DNA of 62,527 bases, counting the filler, from Basidioascus undulatus (Eukaryota): assembly GCA_000826855.1 (NCBI GenBank). It is 18 parts of 18 records of this genome, joined end to end, with 100 filler letters (N's around TTAATTAATTAA, not from the genome) between each part and the next. Parts side by side here need not be neighbours in the genome. Positions count along the whole stretch, not along the records: positions 60,302 to 62,527 come from JTLS01002864.1; 17 more parts are not named here. The stretch is one strand, 5' to 3'. Shown in pieces: positions 1-62,527 of this stretch. The first letter of the stretch is position 1. Each line of letters opens with the position of its first letter. The notes below the pieces were generated by a model. That model did no database searches and had not been told where the DNA came from. It saw nothing but the letters and a program-made list of their open reading frames with translations. A program made the position numbers and the translations under genes.

Positions 1-870
1 ACAGCTGCCCCCGATCACCCCCCCAGCAACAAAACGAGGCGGAACGGCGGGGGATTGATGGAGCGCCTCCACCCCGCCCACCTCCTCTCCTCCCGCCTCC
101 CATCCGAGACGCTCTTCTGGCTCGGCCTCGTGCTGGGGCCGTGGTGCTGGCTTGTGGGCGGGTGGTGGTTGAGCGCTGAGGGGCGGGTGGTCGGTCCGCA
201 TGCGGATGCGGGGCGTCGTCGGCCACCCCGATGGGGAGAAGACGGACGGGCCGAGGAGATGCGCAGGTGGGAGAGAAAGAGTTGGGAGAGGAGGTGCGGC
301 GAGGGGGAGGGAGAGTGGGGGAAGGAGATCGAGGAGAGGCAAGGCGGAGCGAGGGGAGGGAGTATACCGAGTATAACAATCTCGCCTTCGCTTGACGGCC
401 CTTCTCCCTCGACCTCACCGTCCTTCTCGCACTCGAACTGGAACTCGGCGCGGGACTCCGCGTCCTCCTCGCCGACGCTTCCCGGCCACCCGCACCATTC
501 GGACGCCTCGAAGCACTCGCCAACGTCGCTTTCCCACCCCCTCCTTAGCAGTTTGCACTCACCCACTTCCGCCTCCCCGTCATCCCCGCAATTTCCCTCC
601 TCCCCGCCCACGCACCCACACTCGCCCTCCTCTTCATCCTCCCAGTCCGACCCCTGCTGGCGATCCTCCGCATCGCCCGCAACTGACGCTCGCCCCTCCT
701 CACGCGCGCAAGGAGAAACCCAACCCGAACGCTGGGCGTGGCTGCCCCCCCTCACCCGCGACGCCCCCGAGTCCTGGGTGTACCGCTGCCGCATCGCGGC
801 GCTGCTCAGCACCCCGTTGTGCTTGGGCGCGGCGGTGGGGGCTGGGGTTGCTGTGGGGGTACTGGCTTGA
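1..870 (+). CDS. 3' part of a hypothetical membrane protein (Ser/Pro-rich loop between hydrophobic segments)
   Basis: The frame is open from base 1 to TGA at 868-870. Hydrophobic segments TLFWLGLVLGPWCWLVGGWWL and C-terminal IAALLSTPLCLGAAVGAGVAVGVLA. A T-rich 3' UTR-like tract follows. Confidence 0.55.
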   Translation, partial: TAAPDHPPSNKTRRNGGGLMERLHPAHLLSSRLPSETLFWLGLVLGPWCWLVGGWWLSAEGRVVGPHADAGRRRPPRWGEDGRAEEMRRWERKSWERRCGEGEGEWGKEIEERQGGARGGSIPSITISPSLDGPSPSTSPSFSHSNWNSARDSASSSPTLPGHPHHSDASKHSPTSLSHPLLSSLHSPTSASPSSPQFPSSPPTHPHSPSSSSSQSDPCWRSSASPATDARPSSRAQGETQPERWAWLPPLTRDAPESWVYRCRIAALLSTPLCLGAAVGAGVAVGVLA

Positions 871-2252
871 TGAGCGGTGGATAGGGTGGATGGGGTCGCC
901 CACAGCCGTTCGATCTTTGATCTTCGATTTTCACCTTCCTTGATTATTATAGCGCATTGCTACAGACGCTTTCTTGGCTCTTCGATTCGGATTTCCATAA
1001 CAACCCATTTGACGTTCTGCCCCCCTCCAAGAGAGGGCTAAGTTATACCCCCCATTCGCTTCTCTCCCACCCTACTCGGTTCCCTCGACATCTCTCAGTT
1101 TCCTCCCAGCCCACACGCTAGCACGGCGGTGCCACCCACGCTCATTGACGACTTCACGATTTCCTCTCTCATATTGGGATACTCTTGATCTCTTGTTGGC
1201 TCTGTCTTGATTTGGGTTGAAGTGGATTTGAAGGCTCGCTAGTTGTTAACACATTCGCACATTCGCAAATTCGCTCGCTGTTTACTGGCTGTTTGTTCCT
1301 TCATTCGAGCGCGGCGGATCGGGGAAGTGTGTATTTCTGGGCATCTGGTTTGTGGGGTGAGAATTGTTGCAGGTCGCGAGCGGAGTGTGAACGGTTTCGA
1401 CTTGCAGGCAGCAAAAGTGGGTCTGCGCGAAGGCGGGCTCAGCGGACTACACCTCAGGCCAGCACAACACTCAAACTTGCACTTGATTCCTTTATGACAC
1501 TCACCACTTCCCAAATGTTCTTCAGAGACAATTAAGCAAACCACGCATGGAAAGCTATTTGGGAGACTGCTAGTGCAGCCGCTCGCGCCCTCCCACTGCG
1601 CACCCGGCGGTGTCCGACCGCCGATTTGTTGCTGGGCCACAAAGAGGGAATGTTCTGTGGGTCTTCTGAAAAAGTTTTCACTGTACAAGTGAAGGCATGG
1701 AAGAAACAACAAGCCAGGCGCATTCGCTGCGGTGAGAGAGTCGTCACTAGGGCTGCAAGCTTCAAAGCGACGGTGCAACCGGCTCTTGATTTTTCACGAT
1801 TGCCTGAGACCCTACCACACCAGACTGAGCGAGAAAGATTCTAGGGAGTACAGGATTCACGACGAGCTCGGACTGGAAACAAGCAGCCCCTCACATGCGG
1901 CATCTTCGATCAATAATTCGCTCCGAACCGGCCCTTCTCAAGACATCGTTTCCGTTTCGGTGTTTCCCTTGGTTGTACTTTATTGTTCCCTGGACTCTTA
2001 TTGACAGAAGTCGCACACTCGGGGTCTGTCTTTGACTCGAGCTCTGCCTCTGGGCCGCCCTCAGCCTATGGTGTAAGGGCGACGTGGATAATTGCATGAA
2101 GGGTGTGTTGCACATATGATCGTGTCCATGGCCGATGATGCTCAAAGCAGCGAAGACAACACAGAAAAGTGGCGCCTCGAACCGTTCGGACGCTTCTCCA
2201 TCCATTACGATATTCATATCAACACATTCGAAGGCTCAGCCTGACGAAAGCC

Positions 2253-2352
2253 NNNNNNNNNNNNNNNNNNNNNNNNNNNNNNNNNNNNNNNNNNNNTTAA
2301 TTAATTAANNNNNNNNNNNNNNNNNNNNNNNNNNNNNNNNNNNNNNNNNNNN
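2253..2352. other. Artificial contig-joining spacer (N44-TTAATTAATTAA-N44); first of 17 identical spacers
   Basis: The identical 100-bp linker with stops in all six frames recurs at 25152-25251, 27498-27597, 29844-29943, 32189-32288, 34531-34630, 36871-36970, 39210-39309, 41548-41647, 43886-43985, 46219-46318, 48552-48651, 50883-50982, 53214-53313, 55545-55644, 57875-57974 and 60202-60301. Contigs after 25252 fall from 2246 to 2226 bp in order of size. Confidence 0.98.
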
Positions 2353-2367
2353 TCCTCCTCCTCCCTC

Positions 2368-3777
2368 TCACCTTCCCTTCCATTCCTGACACGTACTCGT
2401 GGTCCTCTCAGCTCATTTTGCACGCCCGCACTCACGCTCTCGTCTCGGAACACCGTGATCTCCTGCTCGTCTCGTCATCGGGTCAGAAATGAAGCCACCA
2501 TGACACCTCGCACATCAGAGCGTAAGACCGACCTGCTGCTTGAAGTACCTCCGGTTCTCCTCGTCGATGAGGACGAGGTTGAGGTAGTAGCGCACCGAGA
2601 ATTTCTTGTTGACATCCCGGAATGTCGGCGTGAGCTCGAACCCGCCGAGGAAGAGTCGTATAGGAATGGTCTCCCCTGTGCACCCCATCTCTGGTCAGCT
2701 CACGCGGAGGCGCTGGCATCGAGAAAGGCGGTGCGGACGCACCTCGCACGGGAGCGCCGTCCATAATCTCAAACTTCGTTATCGTCTCGGATTCGTTGTA
2801 CTGATTTGGTGCTGTGTGTGCGTGAAGTGAGCGCGAGCTTCGAGAGGGAATGCAGCCCGTAGCGACATACCGGCGCCCGTCGTCTCCCTCCGTATGATGG
2901 ACAGCTCCATGTGCTTGATCTTGATCCGCACGAGGAGGAAGTAGATCTTGCCCACGATCACGTCCTTCAAATGATATCTGTACCCGCACGTCCAATCAAC
3001 CCCACATCTGCCTTCCCCAGAACATGTGTGAACGGCATACGCACTTTGATTTGTTGTACTCGAACTCGATGTGCAGGCAGTCTTCGATGCCGACCTCCAT
3101 CTTGATGCTGTTGTTCGAGTCGGGCGGCATCCGGTACGAGTGTACCCAGATCTCCTTCTCCTTCACCACATCCGACATCCGCCGCGAGATGGTGATGCGG
3201 ACGAAGTACCTGTCCGCTTGCAGCGTTGATCAGCACGAGAGCGAGCCAGAGCGGAACGGGCCAGAGGACCAAGACGCACCGCAGCTTGACGTTGATGCCG
3301 TTGTACGACTCGTACTGCTTCTCCACATTCTTGAAGTTGAAGTCGAACGTCTGCGCTGTGCGCAGCTCGCCGGGCGCCGCCAGCTCCTGCACGAGCGACA
3401 GGAACTCGTAGTGGTTCCCGCGGTCGTAGAAGAGCTCTGTACCAGGAAGCCTCCATTAGACATCCACCTAAAGTTCATATGATGTCGCTACTCACCGATC
3501 GTGCCCACAAACTCCACCTTGATCCCATCGTGCGCCAGCTTCTTGCCATCCCGCACCCGCACCGTCACCTGCCACCATGCGCGAACTCAGCACGACACCC
3601 AGTCAACCCGAGATAGCCAAGCCTCACCTGCCCCGATACTGGCTCCCCGTCATAGTAGATCGGACAGGTCTCCTTGCGGTCCTTCTCCTGCTTGACCTCG
3701 ACCGTCTTCCGCTCGTCTTGCCCGTCGAGGGCGATCTGGACGTCGACGGCGGTTCCGAAACCGAAGAGAGCTGCCAT
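2368..3777 (-). CDS. VPS26: Retromer subunit Vps26 (multi-exon)
   Basis: Exons give MAALFGFG..IYYDGEPVSGQ, QELAAPGELRTAQTFDFNFKNVEKQYESYNGINVKLR, NNSIKMEVGIEDCLHIEFEYNKSK, DVIVGKIYFLLVRIKIKHMELSIIRRETTG, YNESETITKFEIMDGAPVRG and DEENRRYFKQQ|EITVFR. The exact stop codon (2368) is tentative. Confidence 0.96.
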
Positions 3778-4189
3778 CGGTTCGGTTATTCAAAAGATGA
3801 TCCGAAGGTGTGCGATCGACTGAGTGAGTACGGCTGTAGTTGAGTCAAAGAAGACGGTGCGATGAGCGGTCGAGGATGAGTGCAGGATCAAGGGTATGGG
3901 CGGGCGTACAGCCGTTGCGTGTCATAGCGCGAGATGCCGCACTGCCTCGCTGGTGCAATGAACTCTAAGTATCGCCGAAAGAGTCGCCTATCTTATCACA
4001 TGTCATTCTGCGACTTTCACCTTGCCGCCCAAGCGAGATCAGCTGCTGCCACAAGACATGAGCACCGTTGAGAATAAAGCTCATAGGAGACCTGATGGGA
4101 TTCTTGACCGCGTACCACCACCATCAACACACTTAAACATACCGCGACTCAATTTTCGATCATACCTTAGCCTACCCTCGCATTTTGAC

Positions 4190-6771
4190 ATGCTTCCGCT
4201 CGCCCGCAACCGTTTTTCCCTCCCTCGCTCAGCTCACTGCTTCACTCGTGGCATGCTCTCATCCCGCGCGATATCAGTGCTTTCGAATCTCGGAATCTCA
4301 ACTTCCGAGGAGAACAAGGGTCTCTTCGATGGGGATTGGGGTGGGACGGGGGAGTTGATGGAGAGCAGGAACCCGAGCACGGGTGAAGTCCTCGCGCGCA
4401 CTACGACGGTATGTGGTCATGTCCTTCCACTTCCTGATAATGCAGGCCTGATTAAAGATGTCCGATTCTGCAGGCGACCCCGCGGGAGGTCAGCAAAGCG
4501 ATCGAGAAAGCGCGCGAGGCGTTTTTGACCTGGCGTCTTGTTCCAGCGCCGAAGAGAGGGGAGATCGTTCGGCAGATCCGTGAAGCACTGGCTGCGAATG
4601 TGGAAGATCCTCCCGCCGTGATTTGAGCGTGTCACTCATGCTCCGTAGGAACACAGATTGACGACCTCGGCGCGCTTATCACGCTGGAGCAAGGCAAGAT
4701 CCTGACAGAAGGCAAGGGCGAGGTGCAAGAAGGCGTGGACATAGTGCGTATCTTTAGTCCGACTGTTTATTACTATACGGGGCTGATGGCATGAATAATG
4801 TGCACGTAGTGTGACTATGCGATAGGTCTCTCGCGGATGCTCAATGGCCGGGTGGTGCCGTCGGAACGGTAAGGCTAGCTTTCAAAGCGCAGGCAGAGAC
4901 ATCGCCTTGCTGAAGTTTTACGACTTGCAGCCCCGGGCATGTCATTCACGAAGGTACGCTCTACTCCTTGCGGCATAGTGACCAGCACTTGACTGCATAA
5001 TTGCCCTATGCCAGTTCCCAACCCTCTCGGCGTGGTCGGTCATTTCGCAATTAGCACTCAGCGCAAAGAGCTAATCAACATGAACTGACAGGTGGGCGTC
5101 CTGAGCGCGTCCAACTTCCCGCATGCGGTCTACCTCTGTACGCAAAATGAAGAGCTACCGACGTGTTAAAAGCTCATCCGAACATCCACAGGGAACCTCG
5201 CCATCCTCCTCATCACAGGCAACGGTTCGTCTATTTCCTTTCTCGTGGCTCGTGGCTCTCAGAAATCACTGAAACCTCACTTACAGCCTCCGTCTGGAAA
5301 CCCTCTCCGCTTACTCCTCTGACGTCCCTCGCTACCACGCGCCTCGTCTCTCGCGTTCTCGCCGCAAACAACCTCCCCGGCGCGCTTGCGTCACTTACGC
5401 TGGGCGACACGGCCGTCGGGAAAGAGATTGTGGGAAACGCGGGCGTCGACATGGTCAGCTTCACGGGTAGTGAGAAGGTGGGGAAGGAAGTGGGAAAGGT
5501 GGTGCAGGGTCGGTTCGGGAAGGTCTTGTGAGTTCCGTTGGTCATCGAGGGGGAGAGAAGCATGCTAATTCAGATGAGCTCAGGCTGGAGCTTGGTGGGA
5601 ACGCCGCTGCGGTCGTCATGAGCGATGCCGACCTTGACGTCGCGCTGCCAGCTGTGCTGTTCGCTTCAGTCGGGACTGCGTACGCTCATCCTCCCGTAAA
5701 CAGAGTCGCGATCTGACCAAGACTTGTGCGTTAGCGGTCAACGCTGTACCTCGACGCGACGTCTTCTCCTGCACCGTCCGATCGCCGACCAGTTCCTTTC
5801 TCGTCTGACCACCGCCTATACCACCCTGCGCATCGGCGACCCGCTCTCCCCCTCTTCGCACGTCGGCCCCGTCCACACGCCCTCCGTCGTCAGCGCCTAC
5901 AGCTCTGCTCTCTCCTCCCTCGCATCCTCGCCGAATACCAGGCTCCTCGCGGGCGGTGAGACGCTTTCCCTGTCCGGCGAGCTGGCCGGCGGCAACTTCG
6001 TGCGCCCCGCGATCGTCCTCCACGAGAAGGGCCACGCACACGAGGCGCTGCAGGAGGAATGCTTCGCGCCTGTGCTTCAGGTTGCGGTCTTCGATGAACT
6101 TGAGGAGGCGATCGCTTGGAACAACGCTGTGAGGCAGGGGTTGGGGAGCAGCTTGTTCACGAGGGACATGCGGAACGTGTTCAAGTGGATCGGTACGTCG
6201 TCTTCGGGCGCAGCATGCCTGGATGGTGCTCAACGCTACTGTGTGCGAATAGGACCGGCTGGTTCGGAATGCGGCTTGGTACGTGCATCTTACTGATCTT
6301 GCAGTTGAACACGTCCCTGACCGTGCCGGTCGTGCAGGTCAACGTTAATTGCGGGACATCCGGTGGGTTCTCGTGCTCACCGCATTCGACATCCCTCGGC
6401 TTATGAATGGGACATGAATAGGCGCCGAGATCGGTGCTGCGTTTGGAGGCAACAAGGCGCGCCGCTTACCTCCTTTCTGCCTGTCTGTCGCGCAGCTAAC
6501 ATGCAGTTCTGCAGGCGACTGGCTGGTGTGCATTCTCTTCGGTAATACCTCAGAGGCATAGAGCCGTTGCATTGATGCAGTTCTGCCTTACAGGGGACGC
6601 GAGTCCGGCGGAGAAGCTTGGAAGCAATACGTGCGGTGGAGCAGCTGTGGTACGTGGGCGAAGGGGGCTCTCATGCTTGTGGATGGTTGGCCCTGAGCTG
6701 AACGCTACCGTGCAGCCATCAACTACAGCAACGAGGTTCCTCTCGCACAAGGCGTTTCCTTCAGTACCTAA
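4190..6771 (+). CDS. Aldehyde dehydrogenase family 7 (antiquitin / alpha-aminoadipic semialdehyde dehydrogenase-like), possible mitochondrial presequence
   Basis: Motifs VPAPKRGEIVRQIR, EGKGEVQE, NFP, FTGSEKVG, LELGGN, GQRCTSTRRL (catalytic Cys), ECFAPVL, GAEIGAAFGGNK, GRESGGEAWKQY and the ALDH7-typical end INYSNEVPLAQGVSF. The N-terminus is Arg/Ser/Leu-rich. Confidence 0.92.
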
Positions 6772-7301
6772 TCTGGAACAGAGCCTTTGTACCATTTGTC
6801 TCTTGAACGTCTCGTATCCACCCGTGCTCGAGGGATGGACCGCTTCGCATGTCTCTCCTTGTACCGTCTTTGGCACGCACAGGACCATTTTGCGAGTCGC
6901 CTCTCTGGACCGCCGGGTTCAGCACCGCCCCTCAATTGAACGTTCTCACCACCTTCCCGACAGATCGCCCTGAAATTCATAACCTCAACGTAGCTAGTAT
7001 CTATAGAACTCCCTTCCCTGAGAATAAAGCTGGCCGACGGGCCGCCCTTAGCCGGCAACGCCGGAAGTCGCTGCCCGCTTGACTGTGTTCTTCAATTGCA
7101 AGCAGTCACGCGATTCCAGGCACGACGGACACAAACCTGTTTTTGAACACATGTTCAGCTTATCACTGACCGGTTTCGAGCTGTGTAGGCGAAGATAAAG
7201 GAGCCGAGAGCCCGGAACGCGACCCGTCTTCCCACCCACCCTCACCGATCCTTGCCTCTCGCGCACACGACCCTTGACACTCAAGTTCGTTCGGCGTTAC
7301 C

Positions 7302-9891
7302 ATGTCGAAAGAAGTCAAAGATGAAGTCGACTATCTGGAGAATGTCGATAGGTCGCGCTCGCCGCCGGAGAGGCTACACCCCTTGCTGGGCGACCGCGAC
7401 GCGGAAAGGAAGATCGTGCGAAAGGTAAGCCGCGGTGACAACTGCGCTCTCTTCAAGAACTTGTACTTACTGCGACTCCTTTGTTTTCTGGCAGCTTGAT
7501 ATCAGGCTGATACCTGTGGCATTCATCGTCTACATGATCACCTTCATTGATCGTGCGTTCTCTATGTATCGCGTCTTTCTCTATATATCGCGTTGCTGCC
7601 AGTGCCGACTGAAGACCATGTCCCCGTGTGCAGGTACAAACATCGGTAACGCGAGGTGAGAACTGCGTTATCTGGGATGAGAAGGCCTACTTATACGACG
7701 AACTTACGAGAATAGGATCGCCGGCCTAGAGGAGGACCTTGGGCTCGAGGGCACTCAATTTAACGTCTGCCTCCTCGTCCTCTACGTGGTGAGTGTCGTT
7801 TTTTTTCCATTCCGTATACGTGCACTAACACACCTACAGACCTACATTCTGGTCGAAGCCCCGTCCAATTTCGTCTTGAAGCTGGTCGGAGCCCGACTAT
7901 GGCTGTCCTTTCTGGTCATCAGTTTCGCACTGGTTTCGATGTTTACGGCTTTCGTCCAAAACTTTGCCGGAATGGTTGCGGTACGGATGGTGCTGGGCCT
8001 GACCGAAGGTGGTGTCTGCTGTGGTGCGTCTTGTTCTTTATACCATGGTCCCCGTATCTCATCGAAGGCTGGGTACCAGGGATGGCACTCTGGCTGTCGA
8101 GATTCTACCGCAAAGATGAACTCGTTCTCCGCATCGGCCTTTTCGTCAGCTCGGTTTCACTTGCGGGAGCGTTTGGTGAGTTGTGTTCTCAGCCTTTTGA
8201 AATCTCCAGTTGATTAACGGATTATTGCGCATAGGCGGCCTACTTGCTGGCGGACTGCTGAAGATTGGCAGCATCGGATCCATTAAGGGCTGGCGGCTAA
8301 TCTACGTAAGTGCTCGCTCTGTCCAAATCCTGTTTTCCGCGGGCCCGCTACTGAAGCACTGAGGTGTTTTAAGTTGGTCGAAGGCTGGATCTCCATCGCG
8401 CTCGGCGTGCTGTTTTACCTCCTCGCCGTTGATGAGCCGAGCACTGCGTTCTTCCTCAGTGAGGACGAGAGAGGTGCGTTTCGTGTTTTGTAAATAATCG
8501 AAGGTCCCCCATATCGCTAACACAAATAATTCCAGCTTTGGCTGTCGCTCGCATGCAACAGGAAACAGTTGGTATCAAGCATGTCAACGAGCGAGCGAAC
8601 TGGAAGCTTGTGCGACGCGGCATTTTTAACATCAACACCTGGCTTATGACGCTCGGCTACGGCCTCACTCAAGTCAGCGTGCAAGGCTTGTCGCTCTTTA
8701 TGCCAACGATCATCAGGGCTCTCATGCCCGCGGGGTCCAGTAAGCTGAATTACGGCTCGTGCACATTCGATTCAGAAGCTCACAAGCTCACAAATCCCTT
8801 TCCACAGGCACTGTCGAAACGCAGCTGCGGACCGTGCCGGTCTACATCGCATCGTTCACTTGGTCGATTGCTGTGGCTTGGATCTCTCGTGAGTAAAATA
8901 GATCTTGCTTTAAAGATCGCACCGCTGACCCTCTTCCAGAGCGGCTCAATCGCCGTGGCTATGTCATGATGGCTTCCGTTCCTTTCGCCATTGCCGGGTG
9001 GGTCAAGTAGCTGAATCTCGCTCGAATTTTTCCTCTGATATGCTTTGGAGTGGACAGATACTGTATCTTCCGAGCCACAACCGACTCTAAGGCAAGATTC
9101 GGTGCAGCCTTCCTTACTGCTTGTGGCATTTTCCCACTGTAAGCAGTTATCCTCCTTCCCGAAGTTGCATGCAATTAACAAACCCGTCACACTCACAGTG
9201 GCCCTGTAAGTTTCGAACACGTTTAGGGGAGGACCTTCCTTGATGGCTAATGTTGTTCCCAGTTCTTCTTGGCTTGGGGTGCGAATGTGCGTCGAGCCGA
9301 GCTTGCTTTGCTTAACGTGGACCGTCTGACAATACTTACAGAACACGGCTCCTGACTCGACAAGGGCGGTCGCGACGGCCATCATACCCGGTATTTCAAG
9401 CATCGGATCCATCGTTGCAACTTGTACGCTGGTTTCATGATCCTGAGGCAGGCATTCCTGACTGACAAGCCACCGGAAAGTCTCCTATTTGCCTTCTGAT
9501 GCGCCCAATTACCCGATAGGTGAATGTTCCCGGAACTTTTGCTTAGTCTATAAAGCTGACCTCGGGTGTTGTGCTCCAGGGAACTCCCTTAACATCGGTG
9601 AGTGTGGGATTTGAATGGTGGTGACATTCTCTCTGGAAACTCATGTTGTCTATGTCGACAGCGACGACCACCGCCGCCTGGCTCTGCGCTTTGACCGGCG
9701 TGCTTTACAATAAGTGGGAGAACCGCCAGAGAGCCCTTGGACGGAGGGACCATCGACTCGAAAACGCGGTGAGCACGACCTCCGTTACGTTGGTTTTCAC
9801 CGCAGGCTCTGACGAAAGGCGGTCTTCACAGACGGAAGAGGAGATCGAGCAGCTGGGGTCGAAGCATCCCGAATTCAAGATGTCCATCTGA
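7302..9891 (+). CDS. MFS transporter, anion:cation symporter (Dal5/Tna1 allantoate/nicotinate permease) family, many introns
   Basis: Spliced motifs ERKIVRK|LDIRLIP, FIDR|TNIGNAR|IAGLEEDLGL, VEAPSN, RMVLGLTEGG, FYRKDELVLRIGLF, GWRLIY|LVEG, ENRQRALGRRDHRL and LGSKHPEFKMSI-stop. Confidence 0.9.
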
Positions 9892-10239
9892 TGTAAGGTG
9901 TTCAGGTGTTCAGGTGTCGCAGGGTAATGAAGTTATTGCAATGCCCACAGGCTCCTCCATTGAGCACATCGCAGCTGGAGTTGCCCTCATTCTCCGAGAG
10001 TCCTCCCTAACGGTTTACTTGGCTCGCTGCAGCGGCGCCCACGACAGCCCCTTGGCATGGGACTTTTTGATGGGACTGAGCCGCAGTACTTATGTCGTAG
10101 ACGCGCAAAACACGCGGGTGCAGAACACGAAGAAAACTGCTCAACGGTCGTTCTATTCACGGTTACAATTCAGATCAGAGCTAGGAGGGGTATGCAAGTA
10201 CAAGAAAGGTGGTCTAACAACGAGAGCCGGCTATGTACC

Positions 10240-13032
10240 TTAAGCGGCGACGTTGGCGAGCGACCTGGTAGGACCGCGAGATCAGCACAAGGACCACAGC
10301 GAGCTGGCGAGAAAGGACTCACTTGACCTCCCGGATGATGGACTGAGGGTCGAGACCCTGGTGGAAGATCTCTGCAAATCAAGAACGAAACACCGATTAG
10401 CAGAGCTCGGGGGTGGACGCATCGTACTGGACACTTACGCTCGCCGAGACCTCCACAACCCTCCTTGGTGGTGCCCATGTACTTGTAAAGCGGCGTCAGG
10501 CGGCGCTCGAGCAGCCAAGTACCCATCTGGAATGAAAGGTCGTGGCACGAGCGTGGAATGAGCAGGCAGTGTGAATGCGCCAATGAAAGGTTCCCAACGC
10601 ACCTTGGAGCCGAGACCCGTCTTCTGCGAAATCGACTCGACGACGAGAACAAACTTGGTGTTGCCGTAGTCCTGGATGGCCTTCTCGTCGACGATGTTGA
10701 GGGTGGACTTGTTGATGAGGCCGACGTCGTGGCCTTCCTTGCGCAGGCGCTCAACGGCGTCAAGCGAGCGGTAGAGCATGTCGCCTGGTCGGAGTCGTTA
10801 GGTTTAGTAAGCAATCACGAATGCTGTAAAAGCCGTAAAAGATAGGTTCGTACCGTAGGCGACGACATAGCCGTCCTTGCCCTTGCGCACGTACTCGTCG
10901 ACGCCGGGCACGAACTTGTAGTCGCCGCCGTAGAGCTTCTCGTCCTTGCTGCCCTCCTTGAGGACCCAGGGGACCTTCGAGCGCGTGCTGAAGACGAAGC
11001 GGAGGCCGCGGTCGTTGAACACGGACTTGATGACGGCAGTCATCTGCGCGGGGTCGGCCGGGAAGTAGAGGCGCGTCTCGTGCCCGTCGAGGAGGCCGTT
11101 GTCCGCGAAGAAGTGGTTCAGACCTGTCAGGAGCGTTTTCACTGTGAGTATGTGTAGACCATCAGAAAACGGAGCAACGCACCGAAGTGGCAAGTGTTGT
11201 CGGCCATCTCGTCGACGCCCGAGTGCGAGAAGTGGCAGAGGACGTTGCAGAAGTTGAGACGCGCCATGGTAATTTCGGACACGCACATCTCGAGGAAGGC
11301 GGAGAAGGTGGAAAAGATGCCTGGCAGCAAAAGGCAGTAATTTCAGAGTTTTGCCATGTACGAAAGCGGAGGAGGTAGACGAGACGCACCCTGCTTCTTG
11401 CCCTCGTGGCCGAACCCGAACCCAGCGGCCGCAGAGAAGTTGCCGCGCTCCATGACACCGCTGGGGATGAAGACCTCCGGGTGCTTCTGGTGGATGCCCT
11501 TGAGACCGGTCGAGCCCTCGAGGTCCGAGTCGATGACCATGACGTTCTGGGCGGCCTCCTCCTTGCTCATGTCGTCGAGCACGAGGTTCACCGCTTCGCC
11601 GAACTGGACGCGGTTCGCGCCCTTGTCGGTGGTCGAGCCCTCGTAGAGGTAGGCGATGGAGTTGGGCTTGATCTGACTGTAAAAGTCGAGCACGGACTGC
11701 GGGTAGTTGCGGTTCTTGAGGTACTTGACCGCCTTGTCGACGGGGACGACTGTGAATGCGCGTTCAAGTTGTTAGCCAGAAGAACAATTAGAAGTGCCAC
11801 TGCGTCGCACCATCGTGACCGTGAGGGGAGCCCTCGAGACCGTCAATACCGGGGCACATGACACGCTTGACGATCACTGCAGGGGAGAGCTGATTAAGAA
11901 CACAGCGACATGGTAGTCATTCTGGAGCAACGCTTGCTCACCGGCAGAGGGACCGTTGTAGTTGACGAGCTTGCAGACGGCGGGATAGAGCTTGTCGAGG
12001 TCCTCGCCCTCGGTACTGAAGACCTTCAGGCCGTGGCCCTCGAGCGTCTTGGCGATGTCGTAGCCCTTGAGGTACTCCGAGGGGTGGCCTTCCATCCCAG
12101 AACCGCATCAATGAGAGAGTTGAGAGCTCAAAGCGGTGCAGTGAAGACTTGCCAGCAATCGTAACGTCGTTGTCGTCAATCAGGAGCTTCACGTTGAGGG
12201 TTTGAGCCTGTGGGCAGAACAGGTCAGTGCGAGATGAACAACGCGTGAATAGAGAAATGCCAGACTCACCACAGCGAGCCTTGCCGCCTCCGCGTCGTCG
12301 CCCTCTTGCTGGGACCCGTCCGATCCAAGAATGAAGACGGTCTTGTCGCGGTTTGCCAACGCCACACCGTTCACCTGTATTGCTAATGATTCAGTTAAGC
12401 ACTTCAAAAAAGACTGAATATGAGTGCACAAGCGGCCACATGTGCCCAAGACGACTGAGAAATAAGGCCACTGCATGAGCAAATGCAGAAGAACAGCCTG
12501 TAGGCAGGAGACTCACCCGCTGGAGAACTCAATGCCGGGCGTGAGGCCAAGCTCGGGGTGACCGGGAAGCTTGGAGTGCGCCTCGCGGTAGTTGAGAAGG
12601 TGTTCGGCGGGAAGGTGGCCCTTGATCGCGGACAGGAGGTACTGCGTCGCCACGCGGTGCCCGGCCTCGTCGAATAGGGTGGGGATGTACTTTTCCGGGT
12701 TCGCGTTGATGAAGCCCAGCAGGATGCAGACTTCCGGCGCCGTGTCGTAAGGACCGCCTGTATTGCCACACCATTCAGTATGAGAGTCAAAGCGAGCGGA
12801 ATTGCATCCCGGAAGGAGGGTGGGAGGTCAGGGGAGAAGAAGACGAACCAGTATGTCCGGACACGCCCCGAGCCGCACCGGTCGCCGTGAAGGCAACGAT
12901 CGCGTCGCGGAAGATTTGGATGTTGTGGAGGAGATCAGCTCGCTGCTCGGGTGTGAGCTTGGGGTTGGACGGGTCGAGCTGGAGCTTCTTGAAATTGGAG
13001 AGGTCGACGGGGAACTTGGCATCGACGGGCAT
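10240..13032 (-). CDS. Transketolase-like thiamine-diphosphate-dependent enzyme (divergent single-chain family)
   Basis: Exons give GVSGHTGGPYDTAPE, FDEAGHRVATQY, YREAHSKLPGHPELG, FSSGRLGHMWP, the ThDP motif GSDGSQQEG...DDN, IDSDLEGSTG, SGVMERGNFSAAAGF, FSTFSAF, HSGVDEMADNTCH, FPADPAQM and a C-terminal domain ending GLDPQSIIREVK|SLANVAA-stop. Confidence 0.88.
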
Positions 13033-14758
13033 GATAGAATGCGTTCAGAGGCGGAAGTTGAGTTGGGTGTCAGAAGAGAGAGTTCAAATGCTGAACGGCG
13101 AATGCGGAAGATGATGGAGAGAAAAGAGGAGAGCTGGAGGAGGTTCGTGGAAAGGCAAGTTGTGGAGGTGGAATGTCTGAGATGACGCTGAACGATCAGT
13201 TGGGAGCAACAGCCCGGCGAGATGAATGAGGCGAGGTTCTTCACGGGCTCGCGTTGCCTGCCCTCCAAACCTTCGACTGCCGCGTACTTCTGTCGCAAAA
13301 GCAGTGGACCAAATAGTTCAATACTTTTACATTCGAGTCTTCTTGGGCGTCTTCATGATTTTCTACTGCAGATGGGTTCACAGCCGATGAAAACGGCCTG
13401 CGTTGACCTGCGAACCGCCTATCGCAAGTGACGTCAATTATCTCATCGTTTTGAGGCCCGCCCATGGGCAGAGAAGCAACCCACTCCGCCACGCTCGGAT
13501 GAGTGACTTGACGCAAAAGGGAGAAGAAGGACGTATGCTGCTTGAGACACATTCACCGATGGGCGTGAATGTCGTTGCCAGCGTGGTGTGTGTGTGTGCA
13601 TGTGTGACTTGTTGGCAGTTGAAACGGGCCAGACCGCCGCAAGCTGGCCCGAACTGCTGGCTTTCCTGGTGGATGGTAGCCTCTCTTTTTCAGCGCTTTC
13701 ATGTGATATTCTCCAACACACTCATCTCAGGGCTCAGAATGTCGGCTGTGTGCATCTGGGTAGAGCTCACTGGCAGAGCCGAACATCGCTGCCAACTGCT
13801 GCCTTTCGCAGTCGAGTCCAAGGACCCGGAACAGGCACTTCGTCACGCTCGTCTCTCTTCTTGGAATGTTTTGTGCAGAGTACTCATCTACCCGTCTCAG
13901 GTGGACGTCGGAAGTGGTGAGATGCACCTCCGAGCCCGCTAATATGCCGCCTCACACCTTCGGTCCCATCGTACCTCAAGCAAATTTGAATGACTCTGGG
14001 CACCGCAGCAGCGGTGCGCTATGTCTACAATTTCAGAAGCTTGGGCTTGGACAGCAATCAATCCTCGTAGTCTGTGGACCCATAGATCGACGCAGAGCCT
14101 GCGAAACCAGTTGATTGAAACCCTCGGGCCGCCCGCTGCAACGGCCACCCCCAGTGCTATTTTCTGTCTGAAACCCTTCTTCCCCGTGAGCAGCTTATTG
14201 CCAGTGACTTCAATGCACTCCTATCAGTCGGGAACTGAAAGAACAGTTGGCGCGGTCAAAATGGTCGCCTCACTTACGCCGCCGCCGTCGGGGCCCCCTG
14301 CAGTTCATTTGCAAAGGTGGAAGCCGGTCCGGTCCACGCGCGCATTATTTGGGCAAGTGAGAGGGGTAGTTCAGAAAAGTCACACCGAAGTTACTGAGAA
14401 GGGTCTGTACTAGTTCTCACCACGGGAGGCTTCCACTGCGAGATGGATGAAGCATTGTGCCGCGGTGCAGCAACCCAACGTTCTTGTGCGACAGCCGGAC
14501 AGCGCCAGATAAATTGATTGGCAAATTTGAGCGCCGTAACGTGAGGCTATGAGTGGGAGGGTATGGCAGCAGCTGCGGATCATCGCCTGCTGACCTGCAA
14601 GACCTGTCCCAACGCACACATCCAAAGCGCGAATCACTGCGTATTCAGACATATGCGACACGTACGTTCGAAAGACAGAGCATTGTGTTGCAGAAAAAAC
14701 AAACATGGAAGCGAAAGATACACAAGACCGATCCACCATCCCCGTTCCGTCCAGACGC

Positions 14759-15883
14759 TCATGCAGCCATCGCCTTGCGCCTGCCGACTTGCGCCTGTTG
14801 GTTCGCAAAAGCAAGGGGTCAGTCTCCCGCACCGATGCGAAAAGAGGAGGAAGAAGGGAGGGGGAGAGGGAGGGAGGACGCACCTGGAAACCGGACTTGA
14901 TGGCGGAGACGGAGCGGCGGGGGGAGAGAGAAAGAAGGGGAAAGTGGGGGAGAAGACGCACCATGTACGTCCCGAAGACGACGCGGGCGAAGAAGAAGGC
15001 TGCGAAGAGCGCGAGGCCGTTGTAGATGTGCAGCGGCGTGTCTTGCAGGGCGGGGACGTGGTCCTGCGGAAGTCAACAGCGTTAGACTTGCGATCATGGT
15101 ATATCCATCCCGAGTCCGAAGCGGACGGGAGAATGGGAAAGAACGCACCATGAACCAGTGGAAGTTAAGGAAGATCGTCGAAGTCTGCTCTCCCCACACA
15201 CAATCAACGTCCGCACCTCCTCCCCATTTCTCACCACCCTCACGAACCTCCCAAGCCATCACGCTCGGCCCGAAGCCCATGAGGAAGGGGCGGTACGAGT
15301 TCCAGAAGATGAACGCGCTCGACGCGCCGTGGAGGACGAACTGCGCGCCAGCGACCCGGCCGGTCGTTGCCGTGTCCCAGATGAAGCTGCGCCAGGAGAA
15401 AAAGGATGAAGGGGAGAAGGGGAAGGAGTGAGTTGGGGGGTATGAGGGTGCGCAGGGAGGGAAAGCAGACCTCACTAGCTGGTGTTCGCATGACCCCCCA
15501 ACGACGCCGACACAGGTTCTCCCGCCAAGTGAGTGTCTATGGCAACTAAAGAGAAGCAGGAGAAAGACGCACCCAAGGCTCACAGCATTAACCTGCCCCA
15601 TCGCCCAATCATACCCAAACACATCGCTCCGTCCCAGGGCGCCATACACCGCAAAGTACGCCGCGGCGGGTACGGCAATCGCGCAGTGCGCGGTGCTGCA
15701 GACGTGGCACGCCCAGTTTGCGCGCTGGTGCTTCGTGAGCGGCGCGGTAGACGCGGAGGGCGTGAAGAGGCGCGGGGAGAGGAGCTGGAGGGTGGTGAAG
15801 AAGAGGAGGGAGGAGAGGACCGTGGGGAGGTGCGCGGGGAGATAGGCCGGCAGGAAGGTGGAGAGCGCGTGCAGGGGGGACAT
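14759..15883 (-). CDS. TLC (TRAM/LAG1/CLN8) domain membrane protein, TMEM56/TLCD4-like
   Basis: W..HVCSTAH, FGYD, GFFIWD, FVLHG, RPFLMGFGPSVMAWE|TSTIFLNFHWFM|D and YNGLALFAAFFFARVVFG. The 3' structure is uncertain: the expected last LN..WF helix was not found. Confidence 0.8.
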
Positions 15884-16686
15884 CCTGGCAATGCCCTGGT
15901 CTATAAAGGATGGAAGGGGAGATGGTGGTTGGGGGAAACGGGAGATGGATGACCTGCGCAGCGAGCAGAACACTGCGTCGTCTGCGGGAGTCAAGACCGG
16001 AAGCTTGAGCTCAGCCTGTCCAACTCCCGGCGGCCGAACCACGTGGGGAACCGATTCACCGGCGGGCCGCAGAGCTGCAGTTTCACACTGCACTGCACAA
16101 CGATAAAAGCGAGACGACAAGGCGAAGACAATTTTTCCACCTCTTCATTATGAAGTGGACGAAAGCTGAGGGATCATGGACGCCGGGAAGGCTGTAAAGC
16201 CTAAGCTAAGCGGTGCAAGATGCAAGACTTCCCTTTCTTTCTTTCAGAGCGTCATACACTTGGCTGAAAGCTTCATAAAATAGTTCAGAGACAAATATTC
16301 TCACCCTTTCCCCGCCCCGGAAAGCAGGACTCAAGGTAACCACAAGACGACTGTCGAGGATGCTATGCATGGAGACAGGGAGAATAGTTGAGGCATACAG
16401 TCTGTTCTGGGCCGTGGGGACAGCTCATATAGAATTTCAACAATATCCAACCTTAAAATTTTCAGGAGGATAACTAAGCCATAGCGGTACGACGAAGAAG
16501 CGGATAGCAGCATCCCGGGCGTAAGCGTTCGCGCTCCGGGTACGGGCTCGTGGTAGGAAGAACTGACTGCTCGAAGACCACGCATCAGCACTTTTTCAAA
16601 AGATGATTTCTCTTATGTTTGTGAAGGCATTCACGAGATGGATAACAAGCCGAAGCAGTGCAGAGCCGCGGTCGGGTCCCCAGGCT

Positions 16687-17262
16687 TTAATCCTCTTTGC
16701 TCTTGCACTGCTGCGCGCGGTCCTCGGTATTGCCTAATGCCAGCGAATCAGCATCTTCCACTGGAAAGCCGGTGCTGGTGAGGTGAAACATACCCAAAGT
16801 CTCAGTCGGGAGCTTCCTGATGTGCTCGTACTTCGGCGGAGGGTCGTACAACAGAGAGGGCAGGTCCGCCAGAGCAGCACCTGCCAATGGACTTTAACCC
16901 GCCATTAGCAGTAATCCTGCCCTCCCCCCACTGAGAAGCGAGAAAGCCCAATGCACAACACCTATCCGCAGTTCGTGGCACAGCTCCCGCTCAAACGCGG
17001 GCGGGATGAACCGCGCGTTGTACATCATCTGGCAGTACTCCTTCCACTTCCTAACGTGAGCCTTGTGAAAGACTAATCAGTCGGTGTGGGACTGGAAGCG
17101 CTCCTCGTCCTCCCGCGTTCAGCATGACGGCTCGTACATCAGGTGGACTGGGTTGGAGAGGTAGGTGCGGCTGGGTTGGGAAGGGATAGTAGCAGGGAGT
17201 CTGAAGGGGGAGGAGGCAGTGTCACCGCAAGGATTCTTTTGGGAGGAGGTGGTGAAGCCCAT
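16687..17262 (-). pseudogene. Three-exon orphan gene copy 1 with two in-frame TGA codons
   Basis: ATG at 17262 (MGFTTSS...). In-frame TGA at 17119-17121 and 17077-17079. GT-AG introns at 16881-16961 and 16734-16793 keep the frame through to TAA at 16687. Confidence 0.55.
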
Positions 17263-17795
17263 GATGGTCGGTGAATAGAGAGGAAGAAAGAGGGCGGCCC
17301 GTTGGGAAAGCGCAGCTGCGTCAGACTTGCGGAAGGAAATGGACGCGGGCCTTTAAATGATGCTTCATGTTCGCTGCAGAACTTTTATCCAGTTTCTTTC
17401 GAAATCCGCTTCATATTGTACAAACCCATGCATCGAGTCGCTAAGTGTTGCTGCGCAACCGTGCAGATCAGGCGCAGGCTTCTGCGCATTCCATTTGGCC
17501 CAGAACCACTCGTATAACTGCCCCTTGGGTGTTCTTGTGTGGAGGGCGATTTGCAACACCCATTTTTTCCTGAGGACTAAAAGCTCTGCCTGTAAGCAAG
17601 CAGCTGCAATAAGTGTGTGCCAGCTGCGTCCCAGGCGGAAGCGTTCGTGTGGCGGGCTTGCGGTAGGAGAACCTGACTGCTTGAAGAAGGCGTGCGCACG
17701 AGGTGTCAGAAACTGTGGGATGAAGTACCCCTTGAATCAATGAAATTACTTGTAAGATGAAGAGCGAGCATAAGCAGTGTCAAGCCGCGGTCGGG

Positions 17796-18693
17796 TCAAG
17801 ACGTCAATCCACTTAGCTCTTGCGCTGCCGCGCGGTCCTCAGTCTCGCCTGGGATAACTTCAAGGTCCACTATATCCTCAGACTTCCTGAGTTGCCCAAA
17901 TGGAGTCACGAGATTCTCTCCAACACCAGCAAGGCTGACTCTACGCAACCACAGGGCGGTAAGAGGCTGCGAATGAAGGCGCGGACGAGGACGGGGTGAA
18001 AGACAAGCTAGAGGAGGGTTGGGGTGAAGGACGAAGGGAACTTTGTGGGACAGCAAGGTGCCCCACTAAAGATGTAAGCAGATGATTAAGAATGCTGATG
18101 GATGGAATAAGAGAACGATGAGGCAGCGGGAAAGGCCGGGCACTGCCAAATCACAGCCCGAAGACTGAGGACTGCATAATTCGCTGGTAGACAGTTCAAG
18201 CACATTAGTTGGGTGTCCTCAAAACAGCTTGAGTGTCTTGAGAATTTGAGGGTCAAACCGGACAATGCCGGCGTTTGACAGCGGCCTGAGGGTTTCGAAA
18301 GGGGCAGGGCATGAGGTCCGGCGCACAAGACGTTCGTGGAGGTGGGGAAGGGCGAAGGGGGTGCTGGGGAACGATACGGGCTGTCAACATGTCCATCACG
18401 GGTCTGCGGGGTACCGAGGCAGGATTGCGGGGCGAGGGCAATGATGGTCTGAGGCCATCCGAACTGGCGAAGCCCAACGATGCGTGCTGCCTGCCAGCGT
18501 AGTCCAAGCGCGGGGTTCTCCAATCAGGTCAGGATAGACTACTTGATGCTTTCGAATGACGGCAGAGGCGCTGCATAGCTTAGTGACGAACAGAGCGCCC
18601 AGGTGCGCGTGGGTATGTACGGGGTGGTAACAGGCACTCTGACAGGGTCGAAACGTCTTCGCAAAAATTTCCAGAGGATATGATGGCTCCCAT
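17796..18693 (-). pseudogene. Paralogous orphan gene copy 2 (frameshifted)
   Basis: ATG at 18693 (MGAIISS...). In a shifted frame DPVRVPVTTPYIPTRTW resembles copy 1 SPFRLPATIPSQPSRTY, and GQLRKSED/GETEDRAAAQ resemble EHIRKLPTE/GNTEDRAQQC. DNA similarity to copy 1 is visible at both ends. Confidence 0.5.
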
Positions 18694-20999
18694 GATGGGC
18701 GTTTATAATAGAGATACAGGAAGAGGGTGGCGCGCTCGGAGGACGCGGCTGCGTCAGACTTGCGGAAGGAAATTGACGCGGGTCTTTGAATGCTTTAGTA
18801 CAGAGCTGCTATCCAGAGTCCATTCGAAAATATCAACATAGGAATACAATGCAAACACTTGCAGCAAATCACTTAATGTCGCTGCTCAACTGTGCAGTCC
18901 AGGTGCAGGTTCCAACTTCACACTCCATGCTTGGAGCTAAAGTACCAAACCGATCACCTTATGAGCTAATTTGCTCTAGATACTGGTAATTTCTTGGAAC
19001 TGCCTTCGGTCAGGAAGCTTGGTATGTACGTGTATGAGCAAATAGCAGTGCAAGGCGGAGGGCAGCCCCTCGCACACGTTTCCTTGCAGTTGTCCTCACC
19101 AAATGAGTTAAAGCAACCGGCTCTCTGAACTCCATTACAACACGGCCTCCCATCAGAGAAAGCGCAAGACAGCCAAGGCATCTTCGCTCCCACACATGTC
19201 ACATGGGCGCAAAAGCCATTGGTCTTGCTAGCTAAGCCCGTATATGCTTCCTTCACAAAATTTCAGGATTACTTCTCGTACCCTTCAATGACACATCCCT
19301 CACAAAGGCGACGGAATTTGATCAGTGAACGGAACTTGATCAGTGGGCCCGCGCAAGCGATCGTGGGGATCTCCAGGTCCGCTGTGCGAGGGAAGGGCAG
19401 CCCCCAGCGTGCAGCGCGTGTCTATATCGGCAAGTTTGACGGTGTCAGTGGGCATTAGAGAGATAGTGCTTGTGAAGAATATCGTACTGGTGACGATGTC
19501 CTTGACCACCTCGTCCGGGATGCGGTAGCAGCGGACGGGCATCTCCGGAGTGCGGAAGAGGAGGTTGAGGGTGATGATGTAAGCCAGGCGGTGCGGCTGT
19601 ATTATGCTAAGCGCGGTTGTATGTTCGAATCCCGTCCTGCGGAGCGCCGGGATCTTGGTCGAGTTGGTGGTGCAGCGGTAAATGTAGCACTAGGAGGGGA
19701 GCAGGCCCTCGATATCTTCATGGCGCATGACGGGTGGCTGTAGGGGCGCTGCAGTGCATGGCTGACAAGGGGAGAGCCGACCGTCGTTGCCGAGGAGTGC
19801 TCGTGCGGACAAACGACATCAAACTGGCTGATGTAGGTACCCTAGTATTAAGAAAGTTGAACTAATTCTGGTAAGGCAGAACGACAGTGTCATTCAGATC
19901 ACTCAAACCAGAAACTCGGGCTTTCTGCCAAAAACTACGCAGTACAGCGGCAGACGTTGACGCCTCCTCTTCGAGCCGAAAAGCTTTCAGTCCAGAAGCA
20001 TTAGTTAGTCTCACAGACAAACCGACGTAGAATCACACCTCAGCTTCACTCCCTGCCAAACTTTTGATCTGTAAAAACATCACATACAGAAGAACTTTGA
20101 CTTCCCGAGTTCGAATACGAGTCCGAGTTGGATTGCCCAAAATCCTCTGTTAGCGCTCCGGCATTCTGTGAATGAGTGAAGAAATGGTCAAGACGAACGC
20201 TTCTGCTTTAGCGAGAATCCTGCGGAGGTTAAGGCGCTGGTTGAGGGTCACCAAGACCGAATTGGTAAGGACAATGTTTCATTAGTTCTCGAAGAGTAGA
20301 CAGATCAACCAAAAATTTACACACTGCGTGTAAACTTTGCTAGTGAGAAAGCCTGGTGAAGTGAAGTTTACCTGTCAGGCTGCGGTGCGTGGATTGGGCC
20401 AAGGTCTAGCCTTGACTAACGGAAAGCAATGTAGACTGCATTATTCTTCCCCGAGATGAGGTATCTAAGGGACAAGAAATATGAAGTGTAAGCATTCGAC
20501 TGTGGGCGCCTCTTTGGATACGTTTGAAAAGAGTAACTCACGCGATGACATCCCAGAGGCAAATTATAGTCGCTGCACAGGGAGGCAGTCAACGGAAACA
20601 GTTGATAATGACGGAAGGCACCGACTGAGAAGACATGTCTCCCATTGACAAGATTGCCAGCTTCGAAATAATCTGCGAACCCGACATTGAACACTACTGA
20701 GTTTGGGGATGGCGGAATACAGAAGATGATCACTCACCGACTCGCTTTTGTGGAACCCATTAAGCCCCTTACTCACTGAGATAGTAAAAGCTAAGCAAAA
20801 GTGCTAGGGACGTGCACTTCCAAGGTAGCACATACGCAAGGTTCGACACTGAAAGAGCGCGGTTTGATCTCAAGGAGCAATCGACAAGCATGAACGAAAT
20901 GCCCGACTTATCAGAACGGAGCACAAGATAATAACGGTGACAACCGCCGCTACAAGTCATGTAATAGTGGCGCCGCCGACCTGTAAATAAGAGTTTCAG

Positions 21000-21920
21000 A
21001 ATGTGGTTGGCCTAGGGGTTGATCGAGGGGCGGACCTTGTACGCCATAGTGTATCGTCCATACTGGATGAAATGCAACGCCGTGATCAGCCGTACGCTTT
21101 GCAACGTACGGGGAATTACGTACGTGTACAGAACCCACGACAAGCCTCCAATTCAGAGAAGCCTCAGCCATCATACAACGATACTGTTGGACTACGACTG
21201 TGCGGCTTACCACGTCGCTCCTCCGAAGCTAGTGAGGATGTCGCCTATACACAGGATCTGTTTTCGTCGAAAAGGTAGTATCAAATGCCTTTGATGCCTA
21301 ATATTTGAGCTGCGTACCAGCATAAATCCAACTGCGCGTGGCCCTGAAGCAGCGTTCAAGGAAGAACCCTTGCGCAATCGCCACCGTGATGCCCGACGCA
21401 ACGAGCTCTGCGGATATGGCGTAAGAACATTTGAGCATGCCTGAGCTTTCAGTGGGACCTTGAAGAGCTTACGGAAGGCTGATAAGGAAGCGCGCACAGT
21501 GAGAGGTATGCACGGACGCATGTGTGCATGATGAGCGGGGACGACGTATTGGATGCTGACCCCCATCTGATCCCAGTAATTCATGTCGCTGAGCGGCAGG
21601 ACCACCAACGGGTGAGCTTCTCAGTCCAACTGCGCTCTTCGAACAAACCAAAAGCTCTAAGCACCCATCCGAAGTGCTTCACGAAGTCGCTCTAAGGACA
21701 TTCCCAAGCATCAACACCATGTTCGCAGCCCGGCAGAGCGTGCTCATGTACTCACGTAGATCATTTCGATATTGACTGCGGCTTGCGCCATACTAAAAAC
21801 ACCCAAAGCGCTGGCATACGCCTTGTTTTTCACGGGATTTTTGGGAAAGAAACGGAAATAGTCGTAGATATGGCGCGAGAGGACCTCCATCATTCCACGC
21901 AACTGCGATCCACAGGAAGT
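21000..21920 (-). pseudogene. Degenerate basidiomycete membrane-protein gene, DUF6534-like
   Basis: IYDYFRFFPKNPVKNKAYASALGVFSMAQAAVNIEMIY resembles the Y.YF..FP.D...K..V..L N-terminal pattern of this family. The downstream frame is interrupted. Boundaries are approximate. Confidence 0.3.
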
Positions 21921-23017
21921 ACCATGAGTCTTACACGTCGTACAGCTTTGGATGGCGGCATCCGGGTATGAACGAATGTGTCTTTCGCATCCCTCGAGTA
22001 GGTACTTCATGCTCCCCCAGGCTCGGTGCTCTTTCTATTCTTTCGAAGGGCTGGTACTCCACTCCTTCATGGTCCCAAGTCCTCAACGGAGATACAGCTC
22101 ATACGAGCTAGAGCTACATACCGCGTTGCCTTGAGTGGACACCCCCGTGTGCGCGTCCCGGGAACCTGCTAGTAGAGGACGCTGGAGAGGCGGGTATGAG
22201 AGGCAAAGCGGACTTTTTTAAAGCCCGAAAATGGACATCGAGGGGATGTAAGGTCAAGGTCTGAGCTCTTGAGGCCGATGTGCCGCCTGACGACGCTGGC
22301 AAGTCGAGGCAGTGCCGGGCACCCACTGCTAAGCCTGGCCTTTGGATACATTTAGAACACTCTATTTACAAGAGGAAATTCCGAATATCTCTTGGAGATG
22401 AAAGTACCAAATCGTTTATCGCAGTGAACGCCTTCGGGCGTGGGAGGCTGTGCACTGCGAAGCACAAACAATCCTTTGACTATGGACGCTGCTTAAAGGC
22501 GAATGAGACAAGCAGATTTAGACGGAGAAGGAGGATCATTAAAAAATTTGAGTGGCGGTGCTTGCGCGGCGCATCGCGTTCCGTCTGCGGATTTCTGCGT
22601 GGTTCAGCTTCTGCTGCACCACATACTGAGGGAACATGGGTATTGCAAGTCATTTTAATTTTTGGGGGGTGACCGCACTGACTACTCCATGGCAAGGATT
22701 GACGGCGCTGCCGACCGGTCGTTGCCGAGTCGTGGCAGCATGCAGACGTCCGCAAAGAGGGGGGATTCACGCCCGGCGGAACGCTCAAAAGTATCCGTGT
22801 AAGCTAATGAACATACTTGCTGCGAGTGGACGGACACCCGTTCTGTGGTTGCGCCGCAAGCGGTAAGTTATGTACGGGCGACACACATCCTTCCGTTCGC
22901 GAGCGAGGCGGGGGAAGATCAAACAAACAAGCACCAGATAAACAAAAACCAATAGATCCACGAAGCGTCCCCTCCTGAACCCTTTGCGCCATGGGGGCAA
23001 GATCAGCCGGACCTGCG

Positions 23018-24105
23018 CTACGCGTCCTTGTCCTTCTGCGCCTGCACGTCCTCGACCACCCACCCTTCCTCCTTCTCCTTCTTCTCCCCCTCCTTTTCTC
23101 CTTCTCCTTCTCCTTCTCCTCCTCCTCCTCCTTCCCTCTCCCTTCGTCTCCCCCTTCCCCGCACCCGCCGCCTTCCTCTCCCCCTCTCCAACCCCCGCAA
23201 AAACATGACCACCACAAGCGCCGCGAACCCTCAAAACGGCAAGTAATCCAGCTCGACCTTGGTCGCGTCTGGTTCTGCGTGCTCGGCGGGGGAGGGGGGC
23301 AGGTGCACGTGACTTCTGGGCAGGCCGCCGACGCGGGGGGGCGGAAGACGGGCGGTGCTGGCGAGGGGGTGTGGGTGTGGTGGGAGTGGGGATGTGGGTA
23401 AGAGGAGAGAGGGAGAGGGACGGCGAAGATGGGGTTGTTGTTTAGGGAATTGAAGTTGTCTGATGCGGTGAGGCCGAATTTGGGGAAAGCAGAGTCAGCT
23501 GTGGAGGGGGGGGGAGAGGGGGGAAGGAAGGAAAGAAGGCGCACTCGTTGACCTTGCACACCCTCACGTCCGCCCCGCCGCTGCGAAGCCACACGGCAGC
23601 TCATACATGCTCTTCTTCGGGTTCCAGTTCCCTTTCGAGAACGCACTGTCCCCCCACCGCCCACGCCCTCCTTGCATCAGCCCGGCATACTCAATCGACC
23701 ACAAGAGGCTGGGGAGAGGGGGCACCACACTAAACATTGAACTCCGCCTCCCTCGCCTTGAGCGTCGCGATCTTCGGCGGGCAGACATGGTCTAGGGCGA
23801 GGGATGCCCGCCCACCTCGGAGGAGAAGGAGAGGCGGTAGGCGTATGGGGTGGGGGGAGGCTCAGATCTGCGCAATCAATCCAAGCGAATGTGAGAATCG
23901 ACTTGGGCGAGGATGGTACTGGGGTAAGGCGGGGCGTTTACCGGATGTGGATCACTACGTTCGCACCGCCTAGTTTTAGGCCGTAGCTTTGGGAGAGGTC
24001 GAGCGCGTCCCATGTAAGCGCTGACGCAGACGAGGAGTCTTCGGCGCTGACGAGCGCGAGGAGCGCAAAGAGCAGCAGCGATAAGCCGGTGGTATGCCCA
24101 AGCAT
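23018..24105 (-). pseudogene. Signal-peptide-bearing gene, apparently disrupted
   Basis: Clear signal peptide MLGHTTGLSLLLFALLALVSA|ED, followed by a GT-AG intron. The second exon hits TAG, and the coding-like sequence switches frames. Confidence 0.35.
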
Positions 24106-24800
24106 TGCGCGACGGTGGGCACAGCGAGAGTGCGAAGGGAGAGGGAAAGTTCGATCGATTGAGAATGAGAAGAGGCAAGGCGCCTGGAGGCACGTTAGTT
24201 TGGAGGTGCGGATGAAGATGATCGTTGGGAGACAGGATAGTGAGAGCCAGAGCGCAAGGCCGCATGGAACTGTCTCTGCGAGGGGCTCGTACTGTAGTAT
24301 ACGCAGGTGCACAGCATCCTCAACTATCAGCACTTTCAAGTTTTCTCCTCTCCTAAACCGGCAACTTCAAGCTGACACTCTGGAAAAAAAAACCCCTCCC
24401 CAGAAAGACGTTCAATACGAGTTGGTTGGCCCGAACAGACCCTACATGAAGATGCCTCAGGCTGGCGATCGCGACATCGCCTATGAAGCTACTTCGTAAC
24501 CCAACCTCTCAACCTCTGGAGTCGAGGCTCGCTCCGAGGAAAGCAAGCAGACCTCTTCCCGGTCCTGCTTTTTACACGACGGCCAAGGAACACGATGCTT
24601 GCACAACCCCGAGCGACGCGTCTCGCGAGCGCCGAACGTGAATTGTGCAGCGAATGCAGGACTTTCGGGAAGCCTGCCTCTGCTTCTCTCGCTCCCTCCT
24701 TCCGCACGCACGGCGGCGCATTGCCAGCTTGTCAAATCATGCCGACTCGTAACCCGCGCGCTCGAGCGATACAGCGTGCAAAGCGTCGCCGCCTCCCCCT

Positions 24801-25151
24801 CTACAGTCTAATCACCCCGTCCCTCCCCGCACTAAGCACCTTCGCGCCCTCCCTATCCCTCTCCCCAATCCCTTCCCCCTCCAAATCCTCCTCCTCATCC
24901 CCGACCCCAAAAAGCACCTCTTCGTCCTCTCCCGCCGCGCCCCACCGCACCCCATCGCCCGTCCCGAACCCCGCGCGCCGCCGCCTGGGAAGACAGGGGA
25001 GGGAGGAGAGGGTGGGAAGGCGGTGGAGAGAATCGCGGAGGGACAGGTAGTGCGGGATTTGAGCTGCGCCGCGGAGGTGCAGGACCCGGCGGTTGTATAG
25101 CGTTAGGGAAGCGAAGTAGGCGAGGAGGGCGAGGAGGGCGCTGTGTGTGGG
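24801..25151 (-). CDS. C-terminus of a mannose-6-phosphate-receptor-like vacuolar sorting receptor (Mrl1/Atg27-type), partial
   Basis: The in-frame read ALLALLAYFASLTLYNRRVLHLRGAAQIPHY (TM plus YN.....RG..QIP motif) is followed by an acidic tail ending DGVIRL-TAG. The gene is truncated at the contig end. Confidence 0.65.
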   Translation of the reverse strand, partial: PTHSALLALLAYFASLTLYNRRVLHLRGAAQIPHYLSLRDSLHRLPTLSSLPCLPRRRRAGFGTGDGVRWGAAGEDEEVLFGVGDEEEDLEGEGIGERDREGAKVLSAGRDGVIRL

Positions 25152-26249
25152 NNNNNNNNNNNNNNNNNNNNNNNNNNNNNNNNNNNNNNNNNNNNTTAAT
25201 TAATTAANNNNNNNNNNNNNNNNNNNNNNNNNNNNNNNNNNNNNNNNNNNNCTTCCCCTCACCCTCCATCGTGCATGTACCCCCTTCGCTCCCGCTCACT
25301 TCCACGCCCACGCTTCCCTATGGTCCAACTCGTTTGTATGCGCTGATCCTTCTGCTCGTGTGTGAGTGAGCGTGAGCGTGTGTCGCATTGAGCGAGTTTG
25401 GGCAGCGGAAGCAGGCGCTTTGTTCAGTTGTGAGGTGCGAGTGCGGTGCATGCTGATGGTGGACTGTTCACATCAGCTGGTGACGCTGGGCGGTAACGTG
25501 CGCATTCAGCATTGACTCGGCGTGTCTGCATCTGCGTCTACGGTGCGCGTCACCTAGTCCCAACAAGTTGACCCACCCTCACGCCAAGCCTTGCTCCTCT
25601 TTATTTCGCATAGCCATTGTCCAATAAGTCTCGGGGGATTGATCTAAACATGTAGAAGAAGGGTTCTCCAAGGTTTAGCCAGAAAACAAATATTGGTGGA
25701 GTTGAAAGTCGGGTACCGCGATGAAATGGCCGTACTAGGGATTTGAATCAGGTGAGCGTGCATAACTTTCGACCCCTGCTACGGCCTCAATATCCAATTT
25801 CAGGCAATCGACTTTGGCGGCCCAAATTGGCCACTCAGAAGCAGTTGCTGGGACTAGGTGACGCGCACCATCCGTATCTCGGGCCTTGATTGGGATCGAG
25901 CGTTAGGGCAGTCGATCGCAAGTCGATGGCAGTGTCGAGTCTTGCGAATCCTCACCCGGGTGCCGGATGTTTTACAAGACCTGTCTGGCAGAACTGTGTG
26001 GTCTACATGTTTTGATAACGACATTCGTTCCCAACGGAAAGAGGCTCTAGAGTGAAGGCACTTGGGAAGCTCATCGCGATCCCCGTCCAGTGCGGGAATG
26101 CACCGAGACGTCGTTGTGAGGCTGGTCCCGCTCTTGCCCTTCGTCCATCATCACGCGAGCAATGCCCGACGCCCGCAAACTCTCGCCTCACTTCTCCGTG
26201 GCATCATGCCCGTTCCATGGCTATACTCGAAGCTACTCCAGCGCTCACC

Positions 26250-27497
26250 ATGTCTGGTCCCATCATCACTGTGCCAAACGAGCTGCTCCTTCACATCCTC
26301 GAGCTTCCTACCGCGGGCGCGCCAGCGGCGGACAAACTCCAGTATCTGCTAGTCTACAACAGTGGACGGTAAATTATTCAACTTTTGGAACTTTCGAGGC
26401 ACTAGGAAGTCTGATGGTGCTCATCTCGAGCCTATCGCCCTCCCACTGCTCTACCGTTTATTGACCTGCGCTCGACGGCTACCTGCTCCCAGCTGAATCA
26501 GTCACTGCGCACCCTGGGTCCTTCTCTCTTCGATGATACGTTCGATCGAAATACCTATCAACGGGCCTACACGCTTGCCCGACGCACTCTACAAAACTAT
26601 GCTGGAGCATGTGGCCTTGTTGGATTTCGGTCCCCACTCCGTGCCGTTGGACGGGGCCCTCAGGCACACTGCGTTCCGTTCCAAAACTCTCGCGTCTATC
26701 CATCTGTGACAAGGTACTTGGGAGGCTGATGACGCTCATTTCCAGCCTGTTGCGTTGCCGCTGCTCCATCACTCCATCGACATTGGCTCCACGGCAAGCT
26801 GCTCCAAGCTGATCCAGTCGCTGCACCTCGAACGCATCTCGGGGCGTTCCCCCTCTTTGATGGTTCGATAGATAATCATCCTCGTAAACGAGTTCCAAGA
26901 CGTACTGGGCCCACTTTTTGCGCCGTTTGGCTCGATGCCTATGCTGGAGCAACTCGGCACGAACGTTTGTGCATGCCCTTTGACGATGCCGTCAAGCATA
27001 CTCCATTTCCATTCGAGGGCTCATTCACTTCACTCTCCGAGGTCTACTTCACCGAGCCTCTGTCCGTCGTCCAGTTTCTCAATGCTTTCTCGCGCTTGAC
27101 CGATCTCCCAAGTCGCTTTCGCTCTCGAAGGGGGCCTGCCCGCCACCGATCCTGACGCGCTTTGCTTGCCGTATCTACGAGATTTGCTTTGCATACAATA
27201 AATGCTGAGGCGTGGGTCGCTTTGAGCGAGGTGCTGGGCCGCGTGACGCTTCCCTTGATGACCAAATTCACTCTCTTCGCTTCGAAGCCAATATCACCCG
27301 TGGCTGGAATCTTTGAGCATAGATTAAGCATCTCGGGCTTGTAACTCCACTGCAGGGGTTGGTGACGGCTGAAGATTTCTCTCCGAAACTCGAATCTCTC
27401 CTTGTTAACCACTCGCGCCGTTCGGCGAGCGGGTTCGACTCACGGGTGCACAACGTTTCGCATCTCGCCCCAGATCCAGCGTTTCTCGCCGCGCGAC
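26250..27497 (+). pseudogene. Degenerate F-box/LRR-like gene
   Basis: N-terminal MSGPIITVPNELLLHILEL F-box-like motif. Leucine-rich fragments (VPKLSRLSIC, FTSLSEVYF, LESLLVN) lie in different frames with stops. Confidence 0.4.
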
Positions 27498-27597
27498 NNN
27501 NNNNNNNNNNNNNNNNNNNNNNNNNNNNNNNNNNNNNNNNNTTAATTAATTAANNNNNNNNNNNNNNNNNNNNNNNNNNNNNNNNNNNNNNNNNNNN

Positions 27598-28248
27598 CTT
27601 AAACAGTACCTGAATAGAAATGCCCTCCCCTCCTCGCGCTCCCCCTCCCTCTCTGCTTCCGAAAAGCCCACCCCCCGCCGCCAGCGCCGGCGCTCCCTCT
27701 ACGTCTCCCCAGTCCTCAGCACCGCCCTCGGCTTCGCCGCCTACCTCGCGGCCATCCTCGTCCTCGCGCTCGCTCCGCACTCCTGGCGCCCCAAAGCGAC
27801 CTTCGCGCTCATCCTCTCCCCCCCAGGGGCGATCCTGCGGTGGTGGCTTGCGCGCCTGAACACCAAGCCGCATCTCCAGCCATACGGCATCCCGACGGCC
27901 GGGACCTTCGCCGCCAACACCCTCGCGACCGCGCTCCTCGCGGCGTGCTACCTCCTCCAGCGCGTGCGGCCCGTCCACCCCTCCGCGGTAGGGTGCGACG
28001 CGCTCCAGGCGGTCGAGGACGGCTTCTGCGGGACGCTGTCGACTGTGTCGACGTTCGCGCTGGAGCTGTATGCGCTCGCGATGGAGGACAAGGACGAGGG
28101 GAATGATAAGGGGAGGTTTAGGGCGTGGGCGTATGCGGTGGGGAGCTATGCGGCGGGGCAGGCGCTGATGGTGCTCATCTTAGGCTCGGGCATGTGGACG
28201 CTGAGGGATAGAGGCGAGTGGGGGCCGAGGTGCTCGGCGGAGATGTGA
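27598..28248 (+). CDS. FEX1: Fluoride export channel FEX (CrcB/Fluc domain), 3' part
   Basis: SPPGAILRWWLARLN, GTFAANTLAT and DGFCGTLSTVSTFALE match CrcB signatures. Stop TGA at 28246-28248. Confidence 0.88.
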   Translation, partial: LKQYLNRNALPSSRSPSLSASEKPTPRRQRRRSLYVSPVLSTALGFAAYLAAILVLALAPHSWRPKATFALILSPPGAILRWWLARLNTKPHLQPYGIPTAGTFAANTLATALLAACYLLQRVRPVHPSAVGCDALQAVEDGFCGTLSTVSTFALELYALAMEDKDEGNDKGRFRAWAYAVGSYAAGQALMVLILGSGMWTLRDRGEWGPRCSAEM

Positions 28249-28378
28249 TTGTGTGTCAGGTAAGAGAAGCAGTGTGCCTTTATGCTTGTTTGGTGACCAC
28301 GGGACCAAGTTATATTTAAAGATCTAGTCAGGGTGCACAGTTCCGAACGCAAATGTAGACGCTGAAACTGAAGCACAA

Positions 28379-28464
28379 GGGCATATGGTGTAGTGGCTTA
28401 TCACGCCTTCTTAGCATCTTCATTTGCTTGGAGGAGGTCTCCGGTTCAATTCCGGATATGTCCA
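28379..28464 (+). tRNA. tRNA-Ala(AGC) with a 12-nt intron (28417-28428)
   Basis: Acceptor stem GGGCATA/TATGTCC with G3:U70, D arm TGGTGTAGTGG, anticodon arm CCTTC-TTAGCA..T-GGAGG, T loop GGTTCAATTCC and a downstream oligo-T terminator. Confidence 0.95.
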
Positions 28465-29121
28465 ATTGTTTTGTTTTTTGATCCCAACAACTACCACGCT
28501 TTCGCCTCCAAAGCGAGCAGTGAAGCAAGGCGAGCGAAGCTGCGTTGGACGCGCAGCTCATGTTTCCGGTACACACGGTGCGCAGGCGGTGGCAATACTT
28601 TTATACAACAATCAGAAACGTCTAGCTGAGTCTGTCTGCGAGAATATTGCGCTTGCGAAAAGGAGACGTATTGCGCGGTCTCTTCTCGCCGCAGTGCAGC
28701 GGGGCACAGAAGAAGACGCTCAAGCTGCGCTCATATGGCAACGATGCCCAACAGCGGCCATGTAGCGTGCGCGATTTAGTGCCCAAACTCCAGGCCTTCC
28801 GCTAGGTTTCTCGTTAGATGGTAGGCCAGCGGCTCTATCAGAGAGCGCAGTAGACTTTCCTCCGCAATGGTAAGCGTGTCCCACTCGCCGCGCGCCCTGA
28901 CGCTGCAAAAGTTGCAACCGCCCCTCCGGAGGCCTTCCAAACCGCTTTTCAGGAAGTCATTATACATTTGCTCCGCGAGCACGCCCAACCTGCCTCGCAA
29001 GCCGGGGTATATTCTAGCGATGCCCGCGTCTCGCAAGGTCCCATCCCCCATCCCAATTACCCTCCATCCATCCATCCTCCCCTCCTTGCCCCGCCAAGAT
29101 AGAGGAGAAAAGGGGGTGCGC

Positions 29122-29842
<721 letters not shown>

Positions 29843-30021
29843 ANNNNNNNNNNNNNNNNNNNNNNNNNNNNNNNNNNNNNNNNNNNNTTAATTAATTAAN
29901 NNNNNNNNNNNNNNNNNNNNNNNNNNNNNNNNNNNNNNNNNNNAACCCACCAAAAAAGCGTAAGCTTACTTCCCCAGCTAACAAGGTCCTGTGTAAACCC
30001 CCCCCCCCCCCCTCCTCCGCC

Positions 30022-32133
30022 ATGGCGTCGCACGACGAGCCGTATGTCGTCTCCGCGACCCCGACTGCGTACTCCACTTCCAGCCCGCCCTCCCCGATCT
30101 CCAACAAGCGCTTCGCAGCGAGCACCGCCGACGTGTCTGAGAAGGTCAAGGGCGCCGACAGCCCGTCCGAGGGCGCGGCGGAGGGCGTGAACGTCAAGGC
30201 TGCAGAGAAGGAGTTTGCCGAGCTCCGAAGGGAGCTGTCCCGCCAGAGCAGCTTGCACCGTATTGCGAGCAGACGCAGCTTGGACGTGGAGAAGCAAGAT
30301 GAGGACGAGTTTGATTTGCTGGAATGTGAGTTTGCTTCATCGCTGCGAGAGGAGGGCTGGCGAGGTGCACTGCAGCGCAGAATACTGACAGTCGACTTTC
30401 ACATGACAGACATGGTATGCACGTTTCTTCGCCATGCTGCGTTGTCTCTGCACAACCCTCTGACTTGCGGATTTTCTGTTGTAGCGTGGTGCGGACAAGG
30501 CCAACAGCGAGGCTGGCATCCGCCACAAGACCGCTGGTGTCATCTTCAACGTGCGGTCTCTGCTGCAGTCGCAAAGGAAAACGTTCGCGCTGACCCCTCT
30601 GCGCGTCCACAGGAGCTCTCTGTCATCGGCAACGGCGGGATGAAGATCCACATCCGTACCTTCCCCGGTTTGTCTGCTCATTCACTTTAGACTGGAACTC
30701 GTTGGTCGGAGGTCTGACGCGATCCCTCGGTCCCATAGACGCGATCAAGGAGTTCCTTCTCACGCCGCTCATCGTCCTCGGCCCGTACCTCGGCCTCTTT
30801 AAGCCCGAGCCAAAGACGATCCTCTCCCGCTTCAACGGCGTCGTTAAGCCCGGCGAGATGGTCCTCGTCCTTGGCCGCCCCAACTCGGGCTGTTCCACCT
30901 TCCTCAAGGCCATCGCGAACCAACGCGAGGGGTACCTCGCTGTGGAGGGGGACGTTTCGTACGCTGGTATTGAGGTGCGTTTGATTTTTCACGTTCTCCT
31001 TTCTATCTAAAGCGTTAGGGCTGAACAGGCTCTGTGTGTGCGCAGGCGACCGAGTTCAAGAAGCGCTTCGCCGGCGAGGCGTGCTACAACCAGGAAGGTT
31101 AGTCGCTCTCCCATTCCCTTCCCCCTCCATTCATCCCTCCTTCTCGTTCTTACCTTCCTTGCGTTGCAGAGGACGTACATCACCCCACGCTCACCGTCGG
31201 GCAGACCATCGACTTCGCCCTCTCGACCAAGACGCCCGGCAAGCGCCTCCCGCAGCAGTCGCCGAAGCAGTTCCGCGCCGTCGTGCTCGACACGCTCCTC
31301 AAGATGCTCAACATCTCCCACACCAAGAATACCATGGTTGGCAACGAGTTCGTGCGCGGCGTGTCGGGCGGTGAGCGGAAGGTGTGTGCGCGCATGAGTC
31401 CGGGAGCCCAGGGAAGTGGGGAGCGGTTCTGATGTCTTAGGGTGGGGGACCAGCGTGTCTCGATCGCGGAGATGTTTGCGGGGCGCGCGTGCGTCGCGAG
31501 TTGGGACAACTCGACGCGCGGTCTGGTGGGTTTTTCTTTGAGGCTCGTTTGCTCTTCAGAATGATTGCGTCTGACATCTGCCTCGACAGGACGCATCGAC
31601 TGCGCTCGACTACGCCAAGTCGCTCCGCATTCTCACGGACGTCTTCCAGATGACCAACTGTGCGCTCCTATCTTCCGTTCAATCTACAGCGCATGATGTA
31701 CTGACACGGTCGACATCCAACAGTCGTCTCTCTGTACCAGGCCGGCGAGGGTATCTACCAGCAGTGCGTCTTCCCTCCTTCCCTCCCACCTCCCATCACC
31801 TTCCCCCCTGACACCCCCTCTCTCAGGTTCGACAAAGTCCTCGTCATCGACGAAGGGCGCGAGATCTTCTTCGGCCCCGCATCCGAAGCGCGCTCCTATT
31901 TCCTCGGCCTCGGCTTCCGCGACCTCTCGCGGCAGACGACAGCGGATTACCTCACGGGATGCACGGACCCGAACGAGCGCCAGTTCGCCGACGGCCGCGA
32001 CGAGAGCAACGTCCCCTCCAGCCCTGAGGCGCTCGAGGCCGCTTTCCGCGCGAGCCCGTACTTCTCAAAGATGGAGAAGGAGCGTGCGGAGTACGCGAAG
32101 CAGCTGGAGAGCGAGAAGAACATCCAGGAGGAG
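30022..32133 (+). CDS. Pleiotropic drug resistance (ABCG/PDR, Snq2/Afr1-like) ABC transporter, 5' part
   Basis: PDR-type NBD1: [83 protein letters not shown] and [10 protein letters not shown]. Confidence 0.95.
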
Positions 32134-32288
32134 TACGTGCTTTCCCTTTCCCTCTATTTCCCCCTTCCTTTTTTTTCTTTTTTTTTTTNNNNNNNNNNNN
32201 NNNNNNNNNNNNNNNNNNNNNNNNNNNNNNNNTTAATTAATTAANNNNNNNNNNNNNNNNNNNNNNNNNNNNNNNNNNNNNNNNNNNN

Positions 32289-32459
32289 GTTCGGGGAGGC
32301 AGACGCGGGCGCCCAGGAAGAGGGGAGAAAGAGGATCGCGAGGATCGCGAGGAAGGAGAGGGTGATGAGCATGAGGATTCGAGGGGGTGGCTTGAGGGAG
32401 TACGCCTCAAAGAGGATGTCAGAAAGGATTTCGTTGGGGAAGTCAAGGATATAAGGCAA
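32289..32459 (-). pseudogene. F-box-like N-terminal fragment without an ATG
   Basis: PYILDFPNEILSDILFEAY resembles an F-box start. The first codon is TTG. The fragment is truncated by the contig end. Confidence 0.25.
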
Positions 32460-34287
32460 ATCGTTCGAAATGAGTTTGTTAGGGATTCTGGGTGGTGAAG
32501 AGGAATAAGGTGGTGGTAAGAAGCGAAAAGAGGGCGGCCCGGAGGAACAACCACCTCCTCAGCCTGCCTCGGCGCGGGCCACACAACATTCCCGAGCCCG
32601 CCGCGGAACCCGATATACCTGAGCTGCCTCCAATTCTTTTCAAACTGATTTTCCGTGTAATTTGGTAATGACGCTTGGACAGTTTTGTGCTAGCAACTCA
32701 TTGAAACCGGCTGCACCCTGTCGGTGAACACCGCGGCGTGCACTCACGCCATACCAATTCTTTGTTCAAAGACCTTTGCCTATTTTCTTTTTTGTCGAAA
32801 AATACTGCTTGTCTTCGTGTTTGCTATAAAAAGCCTGTTTAAGGTTGAACGAAGGGCGTATTGAAGTAACCAATGTCCACAAGGGTACAGCTGCCGGTGT
32901 CCGCGCAGGCCAATCAATCAATCCATACGACTCTTCACCAACACGAGAAACTCCCTTGTCATTTCATTGGACACTCCGCACTTTTCGATCTAGTTTACCA
33001 CATCTCTGTGAGAGACAGAACTAAGAGCACCGTGAGTAAGCTCACGATCTGGGCGTAAAGCTCTAGTAATCTTTTCAGTATTCCAAGGACCGGATTAGAT
33101 TAAAAATACCACCTGTGAACAGAAGGAAGAATAGAATAAATCCTTGAAAATATTCAGATTTATTCTATTCTGTACCACAGCAGCAGAAACACGCTGGCAA
33201 ACAAGGCCAGTGTTGATCTTGCAGGCACTTCTATCAGTGCTCTTATTTCCCCCTCAGAGATGCTGAACCTCATGTACAGGCGGATGGGATGATTTTTTGG
33301 CATCTGTCTGTCAATGAGACATGACAGCTGTTGTCGCAAAGGTCTGGGCGGGCCACGTCTTTGCTGGCCCAGACTAGGGAGTGAGTGGTCAAATTGTGCA
33401 GTCCCCACACGCGCACGCGATATTCAGGATTTACTGACGCCAGTGTATCATGATATGAATTTATGGGGGCAGTCGAAAGGACGCCGTACTACCCCTGGGG
33501 CGCAACTGGCAGGAGCTGGATCGGTCCGAGCTATTGGGCGCTGGCGTTTGGGTTCGCTGCAGAAGCAGCGGCGTACTTGGAGGTCGTATGCTTCTGGCGA
33601 GTTTCCTTGCGCCATAATAAGGGCAGTTGAGCGGGATCGCTGAATTAAGGGTTGGGATAAGGCTTTACTTCATACGCGCCTCAGCGAATACAACTGTTGG
33701 AACGTACAAGAACAGCATCGAGTTTGTCATGCACGTCGTGGTCATGAAGGTGCACTTGAACCATGCAGCCGAAGACGTATTTACACCGCAACGCAGGTTG
33801 GAAGGAAGCTCGGTAGTGTCTTTGGTAGCGCTTTTGGTAGCTATTGGTCTCAGTCCGGATCCGCTGAAGTTGCGTACGCTCGACATCACTCTCCAAGGAG
33901 GGTATATTGCTCATCTCTCTCCACAGGCTGAAGCTGCCACCTGTACCTCTCGTTCCTACGATTCATCCGTAGCTAATACTTACCCGCCATCATGGGGCTT
34001 CTTTCACGCCCGATCGACAGACTTGACCGGCTGCATCCTTGCGTACATACACGGACACTCCATTTGGATCTCAGAGAAGCGCTGATTGTGTTATGTAGTC
34101 TCAGAAGATCTTGCCGACGTGTCCGTGCTGTACCGCTTTCCGATCTTCATATAGCGCGTACGCCTGGCCGGCGCCATGTCCGAGTTGCTCGTTCGCCTGC
34201 GAGGGATCACAGACCTGCAACGTACACAAGTGAGGACACTGAGCCGTATTCACGAGGAGCTTGAAACTTTTTTTTTTTGGACAAGCA

Positions 34288-34420
34288 GTTGCGAGAGCGG
34301 TGTTTTCAACGTGCGGGATCGTGTTGCCGGTGCGTCTGCTGTGGAGCTTTATCGCGCAGGCTTCATGGCGGGCGCGAACGCCATTTTCACTGGCGAGCGG
34401 ATGCTGACGACGCCGACCAA
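34288..34420 (+). pseudogene. BIO2: Biotin synthase (BIO2/BioB) C-terminal remnant
   Basis: The exon at 34360-34420 encodes FMAGANAIFTGERMLTTPT (BioB motif CFMAGAN.IF.G..LLTT). Upstream STCGIVLP resembles ATARIVLP. The intervening RLAAGR segment and the radical-SAM CxxxCxxC were not found on the contig. Confidence 0.6.
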
Positions 34421-34711
34421 GTGTGTTTCCTCTTCGTTCTCCCATTCCTTCTTCCTCCCTCCTTCCTCCTTCTTCCTTCCTTGTCCCTCTGCTGACTCCT
34501 ACCTCATATCTCCCCCCCCCCCCCCCCCCCNNNNNNNNNNNNNNNNNNNNNNNNNNNNNNNNNNNNNNNNNNNNTTAATTAATTAANNNNNNNNNNNNNN
34601 NNNNNNNNNNNNNNNNNNNNNNNNNNNNNNGGGCATGTACGCGCACTGTCTTGTACACGCTGCACCGGCTAACCCTATCCTTCGCCCATCCCCCCCCCCC
34701 TCCAACCCGTC

Positions 34712-36870
34712 TCACAGATAATCCACAACATCCTGCAACTTCTTCGCCACCCTCGGGGCGAACTTGAACCCCTCGAGATACTCCCTAAACGTTCCTACAA
34801 CCATGACCAGCGCATCCTTCGTCGCTGCTCCGTCCCCCACCCTCGAATCAGCCTCTCCGTCCTCCCTCCCCTCCCCTTTTACACAGACAACAAACGCACC
34901 GTGCACCAGCGGCGTAACATGCCGGTCCAGCGCGTCCGCCGCCTCACGCTGCTGTGCACGCTGGGCGCTCGGAGGAGGTGTGCGCGCGAGGACCTCCTCG
35001 GCGTACTCTTCCAGCGCGGAGAGGAGGAGGACGAGCGCTTCCAGTACGCGCGGGATATCACGCTGCACGAGGCCGTAGGCGTCCTCGGTGAGGGAGGCGG
35101 AAGTGAGGCGGGCGAGACCTGCGCGGTCGTTTTTACGTCAGTCAGCGGCTTTTTGGAAAGGAGAGAGAGGAATGAAAGAGAGCGAGGATGAGGGAGGGGG
35201 AGGGGAGAGGGAGAGGGACGACGCACCGAGGACCGCCTGCCCAACCACATGCCTGTCCCGCACAACAGCCCTGACCTCCTCCTCCACGCCCGTCGTGCCC
35301 ACAGCACGCACAACAGCCTGCTCCAGGCCCTTCACCTCCTTCTCCACCTCCTTCTCCACCCTCTCCACCTTCTCCCTCGCAGGCTGTACGGCCTTCTCCA
35401 CAGCATGCTCGATCTTCTTTGGCGTGCCGCCCGAGAGGAAGAGCGCGGGGACGGTGGAGCTTGAGGAGGGGGTGGGGAACGCGAAGGAAGGGGAGGCGGA
35501 GGCGGAGGGGGAGATGGAGGAGATGGAGGAGATGGAAGAAGAGGAGGCGGAGGTGAGGAGGTTGTTGAGTGCGGACTTCTTCGAGGGGCGGAAGATCGCT
35601 TGCGACTCGCGGACGCGGGGATCGCGTGGCGAAGAAGGAGCGGGGGCGGTACCAGCAGCAGCAGCAGTAGGGGCAGAAGGAAGAGGGGGGGCGGCGTGCC
35701 GGTCCGCGATGGCACGGTAGGAGCGCCCGATGCGCTTGAGCGCCTCGCGCGAGAGCGCGTACCAGGTGGTTGTGGTTGGCGTGCGGTTGAAGATGTCTTT
35801 GAAGATGGACTGCCGGCGCGCGGGGTCGGTGCTGACATGCGCGAACTCAAGCCAGGCGAAGTGCTGCGATGATCCGCGGGTCAATCGTTGTGGGAGGAGG
35901 AGTAGACGGGAGCGGACCTGGTAGTACGGGTCTGCGCTCCGCAGTCCGTCGAGCAAGCACACATTCGGCGCAGACGAGAGCTTGCTGATGTAGATTGGCT
36001 GCCAATGCCCCAACATCGTATGCTTGAGTCTCAGCGGAGTCCAAAGATGCAGTGGGAGGAAAAAACGCACCTGCACAGAGTAAATATCAAACAGCGTGTT
36101 CGCGACCTCCCACGCGACGGCGAGGGCGACGCCCAGCGCCGCCGCGCGGAAGACGATCCCGAACCAGATGTGGTTCTGCCTGAGGAGGGTGTACATGTGG
36201 GGGCTGCCGGGGCAGCCGCACATCAGCACACCAGTCACGAGGGCGCTTCGGCAAGTTGAGAAGGGGACAGGAGTGGAGAAGGAAGGAAGGGGAGAAGGAG
36301 AAGGAGGCGGACCACGCACCGGAAGGAAGGCACGCTGAGGGCCGCGATGAGCCGGTAGACGGGGCGGCGGACGAGCAGGTAGGTGGAGAGCGTGCCCAGG
36401 ACGGTGAAGAGTGCAAAGCGCGCGGTGAGGGGGACGGACTGACGCAGGCGGGCCTGGACGCGCGCGGCGAGTGGGGTGGACTGCAGGATAGAACGCGGGG
36501 AGATGAGCCCGGAGGCAGGAAGAGGAAGTGGGGCGGGGGAGTACGGGACGCACGGGATCGTCGGAGAACTGGACGAGATGCCGGTCCCGCCAAAGCTGGA
36601 GTGCGCCGTATGCGAGGCCTAGGACGGACTGCAAGAGGACGAGGAAGATGAAGCGCTCGTTGAACTGCCAGCCGCGTTTCCTTTACCCCCCTCACACAAT
36701 CAGATCACCCACCACATGCTAGACCAAAGGGAAGAGGGAACCACACGCACTTGTTCCACCCGAACGGCCCGAGCCGCGCCTCACCCTGCGCCCAGCCGAT
36801 CACGAACGCATACAGCACCGCGGCTGCCGCGCCGCTCGCTGCGTGGAGGCCAAGGACGCGCCAGGTGGAC
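34712..36870 (-). CDS. NDC1: Transmembrane nucleoporin Ndc1, partial
   Basis: WQFNERFIFL, PIYISKLSSAPNVCLLDGLRS.DPYYQ|HFAWLEF..S..PARRQSIFKD and SLTEDAYGLVQRDIPRVLEAL. Stop at 34712. Confidence 0.85.
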
Positions 36871-36970
36871 NNNNNNNNNNNNNNNNNNNNNNNNNNNNNN
36901 NNNNNNNNNNNNNNTTAATTAATTAANNNNNNNNNNNNNNNNNNNNNNNNNNNNNNNNNNNNNNNNNNNN

Positions 36971-38206
36971 GGCGGCTTGTTCGGCGGCTCGACGTTCGGG
37001 CAGCAGCAGCAGCAGCCGTTGCAGCAGCAGCAACAGCAGCAGCAGACGCTCTCCACTTCCGTCGACCAGAACCCCTACGGCACGAACCCTCTCTTCGACA
37101 CGATCCCCACCGGCCCGGCAGCGACCGCGCTCGGCGCGTCTGCGGCAGCGGGCGCTTCGGCGCTGACGAAGCGCAAGCCCGTCCTCTCCTCCAGCGTGCG
37201 CGCGACGCCCTCCCGCCCGCTCACGCGCCTCCGCGGCTTCGCCTCCCCCGCCTCGGGCGTGTCCGCCGCCGGGCGCGGCTCCACGACCTCGCCTGTTGTT
37301 GCGGCGCGCGGGTCGCCCCAGCCCCTGTTCGGCTCCCTGCCCAGCGAGACGGCCCTCAGCCCAAACGCGTTCCTCCCACGCCAGTCGGTCAAGAAGCTCG
37401 TCCTCGACCGCAAGCCAGGCGAGGAGGCCTCCATCCTCCGCGCGAGCGTCAGCGTCACGCCCCGCGGGTCGCCAGCCCCGAACGGCTCACCCATTCCCGC
37501 AGCAGCAGCAGGGACGCCCAAGGTCTCGTTCCACCCACACCTCGAGCGCGCAGCGCAGGACTCGCTCCGCCGCTCGCCGGCCGTCGGCGGCGGCTCTCCC
37601 GCCGCCACCCCCATCCGCCGGTCCGCCACCAGCACCTCCATCCTCGACGGCCTCACCACCACGCCCAGCCACTCACCGCCGTCCTTCACCGGCAAGGTCG
37701 CGAGCCAGCGCGCGGGCCGCGCCCCCGCCGCCGCGCCGATCCGGGACGGCGAATACTGGTCGAGCCCGTCACTGGACGAGCTACAGACGATGTCCGCGCG
37801 CGAGCTGCAGGCCGTGCCCGACTTCGTCGTCGGCCGGCATGGGTTCGGCGAGATCCGGTTCCTTGAGCCCGTGGACCTCACCTCCGTGCCCTCGCTCTCC
37901 GACTTCCTCGGCACGCTCGTCGTCTTCGAGCCGCGCGTCGCGTACGTCTACCCCGCCGCGGAAGGCGAGGACGAGGCGGCGGCGGACGCGGCGAAGCCTC
38001 CGCCGGGGAAGGGCCTCAACGTCCCTGCCCAGATCAGCCTCGAGAAGTGCTGGCCGCGCGACAAGGCGACCGGCGAGCCGATCAGGGACGCGGACCACCC
38101 GAAGATGGCTAGCCACGTCAAGCGCCTTCGCAAGGTGCCTGACACGTTGTTCAAGAGCTTCGATGCCGCTGAGGGGAAGTGGGTGTTTGAGGTTGAGGGC
38201 TTCTGA
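36971..38206 (+). CDS. Nup98/Nup116/Nup145N-type FG nucleoporin, C-terminal part
   Basis: GLFG..FG and poly-Q, DQNPYG.NPLF, LSPNAF.PR.SVKKL, and the Nucleoporin2 domain YWSSPSLDEL...VPDFVVGRHGFGEIRFLEPVDL...KPPPGKGLNVPAQISLEKCWP...GKWVFEVEGF-stop. Confidence 0.9.
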   Translation, partial: GGLFGGSTFGQQQQQPLQQQQQQQQTLSTSVDQNPYGTNPLFDTIPTGPAATALGASAAAGASALTKRKPVLSSSVRATPSRPLTRLRGFASPASGVSAAGRGSTTSPVVAARGSPQPLFGSLPSETALSPNAFLPRQSVKKLVLDRKPGEEASILRASVSVTPRGSPAPNGSPIPAAAAGTPKVSFHPHLERAAQDSLRRSPAVGGGSPAATPIRRSATSTSILDGLTTTPSHSPPSFTGKVASQRAGRAPAAAPIRDGEYWSSPSLDELQTMSARELQAVPDFVVGRHGFGEIRFLEPVDLTSVPSLSDFLGTLVVFEPRVAYVYPAAEGEDEAAADAAKPPPGKGLNVPAQISLEKCWPRDKATGEPIRDADHPKMASHVKRLRKVPDTLFKSFDAAEGKWVFEVEGF

Positions 38207-38569
38207 GCAGGAACGGAAGAGGGCGGAATGAAGGGGCGGTCGTGCTGGTTGGGGCAGGTCAGGAGCGCGGATTTCAGGTTGCCTGTGCATTTATCTTGCT
38301 TGTAGCTTGCCGTAGTCTGAGTTTCGCGAAATGCACGCTCGCAGAGTGTGTCAACTCCATGGCACTAGGTGCAGGGCTGGCTGGGCGCGGTACTGGTTGA
38401 AAATGAAGGAGACGGCGCCGTCATTGTGATGATGTTCTTCAACACGCTTAACCAACGCGTCTTCCGAAATATACGAGGGTTTGCAGCGCTCCAGCTTAGA
38501 TGGAAAGCTTTCCCAGACAACAGAGCGCAGACGCGCGTTTGAAACTCCGCAAGAGACCCGACAACTCTT

Positions 38570-39209
38570 TCAATTGACAGACCGTGCTGCATCGGGCTGA
38601 CTCCGGGGCCGACAAGGTGACCCATCCCTGCAAGCTGCAAGCCGTGCATGCCGTGGATCATTGGTCCCGGGCCGCCGTTTCGCCCTCAAGGCGCTCTTCC
38701 CCAACAGCCAGCTCTGTAACCGCTCTCAGAAACTCGCGCATAGCGAACCGCTCTCCCGCATACTCCTGATCATACTACCCGTCCGCCGCCCTTCGACGAA
38801 TCAGCCAACCGCCTCTTCCCTGATATGCTCCGCATACCAAACCAAACTAGAGCGCGTACCCAGTAGTTGACAGCTACGCACGGCCGTCCAGCCTGCTGCA
38901 CGTGGTGGTACCACCCGCCGGGGAGGTACAGCGCGTCGCCCGCGGCGACGGTGACGGTCACGGGCCGGGCGTGGGCGAAGCGCGGACTTTGGGAGGACGC
39001 GGCGGGGGAGAGGGGGTCGACGGAGATCCAGGACACGGGTGGGGCGTCGGACGAGGGCGTCAGCTCGAGCGCGGAGGAGGGCGTGCGCCGCGTGTAGGTC
39101 GCGGCGGGGTAGAGGGACTCTGTCGGGGATGGATGGTAAGGAGGGAGAGGGAGAGAGAGAGAAGGGGTAAGACGCGACGCACAGCGATCCTCTTCCGCAC
39201 GCCGCCCAT
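38570..39209 (-). CDS. JmjC/cupin-like oxygenase, JMJD7-like, 3' part
   Basis: WISVDP, VTVAAGDALYLPGGWYHHVQQ and CVAVNYW|YDQEY across a GT-AG intron. Confidence 0.82.
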
Positions 39210-41453
39210 NNNNNNNNNNNNNNNNNNNNNNNNNNNNNNNNNNNNNNNNNNNNTTAATTAATTAANNNNNNNNNNNNNNNNNNNNNNNNNNNNNNNNNNN
39301 NNNNNNNNNCATCCAAATGATACCCTACCCTCCCACCCCGCCGTTTTCTGCTCTTGGTTCCCCTTCACTTTCACTTTCTCCTGATAGCCCAGTTTTGTTT
39401 CTGCGCTTTTCTTTGTGTTTGAGGTTGTCTCGTTAGCAGTACGTATGCAGCCAAGCGCAGTTTTGATGTTTGGCCTCGCGTTGCGGAGAGAAAGAGATGC
39501 GTGGATGGGACTTGGGCGATGCGGGGTGAGATCAGGGGCCGACATGGTAGCCTATTGGGCAAGTGCTGTGGAAAGCAACAGGGTTGCGCGAGACTACGGA
39601 GTGCCGTCGGGGACGCGAACGGAACTGTTCGATGGACTTTGCACGCTGCTGCTGGCAAGTCGTGATAAACTTGGTTGTACATCGCTGTCTTCAAGAATAT
39701 CCTGGCTGTTGAACAACCATCAAACGCTCGCTCTCCGCGTGCAATGTTGCGGACGCGCAGCGGTCGGCGCGGAGGGAGGTCGAGGTGGTGGGAGCGTTCT
39801 CGGATCCCGGCTCTCCAGATAGGTTGGTGGTGCGAACTTCCTCGAACGGTGAACGCGGGTTCCCACATGTATTTCGGAAATTTGATTAGTGTAGAAGAGC
39901 GCTGGAGAGGGCGGAGGGGGCCTTCACTGGATTCGTGGAGATGCTCGAGCCTGCCAGAACGGCGCTGCCTTTGCGCCCAAAGCCTGATTCGGCTATGGCG
40001 GGACTTGCAAGAATGAAGGGTCTTGATTTCCCCATTGCGTAAAAAGGCTCGGGTGTTGGGGGTGGAGGAAAGCTGCTACGGGATGCATTCACACACTCGC
40101 AAAACGCAACGCACTGCAAACCGACGTAGAGTTCAGGACTGTCCCTCCCGTAACGTAGTTTCAGAGCGCATTGATTTTCTTTGAGTACTTGAGTGTCTTC
40201 ATAGTTCTATCAGGACTCCAGAAGCGGGTGGCGTGAGAGCAGGAGCGAGGTGCCCCTGTGCATTGTGCTTTTCCCAGCTGCGGGATTAAAACAAACGAAT
40301 GTGGTCACGTCGAGAAGGTTGTTGGAGCGGTAAGGTGATTTTAAACCGAGCTTGAAGTTATCTGGACGGCTGCTGTAGGCGTTGAACAAATTGAGAGGAG
40401 CCGAGGAGCTCAGCTTCGAGCCAGCTGCAGGCAAGAAAGTATTGCAGGTACTGCACCTCAACCTAGTAGCACACCGGAGATTTGTAATTCATGGCAAGCC
40501 TTTATAGTATATAGCTGCATATACGGGCTTTTCGGAGCTTTCACTCAGTTCACGGTGCTGAGGTTCTGGCGTGTCTTTCCGATAACGAAGTTGGGGCAGA
40601 AAGTTCTTGGGGCAGTCTGTGTCCCCTTGAGTAATGAGTATGAGGCCCGCACTAGTCAAGTTATAGATCATTAATTTTCCCGGTCTTTCAATCTCACTTC
40701 CGGAGCAACGACATTTTCCCTCTGGCGAGCTGTGAGAGTGGGAGCAAGTGCGGCCGCTTGACGCGAGCGTCGCCATCCCAGTTCAAAGGCTTCTTCTGTA
40801 CTGTTCGTTTATTGTAACATTGGATTTTTAGGGAATATACGCTGATGCGGTCCGCTGTCGTGTGCCAGCCAAGATTTGAGGTAGGAGGGTCTGGTCATAC
40901 ATCGACGTCGTCTGCTCCGTCGACTATGATGCAGGTCATGCAGAGCCTAATCACCAACTGTTAATAGGGGTTCAGCTCCTCATTTCTGGCTGAACCGTGC
41001 GCCACGTCTATTCGGCAAGGCCGGCAGTCCATTTCTGGCGATGTGTGGCCGCGTCGCTGATCGGTGATTCGGCTAGGCAAACCTGGCCTTGTGATGGGGC
41101 CGTTGGACCTGCAAGGCACGCTCCAGAGACACCTGGAGTGGGTACTTCTTTCTTTCAGCCCTCATCAACGTTGTGAGTGGGAAGACGTTGATGTGGAAAG
41201 GTTGACAAGCGCGCGTCCCACTGCATCGCCTCGTTCCGCAACGCACATACATTGCTATTTTGCCATTCTGTGCATCGCTCCCGTTCAGATCTCCGTGCAG
41301 CATGACGACTGACGATCCTATCTCCTACAGCCTTCGAAGCAGTTATGGTCAGCATCCGAGTGTGTTGAGCGAACCTGAGAACTCAGCTGACACGTACCTG
41401 TTGCGAATTTGTCCGCAGGCCAACGAGTTCCACTGTCTTCAGCTCAGTTGTGC

Positions 41454-41547
41454 TTAGGGTTAGGTTAGGTTAGGGTTAGGTTAGGTTAGGGTTAGGTTGG
41501 GTTAGGTTGGGTTAGGTTGGGTTAGGTTGGGTTAGGTTAGGTTAGGG
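41454..41547 (+). repeat. Telomere-like array of mixed TTAGG/TTGGG/TTAGGG units at a contig end
   Basis: 94 bp made of 10x TTAGG, 4x TTGGG and 4x TTAGGG. The G-rich strand runs 5'->3' toward the contig end. Confidence 0.88.
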
Positions 41548-41647
41548 NNNNNNNNNNNNNNNNNNNNNNNNNNNNNNNNNNNNNNNNNNNNTTAATTAAT
41601 TAANNNNNNNNNNNNNNNNNNNNNNNNNNNNNNNNNNNNNNNNNNNN

Positions 41648-42218
41648 CTACCGCGGCCAGGGCCCGCCGCCGCGCGACGACCTGCAGGAGCTCGACGCGG
41701 AGGAGTACCGCGGTGCGCGCTACGGGCGCGACCAGGACGCGCCCGAGGAGCGCGCCATGCGCGGCGGGTACAGCGGCGGCCGTGGTGGCTTTGGAGGCAG
41801 CGGTGGCTTCGGTGGCGGTTCGCGGTCGTTCGAGAGGCGCGGACCGGCGAGCGGGGGCGCGTTCGGCCAGCGCCGTTCCTACTCTACGACTGCGCGTCGT
41901 TCCGGGTTCCGTCTGAAGGAGTCTTTCAACTCTCGTCCCACCCGGTCAGGGTTCACGCCCAGGGCGGAGTCGGCGGAGGAGGCTCCTACGCGCACTGAGC
42001 CTGTGCGGGTGACGCGGTGCGAGGGCGAGGACCAGGACGCGTACGAGCAGCGCTGCGACGCCGAGCGCGAGGGCCGCGTCGCCGCGGTGAAGAAGCCGGG
42101 CAGGGTCGAGCTCCACCCGCTGTCGTTCTACCGCCACGAGGCCAAGATTGCCCGGCGCAGGAAGTGGGCCGCGTACGACGCGCAGAAGCGGATGGAGGCG
42201 ATCCGGAGAGAGCTCTGA
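41648..42218 (+). CDS. 3' part of a hypothetical Gly/Arg-rich (RGG-like) protein
   Basis: Open frame with strong GC3 bias, containing RGGYSGGRGGFGG and ending RRRKWAAYDAQKRMEAIRREL-stop. Confidence 0.55.
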
Positions 42219-42488
42219 GAGGATGGCGGATGGGCGTCAGGGCCGGGTTGGGGCCGGGTTATCTTTTGATATTTCATATCTTGTTCTGTTAATGTCGCAA
42301 TTTTGTAACACTAGCATCTAGACGCACCTCTCATTTGGCATACGCGGAAAAGCGATGGGACTGCGGTTTGCGTTGGTTTGCGACTTGGCGGAGGCGCGCC
42401 GGACTGGGATGGTACGCTCGCTTGCGGATTCGGGTGAGTGAAGTTCATACGACGACGTCTGTTCAAATCTACCGAGAGTCGCTTGATC

Positions 42489-42916
42489 GAGGACATCGAA
42501 ACAAGAGCTCGCGCGGCGGCGCGGCGGCGCGGCGGCGCGGGAGTAGTAGACTGAGTAGAATAGCCGACCCCCGCGCCGCCCACTGCAAGTCGCAGTCAGC
42601 CTGAAATGAACACCCAGCTTCCACGATTGTGCATGGTGGTGCTTTTGAGAGTAATTCGTCTTCTATATATCCTGTAACTAGCAGTGAACTCTGTTTTGCG
42701 CTTAGAAGAAAGGGGGGGGAAATATCCTATCCACTTCAGACGCTCCTAGTGTTGCGGTGGCTTCAGGGCAACTAACGGCAGGGTTCTTGTAATGGAAGAC
42801 ATGAAAGGTACTTATAATTGAAGAAAATTTTCAACAGCTGCCAGAAGGCGCTGGTGGCCGCGAATATGACAACAGAGAACACGCGGCGCGGCGCGGACGC
42901 TTGTTTCGACGTCCTG
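42489..42916. mobile_element. 428-bp non-autonomous hAT-like MITE
   Basis: TIRs GAGGACATCGAAACAAG and (reverse complement) CAGGACGTCGAAACAAG match 15/17 and extend imperfectly to ~30 bp. An exact 8-bp direct repeat GCTTGATC flanks them at 42481-42488 and 42917-42924. There are CGCGG subterminal repeats, an AT-rich core and no transposase. Confidence 0.75.
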
Positions 42917-43805
42917 GCTTGATCATGTACCAACCTGACAGAATGACAGCGAAGCTGCTGCTATGATTTCAGTTGCGATTGGACAGAGCTGCCTGCCAGC
43001 TGCAACGCGCAACGAGGTAAAATGCCCCACAGCCAAATCACTCATGGGTAGAGGGAACCTCTAATTGAACTGTATGTTCTTGTTCTATGGTATGATTTGT
43101 AACTGGTCGATGGCCAGGGACCAGCTGTTGCAATGCACACGCCGGGCTGTTGCGGACTGGCGCGCCGCTTCGCTGGACAGCTCAGTATGGAATAAGCTGT
43201 TCGATAGGCCAAAAGCGTAATGCACCATGTTTTCGTTATATTCAATGCAGTTCAAGTGGTCTCGCATTCGACCGAGATAGCTGACTCTCGGGTTGTGCCC
43301 GGCGTGCTCGGTGGGCTTCTCATGAGCCACAGTGCGTCGCTTTCGCTACACCTTTACTATCTTGCTGCAATTTATAGACCAAAAAAGTCAATACTAATCT
43401 ATGGTGTTAGGGGATCTGGGAGCTTCCTTTGCGTTGCTTCGTATCGTGCCATGCGTAAAGACAACTTTGAAAGGCGTGGGCCGTCGAGGCTATTGAAGCA
43501 CTAGGCGGGGTGAACGGGATTCATGGTAAATCTGCGTTACCCCAGAGCAGACTTCCTGACGACGAGCGTTCACTCTCGCTCTCAGTACGCAGAGGCCAGG
43601 AAGTCGTCATGTTCACTGGCAGCTCCCATCCTCCCGGCAGCCGGTGCTTGGTTCTCAAGCGTTGGAGCACCACTTCCGTCTATAACGTTGTCAAGAAATT
43701 GGGAAGTAGGGCCTACTCTTTGTATCGAAAAGAGTAGAGAGTTGACGCAGCCTCTTGTTGGGGCTTTCGCCGGATAGTGAAAAAATTCACACAGAGCAAA
43801 AAGAG

Positions 43806-43885
43806 CTCTCTGGCCGGGAATTGAACCCGGGTCGCCCGCGGTCAGGTTGAATGACAAGCGGATATACTAGCCACTATACTACCAA
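43806..43885 (-). tRNA. tRNA-Asp(GTC) with an 11-nt intron; the first ~3 nt are lost at the contig end
   Basis: Reverse strand reads TTGGTAGTATAGTGGCTAGTATA-TCCGC-TTGTCA-[ttcaacctgac]-C-GCGGG-CGACCCGGGTTCAATTCCCGG-CCAGAGA-G, followed by oligo-T. Confidence 0.92.
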
Positions 43886-44002
43886 NNNNNNNNNNNNNNN
43901 NNNNNNNNNNNNNNNNNNNNNNNNNNNNNTTAATTAATTAANNNNNNNNNNNNNNNNNNNNNNNNNNNNNNNNNNNNNNNNNNNNCCTTCCCTATTCTCA
44001 AC

Positions 44003-46173
44003 ATGCGGTCCGCCTCTTTCGCCCTCCTCGCCTCAGCGCTATACCAGCGCCGCGCCTCCTCCGGCATGTCCACCTCGTCCAACCCTCCCTCGCTCCTGCG
44101 TCTACCGCCCTCCTCCCCTTCCTCCCCGCACGCCGCCCGCGCCTCCCTCCCCAAGACGCCCTACCCCGACCCCGTGCCCTCCGAGTCCACACCCCTACTC
44201 CGCGGCCGGGACACGGCCAGGCAGTCCTACTTCGGCTCGTCGGCGATTGGAAGAGCGTTGAGTCGCGCTGGGGGACGCCCCCGCATCCCATTCGCGAGGA
44301 GGGATACGGGCGACTATGATGAGCTTTATGAGGACGAGATGATCGAGAGCGGGAAGGGCGTAAGGGTATGGTACGACTCGTTTACGAGCATTGATTGGGT
44401 GCATGATCGGGTGCGTCGATGTCCCCCCCCATCCCCTTCCCTTGTTGCTGAGCGGGAGATGGGACGCTGATATGGGGCGGCGTGAGCAGGTCAAGGAGAC
44501 CGTCCGTCTCCGCCGCCTCAGACACCTCCGCGGCGTGCGCGGGTTCCTCCTCAACTCATGGGACCGTCTGCAAGGTGCGTCCCGTCTCCCCATCTCCCCT
44601 CTCCCCTCCCGCTCACCCCTCTCCTCCCCCAACCCAGGCTGGTTAGTAGTTACCCTCATCGCCCTCACAACCGCGCTCTTCGCCTTCGCGATCGTCCGTA
44701 CCGAGTCGCTCCTCTTCGACCTCAAGTCCGGCTACTGCGCGCGCGACTGGACGCTTTCGCAGCGGTTCTGCTGTGCCCCCCCTCCGGCTTCCCACACACC
44801 CCAACCTGCCCTTTTGCGGGCGTATAACGCTGTGGGGCTGAAGGGGGAGGAGGGAGAGGGGGAGGGGTGCGAGGGCTGGAGGACGTGGACGGAGGTGGTC
44901 GGCGCGGGGAGCTGGGCGGTCGAGTTCGTGTTCTACGTTATTATCGCTGTACGTCCCTTTTCCTTTGCCCTCTTCCTTTGCTTCCCATCCCCTCCTCTCC
45001 CCAACTGATCCCCTAACCCCGGGCGACCAGCTCGCCCTCGCCTCCATCGCCTCATCCATGACCGTCTACCTCTCCGCGTCGAACGCGCCGTGGGTGAACT
45101 CGCACAAGGACTCGCACCTCGACGCATACCACCATGCGGCCGCAGGCCGCCGGGACTCTTCCAATTCATCTGCGGAAGGCGCCGAGGAGGGAGCGGCGAA
45201 GGAGGCGGAGCAACAGGAACAGAGGGCAAAGAGGAAGGTCATGTACTTTGCGGCCGGGAGCGGGATCCCGGAGATCAAGGTGCGGGGGCGCTGCTACTCG
45301 GTTTCTTAACCTTCATTGGCGGGCGAGGCTGAGTGATTGGGTGACAGGTTATTCTTGCGGGATTTGTGATCCGCGGCTACCTCGGCGTGTGGACACTCAG
45401 TGCGTCTCCTGCCCTCTTTCGGTCTTCACAGGACAAATGCAGCGGCTGATACCCCCACCTGAATGGATTATTGTGATTGTTGTGCGCAGTCTGCAAGTCC
45501 GTCGGCCTCGCCCTCGCCGTCGCGTCCGGCCTCTCGCTCGGGAAAGAGGGCGTGCGTCCCTTTCCCGTCCTCCCTTCCATATCCGCTTCCCCATCTCCCA
45601 TCTCCACTTCCCCATCTCCCCTTTCACATATTGTCTCCCTCACTCCCCTTCCTCTTCCTCCCACCTCCCTTTCTCCTCGCCTCCTTCGCCAGCAACAGCT
45701 GACTCGGACGCTGATGATGGTTCGGAACTCCTCTAGCCAATGGTGCAAATTGCCGCCTGCGTAGGGAACATCGTGCGTGCCTATCCGGTTCTGAAAAAGA
45801 AACAGGAGGGGCTAGGAGCTGATGCGACTGTTGGGGTGGAACAGGTCGCGCGGTTCTTTAGGAAGTTCGAAGCGAACGAGGGGAAGCGACGCGAGGTGCT
45901 AAGCGCGGCGTGCGCGGCGGGTGTTGCGGTGCGTCTTTCCCTCTTCCCCGCTTCCCCCGCTCCCTCCTGCCAGCATCTTCCCCTGCCCATGCCCCCATCA
46001 CGCTTTGTTGACTCGTGTGTGGGATGTGTACAGGTCGCCTTCGGCGCGCCCATCGGCGGCGTCCTCTTCTCGCTCGAAGAAGTGTCGACCTACTTCCCGC
46101 CAAAGGTCATGTGGCGCTCGTTCTTCTGCGCCACCGTTGCCGCGGCGTTTTTGAAGTTCTTGGATCCGTTCGG
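44003..46173 (+). CDS. CLC chloride channel / Cl-H+ antiporter (Gef1-like), 5' part
   Basis: [68 protein letters not shown] and MWRSFFCA. Confidence 0.95.
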
Positions 46174-46318
46174 GTGCGTTCCGTCTTCCTATGAGGGGTG
46201 CTGGGGGAGGTGTGGGGGNNNNNNNNNNNNNNNNNNNNNNNNNNNNNNNNNNNNNNNNNNNNTTAATTAATTAANNNNNNNNNNNNNNNNNNNNNNNNNN
46301 NNNNNNNNNNNNNNNNNN

Positions 46319-46699
46319 CGGGGAAGGTGAAGAGGCCGATTACGGATGGGCGGGGCTTTCGCGTGTGGTGGAGGGGGGAGGTGCTGGTTGTGGTGTAGTG
46401 GGCGGTGGAGGTGGTGGAGGAGAAAGAGGAGAAGGAGGTGCTGGTGGTGGTTGTGGAGAAGAAGAGCGGCTTGGCGCCGAGTGAGGCGGCCGGCGGGGGC
46501 GGCTCGGGGAGGTCCTCAATCGTTACGCCTCGGGGGAAGGTGGACTTGGTGGCGTAGGACTGGGACGATGGGAGGGTGACGGAGGCCAAGGGCGGCGTTG
46601 GCGGAGGAGAGGTGGATGGGGAGGAGGCGGTGCTGCTGCTCGAGGAGGCGGAGAGCGCCGGGGAGGGCGGAGCTGGGAGCGGAGGCAGGGCGGAGGACA
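46319..46699 (-). CDS. 5' part of a hypothetical Ser/Pro/Thr-rich protein
   Basis: ACC-ATG at 46699, open to the contig end with coding-like codon usage. No recognisable domain. Confidence 0.4.
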
Positions 46700-47828
46700 T
46701 GGTCGTGGAGGTTGTGGCTGTGGGAAGGCAATTCGTCAGCTTATTGATGAGAATCATGATCAGCGGAGTTGAAGACGTGGACGTACACCCGGATTGAGAG
46801 GCGGTTGTCCGCCGAGGGATACCTCCGGCCTGTGGGGCTGATGCACCGCCTGGAAACGATGGAAGACAGGCCGGCGATTGCACCCGTCGAACCGAGCCAA
46901 AAACAGGTGTTTCAACGAGTGCGAATCAGCAAACGAGTGTGAGGGCCTGCGCAACGGCGAAGCGAACGAACACGACGGGGTCGAAACGAAGATGAGCGTA
47001 GAGTCAGTGCAAGAACCACGACCATCCAACAACAACAAACACGGTGGATTGGGTGGCCGGCCAGTGAGTGGCGAGCCGGTCAACGGTATGAAAACAAACG
47101 CAGTGCCAGCCATTTGACGGTCAGTCAGGGAGGTTAGCCTCCAAGGCTCGCGCTGCAGGAGGCATGTGATTCGAGCTCGGCATGCGATCGTGTATTCTTT
47201 TGAAAGCGCATCAGGCCGTGAATGGTGTAGTTAAATTGGGAGTACGACGTAACGGAATACCGAATGAGCATCAGTATGATGGATCGTCGAGGAGGATGAT
47301 GAGAGTGAGGACGACAGTGAGAGCAAGAGCAAGCGAGGATGATCGCTCGATATGATGCCAGACAAGTTTGCCTCCGTTATACCCTCAAACAAGCTTGTTC
47401 TCGTTGGTTCTCACAGGCTCAACACTTATGATTTTCAGCATCAATCCCAGCTACTACATTTTCATAATTCTCAGCAAAGGACAGCATCTGTGAAATGTAA
47501 AAAGTACTTGCTATGAAAGCCTTGAAAGACTTGAACGTAAAGAGATTGCGTCTTACCGCATCATTACGGTGTGCCTGGCGTGGACATGATCGGCGAACGG
47601 GGCAACGGCCGTGCGCGGTGTGGAGGTGAAACACGACTTTGGGTTGACTTTGGCGGTGCTCAAACTCCGGGATCGCCGCAGTGTAAGTCTTCTCTCTTGC
47701 CCCTCCTTCCTCCACGATAAGACCTTGTCCTCCTCTCTTTGCCATCTAATCCCAAGGAAATACCACATTTTTTCTCTCGAAATCCGCATTCGGATTACCT
47801 AGACGACACACCAGTTCCACTCACGAGA

Positions 47829-48551
47829 ATGCCGTATCTGCATACGCTACCATCGGAGCTGCAGCCGCTTATCGTCTCCCACCTCCTTCCCTCCTCTCCC
47901 GCCCTCCCCGCAACAGCCTCCCTCGACCTCCTTCCGGCCTCCGCGCTCGCAGACATCCTCGTAACGCAAAACGACCTCGCCGCCCTTGCGCGGACCTCGC
48001 GCGCGCTCCGCCCCGCCGCGCAGAGGGAGCTCTTCCGCGCACCGGTCGTGCTCCATCTGCGCGCGTTCCAGCAGCTTGAGGAGGCGCTGTTCAAGGAGCG
48101 GGTTCAAGAGGGCGAGGAGGAGGGCAGGCTGGCGGGATGGGTGAGGGTGTTGAACTTCAGTGGGGTCAGGGGGAGGTGGTACGATGCTGTGAATCCGGAG
48201 GAAATGATGTACGTCCTGCTAAGCTACCTGTCCCTGTCTTTCCGAGAGGGAGGCGGTAGAGCTGATAGAGATGGACCGGGGACGCAGTCGGAAATGCCAC
48301 CACCTCACAGGGCTCAATCTCGATGTATGTCCTTCCTTCCCTATCCATTCTCCTTCCACACTCACACCCCTCCCACGCACAGCACTGCAACCCCTCCCCC
48401 GCGCTGCTCTCCTACCTCTTCGCGCAGACCTCCCCCGTCACCTCCACTCTCCTCTCCCTGACCCTCTCCGGCTCCCCAACGCTCTCCACGCTCTCCTCCC
48501 GAAACCAGCGGATGAGGCTCTCAGTCTGCATCGCCCGCGTCCCACCTCACT
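47829..48551 (+). CDS. F-box-like protein, 5' part
   Basis: MPYLHTLPSELQPLIVSHL...LAALARTSRALRPAAQRELFR...LAGWVRVLNF fits the basidiomycete F-box N-terminal pattern. Confidence 0.6.
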
Positions 48552-48651
48552 NNNNNNNNNNNNNNNNNNNNNNNNNNNNNNNNNNNNNNNNNNNNTTAAT
48601 TAATTAANNNNNNNNNNNNNNNNNNNNNNNNNNNNNNNNNNNNNNNNNNNN

Positions 48652-50731
48652 CCCCACTCTCTCGCCCCTCTCGCCTCACCTCCACCCATCAGCCGCGCAA
48701 GCAGCGCGGCCTGCGCGCGCTGCTCCGCGCGCGTCGCTTCCCGCCGGGCGCGCTCGTCGGGGGTGAGGCGTACGCCGAGGCCTGCTTTCACCTCTCCCCC
48801 AACCTTCGCCGGCTCGTCGTCATCCGAGTCGATGAGAGCGGCGGCGGAAGAGGCGGAGGGAGCGGAGGAGACGGCGGAGGAGGTGGGAAGAAAGGAGGAG
48901 GTGGTGGTGATGCGGGAAGAGGAAGCGGAGACGGTGCGTGTGGGAGTAGCGAGAGAAGAAGCAGCGACGGCAGAGCGTTTCTTGAGTGCCGAGCGCACGG
49001 GCGTCGGGACGGGCGATCCCCTCGGCGTCGGACCCTCCTCCAAGCCCTCTTTCCATTTCACTCCTCCCTTCACCTTCTTCTTCCCCTTCCCCTCGTCCTC
49101 CATACCCTCCATCCCCACCTCCGCCTTCTCCTCCCCCTCTCCCTCCGCCTTCTTCCCCTTTGGCTTAGTCCCGCGATTGGTGAGGTGCGCCCGCTCGGCC
49201 TCCTTCCGTCTCCGCACTTCCTCGAGCGCCGCGCGCTCCTTTTCAGCCGCGATGGATAAGAGCTCGTCGTCCGCTGCGAAGGGGTCGGCCCATGCGTCGT
49301 CGGAGGAGGGCGCGGCGCCGGAGGCGAGCGAGAGGGCGAGGTCCCAGGCTGCGTCGGCATCTTCTTCGGCATCGGCGTCTGCCGGCTCCGAGGAAGGCTC
49401 GCGTTCGGGTCCGGGTGATGTCGAGGTCGGGGCGGGCTGCTGAGGTTCGGGTGTAAATTCGGGAGAAGGGGAAGGCGAAGGGGAAAGAGCGGGAGCAGGA
49501 GCGGCGGAGGCGGAGGCGGGGAAGAGCGGCGAGCTCGGCGCGTTTTTGGGCGCGCGCGTGGTTTTGTGGAAAGTCGGGAAGAGCGGCGAAGGCGAGCGCT
49601 CGGAGCGCAGACGCTGGGCGGCAAGGAGCGCGAAGAGGTCGGCGTCCGCATCGTCTTGCTCCTCGTCCTCGTACACGTACACGTCCATCTGTTCGACAGG
49701 AGTCGCCTGCGTGCGTGCGCGCGAGGGCAGCTGCGGCTCGCCCTCCGGCTCGCCCAACTCAACATCCACTACCTTCCTTCCCCTAAGCTCATACTCCTCC
49801 TCCTCCCCTCCCTCAACACGCCTCCACCGAACCCTCCCCTCCTCGCTCTCCGCCTCCTCGCACACCCACAAGCCCCCCGCGGCGGGATCGGTGATCGACG
49901 ACCCGAGCATCGCGCCTGAGAGGTGGAGCGCGTTGTACCGGCGCGGGTCGATCAGGGTCGGGCGCAGGCGGCGCGGGGGAGGCTTCGGTTTTGAGGAGGT
50001 GGTAGTAGAGGTGGACGAGGTGGAGGAAGAGGTGAGGGAGGTGGAAGGCGGAGGGAGCGGGTGCGAGGGCGTGAGGAGCACGGGGCGGATGAGGTGCGAG
50101 GCGGGGGTGATGTGCCAGCCCTGTGGATCCCAACCCAATCGCACAAAAGCCATGATCAACGTTCCACAACCAAGAACCAAAGCAGAAGAATAAGGAGAGA
50201 AAGAGAAAGAAGAAACAGAGAGCCCAGCGCACCTTCCTTCTCTTCGCCAGCCTAACATCAACGACCCTCAAATCCCGATCCTCCCAAGCCCCGCGCCCGC
50301 GCTTCCTCCTCTCCAGTGCGCGTGCCTTCCGCCGTTCCTCAAACATCTTCTGCTTCTCCTCTGCCTTAACATGGTCCAGCTCGAGCCGCGCGGTGAAGGT
50401 CGGGCGCGCCTCGCCGACGCGCAGCTTGGCGTCTTTCCAGCGTGAGTTGGAGAGCAGGTTCATGCCTGTTCCGCACCCGTCCCACCTTTCTTAAGTTTCT
50501 CATATGTATATTAGATTTTTGTGGGGGAAGAATAAACGCACATCGCTTGATGTGCGCTTCAGGCGCCTCGAGCGTGAGGAACGCAAACCTGCGCGGGTCC
50601 CCGTTCGCGTCGAGCCCGCCCGCGTCGAGGTCGCGCACCGTCCCGAAAGAGCTAAAGCGCGCGGAGAGGTCCGCGGGCGTGATACTCGGCGTCAGGCCCG
50701 AGATGTGCAGGCGCTTCGTTATTGTGCCCAT
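48652..50731 (-). CDS. N-terminal RRM nucleolar protein, NOL8/Nop8-like, partial
   Basis: KRLHISGLTPSIT..DL..RFSSFGTV, RRFAFLTLE, IKRC|MNLLSNSRWKDAKLRVGEARP, then a long acidic/low-complexity region. Confidence 0.75.
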
Positions 50732-51232
50732 TGCGGTGCGAGGAGGAGGAGGAGGATGAGGCGAAGAGAGAAGATGGCCCGGAAGCTTTCCTTGGATCGT
50801 AAGGGCCCCACTAAGGGGCCTAGTAACGGAGACTAGTAAACCAGGACTAGTAAGCCTCCCGCCTCGGCCCGGTCCTCCCCAANNNNNNNNNNNNNNNNNN
50901 NNNNNNNNNNNNNNNNNNNNNNNNNNTTAATTAATTAANNNNNNNNNNNNNNNNNNNNNNNNNNNNNNNNNNNNNNNNNNNNAGAAGATAGGAAGAAGGA
51001 GGTGGACAGATGGGGAGGTGGACAGATGGGGAGATGGGAGAGGGGGAAGACGGGCTGATCGCGAGGGCGCGATGACGCAAGTTCGCGATTGCTGTTCTGG
51101 CGGTTCAGCTTGCTCTTCTTCGAGTGCTTGCTGAAAGGCTGCATAATACAACTGGCAGACGTACTGAACCAACGAATAAAGAAAAGGTAAAGGGCATAAC
51201 AGGCGAGTAGACCTGGGGGACACTTGCAGCAA

Positions 51233-52479
51233 TTACCAGCGGAAGTTCGAAGCACCACCAGGCCGTCGGTGCAAGCAGAAACGCAATTCATCAGATTCCC
51301 CCTCATCAACAAGTACATCCAAACACTCTTCCAACAGCTTTGGATTCAGTGTACAATAAGCACGGGAATCGTGGTGTGCTCGATGATCGCGGACGAAACG
51401 CTGTTGTCGCGCGCAGTGCAAAAGGTCAGTTTGGACCATAAGGTCTTCAGCGATACCGCAGACGAGGGAAGCAGAGAATAGATGGGAGCGGGAGAGAGGA
51501 GTGAGCAGAATGCTCTTGCTGGAAAAGGACCTGCCTTTCGGTGAAGATCTTCTGCCAGCGGCTCAGGGTTCGGCGACCTGTGAAGACGACGCTGAGAGCA
51601 ATGAGCACTGAAGCTCGCTGGGCTGGGTGGCAGATAGCGAAGGCCCTGAACGTAACGCACCCACTATGATCATTCCAACTTTATGATACTCCGCCGCCCG
51701 GGTTATCGCTTCCTTCGGATTCCCATGAACGACATGCACAGTCGCCTCGACCTGCCCGACTCAATCCTCTCTGAACGCGAACGCCCTACAAGCAACCCTT
51801 ACCTTATCCCCATGCTCACTCGACTTTTCGATCCGCCTGGCCTCCCGCTTGAGCGCCTCCATCGCCTTCGAACGGATCTCGGAGAGGTAACGCAGCTTCT
51901 TGTCGTCCTCGTCGCGTACGGGGTCGGTCCCGTACATTAGGCGCGTTTCGAGAGGGCGGAGGACGGTGAGGAGAAAGATAGTGTTTTCAAAGGGTAGTGA
52001 GGAAGGTTATTTGTTAGGCCAGGAGTTTGAGTGGTGAAATAAGGGAACAGAGGGACGCACTGGTCATTGGGGCGCCGGAGGTCGTCGAGGTAGCTGTGAT
52101 GGCGGGAAGCATTCAACACCTCGCAGAAAGCACTACAAATAAAATACTGAACTATCTCACAGCATTCTTAGCTCCTTCCTGCGACCCTTCATGTGCGTGC
52201 ACACATCAGTCTCCCCGGACAATGTTTGAAGCCTGCGCCTACGCACAGTTTCGTTATAAGGATCAGTATCCTCCTCCCCTCCTTGACGTCCAGCCCATGC
52301 GCGCCCTCAATAGTGTGGTGCTCATTCTTCGGGATGGACACGGGCGTCTGGGAGCGCACGGGGTCGAAGTACGGGAGGGGCGTGCCGGGGCGGAGGGGAA
52401 GGTCGTCCGCGGCAGGGTGTGAGGTGGGTTGAGTTTTGGCTGAGAGGGGGCACGGGTTCATGGGATCCGCTGATAACAT
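51233..52479 (-). CDS. Hypothetical multi-exon gene or relic
   Basis: Coding-like fragments (RPGTPLPYFDPVRSQTP, YLDDLRRPNDQ, DEDDKKLRYLSEIRSKAMEALKREARRIEK). The structure was not resolved. Confidence 0.25.
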
Positions 52480-52930
52480 GGTGATGGAATCAGCGGGATC
52501 TGGAAGGGAAGTGATTTGTGGGTGTGGGATGGCGGTGAAGGTGGCAAGAAGGAAGGGTGGGAAGGAAGCGAGTCATGCGAGGTTGGCAAGGTCAGGTGTT
52601 CCGCTGGCTCTGCACTGCTTGGCAGCAGAAGTTTCAAGTAAGTATGTGGGGTTTAACCAGTATTAAATCACCGTTTCCAGGATCCATCATTGCCTGAGCC
52701 TGAGCACGCGTATTGGGATGTATCAAAAAGAAACAAACAAACGCAGCGAGTGCAATCTCCGACTGCCCGCATTCCATATCGGTGATACCCGAAAGAACCT
52801 GCATTCTCCCACGCTTTTTGGCTGCTGTCCCCTCACTTCCCTCCTCACGATTCCCTCTCCCCTCCATAGATCCATCTTCCGTTAGTCCTCCCCGCGCACA
52901 CCTCCTACCGCACTTTGATCCCGCCCCGCG

Positions 52931-53213
52931 ATGCCGGACGCGATCGCCTCCACCTCGTCCTCGACCGACGCGAAGCGCACCCGCAAGCGCAAGCGCAGCC
53001 ACAAGCCCAAGGCCGATGGCGAGCCTGCTGCCGCTGCCGCCTCGCCCGCTGGCGCTGAAGGCAAGGCGCAGAAGAAGGACAAGAAGAAGGGCAAGGCCAA
53101 GGCGGTTGAGGCGGAGGTGGACGCGGCCGTCGAAGCCGCGCCTGCCGTCGACCCCTCCGCCGCTGAGGAGGAGTCCGACGAGGAGGAGTCCGACGAGGAG
53201 GAGTCCGACGAGG
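52931..53213 (+). CDS. 5' end of a Lys-rich/acidic, probably nucleolar protein
   Basis: ATG at 52931, NLS-like KRTRKRKR and KKDKKKGK, and EEESD encoded by a 15-nt tandem repeat. Truncated at the spacer. Confidence 0.6.
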
Positions 53214-53313
53214 NNNNNNNNNNNNNNNNNNNNNNNNNNNNNNNNNNNNNNNNNNNNTTAATTAATTAANNNNNNNNNNNNNNNNNNNNNNNNNNNNNNN
53301 NNNNNNNNNNNNN

Positions 53314-54595
53314 GCTGCGCACACGGATCTCGCGCGGGGAACCAGAGGAGAGAGGAGAGGGGGCGCACGATGATGCCTGTTACAAGGCGCCCGGAGAGGT
53401 AGCCCTTGACGGGGAGCTCGCGCTGCGTTTGGGGAAGGGTTGATGAGCCGCTGGGATTGACTAGGCTCCCGCGGTGAGCGAAGATAGAAGGCAGCAGCCT
53501 TACACAGCGCCCTGTTACTGCGAGGGTCTCGAGGAGGATGAGGGTGTTGAGGATCCTGCGTGCGGGTGGGACGACGGTCAGGCATTAGGCAACGAGAGCG
53601 GGTCTAGACAGACCCACCTGACGCCCTCCCTATCGACCGCCGTCCGCGTCTCCACCGGCAGCGGCTCAGGATGCCACATCCTCTCCAACCTCAGATGCGT
53701 TTCCTATCCCAACCAACTCTCAGTGCCCCCTCTGTACCCTTCTTTCACGCAACGCACGGTCCCCCGTTTCAGCACCTCCTCCCGCCCCCGCGCCTTCTTG
53801 CGGTCCACCACGATTTCGCGCCCCTCGGGCGTGACGATTGCTGCCGGTCGGCGCGGGTCGTCGAGCGGGAGGTAGAACTTGCCCAAGAGCTTGTAGGTGT
53901 GCTGGACTTGACACCAGGCGGGGGAGGTCAACTGCCGATGCGTAATGTAAGGGTGAACATGTCGGGGAAGCGGGAGGGGATGGAGAGGGGCGCGCACGTC
54001 CGAGACGGAGAACCTGTTCGAGGCGCGGCGGAAGCGGTGGAAGAGGGAGGGGACGGGGAGGGCCGCGAGGCGGACTATGTCTGTATATCGCATGGCAGCA
54101 TGGCAGCATGGCAGTGAGATGGAGAGCTTCGTGTGCGTGAGGGGAAGAGAGGAAGGCAGGACGGATAGGAGAGGAGGACGAACCGTCCCATTCGATGTCA
54201 TCGAATTCGTGCGTGTGTGTAGACAAGTTGGACGGCGAGGGCGATGCGGGTGTGGATGTGGATGTGGGTGTTGAAGGTGAAGGTGAGGATAAAGGGGAGC
54301 GCGTGGACTGCGAGAGGAGGATCGCATCTTCATATTCGATTGCGAGGCGCGCCAGGGCAGGGTGGACGGACGGCGCTGGGGGCCGTGCAGCTGCGCTCTT
54401 CAGTCCCCGAGTGTTGCGCACAGAACGAAGTTACGCATACTCACCTTTCTGGCCATCCTCCTCTTCCTCATCAGAGGGACCTACTCCAGTCCCCAACCCG
54501 TCGACCTCCATCCGCCGCGCAGCGAGCTCGAGCTCGGGCGTCCAGTCGAAGGAGAACTCGGACGTCGGGGGGGAGGATGGGGACATGCTGGGCAT
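53314..54595 (-). CDS. EXO5: Exonuclease V (Exo5/Dem1), 5' part
   Basis: Spliced SLFHRFRR..RFSVSD|LTSPAWCQVQHTY, LKRGT|ETHLRLE...PVETRTAVDR and TGRC|RELPV.G match the Exo5 SVTDL..PAWCE.Q, G..IH..LE and RE..V.G motifs. Confidence 0.8.
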
Positions 54596-55180
54596 AGTGA
54601 GGTGTGATGTGGTGTGGGAGTGGTATTCAAGAGGAGTATGGCGGCATGGTTTTGGCTGATGCATGCGAGAGAGGGCCTGGAGGAGGAGACACAAGGAGCG
54701 AGGGAAGAGAAGGAAGGGAAGACGCGTCGCACACGCGTTCCAGTCCACATCCCACTAGTACTGATCCCAGAAGCGAGGTCCTGCAAGGCTGCAAGCTCCT
54801 GCCTGTCGTGCACAACTTACAGCGTACAATGGCCATGTTAGGTTAGAACGAGCTACGAAAATAATTACCTGGATTTCCTTTCAAACAGCAGGTACGAGCT
54901 ATGAACGCAACTTGACGTTTCTCAAGAATTCGAGCTTCCCTTTCCCACGGCCTCATGCATGTAACTGTCAATCTGACAAGCGACAGTACCACTTGCATCG
55001 CGTGCGCACCGCCTCGTCCGGCCTCGATATACTACACGGTTTGGCACTAACCGCGTCGACCGCGTGCTTCGGCCTTAGACGTTCCCCTTCCCACTTCCAC
55101 AGCCTGTATTGGTCCCATACCGCTTCACCCGCCGACCCATCTCGCAACGTAGAGCTTCCCACTCCCCTCCACACCCACAC

Positions 55181-55544
55181 ATGGACGATTTCTGCGTGCG
55201 TCTTCCGCCTAACCTCCCCTCATCCCCCACTCACCCCTCTCTCCCCTCCAACCAGACCGCCTGCTGCTCCGCGATCTGTGCGTCTCCCTTCCTCCCTCCT
55301 TCCCCACCCAACTAACCCCCTCCACCGCGCCCAGGCATCTCCCTCACCTCCGCCCTCCAAGCCTTGTGCAACACGAAAGCCTGGGGCACGTGCGCCTGCT
55401 GCGCGTGCGGCGTGTGCGGGTGCTGCGAGAAGCGCTGGCAGGACGGCACGCAGACGCCCGAGGCAAGGAAAAGGGAGCGGGACGACCCGTTTGCCGGGGG
55501 GAGGATCACGGAGCAGCCGAGAAGGGGGGGGGGGGGGGGGGGGA
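55181..55544 (+). CDS. Small cysteine-rich protein, partial
   Basis: Two GTGCGT..AG introns join MDDFC|TACCSAIC|ISLTSALQALCNTKAWGTCACCACGVCGCCEKRW. Confidence 0.6.
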
Positions 55545-55644
55545 NNNNNNNNNNNNNNNNNNNNNNNNNNNNNNNNNNNNNNNNNNNNTTAATTAATTAA
55601 NNNNNNNNNNNNNNNNNNNNNNNNNNNNNNNNNNNNNNNNNNNN

Positions 55645-57874
55645 GATCTAAGGGGAGGGGAGGAGGGAGGAAAGGGAGAGGAGGGGACGGGGCGACGGAC
55701 CATGGATGATGTATTCTTCGAGGATGAGGTCCGTGATGCGCCCCAGTCGGCGCGCCTCCTTCGCGCGCACGCAGAAAGCCACAGCCGCGCCGTACCGTCG
55801 TTGGCTCACGAGCATCTGCGCGACGTTCTATTTCCGCGCCCCCGCAATCCCAACCCCAACTCCTCAGCTTCGCACTCACCCTTTCCCTCGCACCACCCTT
55901 CTTCCCTCGCACACGCACCTTGCAAATAACGACCGCCTCGTCGTCGAGCCCGTACTCCGCGCACACGCCTAGCACCTCCTCCACGCGCTCCAGCCCCGGC
56001 AGCGCCGTCGCCCCCGCCGCCGGGCGGTCCTCCTCCATCGCCTCCTCGGCCTCGCCCTTGCGCGCCTGCTGCTGCGGCGGCGCGGGCTCGCCGACGTACA
56101 GCGGCACGCGGACGATGAGCTCCCGCACGCGGTTCGCGCCCTCGTCGCCGCACTGCGCGAGGTAGTCGATCGTCACTGCCCAGAGTCCCGGGTCGGACAG
56201 GAGCCGGTCCGTGTACTGCAGGAGGAAGTGGTCGCGGAGGGAGAGGGAGAAGCTACGCGGGCGAACGAACGTGAATGTGTGTTCGATCAGCATCGTTTAG
56301 TTTGAGTGCCTGGGAGAAGGAGAGAGAAAGAGAAGGGGTGGACACGACGCACGAGGGATCGCTGTCAACGCAGCCGGCCTTGTCGAGCAGGTCCGTCAGG
56401 TGCGCGACGAGCCACGGGTCGTAATCGTTGCAGAGGATTACTGCCTGCCCAAGAGCCCGACTATGTCAGCTCCGCGAGGGACTGCGGACAGTAAGACCTC
56501 GCTTGCAACGCACCTTCGTCACGTTCGCACCAACCAGCGCGGCCTCAATTGCCTGATCAGGCAGCGTCGGGTCGAACGGCATTTCGCGGAGGATGATGTC
56601 GACCGTGGACCTGGATCCCAGCGCACCTCATTTCAGTCCCTCTCTTCCCGCTCGCAAGACGGCCGTTCCCCAACTCACGGCAGGTCATCGCGCTTGAGCA
56701 GGGGGTTTACAAGCATCCCCCAGGCGGCGAGCGCCTCCCTCCAATCATCCGCAATATCCAGCACGACGCTCTCCTCGCCCATCAGCAGCTCCACGACCGT
56801 CCTGAGCTGTCCCAACACCTCCTCCTCCTCCTCCTCTCCCTCGTCCCGCAGCTCATCCAGCACGCGCCCCGCGTCGGCCTTCCAGCGCGCGTGCGCGGCT
56901 CGGAACTCGTGCTCGAGGCGGAACGCGCTGCTGCGCGGGAAGCGGGCGAGGAGGTCCGATACGCGCTGGGCGGCGCGCGCGACGCGCCGGTCCGGGTGCG
57001 CGTGCAGCGCGCGGAGGGGCGCGGCGGCGGTCTTGTGGAAGCCCCGCAGGAGGCACCGGTGCAGGTACGGCCAGAAGTTCGGGTGCTCGTACTGCACCGG
57101 CGCGGACGTCACTTCGAGGCCTTCCTCGGTCGTCGGTGCTGTGCCCGCCCCACATCCCACATCCCCGCCTTCAGCTTACTGCCCCTCTCTCCCATCATGC
57201 CATACCATGAGGGAAAAGAAGAAGACGACGCACCAACATCGACCCGATTGATCCAATCTAGCAGTTCCTCCCCCACCACCGCGTTGCCCTTCCCGTCCTC
57301 CGGCACATACAGCAGCTCGGCGAGATGCCACACCGCGCCGACGCCAGCCCAGTGCGCGAGCGCGCGCGCGTCGCCTCGCACGGCCGCGACCTGCCGCGCG
57401 AGCGCGTCGCGGTAAAGCTGCGAGATGCGGTTGAAGTACTGCACTTCCTCGGGGGACGGGAATAGCCCCGCGGAGAGGTCGTCGGACGCGGCAGTGCTCC
57501 GCGCGACGCGCTGCAGGGAGGTGAAGATCGGGTAGGTCTCGAGGACGAACTGCGTGTGGAGTGGGGGGTCAGTCTGGCGGAGCGGGACGTTGGGCGGTGT
57601 GAAAAGGGAGGAAACGCACCTCCCGCAGATCGTCGTCGAGCGTTTCGTAGCTCGCGAACCAGACGAGCTTGTCCTGCTCATACACGGGCTGCTTCACAGC
57701 CGCGCTCGTGCTCCCAAGCTGTCCACCGCCCGCCAATCCTCTCAATCAGTCCCCTGTCCTCTTCCTTCTCATTCTCACGCCGCCCCCAGCCTACTTACCC
57801 TCGACTGCCCCGGCCTCACAAACGCCGCGATCTCATTCCGGTGCGGACAATGCGCGACGCCCAGCGCCCTCCCC
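55645..57874 (-). CDS. NUP85: Nucleoporin Nup85, internal part
   Basis: VWHLAELLYVP..G.G.AVVGEELLDWIN, HPNFWPYLHRCLLRG, DWREALAAWGMLVNP.LKRDDLP, DPWLVAHLTDLL and LRDHFLLQY.....SDPGLW...IDYL. Confidence 0.85.
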
Positions 57875-57974
57875 NNNNNNNNNNNNNNNNNNNNNNNNNN
57901 NNNNNNNNNNNNNNNNNNTTAATTAATTAANNNNNNNNNNNNNNNNNNNNNNNNNNNNNNNNNNNNNNNNNNNN

Positions 57975-60201
57975 CCTCCACTCCCGTCGTCCCCTCCCGC
58001 ACGCCCACCCCCGCGCCCTCCCTCCCTGGCGTGTCCACGCACCTCTCGCCCGCAGACAAGCACGTGACGCTGGACATTCGGTGGACTGTCCTGTGCGACC
58101 TCTTCCTCGCGCTCATCTCGGACAGCGTGTACGACGCGCGCGCGCGCGTGCTGCTCCTTCTCGTCGCGCGCACGCTGGGCCTCGACTGGCTCGAGGTCGT
58201 CCGCTTCGAGAAGCGCGTCACGGACGCGCTCGAGATCCAGGAGGGCGCGGAGCGCCTCGAGCAGGAGGGCGTGATTGAGGGACGCAGGGAGAAGAGCAAG
58301 AATAGGAGGTACATGATGATGGGGCTCGCGACGATCGGTACGCCGCAATGGGTTGGGGTTCGTGCGCGGGGAAGGATGGCTCATGCTGTTTCTTGGATTC
58401 GGCAGGTGGTGGACTGGTTATCGGTCTGTCAGCGGGTCTGCTGGCACCCGTTATCGGCGCAGGTCTCGGCGCGGCGTTCACAACCATCGGCATCGGTCAG
58501 TGCTACCCCATATCCGCTGTTTTCTGCGCTTCCCGGCATGCACACTAATTTTGGCTTTGTCGTAATTGCAGGCGGGACGACCGGCTTCCTGGCAGGCGCA
58601 GGTGGCGCAGGCCTCATCACGACTGGCGGTGTCCTCACCGGCGGAGGCATCGCGACCAAGGCGATGGCGCGGCGAACGCAGGCGGTGAAGACGTTCGAGT
58701 TCAAGCCGCTGCACAACATGAAGCGCGTCAATTGCATCATCACCGTAGCAGGGTGAGTGCTCAGTTCAAAAATCGTGTTCTCCGCTGCCGCTTCGGCGAA
58801 AGTGACACGGCGAGCCTGGGGCGGGTGCAGGTTCATGGCGAGCATAAACGACGACGTCCGCCTGCCGTTCTCCGTGCTCGACCCCATCGTCGGCGACGTG
58901 TTCAGCGTCATGTGGGAGCCCGAGATGATGAGCGACATGGGGTCCGCGCTCAAGATCCTCACGACCGAGGTCCTCACCCAGGTCGGACAGCAAGTCCTCC
59001 AGGCGACTGTCATGGCTGCGCTCATGAGCGCGCTGCAATGGCCTCTCAGTGCGTCTTCCTCACCAATCTCACCTCCAGAATACCGACACGCTAATCCGCA
59101 TTCCCCACCCAGTCCTTACCAAGCTCGGCTACCTGATCGACAACCCCTGGAGCAACGCGCTGGACCGCTCGCGCGCCGCAGGGCAAGTCCTCGCGGACAC
59201 GCTGATGTCGCGCAGCCTAGGCGTGCGACCCATAACGCTCATCGGCTTCTCGCTCGGCGCGCGCGTCATATTCTACGCGCTCGTGGAGCTCGCGAAGGCA
59301 GGCGCGCACGGCATCGTCGAGGACGTGTTCCTCATGGGGGCGACGCTGACCGCGCCCGAGCGGACGTGGCTCGAGTGCCGCAGCGTTGTCAGCGGCCGGT
59401 TCGTCAACGTCTATGCGCGCAACGACTGGATCTTGGGCTACCTGTTTAGGGCCACCAGCGGCGGGCTCAATACCGTCGCGGGGCTCAGGCCGGTCGAGAA
59501 CGTGCCTGGCTTGGAGAACAAGGACGTCACGAACATTCTGGCAGGGCATATGAGCTACAGGACACTCATGCCCCAGATTTTGGCGGAGCTCGAGTTCCCC
59601 GTTACCGCGGACTTCTTCGAGGAGGTGGATGTGAGTTGTTCTCTCCGTATTTCGTTACGCTCGCTGTGTGGGAAACGTGGCGCTGACTTGTATTTCACTG
59701 TGCAGGACGTCGAGCTGGGCGAGGACCGCGGCCGATACGTCGTCAGCGAGCTCGAGGAGCAGGCGCGCAAGGCCGCTTCCAGCAGCAAAGGCAACCGCTT
59801 CACGAACCTGTTCCGGCGCAAACCGAAAGACGCGGGCGCCGGTGCGACGGCCTCGCCCGGCGACTCGGTCGGCTCGTCGCCCTCCCCGTCCGTGCGCTCC
59901 TCCGCCGACGCGCCCCGCACGTCCACCTCGACCACGCCGACTTCCCCCGCGCCTTCGTCCCTCCACGTCACTGCGCCCACCGCCCAGCCATCCACCGACG
60001 CCGACCTCCCCGCGCGCTCGGCTTCCCCACATGCGCTCACGCCGCCCGCCGCCGAGACGCCCCCGGAGCTTGAGGCTGGCGCAGGCTTCGACTTCGGACG
60101 GATCATGAAGGAGCTCGGGAAGGATGGAAAGCCGCTGGAAGAGGTCAAGACGCCCTCGGACGTCCCCCTTCCGCCGCTTAACCCTCCACGGGCCGTCCCT
60201 C
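57975..60201 (+). CDS. DUF726 / TMCO4 (yeast Mil1-like) alpha/beta-hydrolase-fold membrane protein, partial
   Basis: DIRWTVLCDLFL.LISDSVYDARAR, GLATIG|GGLVIGLSAGLLAP, LTKLGYLIDNPW, RPITLIGFSLGARVIF (GxSxG), VVSGRFVNVY..NDWILGYLFR and GHMSYR. Confidence 0.92.
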
Positions 60202-60301
60202 NNNNNNNNNNNNNNNNNNNNNNNNNNNNNNNNNNNNNNNNNNNNTTAATTAATTAANNNNNNNNNNNNNNNNNNNNNNNNNNNNNNNNNNNNNNNNNNN
60301 N

Positions 60302-61837
60302 CGCCTCCCACGCGCGCCCACACTCCTCCTCCTCCGCCGCCCTCGCGCCTTGCTCGCACCACCACCCCATCTCAGGGAACTATCTACGTGCCGCGCCGTC
60401 AGACGCAGAGCACACGTTCCAGGGGATGGTCTACCAGCCGGACGCGTGCGCGTGGGACACGCCGTTCATGCCCGTTACGGCGGAGGGCGTGGAGAGATGG
60501 GTGAGCGGACGGAGGAACTTGCTGATGATTGGGGAGTCGCATGCGCGTAGGTGTTCTCGGGGGAGCAAAGGCGCGGAGAGGAGGAGCGGACTGAGAGTGG
60601 GGTGGGTGGGGAACAGGATACGCGATGTACCAGGTCGCGGCCATCCTCGGCGCGGACGAGGCGTGGCTCACCCACGCTGTGTCGGCGAAGGTCGTGCACT
60701 TTGCGAAAACGGTCGGGAACGTCAATATTACGTACATGGTGAGACCTTCCTCGCCGTTCCCTTCTTCCTAGTCCTGCCGCACGACCCCGTACGAACCTGC
60801 TCGGCTGACTCGCCCCGCGTCGCGGATGGCAGTGGGACACGCACCTCTCGACTTCGTGCGTCTCCTTGTTTGCCCACTTCCCACTTGCTCTGAATATTTC
60901 GGCTGACCGAGTCCCGATCACCTAGCGTCCTTACCTGCGCAGCCCTCACCGAATACGATACGATCCTCTTCGGCTACGTGCGTCCTCCTCCCTCCTCCTC
61001 CTTCCCTCCTCCCCCCTCCTTCCCTCCTCTCTTCTTCATCCTTCCCCACCCTTCTTCTCCCTAACCCGCCTCCCCCTTCACAACAGGGGCATCACTTCCT
61101 GAACTCCTTCACCCGCCTCGGGTCCACGTCCCCCTACGCATCCGTTTGGGACCTCCCCACCTTCCGCACGCGCCTCGCAGAGTTCGTCTCCTCGCTGTAC
61201 GGCTGCTTTGATGAGGCTGCCCCTGCGCGGCCTAAGCCGAGGGTCGTGTGGGCCGGCATGCCCGCGCGGTGGCCCGATAGCCATCATCATTCACGTGCGT
61301 CTTCGTCCAGCCGTCTCGGGAGGGGGAGCGGCGGAATGGAGAGGGAACAGAGAAGGAGAGGAGATGGGAGTGGGACGGGGATGAGGGAAGGGCGAGAGAG
61401 CAGGCTGATTTGAGCGCGGTGGGGTGGTGGTAGGACCCGAGGAAGGGGACGTCGACGCGCGGAGCAACGCCCGCCTCGCGCGCTTCTCGGAGGAGGCGGC
61501 GGACGTCTTGAAAGATACGGACGTGCGGGTCGTAGATCAGTATGGGCTCACGCTGCCCGTCCGTCCCCTCTTCCTCCTTTTCTCCCATCTTCCTCTCCCC
61601 CTTTCCCGCAATCCTCTTACCTCCCAAACCTCTTTCTGACTCCCTACGTGCCGTTCACCCAGTTCATATTCGAACGTAAGCCCCCTTCCCGCCCCAGAAA
61701 GGAAGAGAAGAAGCCCGCGGAATCTGACATGGTGTGAGCGCGGATGGGCAGTCCCCGACGGCCTCCACTTCTTCAATACCGACGCGATGTGGGCGCTTGC
61801 TCGCGAGCTTATCTGGAAGATGGAGCTCAACGTGTAG
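60302..61837 (+). CDS. SGNH/GDSL-like (PC-esterase-type) protein, 3' part
   Basis: YQPDAC.W, LLMIGESHAR (GDS-like motif), RSNARL...VVDQYGLTLP and PDGLHF (DxxH). Stop TAG at 61835-61837. Confidence 0.5.
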
Positions 61838-62402
61838 GAGGAGGACGCGCTGGGGGCCGCTCCGTAGACATTTTTTTTAATTCATTTTTTCCCTTTTTCT
61901 ATTGCGGGCACGGAAGAGGTGTTACATTTATCTTATTCGTTCGGGCGCTGTGGGCCGGTGTGTGAGTGAGTGCGTGTGGACGCATCGGTTCCAGCCGTAG
62001 GGTCCGCTGGTAAAGGCGCGCAAGCTGCATGTGCATTCCTCATATCACCAGTGGAATAAATCTAACAACAGTTCAGGCAAAAGAGAGAGTGGACCATTGC
62101 GGGGTCATGCCTCGATCAAAATATGTGCCGACTGTACAGACGTACACGTAGCATGCACATTCAGTTTCTGTGGTCTCTCGCGCTTGCGTCAGATGCAAAA
62201 GATAAGCGACTCACAATAGTTCAATCTCGGTTAGTTTAGGCGTTAAGAGCTCTGCATGCGACGCGCTAGTGGGCAACAGAAGGGGTAAAGTACAGGAGGG
62301 AGAAGGGCCGGGCCAGCACCAAAACCACGTGGGCGAAAGCTTTGCACCAGCAGAAGACTCTTCCTTCGCCGCACCGAGCGCAACGTCCGGACGTACATCA
62401 GG

Positions 62403-62527
62403 TAGGGTTAGGTTGGGTTAGGTTGGGTTAGGTTAGGGTTAGGTTGGGTTAGGTTAGGTTAGGTTAGGTTAGGTTGGGTTAGGTTGGGTTAGGTTAGGTT
62501 AGGTTGGGTTAGGTTGGGTTAGGTTGG
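62403..62527 (+). repeat. Second telomere-like mixed TTAGG/TTGGG/TTAGGG array at the contig and window end
   Basis: 125 bp of TTAGG units interspersed with single TTGGG units and one TTAGGG, with the G-strand toward the end. Confidence 0.88.

Follow-up and report, generated by a model that had tools for sequence, protein, structure and literature searches.

Telomeric arrays of mixed TTAGG, TTGGG and TTAGGG units in Basidioascus undulatus and a candidate telomerase RNA locus with a compound template

The window, by which we mean the whole 62,527-nucleotide stretch of Basidioascus undulatus DNA that was analysed, consists of 18 contigs joined by artificial spacers of the form N44-12 nt-N44. Its last contig (60302–62527, G000:C2072) terminates in a repeat array of 125 bases, the unit string of which agrees with the text given in an earlier sequence-only reading of this DNA (Table 1). 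The subtelomeric gene of this contig stops near 61919, about 480 bp before the array, and its description as intron-rich is borne out by run X3, in which the stretch 60546–61752 contains five GT..AG joints. The same run places a 13-nt micro-exon of the gene at approximately 61663–61675, and no Pfam family was matched in any of the three frames tried. A contig of single-copy depth from run X1, which is possibly the source of the assembly, spans 62325–62402 with no differences and continues beyond 62402; run X2 gives no cover at 62361–62402, a lack that carries no evidential weight. A tRNA match (Rfam RF00005, 34 bits) is found at a contig end elsewhere in the window, at 43806–43888. By homology only, the host appears to be a basidiomycete: the best matches of a DUF726 exon, at 73–81%, are spread across Agaricomycotina and do not decide the lineage, and the best named matches of a Nuf2 exon (66–72%, 6 of 7 matches) are in Wallemia.

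Table 1. Features of the array-bearing contig at the end of the window, together with the second array of the window.
Feature	Position	Strand	Remarks
Artificial contig spacer before the array-bearing contig	60202-60301	.	
Transcribed, spliced gene, 5' end off contig	60307-61919	+	Joints from run X3
LINE 3' end, ~130 bp	62229-62357	-	50 genome matches, aligned boundary, RT frame in longer copy
Unique 45-bp spacer, LINE fragment to array	62358-62402	.	Origin not found
Telomeric array	62403-62527	+	TAGGG, 15 TTAGG, 7 TTGGG, 1 TTAGGG, cut TTGG; G-strand runs towards contig end
Second array in the window, at the end of C2062	41454-41547	+	10 TTAGG, 4 TTGGG, 3 TTAGGG counted

Contigs C2072 and C2062 have no subtelomeric DNA in common. 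The array on C2072 had also been described as the richer in TTGGG, and the proportions (7 of 24 units against 4 of 17) do lie in that direction but do not differ significantly (P=0.74). Genome-wide, TTAGGTTGGGTTAGG has 40 matches, all near contig ends, as compared with a single match for a control pattern. These matches fall on 12 of the 2992 contigs, so the arrays extend beyond the two in the window, and the G-strand points outward at all 12 of the motif-bearing contigs. One of them, on C373, comprises only four units (~28 nt), which might be coding sequence; it was left out when arrays were compared for sharing. Among the 11 arrays compared none of the 55 pairs is identical, although the distal order comes from the assembly and may represent a consensus of reads, and the stretches common to arrays do not exceed in length what a Markov model gives (P=0.32). 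In line with the earlier proposal, an origin by copying of one satellite was therefore rejected, there being no excess sharing between ends.

The genome also encodes a telomerase reverse transcriptase, matched on C2311 by PF12009 (E 1.2e-14). Its open frames, from which the gene was read rather than from an exon-by-exon model, contain the catalytic aspartates together with what we take to be the T motif and RT motifs 1, 2, A, B', C, D and E. Twelve outward-pointing contig ends, each with an order of its own, and a TERT with all of its motifs therefore mean that the arrays are almost certainly heterogeneous telomerase-made telomeres composed of TTAGG, TTGGG and TTAGGG. The proposal that a single enzyme writes every end stochastically stands as regards the one enzyme, given TERT and the 12 ends, but "stochastic" needs a qualifier because the order is rule-bound.

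These rules emerge from the 263 tokens of the 12 ends, which, with the final cut units left out, comprise 157 TTAGG, 52 TTGGG, 24 TTAGGG and 30 others. TTAGG precedes TTGGG in 45 of 52 cases, and TTGGG directly follows TTGGG once where 8.6 such pairs are expected (P=0.0002). The adjacency rule perceived in the two arrays of the window is therefore significant across all 12 ends, but in neither of those arrays by itself (P=0.09 and 0.43). It also has exceptions: TTGGGG, TTTAGG, TTAG, TTGG and one TTGGG-TTGGG are present at other ends. With leading flank tokens removed and the TAGGG of C2072 scored as the 6-mer, the first unit is of the TTAGGG type in 8 of 12 arrays, as against 17 of 245 later units (7%; permutation P=5e-6), and TTGGG is rarer over units one to seven (P=0.006). 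Several array junctions are recent breaks, either inside a LINE frame (C533, C1671) or after a fragment of 18S rRNA (C586), which makes today's enzyme a likelier source of the TTAGGG start than a relic. Taken together, the order rules fit one compound template rather than independent errors or two enzymes, and it is to such a template that the unit order appears to point.

Two observations concern individual ends. On C586 (L037:3834-3915) the telomere lies directly on the 5' fragment of 18S rRNA (Rfam SSU, E 1.9e-6), and the ~570 bp upstream of this fragment are rich in CTAAC motifs, which recur, partly inverted, on C2299. On C1352 and C1433 (the ends L040 and L041) the arrays continue for 20–60 nt into a common short non-repeat tail that is found at those two ends alone; 17 bases of the C1352 tail are identical to the C586 repeat. 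The tail may be either another element attached to telomeres or the product of an assembly join. Read-through of a telomerase RNA was rejected as its origin, the tail being present only at these two ends and differing from the flank of the candidate RNA described below.

The LINE fragment beside the array on C2072 has its 5'-truncated side facing the telomere and carries a telomere-like tail at 62229–62240. The 3' end of the element has 50 genome matches and a sharp boundary that carries telomere-like units; of 17 copies, 13 have TTAGG at the 3' junction. None of the genome copies found is full length; the longer ones contain an RT frame (RVT_1, E 8.9e-14) that ends soon after a C-C-H-C stretch. 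The closest full-length relatives are 29–38% identical and have an N-terminal APE-type domain, although Exo_endo_phos passes the cut-off in 2 of 7 of them and scores below it in 2 more, and the element is therefore likely to be an APE-type LINE, judging from these relatives; identity with Penelope/Coprina was discarded because the relatives are APE-bearing LINEs. The element is dispersed, with at least 57 of 2992 contigs showing any match by hand count. A truncated copy lies at, or no more than 45 bases from, the array on 3 of the 12 telomeric contigs (C2072, C533 and C1671), with the 5' end outward in all three. This enrichment (P=0.0013 against the 57 or more of 2992 contigs) has a weak control because subtelomeres gather transposons anyway. 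The clearest terminal copy, on C1671 (L039:1968-3170), comprises three telomere-like units, ~1,030 bp of 5'-truncated antisense element and then the telomere. The C533 copy is cut 33 bases from the cut point of C1671, both at GTT seeds, and in L075 the 5' part of a copy is inverted relative to the 3' part, as would result from twin priming. According to the available text of PMC12857005, the non-LTR elements MoTeR, FoTeR and Cnl1 have telomere repeats at their 3' end, a 5' end that points towards the terminus and a C-terminal REL endonuclease; FoTeRs occur in telomeres only. The present element resembles them in the 3' end set on telomere repeats and in the outward 5' end of the terminal copies, but it does not belong with MoTeR and FoTeR because it is dispersed and no REL domain was seen in it.

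In order to locate a template, the genome was searched with two 11-mer patterns, which gave 21 non-telomeric matches; 20 of these were compared, a copy of the C586 repeat being excluded. Only the match on C1672 holds all three units. At G000:C1672:2377-2392, on the + strand, the RNA reads 5'-CCCAACCUAACCCUAA-3' over 16 nt, or TTAGGG TTAGG TTGGG in DNA terms, and it consists of the conserved fungal template UAACCCUAA, as its last nine letters, plus 7 nt. The chance expectation of the 16-mer is 0.012 for CCCAACCUAACCCUAA itself, 0.07 for any linear order of the units and 0.39 for any rotation, and agreement over TTAGG-TTGG does not count as independent evidence, because C1672 was found through a TTAGG-TTGG pattern. 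The locus and NUF2 occupy opposite strands in a head-to-head, divergent arrangement, with the template ~630 bases upstream of the gene, after an AT-rich stretch and within DNA of 64–77% GC that reaches to the contig end. The region is single copy in the genome. It has no Pfam match in any of 12 frames and is apparently non-coding, although the absence of Pfam matches is no proof of this. Six gene models of Wallemia (P0272-P0277) fuse NUF2 and UBC9 into a single protein, which is probably a prediction merge of neighbours.

Folding of the C1672 region gives a z of -3.64 relative to 20 shuffles, with just 2 of 9 windows of 200 nt folding at z below -2, and the template is predicted to be 0.85–0.88 unpaired, the highest value of the 20 matches. 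No Rfam telomerase family matched the 1421 bases of C1672 searched, and no Sm-type site is present in the 780 nt from the template to the contig end, beyond which the locus may continue. The search for a pseudoknot with U-A.U triples returned 138 candidates, all unspecific. As to a CR4/5 domain, a P6.1-like hairpin at 2994–3010 (6 bp, 5-nt loop with U-x-G) is seen in the junction 2897–3022 in short folds only, with a pair probability of 0–0.27, and such a hairpin arises in 14% of shuffles. A 22-nt pattern for homologues of the candidate had no matches in metagenome contigs, where none of 170 stretches was confirmed as a NUF2 locus, and comparison of the junction flanks with the C1672 RNA beyond the template gave 1–3 matching bases at 4 of 12 ends. 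From the sequence features assembled here we infer that this candidate locus is, rather probably, the telomerase RNA of the fungus.

The arrays were parsed under a model in which the template is either copied or re-aligned, on a cost scale of our own. Of the 209 re-alignments in the parse, 185 rest on at least three paired bases. The commonest event is a stop after GGTT followed by a five-place slip back (105), the second is reading to the template end and re-aligning on GGG (51), and the third is re-alignment at the primer end (21). The order in CCCAACCUAACCCUAA ranks best of the 6 linear unit orders on parse cost and the candidate is 2nd of the 20 genomic matches; among 32 rotations it is 4th, the top two being its own 1- and 2-base rotations. 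Simple templates cost 842–1757, two to four times more than the approximately 400 obtained here. The model assumes that a 4-bp slip beats other registers about five to one.

These results suggest a scheme in which one telomerase RNA with the compound 16-nt template CCCAACCUAACCCUAA would write all of the units. In the usual course the enzyme would halt after GGTT and slip five places back, giving runs of TTAGG. Reading through to the template end would add TTGGG, and TTAGG would then follow TTGGG because the enzyme re-aligns on GGG. Alignment at the primer end would give TTAGGG, which would be the reason that newly healed ends begin with this unit. The template itself would be the ancestral fungal UAACCCUAA with its boundary shifted 7 nt further. 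We assign a probability of roughly 0.65 to this explanation, in which the C1672 RNA writes all units and the stop and slip positions and the boundary shift are deduced from the arrays and the candidate. A wider picture is finely balanced as a joint claim: C1672 would be the first telomerase RNA found on the Wallemia/Agaricomycotina side, with a template grown from 9 to 16 nt by a boundary shift, the TTAGGG part would now serve mainly in primer alignment and leave its trace in the unit that opens each healed end, a soft stop within the added part would set the TTAGG:TTGGG ratio, and the APE-type LINE, with its tail mimicking telomere units, would prime on, or be healed at, the ends.

It is unlikely that a compound-template telomerase has its true RNA at some other locus, or one missing from the fragmented assembly, and that C1672 is a chance match. 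The chance expectation of up to 0.39 speaks for this, as does the fact that the search covered only templates with one of the two 11-mers; a third pattern has 172 matches, 100 of them among the matches listed. The match on C2357 is parsed slightly better than the candidate (373 versus 394) and that on C189 nearly equally well. Both were nevertheless rejected as template loci, since they lack TTAGGG, and C2357 also folds no better than its shuffles (z -0.50) and has a kinase-like fragment downstream; C2299 was rejected because it sits in a repeated element. None of the three explains the TTAGGG start. The fragment on C2357 (L114:790-900) is short and protein-kinase-like with a glycine-rich loop, lies ~270 bases after a telomere-like 18-mer and resembles part of a pseudogene.

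A simple TTAGG template, with G misincorporated for A at one template U and G stutter in addition, is very unlikely as the origin of the units. TTAGG and TTGGG do differ by a single base, and telomere misincorporation of this kind occurs in Paramecium. Misincorporation and stuttering are also named among the causes of heterogeneity in the available part of PMC7857110. Independent errors, however, predict the 8.6 TTGGG-TTGGG pairs of which one was found, and random A/G misincorporation was rejected on account of this dearth; simple templates are moreover parsed far worse, and the TTAGGG start is left unexplained.

That the arrays stem from recombination, the LINE reverse transcriptase, a satellite or the assembly, and not from telomerase, is highly improbable. 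The LINE does end in telomere-like units and lies at 3 of the 12 ends, the C1352 and C1433 arrays do continue into a common non-repeat tail, and there are basidiomycetes without telomerase, the Microstromatales (PMC13234504, in the portion available). Against this, TERT is present with its catalytic motifs, the polarity is uniformly outward, there is no excess sharing between ends, and the LINE tails comprise just 1–4 degenerate units. Two telomerase RNAs, alleles or paralogues each writing one unit, have been proposed for Candida tropicalis (PMC7857110, available text) but are scarcely credible here, where the TTGGG runs that they would produce are almost absent and the candidate is single copy.

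The compound-template reading has parallels in several systems. In Schizosaccharomyces pombe and Saccharomyces cerevisiae irregular repeats result from partial template use and several registers (PMC7857110, as far as its available text goes), and mixed units within one array are common to these yeasts and to B. undulatus; the motifs and the phylum are different, the units here being near-canonical 5- and 6-mers, among which canonical TTAGGG survives chiefly as the unit that opens each end. For Ustilago, the accessible text of PMC9564094 and PMC10035886 gives the TER template as 5'-UAACCCUAA-3', and in these sources and the accessible part of PMC12506658 the telomerase RNAs of Ustilago maydis and Malassezia are intergenic and single copy, with this template in Ustilaginales. 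The C1672 candidate is likewise intergenic, single copy and in possession of UAACCCUAA. In the same excerpts Ustilago maydis and Malassezia make even repeats from templates of 9–11 nt, whereas that of the candidate is 16 nt, and their RNA lies in the 3' UTR of an EMI1-like mRNA, whereas the candidate is head-to-head with NUF2.

The Bombus telomere, TTAGGTTGGGG, is made on a single long template, which also yields some incomplete TTAGG products (PMC9841428, available portion). It shares with the present arrays a compound unit of TTAGG and TTGGG(G) and the single template, but in that text it is an insect telomere of mostly regular 11-mers, whereas plain TTAGG makes up 60% of the units here; the likeness is convergence, not kinship. 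Basidiomycete repeats include TTAGGG, TTTAGGG and TTAGG, the last in Postia and Heterobasidion (PMC7857110), and Kwoniella and Cryptococcus have TAAC(4,5), the Kwoniella telomerase RNA being stated in 2024 to be unidentified (PMC11185503). Short variants and a variable number of G residues are common to these repeats and ours; an A-to-G unit variant and a three-unit grammar are not reported for the four genera in the available text of the two papers.

The present three-unit repeat was not reported for a fungus among the papers listed, although bioRxiv supplements and most subscription journals may hold it, and the only basidiomycete telomerase RNAs among those papers are from Ustilaginales and Malassezia (PMC12506658, available part). 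The accessible parts of PMC9498494 and PMC7473861 contain nothing on this motif. Three longer motifs in the TeloBase motif table begin TTAGGTTGGG, with no organism given, and the full database may hold the repeat. Irregular telomeres are already known; not found in the literature searched were the present set of motifs and a telomerase RNA from this basidiomycete branch. A second chromosome end is by itself ordinary, and the interest comes from the order rules and from the locus that they indicate. The mixed repeat implies a template long enough to locate, and the C1672 locus could therefore be the starting point of homology searches that extend to mushrooms, Cryptococcus and Wallemia, in the last of which the region upstream of NUF2 is of interest. 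Here would be a natural case of a canonical TTAGGG telomere turning irregular, in which a single extension of the template predicts how the units are ordered, which of them comes first where a break has healed, and where the enzyme pauses.
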